From positions 3,488,001-3,552,000 of the forward strand of contig OZ242011.1 of the NCBI GenBank assembly GCA_965204755.1: a DNA stretch of 64,000 nt, written 5' to 3'. A model generated the notes under the pieces. That model was not told where the DNA came from. It saw only the letters and a list, made by a program, of their open reading frames with translations, and did no database searches. The position numbers and the translations under genes were made by a program. Source of the DNA: Candidatus Marinacidobacterium sp. Lineage in GTDB: Bacteria > Acidobacteriota > Vicinamibacteria > Marinacidobacterales > Marinacidobacteraceae. Position 1 is the first letter of the stretch. Each line of letters starts with the position of its first letter. Of the stretch, positions 1 to 64,000 are shown in pieces.

Positions 1-157
1 TCGGGCGCCTCCTGCGCCGCCCGCGCATAGTGCGCCACCGCCTCGTCGTAGCGGCCCCTCCGCTCGGCGGCTTCCCCCGCGGTGAACGCCGGGCTGGTGG
101 CGCAGCCGGCGAGGCCGGCGACCGCGAGGAGCGCCGCCGCGGCGGCGAGGGCCCGGT

Positions 158-1030
158 TCATCGCCCGGGAACGGCCGCGCCGGAGGCGGTCAGGACTTCC
201 GTTCCCGGCGGGATGCGGAAGGTGAAGAGGCGGTCGTCGGGCGGGTCGCCGACCCGGAAGTCGGAGAACCGGAACTCGGTGCGGTTGCCTTCGAGATCCT
301 CGGAAGCGATCCCGCGAATCCGCCCGCTCTCCGGCTCGACGAGGAGCGTCAGGGCGCTCGGGCCGCCGTCCGGGCGCCTGGCGGTCAGCGCGACCGCCCG
401 AAATCCGTCCTCGTCGGGCGCGATTTCGGCCTCGAAGAAGTCCGTGATCCGGGCGGCGCCGCTGAGGAAGTCCAGCGGGTTCGGCGGGAGTTCCCCGTCC
501 TCCGGCCCGTTCCCGTCCGGCCCGTTCCGTTCGGGGGCGAACGCGCCGACCACGACCTGCCGGTCCGCCGGCACATGGAACCAGGTGTTCGTCCCGTCGC
601 TCACGAAGACCTTCGGCTCCGGGGTCTCGTAGTCGAAGCGCATCCGGCCCGGCCGGAGGATCGTCAGCCGGCCGCTCTCCACGCGCTCCCGCCCGAAGAT
701 CCGGGGCTGGAAGCGCTGTTCGAACCGCGCCTCGAAGTGGGGATGGGCCCGGCTCCAACTCTCGATCCGCTCCACCAGCCGCGCCGCCTCCGGGTCGGTT
801 GCGGCGCCGGACTCGGGTCCCGCCGCGGCGTCGACGCCGGCGAGGGTGGCGAAGAAGACGAGGAGCGCCGCGACGAACGGCGCGACAACCCGTGTGACAG
901 CCCGCCCGAAAACCCGGGTGACAACCCCCGCGACAACCCCCGCGACAACCCCCGCGACAACCCCCGCGGCAGGGCCTCGCTCGGTTCTCATCGCAGCGCT
1001 CCTCCGGCCGGTCGGCTCGTGGTTCCGCAT
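158..1030 (-). CDS. lolA: Outer-membrane lipoprotein carrier protein LolA
   Basis: FEARFEQ...ESGRLTILRPGRMRFDYETPEPKVFVSDG..W motif typical of LolA, after a hydrophobic signal segment. Start is ATG 1030 or 991; the ORF-track start at 1081 overlaps the tRNA. Confidence 0.88.
   Translation of the reverse strand: MRNHEPTGRRSAAMRTERGPAAGVVAGVVAGVVAGVVTRVFGRAVTRVVAPFVAALLVFFATLAGVDAAAGPESGAATDPEAARLVERIESWSRAHPHFEARFEQRFQPRIFGRERVESGRLTILRPGRMRFDYETPEPKVFVSDGTNTWFHVPADRQVVVGAFAPERNGPDGNGPEDGELPPNPLDFLSGAARITDFFEAEIAPDEDGFRAVALTARRPDGGPSALTLLVEPESGRIRGIASEDLEGNRTEFRFSDFRVGDPPDDRLFTFRIPPGTEVLTASGAAVPGR
920..967. repeat. 12-bp tandem repeat GACAACCCCCGC x4 (in-frame VVAG in the lolA N-terminus)
   Basis: Directly visible at 920-967, with degenerate copies to the left. 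Confidence 0.9.
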
Positions 1031-1069
1031 GGGGTCTCCCGGAGTCCCGCCCCGCACTCCGGCGGCGGC

Positions 1070-1144
1070 GGTGGACGGCACGGGGATCGAACCCGTGACC
1101 TCGGCATTGCGAACGCCGCGCTCTCCCGGCTGAGCTAGCCGCCC
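1070..1144 (-). tRNA. tRNA-Ala (anticodon CGC)
   Basis: Reverse complement GGGCGGCTAGCTCAGCCGGGAGAGCGCGGCGTTCGCAATGCCGAGGTCACGGGTTCGATCCCCGTGCCGTCCACC. Acceptor stem has the G3:U70 Ala identity pair; anticodon loop TTCGCAA; GTTCGAT T-loop. Full CCA is not encoded. Confidence 0.97.
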
Positions 1145-1172
1145 GCCCGCCTGCTGCGGAGGCCGGGCATCC

Positions 1173-1391
1173 TAGCAAGCCCGCGGAGAGAGCGCCCCGC
1201 CGTCCCCTGCTCGATCGAAAGGCGGGAAGTCCCCCGTCCGGTTTCCCGGCGGGGCGCTCTCCCCACGGGCCGGCGATGCGAATCGCTGCGCGATTCCCCC
1301 GCCATCTCTCGCGGGGAGGGGGAACCCTCCCCGCGCCCCTCCCCCGGCGCTTCGCGCCGAAGGGCGCTCCCCGGACCGTCTCCGCGCGCCG
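1173..1391. mobile_element. MITE-like ~220-bp palindromic element, copy 1 (degenerate ends)
   Basis: Colinear similarity to 61615-61835 (shared blocks AGCCCGCGG..AGCGCCCCGCC, CGGCGGGGCGCTCT, GCGAATCGCTGCGCGATTCCCCC, GGCGCTTCGCGCCGA). Intergenic; CTAG at the left end. Confidence 0.7.
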
Positions 1392-2507
1392 TCAACTCGC
1401 GGCGCCCTCTTCCGCCGCCCCGGCGGGCGCGGCGAGGAGCGCCCGGAGCGCGTGGTCGGCCAGCACCAGCCGCGCCATCGCCTCCACGATGGGGACGGCG
1501 CGGGGGAGGACGCAGGGGTCGTGGCGGCCCTTGGCCGCGAGGGTGACCTCGCGGCCCCCCGAATCCACCGTCCGCTGCTCCCGGGCGATCGTCGAAGTCG
1601 GCTTGAAGGCCACCCGGAACCGGATCGGCATCCCGGTGGAGATGCCGCCCAGGACGCCGCCGGCGCGGTTCGTCTCCGAGACCACCCGGTCCCCTTCCAT
1701 CCTCAGCGGGTCGTTGTGCTCGCTCCCGAAGAGCGCCGTCCCGGCGAACCCCGAACCGATCTCGAAGCCCTTCGCGGCGTTGATCGCCAGCATCGCCCCG
1801 GCGAGGCCGCTCTCGAGTTTGTCGAACACCGGCTCGCCGAGCCCGGCGGGGACGCCGACCGCCACGCACTCGACGACGCCTCCCACGGAGTCCCCGGCGG
1901 CTTTCGCTTCGGTGATCAGCGCCTCCATCTTCGCCGCCGCCTCCGGGTCCGGGCAGCGGACCGCCGTCCGGTCCACGGCCTCGCGGGTGACTTCTTCCGC
2001 CGGGAGGGGGGCCGCTTCGATGTCCTTCACCCGCTGGACGAAGGCGGTCACCCGGATGCCGCGGCGCTCCCGGAGGAAGATTCCGGCCAGCGCGCCGGCG
2101 GCCACATGCGCGGCGGTGACCCGCGCCGAGGAGCGGCCGCCGCCCCGGTGGTCGCGGATCCCGTACTTGGCGGCGAAGGTGAAGTCGGCGTGGCCGGGCC
2201 GGTACACCGACCGGAGCGGGTCGTAGTCGGCGGGGCGGGCGTCCCGGTTCCGGACCAGCATCGCCACCGGGTGCCCGGTGGTCCGGCCTTCGTGGACGCC
2301 GGAGAGGATCTCCACCCGGTCCGGCTCCGAGCGGGGAGTGGTCAGCGCGCTCTGTCCGGGCCGCCGCCGGTCGAGTTCCGCCTGGATGCCCGCTTCGCCG
2401 ACGGGCAGGAGCTGCGGGCAGCCGTCCACCACAACCCCGATCGCCGGGCCGTGCGACTCCCCGAAGGCGGTGACCCGGAAGGCCTGGCCCAGCGCGCTAC
2501 CGGGCAT
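1392..2507 (-). CDS. aroC: Chorismate synthase
   Basis: [20 protein letters not shown] and RHDPCV signature motifs. Confidence 0.98.
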
Positions 2508-4647
2508 CGTCCGCCCTCTCCGCCGCCCCGGCCATCACCTCGAGCGGCGCCGGCCTTCCCGTCCAGCGGGTGAAGGCCGCCGCGCCCTGGAGGACGAGCA
2601 TCCGGAGGCCGGAGACTTCGCGTTTGCCCGCCGCGGCGGCGAGTTCGAGCAGCGGGGTGCGCCGGGGATGGAAGACCAGGTCGAAGACGACCTCGTGCGC
2701 GGCGACGACCTCGGCGGAGGCCGGCGACTTCCCTTCGGCGGGCCCGCCGGCCATGCCCACCGGCGTCGCGTTCACCAGCAGGTCGGCGGAGGCGCCGCGC
2801 AGCCGGTCGAGCGGGGCCCACCCGGCGCCGAACCGGGCGGCGCAGGCGGCGCCCCGCGCTTCGTCCCGCGCGAACACCGTGGCCTCGGCCCCGGAGCGGC
2901 GGAGGCCGTGGAGGACGGCGCGCGCGGATCCGCCGGCGCCGATCACGCTCGCCCGCTTCCCGGCGAGCGGCTCGCCGAGCGCTTCTTCGAGGGCCCGGGC
3001 GGCGCCGATCCAGTCGGTGTTCGCCCCGAGAAGTCCATCGTCCGTCGGGAGGATCGTATTCACCGCGCCGATCCGGGCCGCGTCCTCGTCGAGCGCGTCG
3101 AGCAGCGGGACCGCCGCCTCCTTGTGGGGAATCGTCAGGTTCAGGCCGGCGGCGCCGGCGAGGCGCGCCGCCGCGAGGAACGCCGCCAGGTCCTCCGGGG
3201 GGACCTCGAACGGCAGGTAGGCGGCCTCCATCCCGAGATGGCGGAACGCGGCCTCGTGCATCGCCGGGCTGAGGCTCTGCGCCACCGGGAAGCCGACGAC
3301 GCCGTGGACCGGCGCCGGGGAGGCGAGTTTCGCGCCCCACCGGCGGTGCCGGGCGCGGATGCGGGCGGAGTCCGACTGGCCGGGCGCGGTCTCCGGCCAC
3401 CCGGCCGGGGGTGAGTAGGTCGAAAAGCGGGCCCCGGCGGCGCGGGCGGTGACGCGCAGCGCCTCCCCGGCTTCGCCCATGGCGACGGCGACCAGCGGCG
3501 GGAGGCGGTCGTCCGCGCGCCGCTCCGCCGCGTGGGAGCGGATCCTCCGGTGGAGGGCGGCCGTCTCCGCGAAATCCCGGACGCGGACGGCGACCTTCAC
3601 CAGGTCGGGGCGCATGGCGGCGAGGCGGCTCGGCTGCGTCTCCGGGTCCTCCGGCGCTTCGTCGAACCAGTGCCGGGAGGCGATGAGGCGGACCTCGGGC
3701 CGGGCTTGGCGCGCCCGTTCGGAGATCCGGGGGGAGGCCCGCCGGTCCGCTTCCGCCTCGATGTCGAGCCAGCCGGCGCCGAGGCGGGCGGCCTCGACCA
3801 GCAGGCGGATCCGGGCCGCTTCGTCCCCGCGGAACGACCCGCCCTCTTCGCGCGGCCGCGCGGTGGCGATCAGCCGGTCGAGCGCCGCCGCGGGCAGGGC
3901 GCCGAGGACGGCGCGGACGGACTCCAAGTCGGGCCGGTCGGGCCGGTCGAGCGCGTCGAGCCGCCACTCCAGCAGGTCGTCCGGCCCGGCCTCCGCCCAT
4001 GCGGCGAGCAGCCCGGCCGCGGCCCGCTCCGGGGCGGGGGCGGCGACGGAGAGGGCGATGCCGGGGCCGAAGTGCGCGGCGCGGAGGGCGTCGGCGGCGA
4101 GCCGGGGGGCCGGTTCCTCCCCGGCGCCGGGTGCGGCGCTCCAGATGTCCCGGTCGGCGACGCTCCGGTAGAGCGGCGCCCGCCGTTCCAGGATGCGGGC
4201 GGCTTCGCCTGCCGGGTCGGCGTCCGCGGCGCCGGGGAGCAGCGGCGGACGGCGGGAGCGGTGCTTCGGGCGGGCGAGGCGGCTCTCCAGGACGACGAGC
4301 GGCGCGCGTACCCAGTACGCGGTTCCCAGGCGGCGGAGCGCCTCCCGGTTCTCCCGCCGCTCGACCACGCCGCCGCCGCAGTCCACCACCAGCCGCTCGC
4401 CGGCGATCGAGGCGAGGACGCGGCTCTCCTCGTCGCGGAACGCCTCCCAACCGCGCCGGGCCACGAACTCCGGGATCGGGCCGTGGGCCTCCTCGAACCG
4501 CTCGTCGGTGCTGACGCGCGTCCAGCCGGTGTCCTCGGCGAACTGGCGGGAAGCGCGGCTCTTGCCGGAGGCCCGCGCGCCGACCAGGACGATGTTGGGC
4601 CACCGGCCCGGGCGGATCGGCGGGACCCGGGGGTCGGCGGCGCTCAC
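2497..4647 (-). CDS. Trifunctional shikimate kinase / type I 3-dehydroquinate dehydratase / shikimate dehydrogenase (AroK-AroD-AroE fusion)
   Basis: N-terminal P-loop GARASGKS with FRDEE and DCGGG (kinase). Middle [36 protein letters not shown] (type I DHQase). C-terminal [46 protein letters not shown] (AroE). GTG at 4647 overlaps the aroA stop (GTGA). Confidence 0.92.
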
Positions 4648-6098
4648 GGGGCTTCGACCGGGCGGACGCGGACGCCGAGTCCGGCGACCTCGTCCCAGAA
4701 GGCCGGGAAGGACTTGGCCACGACTCCCGGCGAGAGCACCCGCACTCCTCCCGGGCGGCGGAGGCCGGCGAGGGCGAAGGCCATGGCGATCCGGTGGTCC
4801 CCGTCCGGGTCGAAGACCGGCGGGGCGCTCCGGTCGGTCGGCGGGTCGGACGGATGGATCGTCAGCGCGCCCCCGCCGAACTCCGTCCGGGCGCCCAGCG
4901 CGGCGAGCCCCCGGCGGAGCGCGGCGATCCGGTCGCTCTCCTTGTGGCGCAGGTGCTCCACCCCGTGGAGCCGGGTCGGCCCGGAGGCGAAGGCGGCGAC
5001 GACGGCGAGCGTCGGCGCGGAGTCGGGCATCCGGGCGCAGTCCGCCTCGATCCCCCGGAGCCCGGCGGCGGCGCCCTCCACCTCGACTTCGAAGCCGGCC
5101 TCCGGGCCGTCGGGGCCGTCCCGCTCCTCCACCCGGCAGCCCATCCGGCGCAGGGTCTCCGGGAACTCGCGCTCGCCGGCGCCCGGCGCCCCGTCGAGGC
5201 CGAGCGCCCGCACCCGGCCGGGGGCGAGGGCCGCCGCCGCGAACAGGTAGGAGGCGCTCGCCCAGTCGCCGGACACCCGGCTCGCGCCGGGCCGGAAGCG
5301 GGTCCCGGCGGGGACGAAGAGGCGGCGCCCGCCATGCGGACCGCCGCGCCGTTCGACCGTCGCGCCGCACCGCGCCATGACCGAGAGGGTCAGGTCGAGG
5401 TAGGACGCGGAGACCGGCTCGCTCCCGAGTTCGATTTCCAGGGCCCCCAGCGCGCGCCCGGCGGCGATGAGCAGGGCGCTCGCGAACTGGCTGGTCTCGT
5501 GGGTCGGGAGATGCGCGCGTCCGCCCCGGAGCCCGCCGCCGGGTTCCCCGGACCGGACGGTGAGCGGGACGCTGCCGCCGCCCTCGGCGCGGACGACCGC
5601 GCCCAGCGAGACCAGGGCGCGGACGAGCCCCCCGAGCGGGCGTTCGGGGAGCCGCCCCCGTCCGACGATCCGCACCGGGGTCGGGGAAGTGGCCGCGGCG
5701 GCGGTGAGGAACCGGAGGAGCGTTCCCGATTCGCCGACATCGGCGAGGGCGGGTTCGGGGAGGGCGGGTTCGGGGAGGGCGGGTTCGGCGAGGGCGGGCG
5801 CGGCGGCTTCCGGGGCCGCGCGTTCGGGGGCGGGAAGTCCGCGGACGCGGATCCCGCCGTCCGATTCGGTCGTCTCCGCGCCGAGCGCGCGGACGGCGGC
5901 GACGGCCGCGCGGATGTCCTCGCCCTCCGGCGCTCCGAGGATCCGCCGCTCGCCGTCGGTGAGCGCGGCGATCGCGAGCAGGCGGTTCGCCTCGTACTTG
6001 CTGCCGGGGGGCCGGACGACGGCGGAGACCGGACGCCGGGGCGGGGAGACCTCCACGGCTCCGGGGAAGGCCCGGGCCGGCCGGGAGGAGACGGTCAC
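4644..6098 (-). CDS. aroA: 3-phosphoshikimate 1-carboxyvinyltransferase (EPSP synthase)
   Basis: PGSK..NR, GESGTLLRF, TSQFASALL, RHKESDRI, DHRIAM and KSFPAFW motifs. Confidence 0.97.
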   Translation of the reverse strand: MTVSSRPARAFPGAVEVSPPRRPVSAVVRPPGSKYEANRLLAIAALTDGERRILGAPEGEDIRAAVAAVRALGAETTESDGGIRVRGLPAPERAAPEAAAPALAEPALPEPALPEPALADVGESGTLLRFLTAAAATSPTPVRIVGRGRLPERPLGGLVRALVSLGAVVRAEGGGSVPLTVRSGEPGGGLRGGRAHLPTHETSQFASALLIAAGRALGALEIELGSEPVSASYLDLTLSVMARCGATVERRGGPHGGRRLFVPAGTRFRPGASRVSGDWASASYLFAAAALAPGRVRALGLDGAPGAGEREFPETLRRMGCRVEERDGPDGPEAGFEVEVEGAAAGLRGIEADCARMPDSAPTLAVVAAFASGPTRLHGVEHLRHKESDRIAALRRGLAALGARTEFGGGALTIHPSDPPTDRSAPPVFDPDGDHRIAMAFALAGLRRPGGVRVLSPGVVAKSFPAFWDEVAGLGVRVRPVEAP

Positions 6099-6811
6099 CG
6101 CCGGGTCCCCCGGAGGGTTCGCGGGCGTTCGATCCCGAGCCGGGCGCCCGCTCCGGGCCGCGCGGGTCGAGCCGAATTGTGTATAGCTCGATCCGGCGCG
6201 GACGAATTGTGTATAGGTGAATTGTGTATAGGTGCGCTGAATTGTGTATAGCTGCGCCGAATTGTGTATAGCTGGGCCTCCTGCGCCCGATGGGGGTCGA
6301 TCCGACGCCTCCGGGAGGCGGGATCGGGCGCGTACGGGGGCGGGGAACCGGGCCGCGGGGCGTCGTACGGGCGTCCCGGGGCGCGTACGGCAGGGTTACG
6401 GGGCGCGGAAGGGCGCGAAGCCGGATCGCGCGGCGCCGGGCCGCGCGGAGCGGAATTGTGTATAGGCGGCCCGTCCGGGGCCGGAATTGTGTATAGGTGA
6501 GCCGCCCGGAAGCGGAATTGTGTATAGGTGAGCCGCCCGGAAGCGGAATTGTGTATAGCTGAGCCGGACGGAGCGGAATTGTGTATAGCTGAGCCGGACG
6601 GAGGGGAATTGTGTATAGCTGGGCCGAACGGGGCGGAATTGTGTATAGGTGGGCCGGACGGAGGGGAATTGTGTATAGGTGAGCCGGACGGAGCGGAATT
6701 GTGTATAGCTGAGCGGCGCGCAGCGGAATCGCGTACGGCCGGCGCGGAGAGCGGGGTCGCTCGCGGCGGGGTTCGGGGCGGGGGCGGCGCCGGGGCGCTT
6801 CGGCCGCTCAC
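6095..6811 (-). CDS. Putative low-complexity linker ORF (238 aa) spanning the repeat array; may not encode a functional protein
   Basis: Its GTG (6811) overlaps the aroB TGA, and its TGA (6095-6097) overlaps the aroA GTG. The frame is open throughout (3' part of track ORF 6095..7957). The repeat is read in all three frames (IHNS, YTQF, LYTI). Confidence 0.4.
   Translation of the reverse strand: MSGRSAPAPPPPRTPPRATPLSAPAVRDSAARRSAIHNSAPSGSPIHNSPPSGPPIHNSAPFGPAIHNSPPSGSAIHNSAPSGSAIHNSASGRLTYTQFRFRAAHLYTIPAPDGPPIHNSAPRGPAPRDPASRPSAPRNPAVRAPGRPYDAPRPGSPPPYAPDPASRRRRIDPHRAQEAQLYTIRRSYTQFSAPIHNSPIHNSSAPDRAIHNSARPARPGAGARLGIERPRTLRGTRR
6174..6738. repeat. Array of 14 exact direct copies of GAATTGTGTATAG in two blocks, plus degenerate copies
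   Basis: Copies start at 6174, 6204, 6219, 6239, 6259 and 6453, 6484, 6515, 6546, 6576, 6606, 6636, 6666, 6696. A degenerate GAATCGCGTACGG is in phase at 6726. Confidence 0.97.
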
Positions 6812-8016
6812 AGCCCGATCTCCTCCAGGCCGGCGGACGCGGCGGACTCCGGCATCGGGTGGGAGTAGCGCGTCTCCCCGGACTCGCCCCGGCGGCGGAC
6901 CCGGCCGATGTCTTCCAGCGTCACGAAGCGGGCTTCGCCGCCGACGGTCTTCTTGTCGCTGCCCATCGCCCGGAGGACCGCCTCCCGCGCCAGGTCGGAC
7001 GGGGCGCGCCGCGGGAGCCCGAAAGCGCCGAGCAGCGCCGTGAGCCGGGACTCCGCCTCTTCGCCGAGGCGGCCCGCCGCCCGCGCCATCCGGGACTCCG
7101 CGACCATCCCGATCGCCACCGCCGCCCCGTGCGCGAGGCGGTAGCCGCTCGCGCTCTCCAGCCCGTGGCCCACGGTGTGGCCGAAGTTCAGCACCTGGCG
7201 GAGCCCGGCCTCCCGCTCGTCGCGCGCGACCACCGACGCCTTCAGCCGGACGCTCAGGGCGATCGTCCGGGCCACCGCCTCCGGGTCCCGGGCCGCGACC
7301 GCCTCCCGCGCCTCTTCGAGGAACGAGAACGCGGAGGCGTCCAGCGTCGCCGCGATCTTCACCGCCTCGGCCAACCCGTTCCGGAACTCCGCCGCCGGGA
7401 GCGTGGCGAGGAACCGGGTGTCCGCGAGCACCGCCGCCGGGGGGTGGACCGCGCCGACGAGGTTCTTCCCCCGCGCCGTGTTCAGCCCGGTCTTGCCGCC
7501 GACGGAGGCGTCCACCGCGGCGAGCAGGGTCGTCGGGACCGCGACGAACGGCACGCCGCGCAGGTAGGTCGCCGCCGCGAACCCGGCGAGGTCGGTGGTC
7601 ACCCCGCCGCCGAAGGCGACGACCACGGTGTCCCGCCCGAACCGCCGGGCGAGGAACTCGTCCTCGATCCGCTCCTTCTCGGCCCGCGTCTTGTTCCCCT
7701 CCCCGGGGGCGAGCCGGAGCACCGGCGCTCCCGCCGGCAGCGCCCCGGCGAGCGTCCGCCCGTGGAGGCGCTCCGCCTCGGCGTCCGCCACCGCGGCGAC
7801 CGCCCGCCCCGGGAACCGTTCGGCCAGGAGCCGGGGCAGGGCATCGAGGGCGCCCTCGCCCACCAGCACCCGGTAGTCCGCCCGGCGGCCGGGAACCGCC
7901 ACCGGGACTTCGGCCACCCGCCGGGCCGCCCCTCCCCCCGACCATCCCCCCGACCATCCTCCCGACCCCGGAGCGGCGGCCGCCTTCCCGCCCGCCGTCG
8001 GGCCGGCGCCCGTCAC
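6808..8016 (-). CDS. aroB: 3-dehydroquinate synthase
   Basis: GEGNKT, FGGGVTTDLAGFAAATYLRG, PTTLLAAVDASVGGKTG, LNFGHTVGHGLE and HGAAVAIGM motifs. Start uncertain (GTG 8016 or 7917). Confidence 0.96.
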   Translation of the reverse strand: MTGAGPTAGGKAAAAPGSGGWSGGWSGGGAARRVAEVPVAVPGRRADYRVLVGEGALDALPRLLAERFPGRAVAAVADAEAERLHGRTLAGALPAGAPVLRLAPGEGNKTRAEKERIEDEFLARRFGRDTVVVAFGGGVTTDLAGFAAATYLRGVPFVAVPTTLLAAVDASVGGKTGLNTARGKNLVGAVHPPAAVLADTRFLATLPAAEFRNGLAEAVKIAATLDASAFSFLEEAREAVAARDPEAVARTIALSVRLKASVVARDEREAGLRQVLNFGHTVGHGLESASGYRLAHGAAVAIGMVAESRMARAAGRLGEEAESRLTALLGAFGLPRRAPSDLAREAVLRAMGSDKKTVGGEARFVTLEDIGRVRRRGESGETRYSHPMPESAASAGLEEIGL

Positions 8017-8042
8017 CCCCCGAAGCCGGCCGCGCCGAACGG

Positions 8043-9128
8043 TCAGGCCGCCGGTCGGCCCTCCGCCGAAGCGCCGTCCCCCGCCGGCAGCAACCGCCGG
8101 CCGAGCGCGGCCCCCAGCGACCGCAACTCGTCCAGCAGCACCGCGAACTGGTCCGGGTAGAGCGACTGGTCGCCGTCGCTGAGCGCCGCCGCCGGGTCGG
8201 GGTGCACCTCGACCAGCAGCCCGTCGGCGCCGGCGGCGAGCGCGGCCCGCGAGAGCGCCGGCACCAGCGTCTTGTTCCCGGCGCTGTGGCTCGGGTCGGC
8301 GATGACCGGCAGGTGGGTCTCCTGCTTCAGCACCGCGATCGCCCCGACATCGAGCGTGTTCCGGTACGCCGTCTCGAACGACCGGATCCCCCGCTCGCAG
8401 AGGATCACATTCGGGTTCCCCTGGAGGATGTACTCGGCGGCGAGCAGGAACTCCCGGATGGTGTTCGACATCCCGCGCTTCAGGATCACCGGCGTCTCCA
8501 CCCGCGCGAACTCCTTGAGCAGGTCGAAGTTCTGCATGTTCCGGGCGCCGATCCTCAGCACATCCACGAGGCCCGAAGCCGGGGCCACATCGCGCACATC
8601 CATGATCTCGGTCTCGACCAGGACGCCGGTCCCTTCCCGGATGCGGGCCAGGATCTCGAGACCCTCCCGCCCGAGCCCCTGGAAGGAATACGGCGAAGTG
8701 CGGGGCTTGTAGGCGGAGGCGCGCATGACTTCGAGCCCCAGCCGCCGGATCATCCGGGCGGACTCGAAGCCCTGCTCCTCGCTCTCGAGCGCGCAGGGCC
8801 CGCCGAAGACCACGAAGTCGTCGCTGCCGAGCGCCTGCCCGCCGATCGGGATCCGGGTGCTCGACTTCCGGTGGGTCTTGTTCGCGAGGCGGTAGGGCTT
8901 CGCCAGCCCGTACACCTGCTCGACGCCCGGCAGCGTGCGCCAGGCGGCTTCCGTCTCCTGCGAGAGGTCGCCGAGCACATGGATCTGCGTCCGCACCTGC
9001 CCCCGGTGGATCGCCCGGTCGAGCGCCTTGTCCTCGATGTGCCGGACCAGGTTCTCGATGTCCCCGGCCTCCGCCCACGGGTGGAGGATGAGCACCATGG
9101 TGGCGGGCTCGCGGGTCTTGTCGCTCAT
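8043..9128 (-). CDS. aroF: DAHP synthase, class I-beta, with N-terminal regulatory domain
   Basis: GPCALES, YKPRTSPYSFQGLG, IGARNMQNF, LCERGIR and DPSH motifs. Confidence 0.96.
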   Translation of the reverse strand: MSDKTREPATMVLILHPWAEAGDIENLVRHIEDKALDRAIHRGQVRTQIHVLGDLSQETEAAWRTLPGVEQVYGLAKPYRLANKTHRKSSTRIPIGGQALGSDDFVVFGGPCALESEEQGFESARMIRRLGLEVMRASAYKPRTSPYSFQGLGREGLEILARIREGTGVLVETEIMDVRDVAPASGLVDVLRIGARNMQNFDLLKEFARVETPVILKRGMSNTIREFLLAAEYILQGNPNVILCERGIRSFETAYRNTLDVGAIAVLKQETHLPVIADPSHSAGNKTLVPALSRAALAAGADGLLVEVHPDPAAALSDGDQSLYPDQFAVLLDELRSLGAALGRRLLPAGDGASAEGRPAA

Positions 9129-9137
9129 GCGGGGTGG

Positions 9138-9733
<596 letters not shown>

Positions 9734-9737
<4 letters not shown>

Positions 9738-11269
9738 GGCGCGCCGCCCCGCGCCGGGGAGGGGCCGGCCCGCGAATGCGCCATCGAGAGCGCCGACCGG
9801 ACGGCCTCCGCCTTGTTGACGCTCTCGTCGTATTCCGCTTCCGGCTCGGAGTCGGCGACCACCCCGCCGCCGGCCTGGAAGTAGCCCCTGCCGTCCTTGG
9901 CCACCAGCGTCCGGATGGCGATGGCGGTGTCCGAAGCCCCGCCGTAGGAGAAGTAGCCGACCGCGCCGCCGTACACCCCGCGCCGCTCGCTCTCCATCTC
10001 CTCGATGATCTCCATCGCCCGGATCTTGGGGGCGCCGGAGAGCGTGCCCGCCGGGAAGGTGGCGCGCAGGGCGTCGAAGGCGTCGAGTTCCGGCCGCAGC
10101 CGCCCGCGCACCCGCGAGACCAGGTGCATCACATGCGAGTACCGCTCGACGCTCATGAAGTCCTCGACCTCCACTTCGCCGAACCCGCAGACCCGGCCGA
10201 GGTCGTTCCGCGCCAGGTCCACCAGCATCAGGTGCTCCGCCCGCTCCTTCTCGTCGGCCAGCAGTTCGGAGGCGAGGGCGGCGTCTTCCTCTTCGCTCCG
10301 CCCCCGGCGGCGGGTCCCGGCGATGGGCCGGGTCTCCACCCTCCGCCCCCCGGTGCGGGTCATCATCTCCGGCGAAGCCCCGGCGACCGTGAAGGCGCCG
10401 AAATCCAGGTAGTACATGTAGGGGGAGGGGTTCACCACCCGCAGCGCGCGGTAGAAGTCGAAGGGGTGGACGGTCAACTCCGTCGAGAACCGCTGGGAGG
10501 GGACGACCTGGATCACATCCCCGGCGGCCAGGTAGTCCTTGCACCGCCGGACGATCTCCAGGTACTCCTCGCGGGTGGTGTTCGACGCCACCGGGGGCAG
10601 GGGCGGCGCCTCCCCGTCGGCCTCCGCCGGCGGGCGCGGGAGGGGGCGGGAGAGGTCGGCGACCACGCCGGAGATCCGCGCCACCGCTTCGTCGTACGCC
10701 GCGTCCGCCTCCTCCGGCGAGCGGATCCGGGCGTTGGCGATCACCTGGATCACATTGCGGGCGTGGTCGAACGCCAGCACCGTGTCCGTGAGCAGGAACA
10801 TCGAGTCCGGGAGGCCCAGCGGGTCGGCGACGGTCTCCGGCAGCCGCTCGAACCGGCGGACGGCGTCGTAGGCCAGGTAGCCGACGAGGCCGCCGTGGAA
10901 CGGCGGGAGCCCGTCCCCGGGCGCCGGGACGAGTCCGGCGAGTTCCTCCCGGAGCGCCTCCAGCGGGTCGGCGCGTTCGAAGGTCTCGGTTCGGCCGTCG
11001 TCGTACCGGCGGCGGGTCACCCGGTCGCCCCGGCTCGACAGGCTCAGCAGCGGCTTCCCGCCGAGGAAGGAGTAGCGCGCCACGCTCTCGCCGCCTTCCA
11101 CCGACTCCATCAGGAACGCCGGGCCGGAGTCGGCGCCGGCGCCCGGCCGGCAGACGCGCAGGAAGGTCGAGACCGGGGTGTCGAGGTCCGCCAGGATCTC
11201 CCGGCGCACCGGGATCAGGTTCGCCTGCCCGGCGAGGGCCCGGAACTCGGAGCGCGAAGGGGAATGCAA
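9734..11269 (-). CDS. trpE: Anthranilate synthase component I
   Basis: ADLDTPVS, LMESVEGGE..ARYSF, NPSPYM, EKERAEHLMLVDLARND and PAGTLSGAPKIRAM motifs. Confidence 0.95.
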
Positions 11270-11358
11270 CCGGGGCCGGGGGGCGGAAGGCGGGGCAGTC
11301 TATCGGGCGGGCGGGGCGGTTCGGCGCCGCGCGCGGGAGGCGCTAGGCTCGCGCCGCG

Positions 11359-12492
11359 GTGGGAGAGAAGCAGCGGACGCTCCCCGACCTGCGGCGGGAA
11401 CTCGCCCGGGCGGACGAGGAGATCCTCGACGCCTGGGCCCGGCGGGAGGAGATCACCGGCGCCGTCGGCCGGCTGAAAGAAGCGGCGGACGCGCCGATCC
11501 ACGACGCCCGCCAGGAGGAGCGGGTGGTCGAGCGGGCGCGGGCCGGCGCCCGCCGGCGGAACCTGCCCGAAGGGCTGGCGGCGGAGTTGGCGCGGCTCGT
11601 CATGCGGTCGTCGCTGGCCCGGCAGGAACAGGCGCGGCTCCGGGCCCGGCGGCAGGGCGCGGGGCGGAAGGCGCTGGTCATCGGCGGCGCCGGGCGGATG
11701 GGGCGGTGGTTCGCCGCCTTCCTCGGCGAGCAGGGGTTCCGGGTGGCCGTCGCGGATCCGGGGATCGGCGACGGAGCGGACGGCGAACGGGACGGCGAAC
11801 GGGATGGGGAGGGCCGGTTCCGCGACTGGACGGAGGCCCCGGACGACTTCGACCTCACCGTGGTCGCGGCGCCGCTCCCGGTGACCGCCGACCTCCTGCC
11901 GGAGATCGCCGCCGCCGGCCGGCGGGGCCTGGTCTTCGACATCGGCTCGGTGAAGACCCCGCTCCGGCCCGGGCTCGAGGAGATGGCGCGGCGGGGCGTC
12001 TCGGCGGCCTCCGTCCACCCGATGTTCGGCCCGGACACCCTGGCCCTCCACCGGCGGCATGTGCTCGTGATGGAGGCGGGCAGCCCCGCCGCCGCCGACG
12101 CCGCCGCCGAACTCTTCTCCGGGACGATGGCCGAGGTGCTGCGCCTGCCGCTCGACGCCCACGACCCGCTGATCGCCTATGTGCTCGGCCTCTCCCACGC
12201 CGCGAACCTGGCGTTCCTCACCGCCGTCCGGGAGAGCGGCGAACACGCCCCCCGGCTGGCGCGGCTCTCGAGCGTCACCTTCGACCGCCAGATGGCCACG
12301 GCGGCGGCGGTCGCGCGGGAGAACCCCCGCCTCTACTTCGAGATCCAGCGCTCCAACCCGCACGGCGACGGGGCGCTCCGCAGTCTGGCGGCGGCGGTGC
12401 GCCGCCTCGCCGACCTCGTCCGCGCCGGCGACGAGGAGGCCTTCGTCTCCCTGATGCGGGAGGGCCGCGACTACCTGACCGCCCGGTCCTGA
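11359..12492 (+). CDS. tyrA: Bifunctional chorismate mutase / prephenate dehydrogenase
   Basis: N-terminal AroQ-like helical domain, then IGGAGRMG, DIGSVK, HPMFGP and HD..IAYVLGLSH. Confidence 0.93.
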   Translation: MGEKQRTLPDLRRELARADEEILDAWARREEITGAVGRLKEAADAPIHDARQEERVVERARAGARRRNLPEGLAAELARLVMRSSLARQEQARLRARRQGAGRKALVIGGAGRMGRWFAAFLGEQGFRVAVADPGIGDGADGERDGERDGEGRFRDWTEAPDDFDLTVVAAPLPVTADLLPEIAAAGRRGLVFDIGSVKTPLRPGLEEMARRGVSAASVHPMFGPDTLALHRRHVLVMEAGSPAAADAAAELFSGTMAEVLRLPLDAHDPLIAYVLGLSHAANLAFLTAVRESGEHAPRLARLSSVTFDRQMATAAAVARENPRLYFEIQRSNPHGDGALRSLAAAVRRLADLVRAGDEEAFVSLMREGRDYLTARS

Positions 12493-12509
12493 CCGCCGGG
12501 GAAGCCTCC

Positions 12510-13949
12510 CTACCGCCCGCCCCCGGCGGGTTCGAGGAGGTCCCGGAGCGCCCCCACCGCGCGCGCCGCTTCCGCGCCGGAAGCGAAGTCCCGGGGCCGG
12601 AACCGGTCGCCGCTGGTCCGCAGCAGGCCGAGGTCCACCGCGACGGCGGCGGCCTCGCGGCTCCGGTGCATCTCCGGCAGGTCGGCGAACCGCCGCTCAT
12701 CGACCCGCCGCCGGGCGGCGCGGAACCCGGGGCGGTCGTTCGCCGCGAACGCCGCGGCGAGCGCTTCCGCGAGCGTCGCCCGGTTCACGAACGCCAGCGG
12801 CTTGAAGGTGTGGTCGGGGAACAGCGTCAGGTAGCCGGCGCCCACCGCGCTGCGGATCAGGTCGGCCGCCCAACTCCGGTCGAGGTCGATGGCGATGACC
12901 GGCGCCCCCGGCCGGCCGGCGTCCTCCGGCGCCCCGAGTTCCGCCGCGAGCAGCGCCGCCAACTGCTCGCGGGTCACCCGCTCCGACTCCCGGATGCGCG
13001 CGTACTCGCCGGGCAGCCGCGCGGCGCGGAGACGCGGCGCCAGGGCCTCCACGCGCTCCGCGAGGCCCGGGGTCCGCGCGAGCGCCCGCGCGAGCGCCGG
13101 CTGCCCCCGCATCCGCTCCAGCCGGTCGAGGGCGGCCTCGGGGTCCCCCGCGTCCGCGAGCAGTTCCGCCGCGGTGACGCCGGCGGTGACGACCTGCCGC
13201 TCGGTGGCCTCGCCGCTGTCCGCCACCGCCTCGTAGAGCCGGGCGGCGGCCTCCGCCTCGCCGGCGGCGAGCGAGGCCTCCGCCGCCTCCATCCGGAGGT
13301 CGTCGGAGGGAAGCGCCTCGATCGCGGCGGCGTAGGCGGAAGCCACTTCCGGGTTCGCCGGATCGCTCCGGGCGAGGCCGCGCGCGGCGGCGAGCCGCCG
13401 TTCCGCCGTCTCCAGGGTCAGCGCCGGCAACCGCTCGACCGCCGCCGGCGCTTCCGGCTCGAGGTCCGCGAGCCGCCGGAGCCGGCGGAAGGCGCCGTCC
13501 TCGTCCCCGAGCGCCACCGCGGCGAGGTACTGCCCGAGCGCCGCGAACGCCGAATCCGGGGCCTGCTCGGCCGCCGCCCGGAAGTGGACTTCGGCGGGGT
13601 CCGGCCGCCCGGCCCGGAGCGCGAAGAACCCCGCCGCGCCGCGGACGCCGGGATCGTCCCCGAAGTCTTCGACGAGCCCGGAGAGGACCGCGTCCGCCTC
13701 CGCCAGCCGCCCTTCGAGCACGGCGGCCCAGGCGCCCGCGAGTTCCGCCTCCCGCCCGCCGAGCGCGCCGCCGGGCTCGGGGGAGCGCGCCGCCGCGAAT
13801 TCCCACCCGTCCACCGGCGCCGCCGGAATGTCCGGCAGCGGCCGCGCGGCGCACCCGGAGAGGAGCGCCGCCCCGAGCGAGACGGCGGCGAGCGCGCCGG
13901 AGCGGGCGCCCCGGCAGCGATCGGCAAGGCCCCCGCCGGCAGTCGGCAC
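12510..13949 (-). CDS. Lipoprotein with TPR-like helical repeats and C-terminal S-layer homology (SLH) domains
   Basis: Lipobox-like LLSGC; Ala-rich helical repeats; SLH-like motifs WAADLI..AV.AGY...FPDHTFKP...VNRA and FADLP..H....A....V..GL......FRP. Confidence 0.75.
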   Translation of the reverse strand: MPTAGGGLADRCRGARSGALAAVSLGAALLSGCAARPLPDIPAAPVDGWEFAAARSPEPGGALGGREAELAGAWAAVLEGRLAEADAVLSGLVEDFGDDPGVRGAAGFFALRAGRPDPAEVHFRAAAEQAPDSAFAALGQYLAAVALGDEDGAFRRLRRLADLEPEAPAAVERLPALTLETAERRLAAARGLARSDPANPEVASAYAAAIEALPSDDLRMEAAEASLAAGEAEAAARLYEAVADSGEATERQVVTAGVTAAELLADAGDPEAALDRLERMRGQPALARALARTPGLAERVEALAPRLRAARLPGEYARIRESERVTREQLAALLAAELGAPEDAGRPGAPVIAIDLDRSWAADLIRSAVGAGYLTLFPDHTFKPLAFVNRATLAEALAAAFAANDRPGFRAARRRVDERRFADLPEMHRSREAAAVAVDLGLLRTSGDRFRPRDFASGAEAARAVGALRDLLEPAGGGR

Positions 13950-14025
13950 GCGACCGATTCTATTCCCGCCCCCGCGGGCCGGACGCCGTTCCGCGGGCCG
14001 CCGGGGACGCTTCTAGAATCCGGCC

Positions 14026-14934
14026 ATGCGCAGCCTCCGTGTCCCCCTCTTCGCCGTCCTCCTCTCCGCGGTGATCTTCGCCTCCGCCGCCGGGCGCTCG
14101 CAGGAAGAGCCCGGCGCCGAACGGCGGATCCTCGAACATGTCTCGAGCATCCTGGCGCCGGGCGAGCGCCTGCTGCTCTCCGCGCTGGTCGAGGAGTTCA
14201 CCGCGCCGGACGAGCAGCGGGCGCTCGACCGCCTGAACGATGTGTTCTTCCGGACGCCGCTCTTCCTCCTCGAGTTCGAAGGGCGCGAAGGCCGCCTCCC
14301 CACGCTGGCCGAAATCTCCGACCAGTTCTCGCTCTACGGCGAGGAAGCCGCCGCGATCGTCCTCCGGGTGATGGAGGCCGACCCCCGCGTGCCGAAGTTC
14401 CTCCGGCGCGGCGACGACGGCGAACTCGCGTCGATCGACCGGGACTTGGTGATGGAGGACGAGCGGTTCGCGCGGGCGGTGAGCCGGAGCCTCACCGGCT
14501 GGGAGGGGCGAAGCCTCCCGCCCCTCGCCGGGGAAGACCTCGCCGGAGGGTCGGCCGCGCTCGCCGACCTGATGGACGACGCGACGCTGGTCTATGTCTG
14601 GTTCACCGAATGCCCGCCCTGCGTGCAGATCGCGCCGGTGCTCCAGTCCCTCCACGAGGACCTCGGCGCCGAAGGGCTCACCATCGTCGGCCTGAACGCC
14701 GACCGCGTCCTCAAGTTGCCCTACACCGACGAGCAGCGCCTCGAGCACATGGCGAAGGGCGGGGTCACCTTCACGAACCTCCACCTCACCGAGGAGACCC
14801 GCGCGGCCCTCGGCAATGTGAACATCTTCCCGACCCTGTTCCTCGCCTCCAGGGACGGCACGATCGTCCGCCACTTCGTGAACTTCCAACCCCGCGAAGC
14901 GATGGAACCCGCCATCCGCGAACTTCTGGAATAG
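14026..14934 (+). CDS. Exported TlpA/ResA-family thiol-disulfide oxidoreductase with N-terminal extension
   Basis: Signal peptide; VWFTECPPC CxxC motif; FPTLFL...DG.I cis-Pro loop. Confidence 0.85.
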   Translation: MRSLRVPLFAVLLSAVIFASAAGRSQEEPGAERRILEHVSSILAPGERLLLSALVEEFTAPDEQRALDRLNDVFFRTPLFLLEFEGREGRLPTLAEISDQFSLYGEEAAAIVLRVMEADPRVPKFLRRGDDGELASIDRDLVMEDERFARAVSRSLTGWEGRSLPPLAGEDLAGGSAALADLMDDATLVYVWFTECPPCVQIAPVLQSLHEDLGAEGLTIVGLNADRVLKLPYTDEQRLEHMAKGGVTFTNLHLTEETRAALGNVNIFPTLFLASRDGTIVRHFVNFQPREAMEPAIRELLE

Positions 14935-15016
14935 CCCTCCGGCCCCGGCCAGCCGTCCCCGCCGACCGGCGCCGGCGGTGTTGGCGAATCCACCCACCTC
15001 CCTCGCTCGAGGAGGC

Positions 15017-15057
15017 CGACCGGCATGAGCAAGATCATCGGTATCGATCCGGGCACG
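15017..15057 (+). pseudogene. Duplicated 5' end of dnaK
   Basis: 39/41 nt identical to 16243-16283 (encodes [10 protein letters not shown]), then unrelated sequence. Confidence 0.85.
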
Positions 15058-15289
15058 GCCCGTCGCAGGGCGGACGAAGCAGAACTCGCCGCGCTCCGGG
15101 CGGCGGTGCGCGCGCCGGTGCCGTTCCCGTCTGCCTCGTCCTGCGGCGCGCCGGTAGCGGACGACGGGGAGCGTTAGCAACCTACCCGCACACGGGGAGC
15201 ACGGGGCGCCTTGAAGGAGCGCCGCAGAACGGCGGAGAGCGTCGCAGAGAGCGCCGGAGCGCCGCCCGGCGCTACGCTTCGCACCGCTC

Positions 15290-15688
15290 ATGATCGCTCC
15301 GGCTCTCTTCTTCGGGCTGCTCTCGGTAGTCACGGTTGCGCAACCTTCCGCCGGAGCAACCGCGCCGCTTACTCCTCAGCGTCAGACCGGGGGCGGGGCA
15401 TGTGCAGCCGAGTACACCTATCTGGCCCACAAGGCGGAGTGGGCTATCTGTTTTCCGGGCGACGACTGCCGCGACCCAGGCTATCTATGGGTCCCTCTGT
15501 CGGATGCGATCGCGTTCGCTGGCGTGTTCTCCGTCGTCGCCGACCAACTTGATGCGGCTGGGCTCACCATCCCGAAACTCGAGGCAGTGGAGCAAGCGCT
15601 CATGGTCGCCCTCCGACTCGCTGATAACCCTGAAGGAAACCACCTAACCGGCGCTGAACTCTGCGAAGCGTTCCCGAACCTCCGCTAA
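15290..15688 (+). CDS. Small hypothetical exported protein, 4 Cys
   Basis: 132 aa with a signal-peptide-like N-terminus. Visibly lower GC and more A/T-ending codons than the flanks, with natural-looking amino-acid composition. Confidence 0.6.
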   Translation: MIAPALFFGLLSVVTVAQPSAGATAPLTPQRQTGGGACAAEYTYLAHKAEWAICFPGDDCRDPGYLWVPLSDAIAFAGVFSVVADQLDAAGLTIPKLEAVEQALMVALRLADNPEGNHLTGAELCEAFPNLR

Positions 15689-15900
15689 CTTGGGGTCGCC
15701 AGGTCGCCGGAGAGCACCCGAAACGGCGCGCCCGGTGAGCGTCGCCACCGGGGAGCGCCGCCGGCGGTCCTGATCCGGCGGCGGCGGGAGCACCGAACCG
15801 AGGCGCCGGCGGACGATCCGGGGAGATACCGCCGGGCGGTGCCTACTTGGACGACGGCCGGACGCCGGGAGAACACCGGCGGCGGACGGTCCGCCGCCCT

Positions 15901-16015
15901 GATCCGGGCGACGGTGCCTCGGTGAGCGCGATCACGATCACCGCGTCCGGCAACCTCGGCAGGGAAGAGATCGAGTCCATGAAGGCGGCCCTTGCCGACG
16001 ACGGGAAGGCCGACA
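15901..16015 (+). pseudogene. Diverged internal dnaK fragment (substrate-binding/lid region)
   Basis: Encodes [20 protein letters not shown] versus [20 protein letters not shown] in intact dnaK (~17700-17812). Confidence 0.85.
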
Positions 16016-16101
16016 GAACCGGCAGAAGACGCCGGTAGGGCTCGCCCCTCCGGCGGCCCGAGACGCGCCATTTCCTCCCGGCGGCCATGTTGCCCGGAGT
16101 G

Positions 16102-16130
16102 TTGACAAAACTTCACTCACATCTTATAAT
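16102..16130 (+). promoter_or_regulatory. Consensus sigma70 promoter of the dnaK operon, overlapped by a HAIR-like operator
   Basis: TTGACA (16102-16107), 17-bp spacer, TATAAT (16125-16130). GTTGACA-N7-ACTCACA at 16101-16121 partially matches the HspR HAIR motif CTTGAGT-N7-ACTCAAG. Confidence 0.88.
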
Positions 16131-16250
16131 CCCGTCCAACTAAGGCCCGACGCCGGGCCTCCGCCGCCGGGAAGGCGGCGCGGGATCAAGCGGGCCGCCT
16201 CCGGGCGGCCGGAGTTTCGGGATTCGCCCCGGGAGTTTCCAACGACAGGC

Positions 16251-18176
16251 ATGAGCAAGATCATCGGTATCGATCTGGGCACGACGAACTCGGTCGTCGC
16301 CGTGATGGAGGGCGACCAGCCGACCATCATCCCGAACGCCGAGGGCGGCCGCACCACCGCTTCGGTGGTCGGGATGTCCAAGACGAACGAGCGGTTGGTC
16401 GGGGAAGTCGCCAAACGGCAGGCGATCACGAACCCGAAGAACACCGTCTCTTCGATCAAGCGGTTCATGGGCCGCCGCTTCGACGAGGCCGCCGACGAAC
16501 GGGGCCTGGTCTCCTACGAAGTCGCGAAGAAGTCGGACGGCGGGATCGAAGTGGGGCTCGGGGACGGCAAGAAGTACAGCCCGCCCGAAGTCTCCGCGAT
16601 GGTGCTCCAGAAGATGAAGTCCTCCGCCGAGTCCTACCTCGGGGAGGGCGTCTCCCGCGCGGTGATCACCGTGCCGGCTTACTTCAACGACTCGCAGCGG
16701 CAGGCCACCAAGGACGCCGGGGAGATCGCCGGGCTCGAAGTGGTGCGGATCGTGAACGAGCCGACCGCCGCCGCGCTCGCCTACGGCCTCGACAAGAAGG
16801 AGAGCGAGAAGATCGCGGTGTACGACTTCGGCGGCGGCACCTTCGACATCTCCATCCTCGAAGTCGGCGACGGCGTGGTCGAAGTCCGCTCCACGAACGG
16901 CGACACCAAACTGGGCGGGGACGACCTCGACCAGGAGGTCATGGACTGGATCGTCGCGGAGTTCCGGAAGTCCGACGGCATCGACCTCGGCGCCGACCCG
17001 ATGGCCCGCCAGCGGCTCAAGGACGCCGCCGAGAAGGCCAAGATCGAACTCTCCACCACCCACGAGACCGAGATCAACCTCCCGTTCATCACCGCCGACG
17101 CCTCCGGGCCGAAGCACCTGTCGCTGACCCTCTCCCGGGCGCGGCTCGAGTCCTTCATCGGGCCGCTGCTGGAGCGGACCGAAAGGCCCTGCCGGCAGGC
17201 GCTCGAAGACGCCGGCCTCTCCGACGCCGGCGTGGACGAAGTGGTGCTCGTCGGCGGCACCACCCGCATCCCGAAGGTGCGGGAGATCGCCGGGGAGATC
17301 TTCGGCAAGGCCCCCCACCAGGGCGTGAACCCGGACGAAGTCGTGGCGCTCGGCGCCGCGATCCAGGCCGGCGTCCTCAGCGGGGATGTCAAGGACCTCC
17401 TGCTGCTCGATGTGACGCCGCTCTCGCTCGGCATCGAGACGCTCGGCGGCGTCTTCACCCGGCTCATCGAGCGGAACACCACGATCCCGCACCGGAAGAG
17501 CGACAACTTCTCCACCGCCTCGGACAACCAGACCCAGGTCGAAGTCCATGTGCTGCAGGGCGAGCGCTCGATGGCCTCCGACAACCGGACGCTCGGCAAG
17601 TTCAACCTGGTCGGCATCCCGCCGGCGCCGCGCGGCGTTCCCCAGATCGAAGTCGCCTTCGACATCGACGCGAACGGCATCGTGAATGTCTCCGCCAAGG
17701 ACCGGGCGACCGGCAAGGAGCAGGCGATCACGATCACGGCGTCGAGCGGCCTCAGCAAGGAGGAGATCGAGTCCATGAAGGCGGACGCCTCCGCCAACGA
17801 GGACGCCGACAAGCAGCGCCGCGAGGAAGTGGAGTTCCGGAACGAGGTGGACGCGCTGACCCACAATGTGGAGAAGATGCTCGCCGACAGCCGGGACGAC
17901 CTCGACGCCTCCGACGCCTCCGACGCGGAGAAGGCCGTCGCCGAGGCCCGGTCGGCGCTCGCCGACGGGGACATGGACCGGATCCGGACCGCCCGGGAGG
18001 GCGTGGAGAAGGCCAGCCACCGCCTCGCGGAAGTCCTCTACAAGAAGACTTCCGACGCCAAGGCCCAGCCGCCTCCGCCCCCCCCGCCGCCGCCGGGTTC
18101 GGGCAAGCAGCGCCGGGGCAACGGCGCCGCCGCCTCCGACGACATCATCGACGCCGAGGTGGTCGGCGACAACTGA
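16251..18176 (+). CDS. dnaK: Chaperone DnaK (Hsp70)
   Basis: [27 protein letters not shown] and NPDEVVA motifs; full length 641 aa. Confidence 0.99.
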
Positions 18177-18222
18177 CGCCCTGGGATTCGCCGGCGGAGA
18201 AGCGGCTCAGGGGACACCACCC

Positions 18223-19380
18223 ATGCCGGCGGGAGCGGACCTCTACGCGGTGCTCGGCGTCGAACGGGGCGCCGACGCCGTCCGCATCCGCCAGGCGTAC
18301 CGGCGTCTCGCGCGCCGGCTCCATCCCGATGTGAACCCGGACGACCGGGTGGTCGGGGAGCGATTCCGCCAGGTGCGGCTGGCGTTCGAGGTGCTGACCG
18401 ACCCCGAGCGCCGGGCCGACTACGACCGGCGGGGCGGGGTGGAGCCGCCCGGGGCGGACCCGGACGCGGCCCGCTACGGCTTCGCCGGGTTCGACTTCGG
18501 CGAGGCCCCGGAGCGGCGCGAAGGGACGCTCCACGAGATCTTCGGGCGGGGCGGCGAGGGCGCCGGAGCGGCCGGCCCCGGCGGCGGCGAGGAGTCGGAG
18601 GGCCGGGCGGACCTCCACGCCCGCGTCCGGCTCGGCTTCGTCGAGTCGCTCGAAGGGAAGCAGGTCCGCTTCCGGGTCATGCGCCGGGAGGCCTGCTCCT
18701 CCTGCGGCGGCGCGGGCGAGCGGCCGGCGGGCGAGGGCGTGGACTGCGCCGCCTGTTCCGGGACCGGGCGGCGCGTCCGGCGCTCCGGCGCCATGGTCTT
18801 CTCCCGCCCCTGCGAGCGCTGCGGGGGGCAGGGCGCCCGGTTCCGGAAGCCCTGCGCCGACTGCGCCGGGCGCGGCGCCCGGAGCCGGGCGGCGCGGGAA
18901 GTGGCCCGCGTTCCCGCCGGGGTCGCCGACGGCGCCACCGTCCTGCTCGAAGGGAAGGGGCACGAGCGCGCGGGGGGCCTCCCGCCGGGCGACCTCCACC
19001 TCCATGTGGAAGTGGCGCCCCACCCGGTGCTCGAACGCCGCGGCGACAACCTGGTCTGCCCGCTGCCGCTCACCCTCGCGGAAGCGGCGCTCGGCGGCCG
19101 GATCGAGGTGCCGACCCTCGACGGCGCGGTCACCGTCCGGCTGCCTCCCGGCATCCAGCCCGGCGCCCGCCTGCGGCTCGCCGGCCGGGGCGTCCGCTCC
19201 ACCCGGGGCGACGCCCGCGGCGACCTGTTCCTCGAAGTGCAGGTGCATGTCCCGGAGGTCCGGGACAGCCGCTCCCGGGAACTCCTGCGGGAGATCTCCG
19301 AGCGGTACCCGGAGTCCCCCCGGAGCGGGCTCCGGGAGAGCCTCGGCCCGGCGGCCGGGGGGCGCGGGGCGGGCGCATGA
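18223..19380 (+). CDS. dnaJ: Co-chaperone DnaJ
   Basis: J domain with HPD, four CxxCxGxG repeats and a C-terminal domain. ATG at 18223. Confidence 0.95.
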   Translation: MPAGADLYAVLGVERGADAVRIRQAYRRLARRLHPDVNPDDRVVGERFRQVRLAFEVLTDPERRADYDRRGGVEPPGADPDAARYGFAGFDFGEAPERREGTLHEIFGRGGEGAGAAGPGGGEESEGRADLHARVRLGFVESLEGKQVRFRVMRREACSSCGGAGERPAGEGVDCAACSGTGRRVRRSGAMVFSRPCERCGGQGARFRKPCADCAGRGARSRAAREVARVPAGVADGATVLLEGKGHERAGGLPPGDLHLHVEVAPHPVLERRGDNLVCPLPLTLAEAALGGRIEVPTLDGAVTVRLPPGIQPGARLRLAGRGVRSTRGDARGDLFLEVQVHVPEVRDSRSRELLREISERYPESPRSGLRESLGPAAGGRGAGA

Positions 19381-19901
19381 GCGCCGAACGCCGCAAGGGC
19401 GTCTACATGATCAGCGCGGTGGCGGAGTTGTTCGACATCCACCCGCAGACGCTCCGGCTCTACGAGCGCGAAGGCCTGCTGCGCCCCTCCCGGACGGAGG
19501 GGAACACCCGCCTCTACACCGACGAGGACCTGAAGCAGTTGCGGACGATCCTGAACCTCCGCGAACTGGGGGTGAACCTCGCCGGGGTGGACATCATCCT
19601 GGACATGCGCCGGAAGATGCAGCGGATGCAGGAGGAGATCGCCGCCTTCACCCAGTTCATCCACCGGGAGTTGCAGCGCGAGGCGGACACGCTCAGTGAG
19701 CGGACGAAGAACGCGCTGGTCCGGCTGCCCCGCCGGGCCCTGGTGCCGGCCAAGGGATTCGGAGGCGGCGGCTCGGCGTCCCCGGGCGGGGACGACGACC
19801 CGGTCGGTGGCGAATCGGCCGGCGGCGAACGGGCCGGCGGCGAACGGGCCGGCGGCGAACGGGCCGGCGGCGAACCGGCCGGCCCCGATGGCGAGTCCTG
19901 A
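19377..19901 (+). CDS. hspR: MerR-family heat-shock repressor HspR
   Basis: YMISAVAELFDIHPQTLRLYEREGLLRPSRTEGNTRLY...LGVNLAGV; directly after dnaJ with an ATGA overlap. Confidence 0.92.
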   Translation: MSAERRKGVYMISAVAELFDIHPQTLRLYEREGLLRPSRTEGNTRLYTDEDLKQLRTILNLRELGVNLAGVDIILDMRRKMQRMQEEIAAFTQFIHRELQREADTLSERTKNALVRLPRRALVPAKGFGGGGSASPGGDDDPVGGESAGGERAGGERAGGERAGGEPAGPDGES

Positions 19902-20742
19902 GACGCCGGCGGCGGAGGCGCCGCCCGCCCGCGTCCGGCGGCCGAACCGGTGCCGCGCCCCGGTCTGTCCGCACTGTTCCGGAACCGGCTGGCGGCCCGC
20001 CCGCCCCGACGCCCGCCCCGACGCCGACGAAGGCGGGGTCGTCCCCTGCGGCTGCTCCGAGCCCGCTCCCGCCCCGACCGGCCTCGCCGACCTCGGCGTG
20101 CCGAGGAGCCTCCGCGACAAGACCTTCGGGAACTTCGAGGAGATCAGCGACGCCCTCCGGCGGACGAAGAAGACCGTCCTCGGCTGGGCGGACCGGTACC
20201 CGGATGTCCACGCCGGCCTGCTCCTCACCGGCCCCTCCGGGGTCGGAAAGACCCACCTGGCGGTGGCGGCGCTGTCCCGCATCCTCCGGGAGCGGGCGAT
20301 CCGGGCGCGGGCGCGCTTCGTCTATTTCCCGGAACTCGTGCGGACGCTGCAGCGGGGCAGCGGGGAGCGGCGGCCGCTCGGCGACGAGCGCCTGTTCGGG
20401 CCGGCCCTCGCTTCGGAGATCCTCGTCCTCGACCAACTCGGCGCCGAGATCGGCAGCGCCTGGCTGGAAGAGCAGTTGCTCTACCTGCTCACCCGCTGCC
20501 TCCACGACGGCGTCTTCGTGGTCGCCACCACCGCGTACCCGACGAGGACGCCCCGGAGCGCCTCGCCGCCCGGCTCGCCGGACGGCGGCCCGTTCGGGCC
20601 GAAGCGGCCGGCGGCGTCCACGCTGGCCGACAAGATCACCGCCCGGGCGGTCTCCGTGCTCCGCGAGGCCTGCCAGTTCGTCGAAGTCCGCGGCGACGAC
20701 TACCGGGAGGCGGTCCTGCAACACGGCCTCGGCTACTACTGA
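19888..20742 (+). CDS. DnaC/IstB-like AAA+ ATPase with N-terminal Cys cluster
   Basis: CPHC.GTGW...CGC, TFGNF, Walker A GPSGVGKTHLA, Walker B-like ILVLDQLG, C-terminal V.GDDYR. Confidence 0.85.
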   Translation: MASPETPAAEAPPARVRRPNRCRAPVCPHCSGTGWRPARPDARPDADEGGVVPCGCSEPAPAPTGLADLGVPRSLRDKTFGNFEEISDALRRTKKTVLGWADRYPDVHAGLLLTGPSGVGKTHLAVAALSRILRERAIRARARFVYFPELVRTLQRGSGERRPLGDERLFGPALASEILVLDQLGAEIGSAWLEEQLLYLLTRCLHDGVFVVATTAYPTRTPRSASPPGSPDGGPFGPKRPAASTLADKITARAVSVLREACQFVEVRGDDYREAVLQHGLGYY

Positions 20743-20811
20743 CGGCGCGCCCCGCCACGCCCACGGTGTAATTTCCGCCGTTCCCCGTTCCGCTCCCCCG
20801 AAGGAGACCCC

Positions 20812-21642
20812 ATGCGCTTCGTTCCGACCGTCCTCCTCCTCGCCCTCGGCCTCCCGGCGGCGGCGGCCGCCCAGGGCGGCGGCCCCGCGCCGGACAAGCC
20901 GCGCCCCATCGCCATCCGCGACAGCGTCTTCATCGAGGACCTGACCTGGATGGAAGTGCGCGACCTGATGGCCGCCGGGAAGACCACCGCCATCGTCGCC
21001 AGCGGCGGCGTGGAGCAGAACGGCCCCTACCTGGTGACCGGGAAGCACAATGTGCTGCTGCGGGGCCTCACCGAAGTGATCGCCCGCGACCTCGGCGACG
21101 CGCTGGTCGCGCCCATCCTGAAACTGGTGCCGGAGGGGGACTTCGACCCGCCCACCGGCCACATGCGCTACCCGGGCACGGTCGGGCTCAGCGAAGAGAC
21201 CTTCCGCGCCGTGGTCACCGATGTCTGCCGGAGCCTCAGGGCGAGCGGCTTCGAGCACCTCGTCCTGATCGGCGACAGCGGCGGCAACCAGGCCGGCATG
21301 AAGGCCGTGGCCGAGAAACTCCACGCCGAGTGGAAGGGGATGCCCGGGGTCCACTACATCCCCGAGTTCTACGACTACGCCGCCCTCCAGGAGTGGCTCG
21401 CCGGGCAGGGGGTCGAACAGACCCCGGAGGGGATCCACGACGACTACGCCATCACTTCGATGATGGCGGCGGTGGACCCGGACTCCATCCGCACCGCGGA
21501 GCGCCGGGCGGCCGACCTCTTCCGCATCAACGGCGTCGAGGTGGACCCGCTGGACCAGACCCGGATGTGGGGCAACCGCCTGTTCCGCCACCGCAGCGAA
21601 ATGACCGTGAAGGCGATCCGCGCCGCCCGCGATTCCCACTGA
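20812..21642 (+). CDS. Exported creatininase-family amidohydrolase
   Basis: Signal peptide; LTWMEV, GGVEQNGPYL..GKH, PGTV.L and DSGGNQ motifs. Confidence 0.88.
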   Translation: MRFVPTVLLLALGLPAAAAAQGGGPAPDKPRPIAIRDSVFIEDLTWMEVRDLMAAGKTTAIVASGGVEQNGPYLVTGKHNVLLRGLTEVIARDLGDALVAPILKLVPEGDFDPPTGHMRYPGTVGLSEETFRAVVTDVCRSLRASGFEHLVLIGDSGGNQAGMKAVAEKLHAEWKGMPGVHYIPEFYDYAALQEWLAGQGVEQTPEGIHDDYAITSMMAAVDPDSIRTAERRAADLFRINGVEVDPLDQTRMWGNRLFRHRSEMTVKAIRAARDSH

Positions 21643-21655
21643 GGCGCGCCCGGCC

Positions 21656-21895
21656 GTGTCCGCGGGGTGGCGCCGCCACGAGACCGAGCGCGGCCTCCGC
21701 GGGTTCCTCGCCCGCCGCGCGCGCTCCGCGCTCGCGCTGCGGGACGCGGCGCGGTTCACCGTCCTCTACCTGACCCGCGCCCGCGCCGTCCGCCGGCGCT
21801 ACGCGGAGGCCGAGCGCCGGGGGGAGCGGATCGTCCTCGACCGGGGCCCGTTCGCCGGCGAAACCGGCGGACGGGACGAAGTGGGCTGGCCCTGA
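21656..21895 (+). CDS. Small hypothetical protein
   Basis: 79 aa ORF that fills the gap between two co-oriented genes (13-bp and 10-bp spacers). Confidence 0.5.
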   Translation: MSAGWRRHETERGLRGFLARRARSALALRDAARFTVLYLTRARAVRRRYAEAERRGERIVLDRGPFAGETGGRDEVGWP

Positions 21896-21905
21896 CGGCG
21901 CCGGC

Positions 21906-22874
21906 ATGAAGTTCCGCGACCCGCCGGAGGCGGCCTACGCCTTCGGCTACCGGGAGCGCCCGGTGTCCGGGAACACGGTGAACGGCCTCGGCGAGACCGG
22001 GAAACGCCGGGCCGCGCAGGTCTTCCACAACGCCGACCCGGAGCGGCCGATCGCCTGGCAGGGGCTCGACGACTTCTTCATGTGCCTCAACCCCTGGCAG
22101 GTCGTCCGCCACCGGCTGATCAACAAGTTCCAGTTGCGCGGGGAGCGCGGCCCGGCCGCCCGGCGCGTCCGCGACGAGGGGCCGGAGGAGAACGCCCGGC
22201 GCGTGAAGGAGGCGGCGCGCGCCGCCGGCGCCACCCTGGTCGGGGTCGCCGAAGTGCTCGACACCGACCTCTTCGAAGGCCGGGAGCCGCCGCACCGGAC
22301 GGCGGTCTGCCTCGGGCTCCCGATGCGCCGGGAGGACATGGCGCACGCCGCCCGCCCGCGCGGCGCCGCCGAAGTCATGCGCGCCTACCGCCGGGTGGCG
22401 GTTACCGCCATGCGCGTCGGCGCCTTCATCCGCCGGCAGGGGTTCCCGGCGAAGGCCTACGGCGACCCGAACGCCACGGACATCCTCCACATCCCGCTCG
22501 CCGTCCGCGCCGGGCTCGGCCAACTGGGCAAGCACGGCTCGATGATCAGCCGCGAACACGGCTCCAACTTCCGGCTGGCGGCGGTGCTCACCGACATGCC
22601 GCTCGCCGCGGACGAGCCGCGGGACATCGGCGTGGACGATGTCTGCCTCCACTGCCGGCGGTGCGTCATGGACTGCCCCCCGGACGCGATCCACGAGGAG
22701 AAGCAGATGGTGCGGGGCGAACGGCGCTGGTATGTGGACTTCGACCGCTGCGTCCCGTACTTCACCAAGACCTTCGGCTGCGCGATCTGCATCGAGGTCT
22801 GCCCCTTCTCCGAGCCGGGCCGCGGCGAACTCATCAGCGACCGCGCCCTCGAACTCCGTAAGCGGCGGGGCTGA
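21906..22874 (+). CDS. Reductive dehalogenase / QueG-like cobalamin-type 2x[4Fe-4S] protein
   Basis: VKEAARAAGATLVG, PLAVRAGLGQLGKHG, G.NFRLAAVLTDMPL, CxxCxxCxxxCP and C..CAICIEVCPF. Confidence 0.85.
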   Translation: MKFRDPPEAAYAFGYRERPVSGNTVNGLGETGKRRAAQVFHNADPERPIAWQGLDDFFMCLNPWQVVRHRLINKFQLRGERGPAARRVRDEGPEENARRVKEAARAAGATLVGVAEVLDTDLFEGREPPHRTAVCLGLPMRREDMAHAARPRGAAEVMRAYRRVAVTAMRVGAFIRRQGFPAKAYGDPNATDILHIPLAVRAGLGQLGKHGSMISREHGSNFRLAAVLTDMPLAADEPRDIGVDDVCLHCRRCVMDCPPDAIHEEKQMVRGERRWYVDFDRCVPYFTKTFGCAICIEVCPFSEPGRGELISDRALELRKRRG

Positions 22875-22940
22875 CGAGCCGGGCGGGGGCCGGATCCCCG
22901 GGCGGTGAAGATTCCGCGCTCCCGGCGCGTATAGGTAGTC

Positions 22941-23582
22941 GTGGACGACACGCGCGCCGGCCGCCCGCCCCGGGCGCGGCGGCGTCCGCCCGACCCGGCG
23001 GAGCAGGAGTGGATCCGCCGCTGCCGCAACGGCAGCCGCGCCGCCTACGAGCCGCTCGTCCGACGCTACGCGGCCTGGGCCGAGGCCTTCGCCTTCCGGC
23101 GCGTCGGCGACCGGGAGGACGCCCGCGACCTGGCGCAGGACGCCTTCGTCCGCGCCTTCCACGCCATGCCCCGATTCCGCCCCGGCTCGCCCTTCCTGCC
23201 CTGGTTCCTCACCATCCTCGACCGCCTCTGCTCGAGCCACCTGCGGAGCGCGCGGCGCCACGCCGCCCTCCACGAAATCCCCGAACCGGCCACCGACGGC
23301 CGGATGGAGTCCCTCGACCGCCGGCTCGACCTGGAGCGCGGTCTCGCCGGCCTGCCGGAGGGGCAGCGCCGCGTCGTCGTCCTGAAGCACCTCGAAGGGC
23401 TCGCCCACCGCGAAGTGGCCGAGCGGCTCTCTATCCCGGCGGGCACCGCGATGTCCCGGCTCCATACCGCGATGCGCCGGCTGCGCCGCCTCCTCGCCGG
23501 CGCCCCCGCGCCGCCGCCCCGGCCCCGAACGGAACCGGCCCCGGCGCCCTCCCGGCGACGAAACGGAGGAACGAGCGCATGA
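22941..23582 (+). CDS. ECF sigma factor
   Basis: DARDLAQDAFVRAF, FLPWF and region 4 EVAERLSIPAGTAMSRLH. Confidence 0.92.
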   Translation: MDDTRAGRPPRARRRPPDPAEQEWIRRCRNGSRAAYEPLVRRYAAWAEAFAFRRVGDREDARDLAQDAFVRAFHAMPRFRPGSPFLPWFLTILDRLCSSHLRSARRHAALHEIPEPATDGRMESLDRRLDLERGLAGLPEGQRRVVVLKHLEGLAHREVAERLSIPAGTAMSRLHTAMRRLRRLLAGAPAPPPRPRTEPAPAPSRRRNGGTSA

Positions 23583-23947
23583 CGCAGCGCGACGAACCCG
23601 CTCCTTCGGGCCGCATTCCCGGCGACGCCCCCGGCGTCCCTCCCGAAGGCCGCGCTCCCCGCCCGGGGGACGCGGACGACGCCGCGCTCGACCGCTTCTG
23701 GCTCGGCGTGTATTCCCGGCTGGAGCGCGGCGTCGCCTGGACGCTGGTCTCCGCTTCCGCCGCGCTGCTGCTCGGCTACGGGGCCTACGCCTTCGCCGCC
23801 GACTTCCTCGCCGACGCCGGGGTCCCGGTCGTCGTCCGCCTCGGGACGGCCGGGCTCGCGCTCGGCCTCCTCCTGCTGCTGCTGGGCCTCGTCCGCGAAC
23901 GGATCCGGGCCCGCGCCGCCGATCCCTTCCGGAGGGTCCGCCGATGA
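23579..23947 (+). CDS. Two-TM membrane protein, probable anti-sigma factor
   Basis: ATGA overlap with the sigma gene; two hydrophobic helices; C-terminal RER......DPF. Confidence 0.7.
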   Translation: MTQRDEPAPSGRIPGDAPGVPPEGRAPRPGDADDAALDRFWLGVYSRLERGVAWTLVSASAALLLGYGAYAFAADFLADAGVPVVVRLGTAGLALGLLLLLLGLVRERIRARAADPFRRVRR

Positions 23948-24267
23948 TTCTTTCCACCACCGACGCCGTCCCCGGCCGCGAAGTCGCCGAAGTCCTCGGC
24001 ATCGCCCGCGGCAACACGATCCGCAGCCGCCACCTCGGCCGGGACATCATGGCCGGCCTCAAGGGGATCGTCGGCGGCGAGATCGAGTCCTACACGAAAC
24101 TCATGGCCGAGAGCCGCGAACAGGCCATCGCCCGGATGATCGAGCACGCCTCCGCCCTCGGCGCCGACGCCGTCGTCGGGATGCGGGTCAGCACCTCCAT
24201 GCTGATGACCACCGCGTCCGAGATCCTGGCCTACGGCACGGCGGTGAAACTGCTCACCGCCCGGTGA
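23944..24267 (+). CDS. YbjQ/UPF0145 family protein
   Basis: LSTTD.VPG..., GRDIMAGLKGIVGGEI..YT and EILAYGTAV motifs. Confidence 0.93.
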   Translation: MILSTTDAVPGREVAEVLGIARGNTIRSRHLGRDIMAGLKGIVGGEIESYTKLMAESREQAIARMIEHASALGADAVVGMRVSTSMLMTTASEILAYGTAVKLLTAR

Positions 24268-24764
24268 GCGGAGCGGCGCCGCCCCCGGTGGAGGAGGACC
24301 GGGGCCGGTTCTTCGAGGACTTCCGGGTCGGCCAGCGCATCCGCCACCCCCTCGGGCGCACGATCCACCCGGCGGACAACTCCTGGTTCTCGCTGCTCAC
24401 GCAGAACCAGAACCCGGTCCACATAGACCGCCACCACGCGGAGCGGACGCCGTTCGGCCGGCCGCTGGTGAACTCCTGCCTCACGCTGGCGCTCGCCACC
24501 GGGCAGTCGGTCCACGACCTCACCCGGCAGGTGGTGGCCAACCTCGGCTGGGAGCGCGTGCGCCTCCCGGCCCCCCTCTTCGAGGGCGACACCCTCTACT
24601 CGGAGAGCGAAGTGCTCGCGGCGCGGCCCTCGAAGTCCCGCCCGGAGGCCGGCGTGGTGACCGTCCGCACCACCGGGCGGAACCAGGACGGCGCCGCGGT
24701 GATCGAGTTCGAGCGGACCTTCCTCGTCTGGAAGCGCGAGGCCGCGCCCGCCGCCCGGGCCTGA
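24264..24764 (+). CDS. MaoC-family (hot-dog) dehydratase
   Basis: GRFFEDFRVG, GRTI...DN, NPVHID, NLGW..V and GDTLYSESEV motifs. Confidence 0.92.
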   Translation: MSGAAPPPVEEDRGRFFEDFRVGQRIRHPLGRTIHPADNSWFSLLTQNQNPVHIDRHHAERTPFGRPLVNSCLTLALATGQSVHDLTRQVVANLGWERVRLPAPLFEGDTLYSESEVLAARPSKSRPEAGVVTVRTTGRNQDGAAVIEFERTFLVWKREAAPAARA

Positions 24765-24782
24765 GACCCGGACGAACCCGGC

Positions 24783-26465
24783 TCAGCCGGAGAGTCCCCG
24801 GAGGCGGGCGACGATCGCCCGGCTCTCCGGGGGCGGCGGCCCGGTCCGGCGGCTCACCGCCCAGGTAACCGCGAGGTTCAGCAGCATCCCCAGCGAGCCG
24901 ATCCCCTCCGGGCTGATCCCGAACCACCAGGACTCCGGCCCGCTCCACTCGAACACCTTGAACCACCCGATGTAGGCGGCGGTGAACCCGGTCCCGGCGA
25001 TCATCCCGGCGACCGCGCCCCGCGCCGTAACCCAGGTGGTGAACACCCCGAGCACCAGCGCCGGGAAGAAACTGGCGGCGGCCAGCCCGAAGGCGAACGC
25101 CACCACCGCCGCCACATAGTCCGGCGGGTAGATCCCGGCCACGATGGCGACGGTCACCGCGCCGGCGGCGGAGAGCCGGGCGGCGGCGAGTTCCCGCCGC
25201 TCGCTCATCCCCGGCCGCCAGAACCGCTTCAGCAGGTCGTGCGAGACGGAAGCGGAGATCACCAGCAGCAGCCCGGCGGCGGTGGAGAGCGCCGCCGCGA
25301 GGCCGCCGGCCGCGGTGAGCCCCACCACCCAGGCCGGGAGCCGGGCGATCTCCGGGTTGGCGAGCACGATGATGTCCCGGTCGATGACCAACTCCGCGCC
25401 GGGGCCTTCGGAGTACTGGATGAGGCCGTCGCCGTTCCGGTCGGTGAACGAGATCAGCCCGGTGGTTTCCCAGTTGCGGAACCAGTCCGGGGCCTCGGCG
25501 ATCGGCGTCCCGTGGAGCGTCTGGATCAGGTTCACCCGCGCGAAGGCGGCGACCGCCGGCGCCGCGGTGTAGAGGACGGCGATGAACAGCAGCGCCCACA
25601 TCACGCTCCACCGGGCCAGCCGGGCGCTCCCCACCGTGTAGAACCGGATGAGCACATGCGGCAGCCCGGCGGTGCCGACCATCAGCGCGAAGGTGATGGC
25701 GAACACATCCACCATCGTCTTCTTGCCGGGAAGGAACGCGCCGGTGTATTCCGGCAGCCCCAGGTCCGCGTGGATGAGGTCTATGGCCCGCAGCAGCGCC
25801 ACCCCGGCGTGTTCGCCTTCGACCAGCGTCGAGCCGAACCCGATCTGCGGGACGACCTGCCCGGTCATCAGGTAGGAGATCGCGCCGGCCGGGATCAGGA
25901 AGGCCACGATGAGCACGCAGTACTGGGCCACCTGGGTGTAGGTGATGCCGCGCATCCCGCCGAGCGTGGCGTAGAGCAGGACGATGACCCCGCCGATGAC
26001 CACGCCCCACTCCACCGGGATGGTGAAGAACCGGGAGAAGACGACGCCCACGCCGCGCATCTGTCCGGCCACATAGGTGAAGGAGATGAAGACCGCGCAG
26101 ACCACCGCGGTGAGCCGCGCGGCGTGCGAGGCGTACCGGTCGCCGACGAACTCCGGGATCGTGTAGCGGCCGTACCGGCGCAGGTAGGGCGCGACCAGCA
26201 GCGCGAGCAGGACATAACCGCCGGTCCAGCCCATGAGGTAGATCGCGCCGTCGTACCCCATGAACGAGATCAGGCCGGCCATGGAGAGGAACGAAGCGGC
26301 GCTCATCCAGTCGGCGCCGGTCGCCATCCCGTTCGCCACCGCGGAGACCCCCCGGCCGGCGACATAGAACCCGGAAGTCGTCCGCACCCGGCTCGCCACC
26401 GCGATCGCGGTGTAGAGCGCGAACGAACCCGCGACGAAGACGAAGGTCCAGGCGCCGATGCTCAC
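24783..26465 (-). CDS. actP: Sodium:solute symporter, ActP-like cation/acetate permease
   Basis: FYVAGRG, NGMATGADWMSAASF, GTAGLPHVLIRFY and multiple TM helices. Confidence 0.9.
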   Translation of the reverse strand: MSIGAWTFVFVAGSFALYTAIAVASRVRTTSGFYVAGRGVSAVANGMATGADWMSAASFLSMAGLISFMGYDGAIYLMGWTGGYVLLALLVAPYLRRYGRYTIPEFVGDRYASHAARLTAVVCAVFISFTYVAGQMRGVGVVFSRFFTIPVEWGVVIGGVIVLLYATLGGMRGITYTQVAQYCVLIVAFLIPAGAISYLMTGQVVPQIGFGSTLVEGEHAGVALLRAIDLIHADLGLPEYTGAFLPGKKTMVDVFAITFALMVGTAGLPHVLIRFYTVGSARLARWSVMWALLFIAVLYTAAPAVAAFARVNLIQTLHGTPIAEAPDWFRNWETTGLISFTDRNGDGLIQYSEGPGAELVIDRDIIVLANPEIARLPAWVVGLTAAGGLAAALSTAAGLLLVISASVSHDLLKRFWRPGMSERRELAAARLSAAGAVTVAIVAGIYPPDYVAAVVAFAFGLAAASFFPALVLGVFTTWVTARGAVAGMIAGTGFTAAYIGWFKVFEWSGPESWWFGISPEGIGSLGMLLNLAVTWAVSRRTGPPPPESRAIVARLRGLSG

Positions 26466-26836
26466 GAGGCGTCAGCGTCCCCGGAGCCGCTCCCGCCCGC
26501 GTCGGGGTCGCGGCGGGGCTCGTCCGGTTCCCGCTCGATCCGGTCCATGGCGACCGCGTTCACGACCAGCAGCAGCAGGAAGACCAGGATCGCCCCCTGC
26601 TGGGCGAACCAGAAGCCGAGCGGGAACCCGAAGAACCGGATTTCGTTCAGCGGCGCGGCGAACAGCACGCCGAGCCCCAGCGAAGCGGCGAACCACACGG
26701 CGAGCAGCGCGGCGATGAGCCGCAGGCCCCGCCGCCAGGCGCGGCGCCCTCCCGCGTCCGCGGGCTCACCGGCCGGCGGGCGGTCTTCGGCGGTCGGGTC
26801 CGCTCCGCCGGAGGGGCGAGAGGGTGATGAGGACAA
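26462..26836 (-). CDS. Small membrane partner of the symporter (DUF4212/DUF485-like)
   Basis: LLAVWF...[12 protein letters not shown] motif; overlaps the symporter start. Start uncertain (TTG 26836). Confidence 0.8.
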
Positions 26837-26929
26837 GGAAAACAGCCGGGGAGAGGGCGGCGCGGTTGCGCCCGACGCGGCTAAGGCTATATGTTCGCTC
26901 GGCCCGTTTTCGCAGAGGAGGAGCGACCG

Positions 26930-27810
26930 TTGATCCCACCGTCTTTCGAGTACGCCTCGCCCGGGAGCCTCGCCGAGGCGAGCCGGCTCCTCGCGGCCAA
27001 CCCGGCAGCGAAACTGCTCGCCGGCGGGCACAGCCTGATCCCGATGATGCGGTTCCGGCTGGCGGAGCCGCCTCTTCTCATCGACCTCCGCCGGGTGCCC
27101 GGCCTCTCCGGCGTCAGTGCAAACGGCGGGGAAAACGGCGGGGAAATCCGCATCGGCGCCATGACCCGGCAGTCCGAGGTCGAAACCTCGGAACTCCTGC
27201 TCAGGAAGTTGCCGCTGCTGGCCGATACCGCGCGGGTCATCGCCGACCCGATCGTGCGGAACCTGGCGACCATCGGCGGGAACATCGCCCACGCCGACCC
27301 CGGCAACGACCACCCGGCGGCCATGCTGGCCTGCCGCGCCTCGTTCGTCGTCTCCGGCCCGGAAGGCGAGCGGACCGTCGCCGCCGACGACTTCTTCACC
27401 GGGCCGTTCTCGACCGCGCTCGGCCCCGGCGAGATCCTCGTCGAGATCCGCGTCCCGGCGCCGAAGCCCGGCGCCGGCGGCGCGTACCGGAAGTTCGAAC
27501 GCAAGGTCGGCGACTACGCGGTGGCGGCGGTCGCCGCGCAGTTGCGCCTCGCCGACGGCCGGATCGAAGAGGCCGGCGTGGCGCTCACCAATGTCGGGCT
27601 GACCGCGATCCGCGCGGCGGCCGCCGAGTCGGCGCTCGTCGGGAGCGACGGCGGCGAAGAGGCGCGCGACGCCGCGGCGGCCGCGGCGGCGGAAGCGGCC
27701 GAGCCCATCGAAGACCACCGGGGCTCCGCGGACTACAAGCGCGCGGTGGTGAAGACGCTCGCCTGGCGGGCGCTGGAACTGGCCCTCGACCGGGCGAAGG
27801 AGACTTCCGC

Positions 27811-27814
<4 letters not shown>
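26930..27814 (+). CDS. coxM: Aerobic CO dehydrogenase medium (FAD) subunit
   Basis: [21 protein letters not shown] and DHRGSADYK motifs. TTG start preceded by GAGGAGG. Confidence 0.93.
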
Positions 27815-28285
<471 letters not shown>

Positions 28286-28293
<8 letters not shown>

Positions 28294-30631
28294 GTGCCGG
28301 GGACTCGGACACTCCGTCCTCCGCAAGGAAGACGCCCGCTTCCTGCGCGGCAAGGGCAACTACATCGACGACATCGTCCTGCCGGGGATGCTCTACCTCG
28401 ACATCGCCCGCAGCCCCTACGCCCACGCCAGGATCACCGAGATCCGCGAAGGGACGGCGACCGCCGTTCCCGGCGTGGCGGCGGTCATCACCGGGAAGAC
28501 CCTCGAGCAGTACAAGTTGGAGTGGATGCCCACGCTGATGGGCGACCGGCAGATGGTGCTGCCGGTGGACACCGTCAAGTACCAGGCGCAGGAAGTGGCC
28601 GCGATCGTGGCGACTTCCCGCTACGCCGCCGCCGACGGCGTCGCCGCGCTCGAAGTGGACTACGACCCGCTGCCGGTGGTGGTGGACCCGCACGAAGCCC
28701 TGAAACCGGGCGCCACCAAGGTCCGCGACGACAAGGAAAGCAACCACATCTGGCACTGGGAGCACGGCGACCGGGAAAAGACCGAAGCCGCGCTCCGGGA
28801 CTCCGAGGTGGTCGTCGAGCAGAAGATGCACATCCCGCGCATCCATGTGGCCTCCATCGAGACCTGCGGCTGCGTCGCCAGTTGGGATCCGGTCGAAGGC
28901 CATCTCACCCTCTACCTCACCACCCAGGCCCCGCACGCGATCCGCACCGTGGTCGCCCTGGTAACGGCCCACCTCGGGCTCGCCGAACACAAGATCCGGG
29001 TGATCTCCCCGGACATCGGCGGCGGCTTCGGCGGCAAGGTGCCGGTGTATCCGGGCTATGTCATCGCCACCGCCGCTTCGGTGGTCACCGGCAAGCCGGT
29101 GAAGTGGATCGAGGACCGTTCGGAGAACCTGCAGGCGGACTCCTTCGCCCGCGACTACCACATCACCGCCCGGCTGGGTTCGAAGAACGGGAAACTCACC
29201 GCGCTGCAACTGGGCACGGTCGCCGACCACGGCTACTCCGACGCCGCGGCGAACCCTTCCAAGTTCCCGGCGGGCCTGTTCCACATCTGCACCGGCTCCT
29301 ACGACCTGCCCGACGCCCATGTGGAAGTGGACGGCGCGTACACGAACAAGCCGCCGGGCGGCATCGCCTACCGCTGCTCGTTCCGGGTAACGGAAGCGGT
29401 GCACGCCATCGAGCGGATGGTGGACCTCATGGCCCGCGAGTTGGGCGAGGATCCCGCCGACTTCCGGCTCCGCAACTTCGTGAAGCCGGCGCAGTTCCCC
29501 TACCGCTCGGCGCTCGGCTGGGAGTACGACAGCGGGAACTACGAGGCGGCGCTCACCAAGGCCATGGAGATGATCGGCTACGCCGACCTCCGCCGGGAGC
29601 AGCGGGAAAAGCGCGCCCGCGGCGAACTCATGGGACTCGGCATCTCCTCGTTCACCGAGATCGTGGGCGCCGGCCCCTCGAAGGACTTCGACATCCTCGG
29701 CATCAAGATGTTCGACTCCAGCGAGATCCGCATCCACCCGACCGGCAAGGCGATCGCGCGCTTCGGCACGAAGTCGCAGGGGCAGGGGCACGAGACCACC
29801 TACGCCCAGATCATCGCGGAGGAACTCGGCATCCCGCCGGAGGACATCGCGGTCGAGGAAGGCGACACCGACACCGCGCCCTACGGCCTCGGCACCTACG
29901 CGAGCCGCTCCACGCCCACGGCCGGCGCGGCGGCCTCCATCGCCTCGCGCAAGATCCGCGAGAAGGCGAAGAAGATCGCCGCCCACCTGCTCGAAGCCGA
30001 CGAGGCGGACCTCGAATGGGAGCGGGGGAAGTTCTTCGTGAAGGGCTCCCCCGACCGGGCGAAGACGATCCAGGACATCGCCTTCGCGGCCTACACGAAC
30101 CATCCGCCGGGTATGGAAGCCGGGCTCGAGGCGATCTCGTACTACGACCCGCCGAACCTGACCTTCCCCTTCGGGTCCTACATCTGCGCGGTGGACATCG
30201 ACCGCGGCACCGGGCAGGTGAAGATCCGCCGGTTCGTCGCGGTGGACGACTGCGGCGTCCGGATCAACCCGATGATCGTGGACGGGCAGATCCACGGCGG
30301 CCTGACCATGGGCATGGCGCCGGCGCTGCTCGAAGAGATCTCCTACGACGAAGACGGGAACATCCACGGCGGCAACTTCGTGGAGTACCTGCTCCCGACC
30401 GCGATGGAGACGCCGCACTGGGAACTCGGCGAGACGGTGACCCCTTCGCCGCACCATCCCATCGGCGCCAAGGGCATCGGCGAGTCGGCGACTGTCGGCG
30501 CGCCGGCGGCCATCGTGAACGCGGTGGTGGACGCGCTGTGGCACCTCGGCGTGCGTCACCTGGAGATCCCGATCACCCCGTCGCGGGTGTGGAATGTCCT
30601 GAACGACGCCGGCGCCGCGACGCACCGGTGA
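28286..30631 (+). CDS. coxL: Aerobic CO dehydrogenase large subunit, form I
   Basis: Active-site loop AYRCSFR (form I signature AYxCSFR); coxMSL gene order. Confidence 0.96.
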
Positions 30632-30721
30632 GCGGCCGGTGGAGAGAGCGTTCCGCCGGCCGCGTTCGGGCTGACGCCGGCCGCTGACTCCGGGGCGCCG
30701 CCTCTGTCCGGCCGGGCCCCG

Positions 30722-31723
30722 ATGGATGTCTTCGCCGAAGCCGCGCGGCTGCGCCGGCTCGGCAGCCGGTTCGCGCTGGCCACGGTGGTGCGCGCCGAGC
30801 GCCCGACCTCGGCCCGTCCGGGGGCCAAGGCCATCGTCCACCCCGACGGGCGCGTCGCCGGCTTCGTCGGCGGGAGTTGCGTCCGCCCGGCGGTCCGGCG
30901 CGAAGGCCTCCGGGCGATCGCCGACGGGACGCCCCGGCTCCTGCGGATCGCCCCGGCGGCGGAGGGAAACCCGGGGCCCGCGCCGGAAGGCGTGCTCGAC
31001 GAGCCGATGGCCTGCGTGAGCGGCGGCGCCCTCGACATCCACATCGAGCCCCACCTGCCGCCGCCGCGCCTGCTGGTGGCGGGCGAGTCGCCGGTCGCCG
31101 CCGCGCTGGAAACGCTCGGCGCCGGCTTGGGCATGGAGGTGCGCTCCGCCACCGGCGGGACGGCGGACGGAGGCGGGGACGAAGCGGGGCTCGCGGAGTC
31201 CTGCCGCGGCGCGTTCGTCGTGGTCGCCGGACACGGCGAGGGCGAGTGGGAGGTCCTCGAGGCGGCGCTCTCCGGCGGCCGGGCGCGCTATGTGGGCCTC
31301 GTCGCCAGCCCCCGGCGCGCGGCGGCGGTGCGTCGGCGGCTCGCCGACCGGGGCGTCGCGGAAGAGGACCTGGCGCGGCTCGTCTCCCCGGCGGGGCTCG
31401 ACCTCGGCGCCCGGGAGCCGGCGGAGATCGCCCTCAGCATCCTCGCCCAAGTCGTCGAGCGGCGCCGCCGACCGGCGGAGGCCGGCGCCGAGGACGGGCG
31501 CGACGAGGCGGAGCCGGCCCCGACCGCGGCGGAGGCCGGCGCCCCGGTCGGAATCGCCCCGGTCGGCATCACAACGGCCGCGCCGGAAGCCCCGCTGCCG
31601 GTGGATCCCGTCTGCGGCATGAGCGTGTCCCCGGACACCCCGCACCGGCGCGAGCGCGACGGCGAGATGTTCTTCTTCTGTTGCGCCGGCTGCGCCGAAA
31701 CCTTCGCCGCTGCGGCCGGCTGA
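30722..31723 (+). CDS. XdhC/CoxF-like molybdoenzyme maturation factor with C-terminal YHS/TRASH metal-binding domain
   Basis: ATVVR...TS..PGAK, GFVGGSC, C.SGG, YVGLVAS and PAGLDLGA..PAEIALSILA; tail DPVCGM...FFFCCAGC...F. Confidence 0.88.
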   Translation: MDVFAEAARLRRLGSRFALATVVRAERPTSARPGAKAIVHPDGRVAGFVGGSCVRPAVRREGLRAIADGTPRLLRIAPAAEGNPGPAPEGVLDEPMACVSGGALDIHIEPHLPPPRLLVAGESPVAAALETLGAGLGMEVRSATGGTADGGGDEAGLAESCRGAFVVVAGHGEGEWEVLEAALSGGRARYVGLVASPRRAAAVRRRLADRGVAEEDLARLVSPAGLDLGAREPAEIALSILAQVVERRRRPAEAGAEDGRDEAEPAPTAAEAGAPVGIAPVGITTAAPEAPLPVDPVCGMSVSPDTPHRRERDGEMFFFCCAGCAETFAAAAG

Positions 31724-31855
31724 GGCTTCCCGACTTCGACCTCCGCGGCGCGGGCTGGGCCGGCGCGCCGGGTCTCGCGGCGGAGACTCCCTCTCCCGCG
31801 CGCGGCGGCGTCCCCATCCGCCTCTCCGCGCGCGGGTTCGCGGGAGTTAACCTTC

Positions 31856-31887
31856 CCGTGGGGAAACTCCACGCCCGGGCTTTTTTT
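31856..31887 (+). terminator. Possible intrinsic terminator after the cox cluster
   Basis: Hairpin CGTGGGG-AAA-CTCCACG, then GCCCGGGC and T7. The hairpin-to-T-tract spacing is atypical. Confidence 0.35.
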
Positions 31888-31971
31888 CTGATGCTGGTCG
31901 CCGGTGGAGATCCGAGCCCGCTCGCTCCGGACGGGTGTGCGGCGATCATCGAAAGACGGCGCCTCCTTCCC

Positions 31972-34900
31972 ATGCTGTCCGCGCGCGGCCGGTTTCGCGG
32001 CGATTTCCCAAGGCGGCGGGAGGGAAGTGAAGGGCGCCGCTCCTTCGTGCAATGTCCCGGTAGAACGGGTCCGAGTTGGTTCAGGATATGGATAGCCGTT
32101 ACGTTGGGAGTCACCGTCCTCGTCGGTTTCCCCGCAGTCTCGGGGGAAGCGGGGGCGACGCCCGCGGCGAACGAGAGAGAGCGGGCGACACCGACCGATC
32201 CGCGGAACGCGGTGTTCGAGTCCTCCACCGGTGTCGGCGCGGCGAGGCAGGCGCCGTCCCTGTCCATCGACTCTCCGAGCGTGGACGAAGGAAGCGCCGG
32301 TTCGGTGAGCCTGACCTTTACGGTTACGCTGAACCCGGCCGGCGCGGAGCAGGTCACGGTGGACTATGCGGACGCCGGAACGGGGACGGCGACGAGCGGC
32401 GCGGACTACACGGCGCTGGTTTCGGGAACCCTGACATTCGCGCCGGGGGAGACCGCCAAGACGGTAAGCGCGTCGGTTACCGGGGACGCGGTCGACGAGC
32501 CGGACGAAACCGTGGTGGTGTCGCTGAGCGGCGCGGTGAACGCGACCGTCGGTACGGCGTCGGGGACCGGGACGATCACCGACGACGACGCGCAGCCGAC
32601 GGTTACGCTGGCGCTGTCGCGGACCTCCATCGCGGAGAGCGGGGCGACGAACAGCGCTGCGGTAACGGCGTCGCTGGATCACGCGTCGAGCGAGGAAACG
32701 ACGATCACCGTGGCGGCGGCGGCCGGTACGGGCGCGGTGGCGTCCGACTTCTCACTGGGCGGCAACGCGAAGTTGACGATCGCGGCGGGGGCGACGAGCA
32801 GCACGGGGACGGTAACGGTGACGGCGGTGGACAACAGCGAGGACGAGTCGGACAAGAGCGTTACCGTGTCGGGGACGGCGGTGAATTCCCAGGGGATCAC
32901 GCAGCCGTCGAATGTGACGCTGACGGTCACGGACGACGACGGGGCGCCGTCGCTGTCCATCGGCTCGGCGAGCGTTACGGAGGGGAACGGCGCGACCGCG
33001 AACCTGACCTTCACGGTGTCGCTGGATGCGGCGAGCGGCAAGGAAGTTACCGTGGACTACGCCGACGCCGGTACGGGGACGGCGGCGAGCGGCGCGGATT
33101 ACACCGCGGTGAGCGCGGGAACGCTGACCTTTGCGGCGGGCGATACGAGCAAGACGATCACGGTGTCCGTAACGGGAGACGCGACGGACGAGCCGGACGA
33201 GACGGTGGTGGTGTCGCTGAGCGGCGCGGTGAACGCGACCATCGGGACGGCGTCGGGCACGGGGACGATCACGGACGACGACGCGGCGCCGACGGTGACG
33301 CTGTCGGTGGCGGACGCCTCGATCCCGGAGAACGGCGGGACGACGACGGTATCGGCGGTCCTGAGCCACGCTTCGAGCGCCGAGACCACGGTGACCATCA
33401 GCCCGGTCTCCGGCGGTTACACGGTGGGGGCGGACGCCGCGATCACCATCGCCGCCGGGGAGACGGCGAACGGCGCGGACACGGTCACGATCACGGCGGT
33501 GGACGACGAGGTGGCCGGGTCGGACCGGAGCGTAACGGTGACGGCCACGGCGACGAACGGGCAGGGGATCGGGTCGGTTACCGGGGCGAGCCTGACGCTC
33601 GAAGACGACGACGGGGAAGGCGGAGGCGGGGTCGGAGGCGCGTCCGGCTCCCAGGACTCGGGTCCGACGGTGTCCGTCGCTTCGGCGAGCGTTACCGAAG
33701 GGGACGGCGGTCAGACGGATTTGACTCTCACGGTCAGCCTGAGCGCGGCGAGCGACGATCCGGTTACCGTGGACTACGCCGACGCCGGAACGGGGACGGC
33801 GACGAGCGGCGCGGATTACACGGCGCTGACGGCGGGGACCCTGACCTTCACCGCGGGGGACACCAGCGAGACGATCACGGTGTCCGTAACGGGAGACGCG
33901 ACGGACGAGCCGGACGAGACGGTGGTGGTGTCGCTGAGCGGCGCGGTGAACGCGACGATCGGGACGGCGTCGGGGACCGGGACGATCACGGACGACGACG
34001 CGGCGCCGACGGTGACGCTGTCGGTGGCGGACGCCTCGATCCCGGAGAACGGCGGGACGACGACGGTATCGGCGGTCCTGAGCCACGCTTCGAGCGCCGA
34101 GACCACGGTGACGGTCAGGCCGGTTTCCGGCGGTTACACGGTGGGGACGGACGCGGCGATCACCATCGCCGCCGGGGAGACGGCGAACGGCGCGGACACG
34201 GTCACGATCACGGCGGTGGACGACGAGGTGGCCGAGTCGGACCGGAGCGTAACGGTGACGGCGACGGCGACGAACGGGCAGGGGATCGGGTCGGTTACCG
34301 GGGCGAGCCTGACGCTGGAAGACGACGACGGGGAAGGCGGAGGCGCGGTCGGAGGCGCGTCCGGTTCGCAGGACTCGGGTCCGACGGTGTCCGTTGCTCC
34401 GGCGAGCGTTACCGAAGGGGACGGCGGTCAGACGGATTTGACTCTCACGGTGAGCCTGAGCGCGGCGAGCGACGATCCGGTTACCGTGGACTACGCCGAC
34501 GCCGGAACGGGGACGGCGGCGAGCGGCGCGGATTACACGGCCCTGACGGCGGGGACCCTGACTTTCACCGCGGGTGACACGAGCAAGACGATCACGGTGT
34601 CGGTAACGGGAGACGCGACGGACGAGCCGGACGAGACGGTGGTGGTCACGCTGAGCGGCGCGGTGAACGCGACGATCGGGACGGCGTCGGGGACCGGGAC
34701 GATCACGGACGACGACGCGGCGCCGACGGTTACGCTGTCGGTGGCGGACGACTCGATCCCGGAGAACGGCGGGACGACGACGGTATCGGCGGTCCTGAGC
34801 CACGCTTCGAGCGCCGAGACCACGGTGACGGTCAGGCCGGTTTCCGGCGGTTACACGGTGGGGGCGGACGCCGCGATCACCATCGCGGCCGGGGAGACGG

Positions 34901-37900
34901 CGAACGGCGCGGACACGGTCACGATCACGGCGGTGGACGACGAGGTGGCCGGGTCGGACCGGAGCGTAACGGTGACGGCGACGGCGACCAACGGGCAGGG
35001 GGTCGGGTCGGTTACCGGGGCGAGCCTGACGCTGGAAGACGACGACGGGGAAGGCGGAGGCGGAGGCGCGTCCGGCTCACAGGACGACCTTCCGTCGCTC
35101 TCGATCGACAGCCCGCGAGGGCAGGAGCCGTCCACCGGCACTTCGGAGATGACCTTCACGGTGACTCTGAGCGCGGCGGCCGAGCAACAGGTTACCGTGA
35201 ACTACCGGGATCGCGGGACGCCGGCGAGCGCGACATCGGGGAGCGACTACCGGGCGCTGAGCCCCGGGACACTGACTTTCGCCGCAGGCGAGACGAGCAA
35301 GACCATCACGGTGACGATTCTGGCGGACCCCGACGATGCCGAGTATGCCGAGCAGATCCATGTAGTGTTGAGTGAGGCGGTGAACGCCACGATCGGAACG
35401 GCGGTGGGTGTAGGGCGGATCGCAGACTATCATGTACCGCCGTCGCTTTCGATCAGTGGGGGGAGCGTGACGGAGGGGGACAGCGGCGCGGCGAATTTGA
35501 TTTTCACGATTCGTTTGAGCGCGGCGAGTTCGAGAACTGTCCGTTTCACCTACTCGGACGCCGGAACGGGGACGGCGACTTCGGGTACGGATTACACGGC
35601 GCTGAGGTCGGGGGTCCTGACCTTCACGGCGGGAGAGACGACGAAGACCGTCACCATCTCGGTAACCGGCGATACCGAAGACGAGCCGAACGAGACCGTG
35701 GTGGTGTCGGGCAGCGCGAGCGGCACGAGTGTCGATGGGCGTTCGCTGCGGGCCACCGGGACGATCACGAATGACGACGGCCCATACTTGGGCATCGGCG
35801 CGTCGAGCGTGGAGGAGGGGGACAGCGGTTCGGCGAATTTGATCTTCACGGTGAGGATGACTCCGGCGAGTCGGGACCGGGTCACCGTGGGTTACGCGGA
35901 CGCGGGCACGGGGACGGCGACCTCGGGTACTGACTACACGCCGCTGAGTCCGGGGACCCTGACCTTCTCGGCGGGAGAGACGACGAAGACCATCACGGTA
36001 TCGGTTATCGGGGATATTGCACACGAGCCGGACGAGACCGTGGCGGTCACCTTGAGCGGAGCGGTGAATGCAGCGACCTACCCAGCGACATCGACGGGTA
36101 CGGGGACGATCACGAATGACGACGAACGGCCGTCGCTCTCGATCGATAGCCCGCGCGCGTTGGAGCCGGAAACCGGTGTAGCGGACCTGGTTTTCACCGT
36201 GAGTTTGAGTGCGGAGAGTGCAAGACAGATTACCGTGAACTACCGGACCAACCAGCTCAACACTTACACTAATGCAAGATCGGGGACCGACTTCCAGGCG
36301 CTGGGCCCCGGGACATTGACTTTCGCGCCAGGTCAGACGAGCAAGAAGATTACGGTAAAGGTTCTTCCGGACACGGTGGACGAGACCGATGAGAACGTGC
36401 GGATCCAACTGAGTAATGCCGTGAACGCGACGATCGGCAACGGGAGGGCCACCGGAGTGATTCGGGACCGGACTCCGGATGTATCGCTGGTGATCAGCGC
36501 GCCGAGTGTGGCGGAGGGAGATAGCGGTTCGGCGGACATGACCTTCACCGTCGGTCTGAGCGCGGCCAGCGAGAGGTACTTCCAAGTGGAGTACGCGGAC
36601 GCGGGAACGGGGACGGCGACGAGTGGCACGGACTACCGGACGCTGAGCCCGGGAACGCTGACCTTCTACGCGGGCGAAAGTACCAAGACGATCACGGTCT
36701 CGGTAACCGGGGACATCGCGGACGAGCCGAACGAGACCGTGGTGGTGCGGTTGAGCGGGGGCCCCGCCGATCGATGGATCGGGACGGCGACGGGTACGGG
36801 GACGATCACGAATGACGACCGCCCATACCTGGGCATCGGTTCGTCGAGCGTGGAGGAGGGGGACAGCGGTTCGGCGAATTTGATCTTCACGGTGAGGGTG
36901 ACTCCGGCGAGTCCGGACCGGGTCACCGTGGATTACGCGGACGCGGGCACGGGGACGGCGACCTCGGGTACGGACTACACGCCGCTGAGTCCGGGGACGC
37001 TGACCTTCCTGGCGGGAGAGACGACGAAGACCATCACGGTAACGGTTATCGGGGATATTGCACACGAGCCGGACGAGACCGTGGCGGTCACCTTGAGCGG
37101 AGCGGTGAACGCAGCGACCTACACAGCGACATCGACGGGTACGGGGACGATCACGAACGACGACGAACCGCCGTCACTATCGATCGATAGCCCGCGCGCG
37201 TGGGAGCCGGAAACCGGTGTAGCGGACCTGGTTTTCACCGTGAGTTTGAGTGCGGCGAGTACAAGACAGATTACCGTGAACTACCGGACCAATCAACTCA
37301 ACACTTACACCTATGCGACATCAGGGACCGATTTCCGGGCGCTGGGCCTCGGGACATTGACTTTCGCGCCGGGTCAGAGGAGCAAGAAGATTACGGTGAA
37401 GGTTCTTCCGGACACGGTGGACGAGGGCGATGAGAACGTGCGGATCCAACTGAGCAATGCCGTGAACGCGACGATCGGCAACGGGAGCGCCACCGGAGTG
37501 ATTCGGGACCGGACTCCGGATGTATCGCTGGTGATCAGCGCGCCGAGTGTGGCGGAGGGAGACAGCGGTTCGGCGGACATGACCTTCACCGTCGGTCTGA
37601 GCGCGGCCAGCGAGAGGTACTTCCAAGTGGAGTACGCGGACGCGGGAACGGGGACGGCGACGAGTGGCACGGACTACACGACGCTGAGCCCGGGAACGCT
37701 GACCTTCTACGCGGGCGACACGACCAAGACGATCACGGTCTCGGTAACCGGGGACACCGCGGACGAGCCGAACGAGACCGTGGTGGTGCGGTTGAGCGGG
37801 GGCCCCGCCGATCGATGGATCGGGACGGCGACGGGTACGGGGACGATCACGAATGACGACCGCCCATACCTGGGCATCGGTTCGGCGAGCGTGGAGGAGG

Positions 37901-40900
37901 GGGACGGCGGTTCGGCGAACTTGAACTTCACGGTGAGGATGACTCCGGCGAGTCCGGACCAGGTCACCGTGGATTACGCGGATGCGGGGACGGGGACGGC
38001 CACCTCCGGTACGGACTACACGGCGCTGAGTTCGGGGACCCTGACCTTCCCGGCGGGAGAGACGACGAAGACCATCACGGTATCGGTTACCGGGGATACT
38101 GCAAACGAGCCGGACGAGACGGTGGTGGTTACCTTGAGCGGGGCGGTGAATGCGTTGACCTACCCAGCGACATCGACGGGTACCGGGACGATTACGAACG
38201 ACGACGAACTACCGTCACTATCGATCAGCGGTGGGACTGTCAGCGAAGGAGACACGGGTTCGGCGAACCTGGTTTTCACGGTGAGTCTGGACGCGGCGAG
38301 CGGCAGGGAAGTCACCGTGAACTACGCCGACGCCGGCACGGGGACGGGGGCGAGCGGCACGGACTACGCGGCGCTGCCCCCCGGGACCCTGACCTTCGGA
38401 GCGGGAGACACGAGCAAGCAGGTGACGGTGCGCGTCAGGGGGGACTCGCTCGAGGAGGAGGACGAGACGGTCGTGGTGGAGATCAGTTCGGCGGTCAACG
38501 CGACGATCGGGACATCGACCGGTACCGGGACGATTACGAACGACGATGTTAAGACGGTGCGGCTGGTCGTGTCTCCGAGTTCGATAACGGAGAGTGGAGC
38601 GAGGAACAGCGCGACAGTAGCCGCCCAACTGAGCGAGTCGTCGACTGCGGAGACGACGGTCGTTGTGTCCGTAGCGGCCGGCGCGGGAGCGGTGTCGTCG
38701 GATTTCACCGTGAGCGGGAACAGGACGCTGACGATTCTGGCAGGTCACGCTGGCGGAACCCGGGCACTGACGATCACGGCGGTGGACAACACGACAGATG
38801 AACCGGACAAGACGATCACCGTATCCGGAACGGCGACCAACAGCGAGGGGATCGCAGGTCCGTCGGATGTGACGCTGACGATCACGGACGACGACGCCGA
38901 GCCATCGCTCTCCATCGGCTCGGCGACCGTTGCCGAGGGGAATACCGGCTCCGCGAACCTGACCTACACGGTTACCCTGAGTGCGGCCAGCGGCAAGCAG
39001 GTCACCGTGGACTACGAGGACGCGGGCACGGGCACGGCGACGAGCGGAACGGACTACACCGCGCTGCCCTCGGGGACGCTGACCTTCACCGCCGGGGACA
39101 CCAGCGAGACGATCACGGTGCCGGTCCGGGGTGACACCACGGACGAGCCGGACGAGACGGTGGTGGTCACGCTGAGCGGCGCGGTGAACGCGACGATCGG
39201 CACGGCGTCGGAGACGGGGACGATCACGGACGACGACGCGACGCCGAAGGTGACGCTGGCGCTGTCGCGAGCCGCTGTCGCAGAGAGCGGGACGACGAAC
39301 TCGACGAGCGTGACGGCCTCCCTGAACCACCCGTCGAGCGAGCGGACGACGATCACGGTGTCCGCCGCGCCGGGGACGGGCGCCGCGGCCGCCGACTACC
39401 GGCTGAGCACGCAGCGGACGCTGACCATCGCGGCCGGCGCGACGAGGAGCACGGGCACGGTGACGATCACCGCGGTGGACAACGCGACGGACGCGCCGAA
39501 CAAGAGCGTTACGGTGTCCGGCTCGGCCTCGAACTCGCAGGGCGTTACGAACCCTTCGAGCGTGACGCTGACGATCACGGACGACGACGCGGCGCCGACG
39601 GTCACCCTGGCGTTGTCGCGGTCCACCATCACGGAGAGCGGTGCGGCGAACTCCGCGACGGTTACGGCGACGCTGGACCGGCGGTCGAGCGAGCCGACGA
39701 CGGTCACGGTCGGGGCGGCGGCTTCGGGCGCGCACACCGTGGCCGGCGACTTCTCCCTGAGCAGGGACGCGAAGTTGACGATTGCGGCGGGGGCGACGAG
39801 CAGCACGGGGACGGTGACGATCACGGCCGTGGACAACACGGAGGACGAGGCGGACAAGAGCGTCACGGTGTCGGGGACGGCGGCGAACACGCAGGGGATC
39901 ACGCAGCCGTCGACGGTGACGCTGGCGATCACGGACGACGACGACGCGCCGTCGCTGTCGGTCGGCTCCGCGAGCGTTTCCGAGGGGGACAGCGGTTCGG
40001 CGAACCTGGTGTTCACCGTGATGTTGGACGCGGCGAGCGGCAAGGAGGTCACGGTGGACTACGCGGAGGGCACGGGCGGTACGGCGACGAGCGGGACGGA
40101 CTACACGGCGCCCGGTTCCGGGACCCTGACCTTCACGGCGGGGGACACCAGCGAGATGATCACGGTGTCGGTCCGGGGAGACACGACGGACGAGCCGGAC
40201 GAGACGGTGGTGATTACGCTGAGCGGGGCGGTGAACGCGACGATCGGCACGGCGTCGGGGACGGGGACGATCACGGACGACGACGCGACGCCGACAGTGA
40301 CGCTGACGCTGTCGCGGACCTCCATCGCGGAGAGCGGTGCGACGAACAGCACGACGGTTACGGCATCGTTGAACCGGGCGTCGAGCCAACAGACGACGAT
40401 CACCGTGGGGGCGGCGGCCGGTACGGGCGCGGTCGCCGGAGACTTCACGCTGAGCAGCAACGCGAAGTTGACGATCGCGGCGGGGACGACGAGCAGCACG
40501 GGGACGGTGACGATCACCGCGGTGGACAACAACGAGGACGAGGCGGACAAGAGCGTCACGGCGTCGGGGACGGCGGCGAACACGCAGGGAATCACGCAGC
40601 CTTCGGCGGTGACGCTGACGATCACGGACGACGACGATCCGCCCTCGCTCTCCATCGGTTCGGCGACCGTTGCCGAGGGGAACAGCGGCTCCGTGAACCT
40701 GACCTACACGGTTACCCTGGACGCGGCGAGCGGCAAGGAGGTGACCGTGGGCTACGCGGACGCAGGCACGGGCACGGCGACGAGCGGGACGGACTACACG
40801 GCGATCACCGCGGGGACGCTGACCTTCACGGCGGGGGACACCAGCGAGACGATCACGGTGTCGGTCCGGGGCGACCGGGCGGACGAGCCGGACGAGAGGG

Positions 40901-43900
40901 TGGTGGTGTCGCTGAGCGGCGCGGTGAACGCGACGATCGGGACGGCGGACGGGACGGGGACGATCACGGACGACGACGATGCGCCGACGGTGACTCTGTC
41001 GCTGTCGCCGGGCTCCATCGCGGAGAGCGGCTCGACGAACCGCAGCGCGGTTACGGCGTCGCTGGACCATCCGTCGAGTCAGCAGACCACCATCACGGTG
41101 GCCGCGACGGCGGGAACGGGCGCCGTGTCGGGGGATTTCACGCTGAGCAGCAACACGAAGTTGACGATCGCGGCGCTCGCGACGAGCAGCACGGGGACGG
41201 TGACGATCACGGCGGTGAACAACAGCGAGGACGAGGCGGACAAGAGCGTCACGGTGTCGGGGACGGCGGCGAATACGCAGGGGATCACGCAGCCGTCGGC
41301 GGTGACGCTGACGATCGCGGACGACGACGATCCGCCCTCGCTCTCCATCGGTTCGGCGACCGTTGCCGAGGGGAACAGCGGCTCCGTGAACCTGACCTAC
41401 ACGGTTACCCTGGACGCGGCGAGCGGCAAGGAGGTGACCGTGGGCTACGCGGACGCAGGCACGGGCACGGCGACGAGCGGGACGGACTACGCGGCGCTGA
41501 CGGCGGGGACGCTGACCTTCACGGCGGGGGATACGAGCGAGACCATCACGGTGTCGGTTACCGGCGACACGACCGACGAGCCGAACGAGACGGTGGTGGT
41601 CACGCTGAGCGGCGCGACGAACGCGACGATCGGGACGGCGTCGGGCACGGGGACGATCACCGACGACGACGCGACGCCGACGGTGACGCTGTCGCTGTCG
41701 CCCGCGAGCGTCGCGGAGAGCGGGACGACGAACTCGACGAGCGTGACGGCCTCCCTGAACCACCCGTCGAGCGAGCGGACGACGATCACGGTGTCCGCCG
41801 CGCCGGGGACGGGCGCCGCGGCCGCCGACTACCGGCTGAGCACGCAGCGGACGCTGACCATCGCGGCCGGCGCGACGAGGAGCACGGGCACGGTGACGAT
41901 CACCGCGGTGGACAACGCGACGGACGCGCCGAACAAGAGCGTTACGGTGTCCGGCTCGGCCTCGAACTCGCAGGGCGTTACGAACCCTTCGAGCGTGACG
42001 CTGACGATCACGGACGACGACGCGGCGCCGACGGTCACCCTGGCGTTGTCGCGGTCCACCATCACGGAGAGCGGTGCGGCGAACTCCGCGACGGTTACGG
42101 CGACGCTGGACCGGCGGTCGAGCGAGCCGACGACGGTCACGGTCGGGGCGGCGGCTTCGGGCGCGCACACCGTGGCCGGCGACTTCTCCCTGAGCAGGGA
42201 CGCGAAGTTGACGATTGCGGCGGGAGCGACGAGCAGCACGGGGACGGTGACGATCACGGCGGTGGACAACAACGACGACGAGCGGGACAAGAGCGTCACG
42301 GTGTCGGGAACGGCGGCGAACAGCCAAGGAGTGACGAATCCGTCGGCGCTGACGCTGACGATCACCGACGACGATGTCCCGTCGCTTTCGATCGATTCCC
42401 CGAGCGTGGGCGAGGGCGACAGCGGCGCGGCGACGCTGACCTTTACGGTGACCCTCGACCGGGAGAGTTGGCAGCAGGTGAGAGTGGCCTACGCCGAGGG
42501 CGCCGGGGGAACGGCGACTTCGGGGACGGACTACACGGCGCCCGGTTCCGGGACCCTGACCTTCACGGCGGGGGACACCAGCGAGACGATCACGGTGTCG
42601 GTCCGGAGCGACCGGACGGACGAGCCGGACGAGACGGTGGTGGTGGCGCTGAGCGGGGCGGTGAACGCGACCATCGGGACGGCTTCGGGCACGGGGACGA
42701 TCACCGACGACGACGCGGCGCCATCGCTGTCCATCGGCTCGGCGAGGGTGAACGAGGGGAACACCGGTTCGGCGAACCTGACCTTCACGGTGAGCCTGGA
42801 CGCGGCGAGCGGGAAGGAGGTGACGGTGGACTATGAGGACGCGGGCACGGGGACAGCGACGAGCGGCGCGGACTACGCGGCGCTGACGGCGGGGACGCTG
42901 ACCTTCACGGCGGGGGATACGAGCGATTCGATCACCGTGTCGGTCCGGGGGGACACTACGGACGAGCCGGACGAGACGGTGGTGGTCACCCTGAGCGGGC
43001 CGGCGAACGCGAGTGTCGGGACGGCGTCGGGTACGGGGACGATCACGGACGACGATGCAACGCCGACGGTGACGCTGGCGCTGTCGCGGACCTCCATCCC
43101 GGAGAGCGGGGCGACGAACTCCACGACGGTTACTGCGTCGTTGAACCGGGCGTCGAGCGAGCCGACGACGATCACGGTGGGGGCGGCGGCGGGCACGGGC
43201 GCGGTGGCGGGGGATTTCTCGCTGAGCAGCAACAAGGAGTTGACGATCGCGGCGGGAGCGACGGCCAGCTCGGGGACGGTGACGGTCACGGCGGTGGACA
43301 ACATGGCGGACGAGGCGGACAAGAGCGTCACGGTGTCGGGGACGGCGGCGAACAGCCAGGGGATCACGCAGCCGGCGAATGTGACGCTGACGATCACGGA
43401 CGACGACGCGGAGCCGTCGCTGTCCATCGGCTCGGTGAGCGTTACCGAGGGCGACAGCGGCCAAGCGAACCTGGTCTTCACGGTGTCGCTGAGCCCGGCG
43501 AGCGGGAAGCAGGTGACCGTGGACTACGCGGAGGGGACGGGCGGCACGGCGACGAGCGGTACGGACTACACGGCGCTGAGCGCGGGGACGCTGACCTTCA
43601 CGGCGGGGGACACCAGCGAGACGATCCCGGTTTCCGTTACCGGGGACACGACGGACGAGCCGGACGAGACGGTGGTGGTGTCGCTGAGCGGGGCGGTGAA
43701 CGCGACGATCGGGACGGCTGACGGGACGGGGACGATCACGGACGACGACGACGCGCCGACGGTGACGCTGTTGCTGTCGCCGAGTTCCATCGGGGAGAGC
43801 GGGGCGACGAACAGCACGACGGTGACGGCTTCGTTGAACCGGGCGTCGAGCCAACAGACGACCATCACCGTGGGGGCGGCGGCGGGCGCGGGCGCGGTGG

Positions 43901-46900
43901 CGGGGGACTTCACGCTGAGCAGCAACCCGGAGTTGACGATCGCGGCGGGCGCCACGAGAAGCACGGGGACGGTGACGGTCACGGCGGTGGACAACATGGA
44001 GGACGAGGCGGACAAGAGCGTCACGGTGTCGGGGACGGCGGCGAACAGCCAGGGGATCACGCAGCCTTCGGATGTGACGCTGACGATCACGGACGACGAC
44101 GCGACGCCGACGGTGACGCTGGCGCTCTCCCCGAGTTCCGTTGCGGAGAGCGGGGCGACGAACAGCACGACGGTTACTGCATCGCTGAACCGTCCCTCGA
44201 GTCAGCAGACGACGATCACGGTCGGAGCGGCGGCGGGCGCGGGCGCCGTGTCGGGTGACTTCACGCTGAGCAGCAACGCGAAGTTGACGATCGCGGCGGG
44301 GTCGACGAGCAGCACGGGGACGGTGACGGTTACGGCGGTGGACAACAACGAGGACGAGGCGGACAAGAGCGTCACGGTGTCGGGGACGGCGGCGAACAGC
44401 CAGGGGATCACGCAGCCTTCGGATGTGACGCTGACGATCACGGACGACGACGCGACGCCGACGGTGACGCTGTCGCTCTCCCCGAGTTCCGTTGCGGAGA
44501 GCGGGGCGACGAACAGCACGACGGTTGATGCATCGCTGAACCGTCCCTCGAGTCAGCAGACGACGATCACGGTCGGAGCGGCGGCGGGCGCGGGCGCCGT
44601 GTCGGGTGACTTCACGCTGAGCAGCAACGCGAAGTTGACGATCGCGGCGGGCGCGACGACCAGCACGGGGACGGTGACCGTTACGGCGGTGGACAACAGC
44701 GAGGACGAGGCGGACAAGAGCGTTACGGTTTCAGGGACGGCGGCGAACACCCAGGGGATCACGCAGCCTTCGGATGTGACGCTGACGATCACGGACGACG
44801 ACGATGCGCCGACGGTGACGCTGTTGCTGTCGCCGAGTTCCATCGCGGAGAGCGGGGCGACGAACAGCGCGACGGTTACCGCGTCCTTGGACCACGCGTC
44901 GAGCGAGCCGACGACGATCACGGTGGGGGCCGCGGCGGGAACGGGCGCGGTGTCGGGGGACTTCACGCTGAGCAGCGACCCCGAGTTGACGATTGCGGCG
45001 GGGGCGACGAGCAGCGCGGGGACGGTGACGATCACGGCGGTGGACAACACGGAGGACGAGGCGGACAAGAGCGTCACGGTGTCGGGTTCGGCGGCGAACT
45101 CGCAGGGGATCACGCAGCCTTCGAGCGTGACACTGACGATCACGGACGACGACGCGGAGCCGTCGCTGTCCATCGGCTCGGTGAGCGTTACCGAGGGCGA
45201 CAGCGGCCAAGCGAACCTGGTCTTCACGGTGTCGCTGAGCCCGGCGAGCGGGAAGCAGGTAACGGTGGACTACGCGGAGGGGACGGGCGGTACGGCGACG
45301 AGCGGTACGGACTACACGGCGCTGAGCGCGGGGACGCTGACCTTCACGGCGGGGGACACCAGCGAGACGATCCCGGTTTCCGTTACCGGGGACACGACGG
45401 ACGAGCCGGACGAGACGGTGGTGGTGTCGCTGAGCGGGGCGGTGAACGCGACGATCGGGACGGCGGACGGGACGGGGACGATCACGGACGACGACGATGC
45501 GCCGACGGTGACGCTGTTGCTGTCGCCGAGTTCCATCGGGGAGAGCGGTGCAACGAACAGCACGACGGTGACGGCTTCGTTGAACCGGGCGTCGAGCCAA
45601 CAGACGACCATCACCGTGGGGGCGGCGGCGGGAACGGGCGCGGTGTCGGGGGACTTCACGCTGAGCAGCGACCCCGAGTTGACGATTGCGGCGGGGGCGA
45701 CGAGCAGCGCGGGGACGGTGACGGTCACGGCGGTGGACAACACGGAGGACGAGGCGGACAAGAGCGTCACGGTGTCGGGGACGGCGGTGAACACGCAGGG
45801 GATCACGCAGCCTTCGAATGTGACGCTGACGATCACGGACGACGACGCGGAGCCGTCGCTGTCCATCGGCTCGGTGAGCGTTACCGAGGGCGACAGCGGC
45901 CAAGCGAACCTGGTCTTCACGGTGTCGCTGAGCCCGGCGAGCGGGAAGCAGGTAACGGTGGACTACGCGGAGGGTACGGGGGGCACGGGGACGAGCGGGA
46001 CGGACTACACGGCGCTGATGGCGGGGACGCTGACCTTCACGGCGGGTGACACCAGCGAGACGATCACGGTGTCGGTCCAGGGTGACACGACCGACGAGCC
46101 GAACGAGACGGTGGTGGTGTCGCTGAGCGGGGCGGTGAACGCGACGATCGGGACGGCGTCGGTGACGGGAACGATCACCGACGACGACGACGCACCGACG
46201 GTGACGCTGGCGCTGTCGCCGAGTTCCATCGGGGAGAGCGGGGCGACGAACAGCACGACGGTGACGGCTTCGTTGAACCGGGCGTCGAGCCAACAGACGA
46301 CCATCACCGTGGGGGCGGCGGCGGGCGCGGGCGCGGTGGCGGGGGACTTCTCGCTGAGCAGCAACCCGGAGTTGACGATCGCGGCGGGCGCCACGAGAAG
46401 CACGGGGACGGTTACGGTAACGGCGGTAGACAACACGGAGGACGAGGCGGACAAGAGCGTCACGGTGTCGGGGACGGCGACGAACACCCAAGGGATCACG
46501 CAGCCTTCGGATGTGACGCTGACGATCACGGACGACGACGCGGAGCCGTCGCTGTCCATCGGCTCGGTGAGCGTTACCGAGGGCGACAGCGGCCAAGCGA
46601 ACCTGGTCTTCACGGTGTCACTGAGCCCGGCGAGCGGGAAGCAGGTCACCGTGGACTACGCGGAGGGCGCGGGCGGTACGGCGACGAGCGGTACGGACTA
46701 CACGGCGCTGAGCGCGGGGACGCTGACCTTCACGGCGGGGGACACCAGCGAGACGATCCCGGTTTCCGTTACCGGGGACACGACGGACGAGCCGGACGAG
46801 ACGGTGGTGGTGTCGCTGAGCGGGGCGGCGAACGCGACGATCGGGACGGCGGACGGGACGGGGACGATCACGGACGACGACGATGCGCCGACGGTGACGC

Positions 46901-49900
46901 TGTTGCTGTCGCCGAGTTCCATCGGGGAGAGCGGTGCAACGAACAGCACGACGGTGACGGCTTCGTTGAACCGGGCGTCGAGCCAACAGACGACGATCAC
47001 CGTGGGGGCGGCGGCCGGTACGGGCGCGGTCGCCGGAGACTTCACGCTGAGCAGCAACGCGAAGTTGACCATTGCGGCGGGCGCGACGAGCAGCACGGGC
47101 ACGGTGACGATCACGGCGGTGGACAACACGGAGGACGAGGCGGACAAGAGCGTCACGGTGTCCGGGACGGCGGTGAACTCCCAGGGGATCACGCAGCCGT
47201 CGAATGTGACGCTGACGATCACGGACGACGACGATCCGCCCTCGCTCTCCATCGCTTCGCCGAGCGTTGCGGAGGGGGACAGCGGTTCGGCGACCCTGAC
47301 CTTCACGGTGTCGCTGGATGCGGCGAGCGGCAAGGAGGTCACGGTGGACTACGCGGAGGGCACGGGCGGTACGGCGACGAGCGGGACGGACTACACGGCG
47401 CTGCCGGCGGGGACGCTGACCTTCACGGCGGGGGACACGAGCGAGACGATCACGGTGTCGGTCCGGGGCGACGCGACGGACGAGCCGAACGAGACCGTGT
47501 TGGTCACGCTGAGCGGCGCGGTGAACGCGACGATCGGGACGGCGTCGGGGACCGGGACGATCACGGACGACGACGCGACGCCGACGGTGACGCTGGCGCT
47601 GTCGCCGAGTTCCATCTCGGAGAGCGGGACGACGAACAGCGCGACGGTGACGGCTTCGTTGAACCGGGCGTCGAGCCAACAGACGACCATCACCGTGGGG
47701 GCGGCGGCGGGCGCGGGCGCGGTGGCGGGGGACTTCTCGCTGAGCAGCAACCCGGAGTTGACGATCGCGGCGGGCGCCACGAGGAGCACGGGGACGGTGA
47801 CGGTCACGGCGGTGGACAACACCGAGGATGAGGCGGACAAGAGCGTCACGGTGTCGGGAACGGCGGTGAATACGCAGGGGATCACCCAGCCTTCGAGCGT
47901 GGCGCTGACGATCACGGACGACGACGGGGAGCCTTCGCTGTCCATCGGTTCGGCGAGCGTTACCGAGGGCGACAGCGGTTCGGTGAACCTCGAGTTCACG
48001 GTGTCGCTGAGCCCGGCGAGCGGGAAGCAGGTAACGGTGGACTACGCGGAGGGTACGGGGGGCACGGCGACGAGCGGTACGGACTACACGGCGCCGAGCG
48101 CGGGGACGCTGACCTTCACGGCGGGGGACACCAGCGAGACGATCACGGTTTCGGTAACCGGGGACACGACGGACGAGCCGAACGAGACGGTGGTGGTGTC
48201 GCTGAGCGGGGCGGTGAACGCGACGATCGGGACGGCTGACGGGACGGGGACGATCACGGACGACGACGACTCACCGACGGTGACGCTGTTGCTGTCGCCG
48301 AGTTCCATCTCGGAGAGCGGCGCGACGAACCGCGCGACGGTTACGGCCTCCCTGGACCACGCGTCGAGCGAGCAGACGACGATCACGGTGGGAGCGGCGG
48401 CGGGCGCGGGCGCCGTGTCGGGTGACTTCACGCTGAGCAGCAACACGAAGTTGACGATCGCGGCGGGGGCGACGAGCAGCGCGGGGACGGTGACGGTCAC
48501 CGCGGTGGACAACACGGAGGACGAGGCGGACAAGAGCGTCACGGTGTCGGGGACGGCGGTGAACACCCAGGGGATCACGCAGCCTTCGAGCGTGGCGCTG
48601 ACGATCACGGACGACGACGGCGAGCCGTCGCTGTCCATCGGTTCGGCGAGCGTGAACGAGGGCGACAGCGGTTCGGTGAACCTCGAGTTCACGGTGTCGC
48701 TGAACGCGGCGAGCGGCCGGGAGGTGACCGTGGACTACGCGGAGGGTACGGGGGGCACGGCGACGGGCGGGACGGACTACACGGCGCTGCCGGCGGGGAC
48801 GCTGACCTTCACGGCGGGGGACACCACCGAGACGATCACCGTGTCGGTAACCGGGGATGCGACGGACGAGCCGGACGAGACGGTGGTGGTGTCGCTGAGC
48901 GGGGCGGTGAACGCGACGATCGGGACGGCGTCGGGGACGGGGACGATCACGGACGACGACGATGCGCCGACGGTGACGCTGGCGCTGTCCTCGAGTTCCA
49001 TCGGCGAGAGCGGCGCGACGAACAGCACGACGGTCACGGCCTCCCTGGACCACGCGTCGAGCGAGCAGACGACGATCACGGTGGGAGCGGCGGCGGGCGC
49101 CGGCGCCGTGTCGGGTGACTTCACGCTGAGCAGCGACCCGGAGTTGACGATCGCCGCGGGCGCGACGAGGAGCACGGGGACGGTGACGGTTACGGCGGTG
49201 GACAACACGGAGGACGAGGCGGACAAGAGCGTCACGGTGTCGGGTACGGCGGTGAACACCCAGGGGATCACGCAGCCGTCGAGCGTGACGCTGACGATCA
49301 CGGACGACGACGGGGCGCCGTCTCTCTCCATCGGCTCGGCGAGCGTTACCGAGGGCGACAGCGGCCAAGCGAACCTGGTCTTCACGGTGTCGCTGAGCCC
49401 GGCGAGCGGCCGGGAGGTGACCGTGGACTACGCGGAGGGGACGGGCGGCACGGCGACGGGCGGTACGGACTACACGGCGCTGCCGGCGGGGACGCTGACC
49501 TTCACCGCGGGTGACACCAGCGAGACGATCACGGTTTCGGTAACCGGGGACGCGACGGACGAGCCGGACGAGACGGTGGTGGTGTCATTGAGCGGGGCGG
49601 TGAACGCGACGATCGGGACGGCGTCGGGGACGGGGACGATCACGGACGACGACGACGCGCCGACGGTGACGCTGTTGCTGTCGCCGAGTTCCATCTCGGA
49701 GAGCGGCGCGACGAACCGCGCGACGGTTACGGCCTCCCTGGACCACGCATCGAGCGAGCAGACGACGATCACGGTGGGGGCCGCGGCGGGAACGGGCGCG
49801 GAGGCCGGGGACTTCACGCTGAGCAGCGACCCGGAGTTGACGATCGCCGCGGGCGCGACGAGGAGCACGGGGACGGTGACGGTTACGGCGGTGGACAACA

Positions 49901-52900
49901 CGGAGGACGAGGCGGACAAGAGCGTCACGGTGTCGGGAACGGCGGTGAACACGCAGGGGATTACGCAGCCGTCGAATGTGACGCTGACGATCACGGACGA
50001 CGACGGCGAGCCGTCTCTGTCCATCGGTTCGGCGAGCGTTGCGGAAGGGGACAGCAGCACGGCGAACCTGGTCTTCACGGTGTCGCTGAACGCGGCGAGC
50101 GGCCGGGAGGTGACCGTGGACTACGCGGAGGGGACGGGCGGCACGGCGACGGGCGGGACGGACTACACGGCGCTGCCGGCGGGGACGCTGACCTTCACGG
50201 CGGGGGACACCAGCGAGACGATCACGGTTTCGGTTACCGGTGACACGACGGACGAGCCGGACGAGACTGTGGTGGTTACTCTGAGCGGGGCGGTGAACGC
50301 GACGATCGGGACGGCGTCGGGGACAGGGACGATCACGGACGACGACGACGCGCCGACGGTGACGCTGGCGCTGTCGCCGGGTTCCATCGGGGAGAGCGGG
50401 GCGACGAACCGCGCGACGGTTACGGCGTCGCTGGACCACGCGTCGAGCGAGGACACGACGATCACGGTGGCTGCGGCGGCGGGAACGGGCGCGGTGTCGG
50501 GGGACTTCACGCTGAGCAGCGACGCGAAGTTGACGATCGCCGCGGGAGCGACGAGCAGCACAGGGGCGGTGACGATCACGGCGGTGGACAACACGGAGGA
50601 CGAGGCGGACAAGAGCGTCACGGTGTCGGGGACGGCGGCGAACTCTCAAGGGATCACGCAGCCTTCGGATGTGACGCTGACGATCACGGACGACGACGGG
50701 GCGCCGTCGCTGTCCATCGGTTCGGCGAGCGTTGCGGAGGGGGACAGCGGTTCGGTGAACCTCGAGTTCACGGTGTCGCTGAACGCTGCGAGCGGCCGGG
50801 AGGTCACCGTGGACTACGCGGAGGGGACGGGCGGTACGGCGACGAGCGGTACGGACTACACGGCGTTGAGCGCGGGGACGCTGACCTTCACGGCGGGGGA
50901 CACCAGCGAGACGATCACGGTTTCGGTAACCGGGGACACGACGGACGAGCCGAACGAGACGGTGGTGGTGTCGCTGAGCGCGGCGGCGAACGCGACGATC
51001 GGGACGGCTGACGGGACGGGGACGATCACGGACGACGACGACTCACCGACGGTGACGCTGTTGCTGTCGCCGAGTTCCATCTCGGAGAGCGGCGCGACGA
51101 ACCGCGCGACGGTTACGGCGTCGCTGGACCACGCGTCGAGCGAGGACACGACGATCACGGTGGCTGCGGCGGCGGGAACGGGCGCGGTGTCGGGGGACTT
51201 CACGCTGAGCAGCGACCCGAAGTTGACGATCGCCGCGGGAGCGACGAGCAGCACCGGGGCGGTGACGATCACGGCGGTGGACAACACCGAGGATGAGGCG
51301 GACAAGAGCGTCACGGTTTCGGGGACGGCGGTGAACACCCAGGGGATCACGCAGCCGTCGAGCGTGACGCTGACGATCACGGACGACGACGGGGAGCCGT
51401 CGCTGTCCATCGGCTCCACGAGCGTTACGGAGGGGAACAGCGGCCAGGCGAACCTGGTCTTCACGGTTACCTTGAGCGCGGCGAGCGGCCGGGAGGTGAC
51501 CGTGGACTACGCGGAGGGGACGGGCGGCACGGCGACGAGCGGTACGGACTACACGGCGCTGCCGGCGGGGACGCTGACCTTCACGGCGGGGGACACCAGC
51601 GAGACGATCACGGTTTCGGTTACCGGTGACACGACGGACGAGCCGAACGAGACGGTGGTGGTGTCGCTGAGCGGCGCGGTGAACGCGACGATCGGGACGG
51701 CGGACGGGACGGGGACGATCACGGACGACGACGACGCGCCGACGGTGACGCTGGCGCTGTCGCGGACCTCCATCGCGGAGAGCGGCGCAACGAACAGCAC
51801 GACGGTTACGGCGTCCTTGGACCACGCATCGAGCGCGGACACGACGATCACGGTGGGGGTCGCGGCGGGGACGGGCGCGGAGGCGACGGACTTCTCGCTG
51901 AGCAGCAATACGAAGTTGACCATCGCGGCGGGAACGACGAGCAGCACGGGGACGGTGACCATCACGGCGGTGGACAACACCGAGGACGAGGCGGACAAGA
52001 GCGTCACGGTGTCGGGGACGGCGACGAACACCCAAGGGATCACGAAGCCTTCGGATGTGACGCTGACGATCACGGACGACGACGGGGAGCCTTCGCTGTC
52101 CATCGGTTCGGCGAGCGTGAACGAGGGCGACAGCGGTTCGGTGAACCTCGAGTTCACGGTGTCGCTGAACGCTGCGAGCGGCCGGGAGGTCACCGTGGAC
52201 TACGCGGAGGGGACGGGCGGTACGGCGACGAGCGGTACGGACTACACGGCGTTGAGCGCGGGGACGCTGACCTTCACGGCGGGGGACACCACCGAGACGA
52301 TCACCGTGTCGGTAACCGGGGATGCGACGGACGAGCCGAACGAGACGGTGGTGGTGTCATTGAGCGGGGCGGTGAACGCGACGATCTCGACGGCGTCGGG
52401 GACGGGGACGATCACGGACGACGACGATGCGCCGACGGTGACGCTGTTGCTGTCGCCGAGTTCCATCTCGGAGAGCGGCGCGACGAACCGCGCGACGGTT
52501 ACGGCCTCCCTGGACCACGCATCGAGCGAGCAGACGACGATCACGGTGGGGGCCGCGGCGGGAACGGGCGCGGAGGCCGGGGACTTCACGCTGAGCAGCG
52601 ACCCGAAGTTGACGATCGCCGCGGGCGCGACGAGGAGCACGGGGACGGTGACGGTTACGGCGGTGGACAACACGGAGGACGAGGCGGACAAGAGCGTCAC
52701 GGTGTCGGGTACGGCGGTGAACACGCAAGGGATCACACAGCCTTCGAGCGTGACGCTGACGATCACGGACGACGACGGGGAGCCGTCGCTGTCCATCGGT
52801 TCGGCGAGCGTTGCGGAGGGGGACAGCAGCACGGCGAACCTGGTGTTCACGGTGTCGCTGAACGCGGCGAGCGGCCGGGAGGTCACCGTGGACTACGCGG

Positions 52901-55900
52901 AGGGGACGGGGGGCACGGCGACGAGCGGGACGGACTACACGGCGCTGCCGGCGGGGACGCTGACCTTCACGGCGGGGGACACCAGCGAGACGATCACGGT
53001 TTCGGTTACCGGTGACACGACGGACGAGCCGGACGAGACTGTGGTCGTTACTCTGAGCGGGGCGGTGAACGCGACGATCGGGACGGCGTCGGAGACAGGG
53101 ACGATCACGGACGACGACGACGCGCCGACGGTGACGCTGTTGCTGTCGCCGAGTTCCATCTCGGAGAGCGGGGCGACGAACCGCGCGACGGTTACGGCCT
53201 CCCTGGACCACGCGTCGAGCGAGCAGACGACGATCACGGTGGGGGCCGCGGCGGGAACGGGCGCGGAGGCCGGGGACTTCACGCTGAGCAGCGACCCCGA
53301 GTTGACGATCGCGGCGGGAGCGACGACCAGCACGGGGACGGTGACCGTCACGGCCGTGGACAACACGGAGGACGAGGCGGACAAGAGCGTCACGGTGTCG
53401 GGGACGGCGGCGAACTCCCAGGGGATCACGCAGCCGGCGAATGTGACGCTGACGATCACGGACGACGACGGGGAGCCGTCGCTGTCCATCGGTTCGGCGA
53501 GCGTTGCGGAGGGGGACAGCAGCACGGCGAACCTGGTCTTCACGGTGTCGCTGAACGCGGCGAGCGGCCGGGAGGTGACCGTGGACTATGCGGAGGGGAC
53601 GGGGGGCACGGCGACGGGCGGGACGGACTACACGGCGCTGATGGCGGGGACCCTGACCTTCACCGCGGGTGACACCAGCGAGACGATCACGGTATCGGTT
53701 ACCGGTGACACGACCGACGAGCCGGACGAGACGGTGGTGGTGTCGCTGAGCGGGGCGGTGAACGCGACGATCGGGACGGCGTCGGAGACAGGGACGATCA
53801 CGGACGACGACGACGCGCCGACGGTGACGCTGGCGCTGTCGCCGAGTTCCATCTCGGAGAGCGGGGCGACGAACAGCGCGACGGTCACGGCGTCCCTGGA
53901 CCGCGCGTCGAGCGAGGACACGACGATCACGGTGGCTGCGGCGGCGGGAACGGGCGCGGTGTCGGGGGACTTCTCTCTGAGCAGCGACCCCGAGTTGACG
54001 ATTGCGGCGGGGGCGACGAGCAGCGCGGGGACGGTGACGGTTACGGCGGTGGACAACACGGAGGACGAGGCGGACAAGAGCGTCACGGTGTCGGGGACGG
54101 CGGTGAACACGCAAGGGATTACACAGCCTTCGAGCGTGACGCTGACGATCACAGACGACGACGGGGAGCCGTCGCTGTCCATCGGCTCGGCGAGCGTGAA
54201 CGAGGGCGACAGCAGCACGGCGAACCTGGTGTTCACGGTGTCGCTGAACGCGGCGAGCGGCCGGGAGGTCACCGTGGACTACGCGGAGGGGACGGGGGGC
54301 ACGGCGACGGGCGGGACGGACTACACGGCGCTGATGGCGGGGACCCTGACCTTCACCGCGGGTGACACCAGCGAGACGATCACGGTATCGGTAACCGGTG
54401 ACACGACCGACGAGCCGGACGAGACGGTGGTGGTGTCGCTGAGCGGGGCGGTGAACGCGACGATCGGGACGGCGTCGGGGACAGGGACGATCACGGACGA
54501 CGACGACGCGCCGACGGTGACGCTGGCGCTGTCGCCGGGTTCCATCGGGGAGAGCGGGGCGACGAACCGCGCGACGGTTACGGCGTCGCTGGACCACGCG
54601 TCGAGCGAGGACACGACGATCACGGTGGCTGCGGCGGCGGGAACGGGCGCGGTGTCGGGGGACTTCACGCTGAGCAGCGACCCGAAGTTGACAATCGCGG
54701 CAGGGTCGACGAGCAGCACCGGGGCGGTGACGATCACGGCGGTGAACAACACCGAGGACGAGGCGGACAAGAGCGTCACGGTTTCGGGCACGGCGGTGAA
54801 CACGCAAGGGATCACGCAGCCGTCGAGCGTGACGCTGACGATCACGGACGACGACGGGGAGCCTTCGCTGTCCATCGGTTCGGCGAGCGTGAACGAGGGC
54901 GACAGCGGTTCGGTGAACCTCGAGTTCACGGTGTCGCTGAACGCGGCGAGCGGCAAGGAGGTGACCGTGGACTATGCCGAGGGAACCGGGAGCACGGCGA
55001 CGAGCGGTACGGACTACACGGCGCTGCCGGCGGGGACGCTGACCTTCACGGCGGGGGACACCAGCGAGACGATCATGGTGTCGGTAACCGGGGACACGAC
55101 GGACGAGCCGGACGAGACGGTGGTGGTGTCGCTGAGCGGGGCGGCGAACGCGACGATCGGGACGGCGGACGGGACGGGGACGATCACGGACGACGACGAC
55201 GCGCCGACGGTGACGCTGTTGCTGTCGCCGAGTTCCATCGCGGAGAGCGGCGCGACGAACCGCGCGACGGTTACGGTGTCCCTGGACCACGCGTCGAGCG
55301 AGCAGACGACGATCACGGTGGGGGCGGCGGCGGGCGCCGGCGCCGTGTCGGGTGACTTCACGCTGAGCAGCAACGCGAAGTTGACCGTTGCCGCGGGAGC
55401 GACGAGCAGCACCGGGACGGTGACGATCACGGCAGTGGACAACGCCGAGGACGAGGCGGACAAGAGCGTCACCGTGTCGGGCGCGGCGGCGAACACCCAG
55501 GGGATCACCCAGCCGGCGAATGTGACGCTGACGATCACGGACGACGACGCGGAGCCGTCGCTGTCCATCGGTTCGGCGAGCGTTGCGGAGGGGGACAGCA
55601 GCACGGCGGACCTGGACTTCACGGTGACCCTGGACGCCGCGAGCGGCAAGGTGGTGACGGTGGACTACGCCGAGGGGACGGGGGGCACGGCGACGGGCGG
55701 CGCGGACTACACCGCGCTGACCGCGGGGACCCTGACCTTCACCGCGGGAGACACGAGCGAGACCATCACCGTGTCGGTAACCGGGGACACGACGGACGAG
55801 CCGAACGAGACGGTGGTGGTGTCGCTGAGCGGCGCGGCGAACGCCACGATCGGGACGGCGGACGGGACGGGGACGATCACGGACGACGACGACACGCCGA

Positions 55901-58900
55901 CGGTTACGCTGGCGCTGTCGCGAACCTCCATCCCGGAGAGCGGGGCGACGAATTCCAGCGCCGTTACGGCGTCGCTCGATCGGCCGTCGAGCGAGCAGAC
56001 GACCATCACCGTGTCGGCGGCGGCGGGGACCGGCGCGGTGGCGGCGGACTTCACGCTGAGCGCCGACCCGAAGTTGACGATCGCGGCGGGCGCGACGAGC
56101 AGCACGGGGACGGTGACGATCACCGCGGAGGACAATGGCGAGGACGAAGCGGACAAGAGCGTCACGGTGTCGGGTGCGGCGACGAACTCCCACGGCATAA
56201 CCGATCCGTCCGCCGTAACCTTGACGATCACGGACGAGGACGATCCGCCCTCGCTGTCCATCGGCTCGGCGAGCGTGGACGAGGGGGACAGCGGCTCGGC
56301 GAACCTGGTCTTCACGGTGACCCTCGACGCGGCGAGCGGCAAGGAGGTGACCGTGGACTACGCCGAGGGGACGGGGGGCACGGCGACGAGCGGGACGGAC
56401 TACACCGCGCTGACGGCGGGAGCGCTGACCTTCACCGCGGGAGACACCAGCGAAACGATCACGGTGTCGGTAACCGGGGACGCGACGGACGAACCGGACG
56501 AGACCGTGTTCGTGGAGTTGAGCGGGGCGGAGAACGCGACGATCGCGACCGCGTCGGCAACGGGGACGATCACGGACGACGACGACTCACCGACGGTGAC
56601 GCTGGCGCTCTCCCCGGCCAGCATCGCAGAGAGCGGGACGGCGAACTCCACGACGATTACGGCGTCCCTCGACCATCCTTCGAGCGAGCAGACCACCATC
56701 ACGGTGTCGGCGGCGGCGGGCGCGGGCGCGGAGGCGTCGGACTTCACGCTGGGCAGCAACGCGAAGTTGACGATCGCGGCCGGCGCGACCACCAGCACCG
56801 GGACGGTCACCATCACGGCGGTGGACAACACCGAAGACGAGGCGGACAAGAGCGTCACGGTGTCCGGCTCGGCGGAGAACACCCAGGGGATCACCCAACC
56901 GTCGGCGGTGACCCTGACCATCACGGACGACGACGGCGCGCCGTCGCTCTCCATCGGTTCGGCGACCGTCACGGAGGGCGACAGCGGCTCGACGAACCTC
57001 ACCTTCACCGTGACGCTGAGTCCGGCGAGCGGTAGGGAAGTAACGGTGGAATACGCGGACGCGGCGAGCGGGACGGCCACGAGCGGGGCGGACTACACCG
57101 CGCTGACGGCGGGGACGCTGACCTTCACGGCGGGTGACACCAGCGAGACGATCACCGTGTCGGTCAGGGGGGACACGACGGACGAATCGGACGAGACGGT
57201 GGTCGTGGAGTTGAGCAACGCCGTGAACGCGACCATCGGGACGGGGACCGGGACGGGGACGATCACGGACGACGACGACGGGCCGTCACTCTCCATCGAT
57301 TCCCCGAGCGTCACGGAGACGGACGGGAGCACGGCGGACCTGACCTATACGGTAACGATGGACCAGGCGAGTTCGCAGGAGGTCACCGTGGCTTACGCGG
57401 AGGGCGCCGGAGGAACGGCCGCCTCGGGAACGGACTACACGCCGCTCGCTTCGGGGACGCTGACTTTCGGGCCGGGCGCAACGAGCCGGACGATCACGGT
57501 TTCGGTCACCGGGGACACGGCGGACGAACCGAACGAGACGGTGGTGGTAACGCTGAGCGCGCCGACGAACGCGGTGATCGGGACGGGGACCGGAACCGGG
57601 ACGATCACCGACGACGATGTCCCCCTGCTCTCGATCGGTTCCCCGAGCGCGGCGGAGGGGAACGCCGGTTCGTCGAACCTCGCCTTCACGGTTACGCTGG
57701 ATCGGCCGAGTTGGCAGCAGGTGAGCGTGGCCTACGCCGACGCCGGAACCGGGACGGCGACCTCCGGGACGGACTACGCGGCGCTCGCTCCGGGAACCCT
57801 GACCTTCGCCGCGGGGGAAACCGGCAAGACCGTCGCGGTTTCGATTACGGGGGACACGACGGCGGAAGCCAACGAAACCGTCCGGGTGACGCTGAGCGGG
57901 GCGGTGAACGCGGCGATCGGGACGGCGACCGGGACCGGGACGATCCGGAACGACGACGCGCCGGTCCTCTCGATCGATTCGCCGCGGGTGGACGAGGGGG
58001 ACAGCGGCCAGGCGAACCTGGTCTTCACCGTGTCGCTGACCCCGGCGGCTTCGCAGCAGGTAACCGTGGCCTACGCGGACGCCGGGACGGGGACGGCGAC
58101 TTCGGGAACCGACTACGCCGCGCTGGCCGCCGGGACGCTCTCCTTCGCGCCGGGCGATACCGGTCGGCAGGTCACGGTTTCGGTAACCGGGGACACCGCT
58201 GCCGAAACCGACGAAACCGTGGTCGTGAGCCTCTCCGGCGCCTCGGGGGCGGCGATCGTGATGGGGACGGGGACCGGGACGATCCGGGACGACGATTCCC
58301 TGCCGGTCCTCTCGATCGACTCCCCGAGCGTCACCGAAGGGGACGCAGGCTCGACGGCGCTGACTTTCACCGTGTCACTGAGCCGGGCGAGCGCCCAGCC
58401 GGTGCAGGTGGACTACGCGGACGCCGGAACCGGGACGGCGACGGCGGGTTCGGACTACACCGCGCTTTCCGCGGGAACGGCGACCTTCCCGGCGGGCGAG
58501 ACCCGCAGGAGGATCACGGTTCCGGTAGTCGGGGATACGGAAGCGGAGGGGAACGAGACCGTGCGGGTGACGCTGAGCGGGGCGGTGAACGCCACGATCG
58601 GCGCCGCGACGGGGATCGGGACGATCGTCGGCGACGACGCGCCGACGGTGGATACCGAGCCGGAGCCGGAGCCCGAGCCCGAACCCGAGCCGGAGCCGGA
58701 GCCGGAGCCGGAACCGTCGGGGCCGCCCACCGTCTCCATAGATTCGCCGCGGGTGGTGGAGCCGGACGAGGGGACCGCGGACCTGGTCTTCACCGTGTCG
58801 CTTTCCGCGCCGGCGCCGCGCGAGGTTACGGTCGGCTATCGGGTGCTGGACACCGGGACGGCCGGCCCGTCCGACTATGTCGCGCCGGGGCCGGGGACCC

Positions 58901-61614
58901 TGACTTTCCCGCCGGGGGACGCCGCGCGGCGGATCCCGGTCCCGGTGATCGGGGACACCGCGGCGGAAGAAGACGAGACGATCGTGGTGGAACTGAGCGA
59001 CCTGCGCGGTCTGCCCGAGGGCGGGATCAGCGTGGCCGTCGGGGTGGGCACCATCGAAGACGACGACCGGAACGGCGCCTCGACGCCGACCTTCGCCGGC
59101 GCCGGCGGGGCCCTGTCGCTGACCTGGAGGGTGGGGGTGGAGATCCCGGCCTTCGTCCTGCCGGCGGCGGAAGGGGGCGACGCGCCGATCCGCTACGAGT
59201 TGCGCCCCGCGCCGCCTGCCGGCCTGCGCCTCTCGGCGGAAACGCGAACGCTGTCCGGGACGCCGGCGGCGTTGCAGCCGGCGGCGGAGTACCGCTGGAC
59301 GGCGACCGATCGGGACGGGGACGCCGCCGAACTGGTCCTCTCGATGGCGGTGGGGCCGAACGGTCGGCCGCAGTTCGAAGTCACTTCCGGGCCCGACCTG
59401 CGGTACTGGGTGGGCCGGGCCGCTGCGGACGACCTGCCGTCGGCCGTCGGGGGCGACGGCGCGCTGCGGTACGCGGTGGCGCCGGACCTCCCGCCGGGGC
59501 TGCAGTTCGACGCGGCGGGGCCGGGGTTGAGGGGCGCGCCGACCGCGGCGCGGGAACGGCAGGTCCACACCCTGACCGCGACGGACGAGGACGGGGACCG
59601 GGCGGCGCTGCGGTTCTCGATCACGGTCGGCGCGCTCCCGAGGTTGACCGGATGGGAGGTCGTGTCGAGCCCGCGGGAGGGGGACACCTATGCCTACGGC
59701 GAAACCATCGAGTTGGAGGCGCGGCTGACCGAGCCGGTCACCTTCAACGGCGGCGTGCACTTGGCGCTCGGGATCGGCCCGACCGTGCGCCGGGTTCCGC
59801 TGGCTTCGGCGCAGGGGTCGGTGCTGCGGTTCCGCCATTCGGTGGCGGCGACGGACCGCGATCCGGACGGGGTGAGCCTCGCGGCGAACGCGGTGTCGGT
59901 CGAGGGGGAGGCGCCGGCGGCGGACCTCCGCCATGCGGCGCTGCCGGACCAGCCGGGGCACCGGGTGGACGGGGCCGCGCGGGCGGTGGGGAGCCTGCCG
60001 TCCCTGACGCTGGCGCTCGGCGGGGCGCCGGCGCAGGTTGAAGTCGCCGGGGCCTTCCGCGGGGCGACGGCGTACGCGGCGGTTTCGTCAGCGCCGGAAG
60101 TGGCTTCGGTGGCGCTCGCCGGGACGACGGCGGAGGTCACCGCGGTGTCGGAAGGGACCGCGACCGTCACGATCCGGGGGAGGAACCCCGGCGGCGTGGC
60201 GGAGCAGCGTTTCGAGGTAACGGTGGCGCCGTCGGCGGCGGAGGCGGAAGTGGTGGAGCAGGCCCTCGGGGGCTTGGGGCGGAGTCTCCTGGCGAGCGCC
60301 ACGGCGGCGGTGGGGCGCCGCCTCACCGGCGGGGGCAGCGGCGGGGGCAGCAGCAGCGAGGGCGCCGGCGAGGCCGGCGATGACCCCGGCGATGACCCCG
60401 GCGATGACACCGACGATCGGGGAGAGGTCGTGTTCACCGGGCTGCCGACCGACGACCGGCTGCGGGCGGAGGAAGCGCTCTCGACGGCGCGGGCGTTCTC
60501 GATCACCGCGCGGCGCCCGGGCGGGAGCACCCGGTGGACGATGTGGAGCGCCGGCGACCTGCAGTCGTTCCGCGGCGGCGCGGAGGAGGGCGCGTCCTAC
60601 GACGGGAGTCCGCTGAACAGTTGGATCGGCGTGGACGCGTCGCGGGGCCGGTTCCTCGCGGGGCTAGCGGTCGCGCGGACGACCGGGGAGGTGACCTACT
60701 CGTTCGCGGACGCCCCGGCCGCGGTGAGCGGCGCGGGGACGCTGGAGACGACCCTGCTGCAGGTCCATCCGTATGTCCGGTGGTCGGTGGACGAGCGGAC
60801 CCGGGTGTGGGGGCACGGCGGCGTGGGCCGCGGTTCGGCGGAGTTGACGCGCTCCGTCACCGGGAGGTCGGAAGAGTCGCGGCTCGACCTGGCGATGGGG
60901 GCGGCCGGGCTGCGCCGGGAACTGGGTTCCGGGGGCGGGGCTTCGCTGGCGCTCCGCGCGGACTTCGGCGGGGCGCGGCTGCGGGCGGGCGGAAGCGGCC
61001 TGCTGGACGGGAAGTCGGCGGCGGTCTATCGGGGCCGCCTGGGCCTGGAGGCGAGCCGGGAATTCGGCGCGGCCCGGCCGTTCCTCGAGGTCGGCGGCCG
61101 CTACGACGGCGGGGCGGGCGCGAACGGCGCCGGTCTGGAGTTGGCCGGCGGCCTGCGCATCGCGGACCGCGGGAACCGGTTCGGGGCGGAGGCGCGGGGT
61201 CGGCTGCTGGCGCTGCACACCGCGGAGGGGTACCGGGAGTCCGGGGCGGCGCTGACCGCGCGCTACGCGCCCTCCGGCGGGGAGCGCGGCCTGTCGGTGG
61301 AGGTCGGGCCGACCTGGGGCGCGCCGCCCGCGGGGGCGCAGGCGCTTTGGAGCGACCGGAACCTGGGCGAGATGCGGCCCGGAGGAGACCGGGCAGGTCA
61401 GTGGGTCGGGCGGATGAGTTACGGGTTCCCGCTGTTCACGCCGTTCACCGAAGTGACCTGGTCCGAGGCGTTGTCGCGTTCGCTCCGGGCCGGCGTCCGC
61501 CTGGGCCGCTACGGCGCCCCGGTCTATGTCGAACTCGCCGGCAGCCGCCGGCAGCAGGGCGCCGGGGAGGCCGGCTACCGCCTCGACCTCTACGGCCGCA
61601 TCCGCCTGCCGTGA
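31972..61614 (+). CDS. Giant (~9,900 aa) surface adhesin: ~77 Calx-beta-like repeats, (EP)n linker, Ig-like domains, C-terminal autotransporter-like beta-barrel
   Basis: Single open frame. Repeats show VTVDY...GTATSGTDY..GTLTF.AG.TS.TITV.V.GD..DEPDETV...GTITDDD. Hydrophobic signal-like stretch at ~32085-32150; amphipathic beta-strand C-terminus from ~60530. Start uncertain (ATG 31891/31972 or GTG 32047). Confidence 0.9.
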   Translation: MLSARGRFRGDFPRRREGSEGRRSFVQCPGRTGPSWFRIWIAVTLGVTVLVGFPAVSGEAGATPAANERERATPTDPRNAVFESSTGVGAARQAPSLSIDSPSVDEGSAGSVSLTFTVTLNPAGAEQVTVDYADAGTGTATSGADYTALVSGTLTFAPGETAKTVSASVTGDAVDEPDETVVVSLSGAVNATVGTASGTGTITDDDAQPTVTLALSRTSIAESGATNSAAVTASLDHASSEETTITVAAAAGTGAVASDFSLGGNAKLTIAAGATSSTGTVTVTAVDNSEDESDKSVTVSGTAVNSQGITQPSNVTLTVTDDDGAPSLSIGSASVTEGNGATANLTFTVSLDAASGKEVTVDYADAGTGTAASGADYTAVSAGTLTFAAGDTSKTITVSVTGDATDEPDETVVVSLSGAVNATIGTASGTGTITDDDAAPTVTLSVADASIPENGGTTTVSAVLSHASSAETTVTISPVSGGYTVGADAAITIAAGETANGADTVTITAVDDEVAGSDRSVTVTATATNGQGIGSVTGASLTLEDDDGEGGGGVGGASGSQDSGPTVSVASASVTEGDGGQTDLTLTVSLSAASDDPVTVDYADAGTGTATSGADYTALTAGTLTFTAGDTSETITVSVTGDATDEPDETVVVSLSGAVNATIGTASGTGTITDDDAAPTVTLSVADASIPENGGTTTVSAVLSHASSAETTVTVRPVSGGYTVGTDAAITIAAGETANGADTVTITAVDDEVAESDRSVTVTATATNGQGIGSVTGASLTLEDDDGEGGGAVGGASGSQDSGPTVSVAPASVTEGDGGQTDLTLTVSLSAASDDPVTVDYADAGTGTAASGADYTALTAGTLTFTAGDTSKTITVSVTGDATDEPDETVVVTLSGAVNATIGTASGTGTITDDDAAPTVTLSVADDSIPENGGTTTVSAVLSHASSAETTVTVRPVSGGYTVGADAAITIAAGETANGADTVTITAVDDEVAGSDRSVTVTATATNGQGVGSVTGASLTLEDDDGEGGGGGASGSQDDLPSLSIDSPRGQEPSTGTSEMTFTVTLSAAAEQQVTVNYRDRGTPASATSGSDYRALSPGTLTFAAGETSKTITVTILADPDDAEYAEQIHVVLSEAVNATIGTAVGVGRIADYHVPPSLSISGGSVTEGDSGAANLIFTIRLSAASSRTVRFTYSDAGTGTATSGTDYTALRSGVLTFTAGETTKTVTISVTGDTEDEPNETVVVSGSASGTSVDGRSLRATGTITNDDGPYLGIGASSVEEGDSGSANLIFTVRMTPASRDRVTVGYADAGTGTATSGTDYTPLSPGTLTFSAGETTKTITVSVIGDIAHEPDETVAVTLSGAVNAATYPATSTGTGTITNDDERPSLSIDSPRALEPETGVADLVFTVSLSAESARQITVNYRTNQLNTYTNARSGTDFQALGPGTLTFAPGQTSKKITVKVLPDTVDETDENVRIQLSNAVNATIGNGRATGVIRDRTPDVSLVISAPSVAEGDSGSADMTFTVGLSAASERYFQVEYADAGTGTATSGTDYRTLSPGTLTFYAGESTKTITVSVTGDIADEPNETVVVRLSGGPADRWIGTATGTGTITNDDRPYLGIGSSSVEEGDSGSANLIFTVRVTPASPDRVTVDYADAGTGTATSGTDYTPLSPGTLTFLAGETTKTITVTVIGDIAHEPDETVAVTLSGAVNAATYTATSTGTGTITNDDEPPSLSIDSPRAWEPETGVADLVFTVSLSAASTRQITVNYRTNQLNTYTYATSGTDFRALGLGTLTFAPGQRSKKITVKVLPDTVDEGDENVRIQLSNAVNATIGNGSATGVIRDRTPDVSLVISAPSVAEGDSGSADMTFTVGLSAASERYFQVEYADAGTGTATSGTDYTTLSPGTLTFYAGDTTKTITVSVTGDTADEPNETVVVRLSGGPADRWIGTATGTGTITNDDRPYLGIGSASVEEGDGGSANLNFTVRMTPASPDQVTVDYADAGTGTATSGTDYTALSSGTLTFPAGETTKTITVSVTGDTANEPDETVVVTLSGAVNALTYPATSTGTGTITNDDELPSLSISGGTVSEGDTGSANLVFTVSLDAASGREVTVNYADAGTGTGASGTDYAALPPGTLTFGAGDTSKQVTVRVRGDSLEEEDETVVVEISSAVNATIGTSTGTGTITNDDVKTVRLVVSPSSITESGARNSATVAAQLSESSTAETTVVVSVAAGAGAVSSDFTVSGNRTLTILAGHAGGTRALTITAVDNTTDEPDKTITVSGTATNSEGIAGPSDVTLTITDDDAEPSLSIGSATVAEGNTGSANLTYTVTLSAASGKQVTVDYEDAGTGTATSGTDYTALPSGTLTFTAGDTSETITVPVRGDTTDEPDETVVVTLSGAVNATIGTASETGTITDDDATPKVTLALSRAAVAESGTTNSTSVTASLNHPSSERTTITVSAAPGTGAAAADYRLSTQRTLTIAAGATRSTGTVTITAVDNATDAPNKSVTVSGSASNSQGVTNPSSVTLTITDDDAAPTVTLALSRSTITESGAANSATVTATLDRRSSEPTTVTVGAAASGAHTVAGDFSLSRDAKLTIAAGATSSTGTVTITAVDNTEDEADKSVTVSGTAANTQGITQPSTVTLAITDDDDAPSLSVGSASVSEGDSGSANLVFTVMLDAASGKEVTVDYAEGTGGTATSGTDYTAPGSGTLTFTAGDTSEMITVSVRGDTTDEPDETVVITLSGAVNATIGTASGTGTITDDDATPTVTLTLSRTSIAESGATNSTTVTASLNRASSQQTTITVGAAAGTGAVAGDFTLSSNAKLTIAAGTTSSTGTVTITAVDNNEDEADKSVTASGTAANTQGITQPSAVTLTITDDDDPPSLSIGSATVAEGNSGSVNLTYTVTLDAASGKEVTVGYADAGTGTATSGTDYTAITAGTLTFTAGDTSETITVSVRGDRADEPDERVVVSLSGAVNATIGTADGTGTITDDDDAPTVTLSLSPGSIAESGSTNRSAVTASLDHPSSQQTTITVAATAGTGAVSGDFTLSSNTKLTIAALATSSTGTVTITAVNNSEDEADKSVTVSGTAANTQGITQPSAVTLTIADDDDPPSLSIGSATVAEGNSGSVNLTYTVTLDAASGKEVTVGYADAGTGTATSGTDYAALTAGTLTFTAGDTSETITVSVTGDTTDEPNETVVVTLSGATNATIGTASGTGTITDDDATPTVTLSLSPASVAESGTTNSTSVTASLNHPSSERTTITVSAAPGTGAAAADYRLSTQRTLTIAAGATRSTGTVTITAVDNATDAPNKSVTVSGSASNSQGVTNPSSVTLTITDDDAAPTVTLALSRSTITESGAANSATVTATLDRRSSEPTTVTVGAAASGAHTVAGDFSLSRDAKLTIAAGATSSTGTVTITAVDNNDDERDKSVTVSGTAANSQGVTNPSALTLTITDDDVPSLSIDSPSVGEGDSGAATLTFTVTLDRESWQQVRVAYAEGAGGTATSGTDYTAPGSGTLTFTAGDTSETITVSVRSDRTDEPDETVVVALSGAVNATIGTASGTGTITDDDAAPSLSIGSARVNEGNTGSANLTFTVSLDAASGKEVTVDYEDAGTGTATSGADYAALTAGTLTFTAGDTSDSITVSVRGDTTDEPDETVVVTLSGPANASVGTASGTGTITDDDATPTVTLALSRTSIPESGATNSTTVTASLNRASSEPTTITVGAAAGTGAVAGDFSLSSNKELTIAAGATASSGTVTVTAVDNMADEADKSVTVSGTAANSQGITQPANVTLTITDDDAEPSLSIGSVSVTEGDSGQANLVFTVSLSPASGKQVTVDYAEGTGGTATSGTDYTALSAGTLTFTAGDTSETIPVSVTGDTTDEPDETVVVSLSGAVNATIGTADGTGTITDDDDAPTVTLLLSPSSIGESGATNSTTVTASLNRASSQQTTITVGAAAGAGAVAGDFTLSSNPELTIAAGATRSTGTVTVTAVDNMEDEADKSVTVSGTAANSQGITQPSDVTLTITDDDATPTVTLALSPSSVAESGATNSTTVTASLNRPSSQQTTITVGAAAGAGAVSGDFTLSSNAKLTIAAGSTSSTGTVTVTAVDNNEDEADKSVTVSGTAANSQGITQPSDVTLTITDDDATPTVTLSLSPSSVAESGATNSTTVDASLNRPSSQQTTITVGAAAGAGAVSGDFTLSSNAKLTIAAGATTSTGTVTVTAVDNSEDEADKSVTVSGTAANTQGITQPSDVTLTITDDDDAPTVTLLLSPSSIAESGATNSATVTASLDHASSEPTTITVGAAAGTGAVSGDFTLSSDPELTIAAGATSSAGTVTITAVDNTEDEADKSVTVSGSAANSQGITQPSSVTLTITDDDAEPSLSIGSVSVTEGDSGQANLVFTVSLSPASGKQVTVDYAEGTGGTATSGTDYTALSAGTLTFTAGDTSETIPVSVTGDTTDEPDETVVVSLSGAVNATIGTADGTGTITDDDDAPTVTLLLSPSSIGESGATNSTTVTASLNRASSQQTTITVGAAAGTGAVSGDFTLSSDPELTIAAGATSSAGTVTVTAVDNTEDEADKSVTVSGTAVNTQGITQPSNVTLTITDDDAEPSLSIGSVSVTEGDSGQANLVFTVSLSPASGKQVTVDYAEGTGGTGTSGTDYTALMAGTLTFTAGDTSETITVSVQGDTTDEPNETVVVSLSGAVNATIGTASVTGTITDDDDAPTVTLALSPSSIGESGATNSTTVTASLNRASSQQTTITVGAAAGAGAVAGDFSLSSNPELTIAAGATRSTGTVTVTAVDNTEDEADKSVTVSGTATNTQGITQPSDVTLTITDDDAEPSLSIGSVSVTEGDSGQANLVFTVSLSPASGKQVTVDYAEGAGGTATSGTDYTALSAGTLTFTAGDTSETIPVSVTGDTTDEPDETVVVSLSGAANATIGTADGTGTITDDDDAPTVTLLLSPSSIGESGATNSTTVTASLNRASSQQTTITVGAAAGTGAVAGDFTLSSNAKLTIAAGATSSTGTVTITAVDNTEDEADKSVTVSGTAVNSQGITQPSNVTLTITDDDDPPSLSIASPSVAEGDSGSATLTFTVSLDAASGKEVTVDYAEGTGGTATSGTDYTALPAGTLTFTAGDTSETITVSVRGDATDEPNETVLVTLSGAVNATIGTASGTGTITDDDATPTVTLALSPSSISESGTTNSATVTASLNRASSQQTTITVGAAAGAGAVAGDFSLSSNPELTIAAGATRSTGTVTVTAVDNTEDEADKSVTVSGTAVNTQGITQPSSVALTITDDDGEPSLSIGSASVTEGDSGSVNLEFTVSLSPASGKQVTVDYAEGTGGTATSGTDYTAPSAGTLTFTAGDTSETITVSVTGDTTDEPNETVVVSLSGAVNATIGTADGTGTITDDDDSPTVTLLLSPSSISESGATNRATVTASLDHASSEQTTITVGAAAGAGAVSGDFTLSSNTKLTIAAGATSSAGTVTVTAVDNTEDEADKSVTVSGTAVNTQGITQPSSVALTITDDDGEPSLSIGSASVNEGDSGSVNLEFTVSLNAASGREVTVDYAEGTGGTATGGTDYTALPAGTLTFTAGDTTETITVSVTGDATDEPDETVVVSLSGAVNATIGTASGTGTITDDDDAPTVTLALSSSSIGESGATNSTTVTASLDHASSEQTTITVGAAAGAGAVSGDFTLSSDPELTIAAGATRSTGTVTVTAVDNTEDEADKSVTVSGTAVNTQGITQPSSVTLTITDDDGAPSLSIGSASVTEGDSGQANLVFTVSLSPASGREVTVDYAEGTGGTATGGTDYTALPAGTLTFTAGDTSETITVSVTGDATDEPDETVVVSLSGAVNATIGTASGTGTITDDDDAPTVTLLLSPSSISESGATNRATVTASLDHASSEQTTITVGAAAGTGAEAGDFTLSSDPELTIAAGATRSTGTVTVTAVDNTEDEADKSVTVSGTAVNTQGITQPSNVTLTITDDDGEPSLSIGSASVAEGDSSTANLVFTVSLNAASGREVTVDYAEGTGGTATGGTDYTALPAGTLTFTAGDTSETITVSVTGDTTDEPDETVVVTLSGAVNATIGTASGTGTITDDDDAPTVTLALSPGSIGESGATNRATVTASLDHASSEDTTITVAAAAGTGAVSGDFTLSSDAKLTIAAGATSSTGAVTITAVDNTEDEADKSVTVSGTAANSQGITQPSDVTLTITDDDGAPSLSIGSASVAEGDSGSVNLEFTVSLNAASGREVTVDYAEGTGGTATSGTDYTALSAGTLTFTAGDTSETITVSVTGDTTDEPNETVVVSLSAAANATIGTADGTGTITDDDDSPTVTLLLSPSSISESGATNRATVTASLDHASSEDTTITVAAAAGTGAVSGDFTLSSDPKLTIAAGATSSTGAVTITAVDNTEDEADKSVTVSGTAVNTQGITQPSSVTLTITDDDGEPSLSIGSTSVTEGNSGQANLVFTVTLSAASGREVTVDYAEGTGGTATSGTDYTALPAGTLTFTAGDTSETITVSVTGDTTDEPNETVVVSLSGAVNATIGTADGTGTITDDDDAPTVTLALSRTSIAESGATNSTTVTASLDHASSADTTITVGVAAGTGAEATDFSLSSNTKLTIAAGTTSSTGTVTITAVDNTEDEADKSVTVSGTATNTQGITKPSDVTLTITDDDGEPSLSIGSASVNEGDSGSVNLEFTVSLNAASGREVTVDYAEGTGGTATSGTDYTALSAGTLTFTAGDTTETITVSVTGDATDEPNETVVVSLSGAVNATISTASGTGTITDDDDAPTVTLLLSPSSISESGATNRATVTASLDHASSEQTTITVGAAAGTGAEAGDFTLSSDPKLTIAAGATRSTGTVTVTAVDNTEDEADKSVTVSGTAVNTQGITQPSSVTLTITDDDGEPSLSIGSASVAEGDSSTANLVFTVSLNAASGREVTVDYAEGTGGTATSGTDYTALPAGTLTFTAGDTSETITVSVTGDTTDEPDETVVVTLSGAVNATIGTASETGTITDDDDAPTVTLLLSPSSISESGATNRATVTASLDHASSEQTTITVGAAAGTGAEAGDFTLSSDPELTIAAGATTSTGTVTVTAVDNTEDEADKSVTVSGTAANSQGITQPANVTLTITDDDGEPSLSIGSASVAEGDSSTANLVFTVSLNAASGREVTVDYAEGTGGTATGGTDYTALMAGTLTFTAGDTSETITVSVTGDTTDEPDETVVVSLSGAVNATIGTASETGTITDDDDAPTVTLALSPSSISESGATNSATVTASLDRASSEDTTITVAAAAGTGAVSGDFSLSSDPELTIAAGATSSAGTVTVTAVDNTEDEADKSVTVSGTAVNTQGITQPSSVTLTITDDDGEPSLSIGSASVNEGDSSTANLVFTVSLNAASGREVTVDYAEGTGGTATGGTDYTALMAGTLTFTAGDTSETITVSVTGDTTDEPDETVVVSLSGAVNATIGTASGTGTITDDDDAPTVTLALSPGSIGESGATNRATVTASLDHASSEDTTITVAAAAGTGAVSGDFTLSSDPKLTIAAGSTSSTGAVTITAVNNTEDEADKSVTVSGTAVNTQGITQPSSVTLTITDDDGEPSLSIGSASVNEGDSGSVNLEFTVSLNAASGKEVTVDYAEGTGSTATSGTDYTALPAGTLTFTAGDTSETIMVSVTGDTTDEPDETVVVSLSGAANATIGTADGTGTITDDDDAPTVTLLLSPSSIAESGATNRATVTVSLDHASSEQTTITVGAAAGAGAVSGDFTLSSNAKLTVAAGATSSTGTVTITAVDNAEDEADKSVTVSGAAANTQGITQPANVTLTITDDDAEPSLSIGSASVAEGDSSTADLDFTVTLDAASGKVVTVDYAEGTGGTATGGADYTALTAGTLTFTAGDTSETITVSVTGDTTDEPNETVVVSLSGAANATIGTADGTGTITDDDDTPTVTLALSRTSIPESGATNSSAVTASLDRPSSEQTTITVSAAAGTGAVAADFTLSADPKLTIAAGATSSTGTVTITAEDNGEDEADKSVTVSGAATNSHGITDPSAVTLTITDEDDPPSLSIGSASVDEGDSGSANLVFTVTLDAASGKEVTVDYAEGTGGTATSGTDYTALTAGALTFTAGDTSETITVSVTGDATDEPDETVFVELSGAENATIATASATGTITDDDDSPTVTLALSPASIAESGTANSTTITASLDHPSSEQTTITVSAAAGAGAEASDFTLGSNAKLTIAAGATTSTGTVTITAVDNTEDEADKSVTVSGSAENTQGITQPSAVTLTITDDDGAPSLSIGSATVTEGDSGSTNLTFTVTLSPASGREVTVEYADAASGTATSGADYTALTAGTLTFTAGDTSETITVSVRGDTTDESDETVVVELSNAVNATIGTGTGTGTITDDDDGPSLSIDSPSVTETDGSTADLTYTVTMDQASSQEVTVAYAEGAGGTAASGTDYTPLASGTLTFGPGATSRTITVSVTGDTADEPNETVVVTLSAPTNAVIGTGTGTGTITDDDVPLLSIGSPSAAEGNAGSSNLAFTVTLDRPSWQQVSVAYADAGTGTATSGTDYAALAPGTLTFAAGETGKTVAVSITGDTTAEANETVRVTLSGAVNAAIGTATGTGTIRNDDAPVLSIDSPRVDEGDSGQANLVFTVSLTPAASQQVTVAYADAGTGTATSGTDYAALAAGTLSFAPGDTGRQVTVSVTGDTAAETDETVVVSLSGASGAAIVMGTGTGTIRDDDSLPVLSIDSPSVTEGDAGSTALTFTVSLSRASAQPVQVDYADAGTGTATAGSDYTALSAGTATFPAGETRRRITVPVVGDTEAEGNETVRVTLSGAVNATIGAATGIGTIVGDDAPTVDTEPEPEPEPEPEPEPEPEPEPSGPPTVSIDSPRVVEPDEGTADLVFTVSLSAPAPREVTVGYRVLDTGTAGPSDYVAPGPGTLTFPPGDAARRIPVPVIGDTAAEEDETIVVELSDLRGLPEGGISVAVGVGTIEDDDRNGASTPTFAGAGGALSLTWRVGVEIPAFVLPAAEGGDAPIRYELRPAPPAGLRLSAETRTLSGTPAALQPAAEYRWTATDRDGDAAELVLSMAVGPNGRPQFEVTSGPDLRYWVGRAAADDLPSAVGGDGALRYAVAPDLPPGLQFDAAGPGLRGAPTAARERQVHTLTATDEDGDRAALRFSITVGALPRLTGWEVVSSPREGDTYAYGETIELEARLTEPVTFNGGVHLALGIGPTVRRVPLASAQGSVLRFRHSVAATDRDPDGVSLAANAVSVEGEAPAADLRHAALPDQPGHRVDGAARAVGSLPSLTLALGGAPAQVEVAGAFRGATAYAAVSSAPEVASVALAGTTAEVTAVSEGTATVTIRGRNPGGVAEQRFEVTVAPSAAEAEVVEQALGGLGRSLLASATAAVGRRLTGGGSGGGSSSEGAGEAGDDPGDDPGDDTDDRGEVVFTGLPTDDRLRAEEALSTARAFSITARRPGGSTRWTMWSAGDLQSFRGGAEEGASYDGSPLNSWIGVDASRGRFLAGLAVARTTGEVTYSFADAPAAVSGAGTLETTLLQVHPYVRWSVDERTRVWGHGGVGRGSAELTRSVTGRSEESRLDLAMGAAGLRRELGSGGGASLALRADFGGARLRAGGSGLLDGKSAAVYRGRLGLEASREFGAARPFLEVGGRYDGGAGANGAGLELAGGLRIADRGNRFGAEARGRLLALHTAEGYRESGAALTARYAPSGGERGLSVEVGPTWGAPPAGAQALWSDRNLGEMRPGGDRAGQWVGRMSYGFPLFTPFTEVTWSEALSRSLRAGVRLGRYGAPVYVELAGSRRQQGAGEAGYRLDLYGRIRLP
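45155..57280 (+). repeat. Intragenic tandem repeat with exact 693-bp (231-aa, two-domain) period, ~17.5 units
   Basis: Antisense shadow-ORF ends recur at 45312, 46005, 46698 ... 56400, 57093, i.e. 18 positions exactly 693 bp apart. Confidence 0.95.
58656..58716 (+). repeat. (Glu-Pro)x10 rigid linker, 6-bp repeat
   Basis: GAGCCG/GAGCCC/GAACCC tandem run. Confidence 0.9.
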
Positions 61615-61835
61615 CAGCCCGCGGCAAAAGCGCCCCGCCCTCCGCTCCTCGACCGGAGCGGCGCCAAGTCCGCGTTCGGTTTCGCGGCGGGGCGCTCTTC
61701 CCGCGGGCCGGCGGCGCGAATCGCTGCGCGATTCCCCCCGCCATCTATCGCGGGGAGGGGCCACCCGCTCCCCGCACCCCTCCCCGGTCGGCGCTTCGCG
61801 CCGACGAGCGCGCCCCGGACTTTCTCCACGGGCTG
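61615..61835. mobile_element. MITE-like ~220-bp element, copy 2, with terminal inverted repeats
   Basis: Left end CAGCCCGCGGCAAAAG versus reverse complement of right end CAGCCCGTGGAGAAAG. Internal hairpins; lies between convergent genes. Confidence 0.72.
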
Positions 61836-61882
61836 CTGACGGCTTGCCGGGCGACGTCCGGGGCGGGCGTCCGACCGGTTCC

Positions 61883-64000
61883 TCAGTAGCGGAAGTCCAA
61901 CTCGACGCCGACTTCCCGGGGCGCCCCGGCGCGGCCGAAGGCGCCGAGGCGCGGGTCGCTCGGCGCCCAGGCCTCGACCAGGTAGTCCTCGTCCAGCAGG
62001 TTCCGCCCGTAGGCGAAGACCCCCCAACCGCCCCTCCGGTAGCCGAACCGGGCGTTGACCAGCGCGCGCCCGGGAACCCGGAACCGGGGATCGTTGTCGG
62101 CGGCGGAGAAGGACTCGCCCTGCGCCCCGACTTCCGCTCGCCCCGACCAGGATTCCGCGAAGCGCGCGGAGAGCCCGGCGAGCAGCGACCAGCGCGGCGC
62201 GTGGGGGAACTCGTTGCCGGTGAAGTCCCGGTCGGCGTCCCGGAATTCGTCGAACCGGGTCCGGAGCAGGCCGACGGAGGAATAGACCTGCAGTCCGGGG
62301 CGGAGCCAGTACCCGGCCTGCGCTTCGGCCCCGGTCAGCGTGGACTCCCCGGCGTTCACCGTCAGGGTGTCCACGGCCAGGCCCAGGTCGGTCAGCACCC
62401 GCACCTGCTGCGCGCTCCAGTCGGAGAGGAAGAAGTTGGCGTGGAGGAACCAGCGGCGGTCGGGCGCGCCGGCCCGGAGCGCCAACTCGTAGTTGTCGGT
62501 GAACTCCGGGTCGAAGTCGCTGACCTGCTGGCTCAGCACGGCCACCGAACGCCCTCCGGCCCGGTAGCCCCGCTGCCAGGACGCCGAAGCGGAGAACGCC
62601 GGGGTGAACGCCCGGGTCAGCGCCGCCTTCGGCAGGAACGCGCGGTAGGACGTTTCCACGACCTCGCCGGAAGAGGGCGCGGGCGGGAACGCCGGGAGGG
62701 GCGGGTCGGAGACGACGCCCTGGATGTTCTCGGTCTCGCGGCGCTCGTCGTCGTAACGGGCGCCCAGCGTCACGGTCCACGCGTCGGACAGTTCCAGGTC
62801 CGCCTCCCCGAACAGCGCGGCGTTCCGGGTCCGCTCGTCGGTCGAGAAGAACGAAGTCAGCGTGAAACCGGGGGGCAGGCCGGCGAGTTCCCCGGGCCCG
62901 GCGGCGTCCGCCCGCAGGCGGTCGTCGAGGTCCGCGTAGTGGAACCCGAGGACGCCGCGCCGCCGGCCGCCGCCTTCGTAGCGCAGGAGCAACTGCTGGG
63001 TCGCCCACCGGTCGTCGGTGGTGTAGTCGAGGACGCCGGCCGGGGCGGGAGACCCGTCGAGGTCCTCTTCGCGCCGGTAGTCGTGGGCGTAGAGCGTGGA
63101 GACGGACTCGAGGGTGAGGGTGTCCGTCCACCGGTAGCCCAGTTCGAGGACCCCGAACCGGTGGCGCGAGCCGTCGTCGGCGGGATGGTCGGACAGGTTG
63201 ACCCGCTCGGCGGGGAAGCGCGACGCCAGGATCCGCGAGTCGCCCCCCCGGCTGTCCGTCCGGGCCACGGTGAGCAGCCCGCGGAGCCGGGGCGTGGGGT
63301 CGAACCGCAGTTTGGCGCGCAGCGTCTCGGCGGTGCGTCCGTCGTAGTCCTCCTCGCCCCGGGTCGGGGCGCTCACGAACCCGTCGCCCTCCCGCCGGTC
63401 GAAGGCGACGCGGAGCGCGGCGCGGCCTTCGACGAGCGGCACATTGGCGACCCCGGAGACCTGCCTCGCCGCCGCGTTGCCCAGGCGGACGCGGCCCCGG
63501 AAGCCGGTTCGGTACTCGGGATCGGCGGTGCGCAGCACGATGGCCCCGGCGAGGGCGTTCCGGCCCTGCTGGGTGGACTGCGGGCCCCGGAAGATCTCCA
63601 CGCGGTCGAGGTCCCAAGTGCTGAACGGCCCGAAGAACGACCCCTGGTACCCCTGCACCGCGGCGCCGTCCACCTGCGCGCTCAGGAGAAGGCCGCTTCC
63701 GGAGCCGAAACCGCTCTGGCTCACGCCGCGAATGAGGAAGCCCCGGACATCGGAGGACGAGGACGCATTCGGCGTCATCGCCACGAGTTGGTGGAGGTCG
63801 GCCTCCGTCCCGGTGGCCAGCCGCTCCCGGTCGGCCACCGCCACGCTCACCGTGGTCTCCCCGAGACCGCGCTCCACCCGCTGCCCGGTTACGACGATCC
63901 GTTCCGCGAAAGCGAGGTCGAGGGCGACGGCGAGGCGGACTTCCCCCTCGCCGGCCACGGTGAATTCCTCCGTCGCCTCGGCGAACCCCGGCCGCGAGAC
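61883..64000 (-). CDS. TonB-dependent receptor (5' end beyond window)
   Basis: TonB-box-like ERIVVTG, plug motif RVEIFRGPQST..GRNALAGAI, beta-barrel, NLLDEDY and terminal aromatic (DFRY). The frame stays open to the window edge. Confidence 0.93.
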   Translation of the reverse strand, partial: VSRPGFAEATEEFTVAGEGEVRLAVALDLAFAERIVVTGQRVERGLGETTVSVAVADRERLATGTEADLHQLVAMTPNASSSSDVRGFLIRGVSQSGFGSGSGLLLSAQVDGAAVQGYQGSFFGPFSTWDLDRVEIFRGPQSTQQGRNALAGAIVLRTADPEYRTGFRGRVRLGNAAARQVSGVANVPLVEGRAALRVAFDRREGDGFVSAPTRGEEDYDGRTAETLRAKLRFDPTPRLRGLLTVARTDSRGGDSRILASRFPAERVNLSDHPADDGSRHRFGVLELGYRWTDTLTLESVSTLYAHDYRREEDLDGSPAPAGVLDYTTDDRWATQQLLLRYEGGGRRRGVLGFHYADLDDRLRADAAGPGELAGLPPGFTLTSFFSTDERTRNAALFGEADLELSDAWTVTLGARYDDERRETENIQGVVSDPPLPAFPPAPSSGEVVETSYRAFLPKAALTRAFTPAFSASASWQRGYRAGGRSVAVLSQQVSDFDPEFTDNYELALRAGAPDRRWFLHANFFLSDWSAQQVRVLTDLGLAVDTLTVNAGESTLTGAEAQAGYWLRPGLQVYSSVGLLRTRFDEFRDADRDFTGNEFPHAPRWSLLAGLSARFAESWSGRAEVGAQGESFSAADNDPRFRVPGRALVNARFGYRRGGWGVFAYGRNLLDEDYLVEAWAPSDPRLGAFGRAGAPREVGVELDFRY

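Follow-up and report, generated by a model that had tools for sequence, protein, structure and literature searches.

Nine two-block arrays of an almost invariant 13-mer in a Candidatus Marinacidobacterium genome: possible docking sites for a DNA-binding protein

An array of identical 13-mers, GAATTGTGTATAG, between aroB and aroA in the 64-kb stretch of DNA analyzed in this study (the window) belongs to a family of nine arrays of common architecture that are dispersed over the genome. Their cores are conserved to an extreme degree relative to the spacers, the family (family A) is absent from the relatives that were searched, and sister families with other cores accompany it. The tentative interpretation is that these two-block arrays are iteron-like docking sites for a predicted sequence-specific DNA-binding protein and form a dispersed family specific to this lineage; this reading is preferred but held with considerable doubt. 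Protein binding, its cooperativity and a cellular role, such as the organization of the chromosome or the titration of a regulator, are putative attributes of the arrays.

The array between aroB and aroA

The genes around the array, as assigned using Pfam, follow one another on the minus strand in the order DAHP synthase, aroB, array, aroA, an aroK/aroD/aroE fusion and aroC, and the array takes up most of the 709 bp gap between aroB and aroA (Table 1). A scan of the 64-kb window located 14 exact copies of GAATTGTGTATAG, all of which are on the plus strand between 6174 and 6708, with starts at 6174, 6204, 6219, 6239 and 6259 in block 1 and at 6453, 6484, 6515, 6546, 6576, 6606, 6636, 6666 and 6696 in block 2. 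The start-to-start spacings are 30, 15, 20 and 20 nt, then 194 nt, and then 31, 31, 31, 30, 30, 30, 30 and 30 nt, giving two blocks of five and nine copies separated by about 190 nt. The number and single orientation of the motifs reported in a preliminary description of this DNA were reproduced in the recount, and recomputation returned the same block spacings. No additional site was found in the window, even when up to three mismatches were allowed. Only 0.76 copies of the motif are expected by chance, and 14 copies were reached in none of 100 shuffles; the same arrays were picked up by TRF.

Table 1. Features of the aroB–aroA array and its flanking genes (window coordinates)
Feature	Position	Strand	Description	Pfam
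Block 1	6174..6271	+	Five exact GAATTGTGTATAG, spacings 30, 15, 20, 20	
Centre	6272..6452	+	GC-rich, 181 nt, 81% GC, CGTACGG three times	
Block 2	6453..6708	+	Nine exact GAATTGTGTATAG, 30/31-bp period, spacers related but differing	
Degenerate copy GAATCGCGTACGG	6726..6738	+	In phase, at array edge; four mismatches, all AT to GC	
aroA (EPSP synthase)	4644..6098	-	Downstream of array by transcription	PF00275, E 1.5e-72
aroB (3-dehydroquinate synthase)	6808..8040	-	Upstream of array by transcription	PF01761 and PF24621, E about 4e-41

Decayed copies of the motif had also been described. The copy GAATCGCGTACGG is indeed in phase, beginning 30 nt after the last exact copy; however, matches with four mismatches are no more common in the nine arrays than those of shuffled motifs (three against 4.8 expected), and decayed copies were rejected as an excess class because their number is no higher than chance.

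The array is not an assembly artefact, since public contigs from four runs, belonging to four studies, cover the locus and carry the repeats. One contig (X1) matches 5400–6511 without any difference, while another (X6, 5090 nt) covers 5400–6589, running from aroA through block 1 and the centre into the first units of block 2, and shows 22 differences. Between 6174 and 6720, all 14 substitutions and eight indels among the differences listed for the contigs fall outside the 13-mers, a further 17 differences in the 2.2-kb stretch lying beyond those listed; some of these spacer differences may stem from contigs of the other eight arrays, as the depth is raised eightfold at 6214–6287.

A dispersed family with constant cores

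The genome (one contig of 3.98 Mb, 71.7% GC, 89% complete; referred to as G000, with the window at G000:C1:3488001-3552000) was searched for GAATTGTGTATAG with at most one mismatch, as had been proposed in the preliminary description. The search gave 104 sites (100 exact and four with one mismatch, three of the latter at array edges), against none for a reversed control pattern. All 104 are housed in nine clusters, at 0.358, 0.756, 1.208, 1.660, 2.045, 2.895, 2.971, 3.119 and 3.494 Mb, the last of which is the aroB–aroA array; no copy lies elsewhere. The design is common to all nine arrays (A1–A9) and consists of a block of 4–6 copies, a GC-rich centre and a block of 4–9 copies on a single strand, with 9–14 identical and phased sites per locus. 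The centres, which are 140–222 nt in length, can be aligned only loosely and over their left halves; this loose homology indicates that whole units have been copied rather than built locally.

The intergenic settings of the arrays are unrelated, two being within operons (aro and his). They include an amidohydrolase/3-hydroxyacyl-CoA dehydrogenase pair, a methyltransferase, a tRNA-proximal region, SNF2/ResIII helicases, a Uma2 nuclease/HtrA-like protease pair, hisF and aroB/aroA. None of the nine arrays overlaps a called gene or contains a gene between its blocks, and only direct repeats occur in them, with no palindromes, hairpins, terminal inverted repeats or defined ends. No gene family recurs beside the arrays at the loci of family A, of family B or of the same-genus genome G001 described below, as judged from sets of 47, 9 and 19 flanking ORFs, which were called roughly and in many cases are longer than the true genes. 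The orientation relative to flanking genes is mixed (array A9 is opposite to its own operon, whereas A8 runs in the same direction), six arrays point against and three with the direction from the likely origin, so that no replichore rule is apparent, and the evenness of their spacing on the chromosome is not significant (P = 0.07). The earlier framing of the array as lying inside an amino-acid operon is misleading, because the array is one of nine dispersed members of a family whose intergenic surroundings are unrelated. Its operon context is incidental: the aroB–aroA array is not a feature of the shikimate operon and is uninformative about the regulation of the shikimate pathway.

Alignment of the 104 sites on their cores gave a sequence logo in which 13 positions are invariant or nearly so, followed by C or G at position 14, T at position 15 (95 of the 104 sites) and G or C at position 16. 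Beyond position 16, and in the upstream flank, the bases track the composition of the genome, and the conserved site is the 13-mer plus S-T-S, 15–16 bp in all. Differences from the block consensus amount to two of 559 bases in the core, 19 of 129 at positions 14–16 and 65 of 266 (24%) in the spacers, and 137 core differences would be expected at the spacer rate; this comparison is partly circular in that the units were located via their cores, although just one of the 86 spacings (43 nt) could hide a missed unit. The constant core and drifting spacers pointed out in the preliminary description are borne out by these counts. The 86 spacings comprise 43 of 20 bp, 13 of 21 bp, six of 22 bp, 14 of 30/31 bp and two of 15/16 bp, with 20/21 or 30/31 bp in 70 of them. 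Distinct spacers are present in 40 of the 56 units of 20/21 nt. Furthermore, the blocks of arrays A5 and A9, both with a 30/31-bp period, have spacers that are unrelated to each other, which hints at a constraint of helical phase and not at inheritance alone. A constant period can arise from duplication alone.

Drifting, helically phased spacers around an invariant core point to a platform on which a protein binds as a multimer. The general form of the protein-loading platform proposed earlier fits both the invariance of the core and the 70 helical spacings, whereas its DnaA-specific form is unsupported. In the mechanism proposed here, each 15–16-bp site (GAATTGTGTATAG and then S-T-S) would bind one protomer or dimer of a sequence-specific DNA-binding protein. 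A spacing of two or three turns would bring each site onto the same face of the helix as its neighbour and could allow cooperative, filament-like loading of each block, and the two loaded blocks, about 150–235 bp apart, may form a higher-order nucleoprotein landmark. The unit of about 400–550 bp (block, centre and block) would have been copied to nine intergenic places in the species, the aroB–aroA gap probably being just one tolerated landing site. Should the arrays be genuine docking platforms, nature would have supplied an exceptionally clear example, in which some 100 sites stay perfect despite the strong GC pressure of a genome with 72% GC. They would then also offer a direct way to a new protein of the nucleoid, of partition or of titration in a sponge-associated lineage that is uncultured.

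Relatives and sister families

Forty genomes of the same genus, family and order were searched (a tally that includes the unpublished G033), and none contained an array of the motif, with at most two scattered one-mismatch matches per genome. There was no match to GAATTGTGTATAG in the single-contig genome of the same genus, G001. Its AroA is 67% identical, and its aroB–aroA gap is 275 bp in length and free of repeats or arrays; the comparison of orthologous intervals suggested in the preliminary description thus finds the array in one species and not in the other. As family A is missing from a genome of the same genus, any role is dispensable or recent. Elsewhere in a species-level genome collection, two adjacent exact 13-mers occur in one place only, a Chloroflexales MAG, in an oriC-like region of 47% GC that is full of TGTGGATAA boxes and was seen once in genomes and three times in metagenomes. 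The metagenome collection gave five matches, all unrelated: the three copies of this Chloroflexales region and two AT-rich satellite-like arrays. A search of a viral collection for the motif array gave no matches, and the sole match in a full-text literature search with a 12-mer was an unrelated human methylation paper.

A k-mer census of the genome revealed further two-block arrays, with a family B core, AAAGACACAGGCT, at five loci and a family C core, ACTTGGACCCC, at one locus; neither core is a DnaA box. The periods of family B are irregular (13 and 18–23), which shows that helical phasing does not hold for the class as a whole. The centre of family B ends in a conserved AT-rich stretch directly before block 2, and an exact IHF consensus is present in this stretch at one of five loci in G000 and two of four in G001. 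Family B matches number 56 in G000 and 21 in G001, where four loci have the same design, and 0–6 per genome in the other 39 relatives, which is not above the reversed control pattern. One of the five family B loci is syntenic between G000 and G001 (flanks 88% identical over 357 amino acids and 57% over 263 amino acids) and the rest are not, so at least one array has been kept since the two species split. The prevailing core variant at the syntenic pair is GGCT in G000 and mostly GGG in G001; the arrays therefore persist yet evolve in concert within a genome. A more far-reaching proposal, which is considered quite unlikely, is that families A, B and C, with B-like arrays in the sister species, form an undescribed genus-wide class of two-block iterons. 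Each family would have a dedicated DNA-binding protein, and about 15 landmarks would organize or segregate the chromosome or sink a regulator, which for family A might be DnaA in a symbiont with eroded oriC boxes.

Alternative readings

The most serious alternative, itself doubtful, is that the arrays are a family of dispersed repeats, selfish or neutral, of the kind seen in minisatellites or mosaic elements (compare MIRU, BOX, BIME and NIME), without a host function. Such a family would have spread through recombination or with the help of a recombinase or transposase specific to the element, and its cores would be constant only through recognition by that machinery. The nine unrelated intergenic sites, two of which are inside operons, agree with this, as do the absence from 40 relatives, which would reflect a recent gain, and the synteny of only one in five family B loci with G001, which would reflect turnover. 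The neighbours of the arrays point in the same direction. An element of 40–70 nt, 'X', marked by the word GCCCCGCTTTCGTGGACGGG, has seven copies in the genome, six of which abut arrays (A1, A2, A3, A6, A7 and one family B locus), and in each case it is the same end of 'X' that faces the array. A genome of the same order contains 43 occurrences of a variant of this word with two mismatches, and the one variant copy that was examined lies just outside the 3' end of an rve/HTH_21 (IS3-type) transposase gene; on this evidence, 'X' resembles a terminal repeat of the IS3 family. A second element, 'Y', with two direct TGCGTAAAAGTYGGTGTC words, is found at five loci, three of them abutting arrays. Thus, the arrays sit in mosaics with insertion-sequence remnants, in a manner resembling BIMEs, into which IS1397, an element of the IS3 family, inserts.

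However, no autonomous copy of the putative selfish element was found: all 104 sites are in nine short arrays, with no gene between the blocks. A Y1 (RAYT) transposase (PF01797) was not found in the genome, and neither was a homologue of the 'X'-linked IS3-type transposase. Terminal inverted repeats and defined ends are lacking, and an inactive family would not be expected to hold 100 of 104 perfect cores while its spacers differ by 24%. The arrays are similar to REP/BIME with RAYT, NIME, BOX and MIRU in being short, scattered, non-coding intergenic repeats, some in operons, that form lineage-specific mosaics, and an IS3-family end beside arrays recalls IS1397 in BIMEs. They differ from REP/BIME in having no palindromes or hairpins, no RAYT, units of 20–31 bp, an invariant AT-rich core in 72% GC and a fixed two-block design.

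Among its candidates for a binding protein, the preliminary description had put forward DnaA, with the array as a titration or recycling locus. According to this proposal, to which only a slim probability is assigned, the arrays would be DnaA boxes that serve as a distributed initiator sink or recycling site of the datA, DARS or DnaA-box-cluster type. The reverse strand of the motif reads CTATACACA, and the single mismatch to a DnaA box that had been claimed was confirmed against TTATnCACA, the consensus given in PMC5742627, in which TnCACA is the major-groove part read by the recognition helix. The mismatch is at position 1, which is always C, whereas TnCACA is unchanged throughout the 102 intact 9-mers. 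The only other pair of adjacent exact 13-mers in the genome collection is located in the oriC-like TGTGGATAA box cluster, and dispersed clusters of DnaA boxes that restrain initiation are known in Bacillus subtilis (PMC3245932). Furthermore, the organism's own oriC has boxes of the TTTTCCGCG and TTTTCCGGC types, which look eroded, so that the 104 array sites, as better boxes, would make a strong sink.

The chromosome was examined for its own DnaA boxes and origin. The dnaA gene is at 1.824 Mb in the row rpmH-dnaA-dnaN-gyrB-gyrA, and the dnaA–dnaN spacer of about 540 bp is the likely origin. The gene-strand bias fits an origin near dnaA–dnaN and a terminus near 3.75–3.9 Mb, and the GC skew is noisy. 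This spacer shares an AT-rich element, AATTCCACTATAATT, between G000 and G001 and contains TTTTCC-type boxes, TGTGGAAAA and GGTGGAAAA in G001 and two CGGAAAAC in G000; in a genome of the same family, the equivalent spacer has TTTTCCACA boxes about 11 bp apart. Genome-wide, the canonical boxes amount to one TTATCCACA and six TTWTNCACA, with no cluster of them anywhere in the genome; two AT-rich candidates for box clusters, at 2.5585 and 3.4076 Mb, were rejected as an operator-like GTTGACAAC array and a promoter region. The comparison with the genome's own oriC boxes, envisaged in the preliminary description, turned out against DnaA: the boxes at the likely oriC are of the TTTTCC type, unlike the array motif, which is absent from that spacer.

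Other observations also argue against DnaA. The conservation extends beyond the 9-mer box by four fixed bases on the 3' side and two or three on the 5' side, which contacts of domain IV do not explain, and the C at position 1 is found in every copy. All 102 NTATACACA 9-mers of the genome are within the arrays, leaving none at the likely oriC or outside the arrays, and the oriC boxes of the lineage, as seen in the same-family genome, have a period of about 11 bp rather than 20 bp. Families B and C have the same architecture with non-DnaA cores, and G001 lacks such arrays even though the recognition helix of its DnaA, RRHHSTVAHA, is identical to that of G000. The IHF consensus WATCAANNNNTTR is present in none of the nine family A arrays, unlike datA and DARS2, which need an IHF site according to PMC5742627, the source of this consensus as well. 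Escherichia coli datA/DARS (PMC5742627) and the B. subtilis clusters (PMC3245932) resemble the arrays as dispersed non-coding clusters of initiator-box-like words; those known clusters consist of few, irregular boxes of the oriC type, whereas 9–14 identical, phased sites with longer conservation are found here. DnaA is not supported, because the conservation covers 15–16 bp, the oriC boxes are of the TTTTCC type and no sister family has a DnaA box as its core, and annotation of the array as a DnaA site is unwarranted.

An origin of the arrays in an invading replicon is slimmer still in probability. Plasmid iterons are asymmetric direct repeats of about 15–22 bp, about two helical turns apart, that are bound by Rep initiators. 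The arrays could be iterons or centromere repeats of a plasmid or phage that have been copied into the chromosome, where they would be relics or else decoys that draw off an invader's initiator or partition protein. The site size of 15–16 bp, the direct orientation and the two-turn spacing (56 of the 86 spacings at 20/21 bp, with another 14 at 30/31 bp) are as in plasmid iterons, which also have a core beside a short variable spacer and can be split into two sets. The arrays differ from plasmid iterons in having no rep gene, no AT-rich unwinding element by family A and nine chromosomal copies. The centromere parC of plasmid R1, as described in PMC2241845, has two sets of five iterons of 11 bp around an unbound 39-bp centre, with cooperative loading on each set, and two direct-repeat sets around a centre are the layout of all nine arrays. 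However, PMC2241845 places a par promoter in the parC centre and parM–parR behind it, whereas the arrays have 15–16-bp sites at a period of 20–31 bp, a centre of 140–222 nt in which no promoter was found and no par genes nearby.

A Rep_3 initiator was not found in the genome (89% complete), and no rep-like or par gene is adjacent to any of the nine loci. The arrays therefore fail to qualify as iterons or parC-type centromeres, since the cognate genes are absent. The viral collection provided no match and the metagenome collection no related one, and an integrated replicon would not be expected to leave nine dispersed copies in housekeeping gaps. In a search of the genome for ParM (StbA), the control matched nowhere. 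By analogy, the arrays may nevertheless work like iterons or a parC-type centromere, a comparison that falls under the tentative docking-array reading as a whole.

The array DNA is not explained by a gene, an RNA family, excess RNA folding or a sigma-70 promoter. Among the listed sequencing runs that contain the stretch, none is recorded as RNA. Least credible is an RNA-level element, in which the repeated word would act within transcripts of the arrays, for instance by soaking up a protein or by signalling processing: the AT-rich stretch just upstream of block 2 in family B could be a promoter, but the orientation to flanking genes is mixed (A9 opposite, A8 the same), no sigma-70-like promoter or terminator was found in 5900–7000, block 2 folds no better than shuffles on either strand (z = -0.55 and +1.03) and Rfam gave no match in window positions 4000–9000 (E up to 1), at the eight other family A loci or at the B and C loci.

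Two further candidates were rejected. The motif contains ATTGTGT, which brought an NrdR box to mind; the genome has one NrdR-like box, at 3.79 Mb, and it is unrelated to the arrays. The arrays are also not CRISPRs, as their repeats are 13–16 nt in length with related spacers of 2–18 nt, compared with repeats of 23–50 nt and unique spacers of similar length. A true CRISPR array is present elsewhere in the genome.

Sister array families and adjoining elements

The two-block design of family A, the nine arrays of an invariant AT-rich 13-mer in the source genome (two repeat blocks around a GC-rich centre), is shared by two sister families with other cores, B and C (see the table). Family B is common to the source genome, G000, and the same-genus genome G001, in which it occupies four loci with the core variants GGG, ATGC and CTGC; one family B locus is syntenic between the two genomes. 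At the end of the family B centre lies a conserved AT-rich stretch similar to an IHF site.

Two further elements lie beside the arrays. Six of the seven copies of element X in G000 adjoin arrays, and a variant with two mismatches occurs 43 times in one same-order genome, where an rve transposase gene ends just short of the one copy examined. Element X thus looks like an IS3-type terminal repeat; a transposase matching it was not found in G000. Element Y, which adjoins arrays A1, A7 and A8 of family A at three of its five loci, resembles an insertion-sequence end with two putative binding sites.

Features of the source genome (contig C1 coordinates unless marked as window positions)
Feature	Position	Strand	Description
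Family B arrays	~245.5k, 587.9k, 1046.7k, 2291.7k, 3356.8k		Two-block; core AAAGACACAGGCT; outside the window
Family C array	1198486-1198753		Two-block; core ACTTGGACCCC; period 12-13 nt; centre ~190 nt
Element X	358270, 755722, 1207898, 2895836, 2970739, 245998, 422250		GCCCCGCTTTCGTGGACGGG...
Element Y	358315, 585880, 1575814, 2970680, 3119676		Two direct TGCGTAAAAGTYGGTGTC words; end ...CTCGACAG
Likely oriC	1824704-1825242		dnaA-dnaN spacer
GTTGACAAC array	2558518-2558611		Six words; spacing ~15 nt; locally AT-rich gap
GGATCGAGCCCCTTCG-like arrays	339974-341756, 1840214-1840521, 2162015-2163110, 2781655-2782307		Large tandem arrays
CRISPR-like array	3176300-3177100		Seven 37-nt repeats; spacers ~35 nt
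714-aa frame	window 2497-4641	-	Single frame; shikimate kinase, type I dehydroquinase and shikimate dehydrogenase domains
10,245-aa frame	window 30877-61614	+	Single open frame; dense with Calx-beta domains

Likely replication origin and DnaA boxes

The dnaA-dnaN spacer, the likely oriC of G000, is conserved with G001, and its DnaA boxes appear to be eroded to TTTTCCGCG and TTTTCCGGC types. No canonical DnaA-box cluster was found anywhere in the G000 genome. In a Chloroflexales MAG and metagenome contigs (L026, L074, L075 and L078), the family A 13-mer occurs twice, 22 bp apart, within an oriC-like region that also contains many TGTGGATAA boxes.

Other repeats in the genome

The GTTGACAAC array is located directly upstream of a predicted ATPase gene and looks like an operator-type array. 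Among the GGATCGAGCCCCTTCG-like tandem arrays, one comprises 116 copies with a 15-nt period; single copies of the same kind of word also occur in families A and B, both in their centres and in their flanks. Furthermore, dozens of long homopolymer C/G tracts are distributed over many sites of the contig (e.g. 538801-540001 and 958601-960001); a single 600-nt span contains as many as 39 CCCCCCCCC words, which overlap one another.

Other genes in the window

The 714-aa frame is a three-enzyme fusion inside the aro operon. The two scanned parts of the 10,245-aa frame contain 19 and 17 Calx-beta stretches, and the frame probably encodes a giant adhesin-like protein. It also accounts for the strong skew, both AT and GC, in that half of the window.
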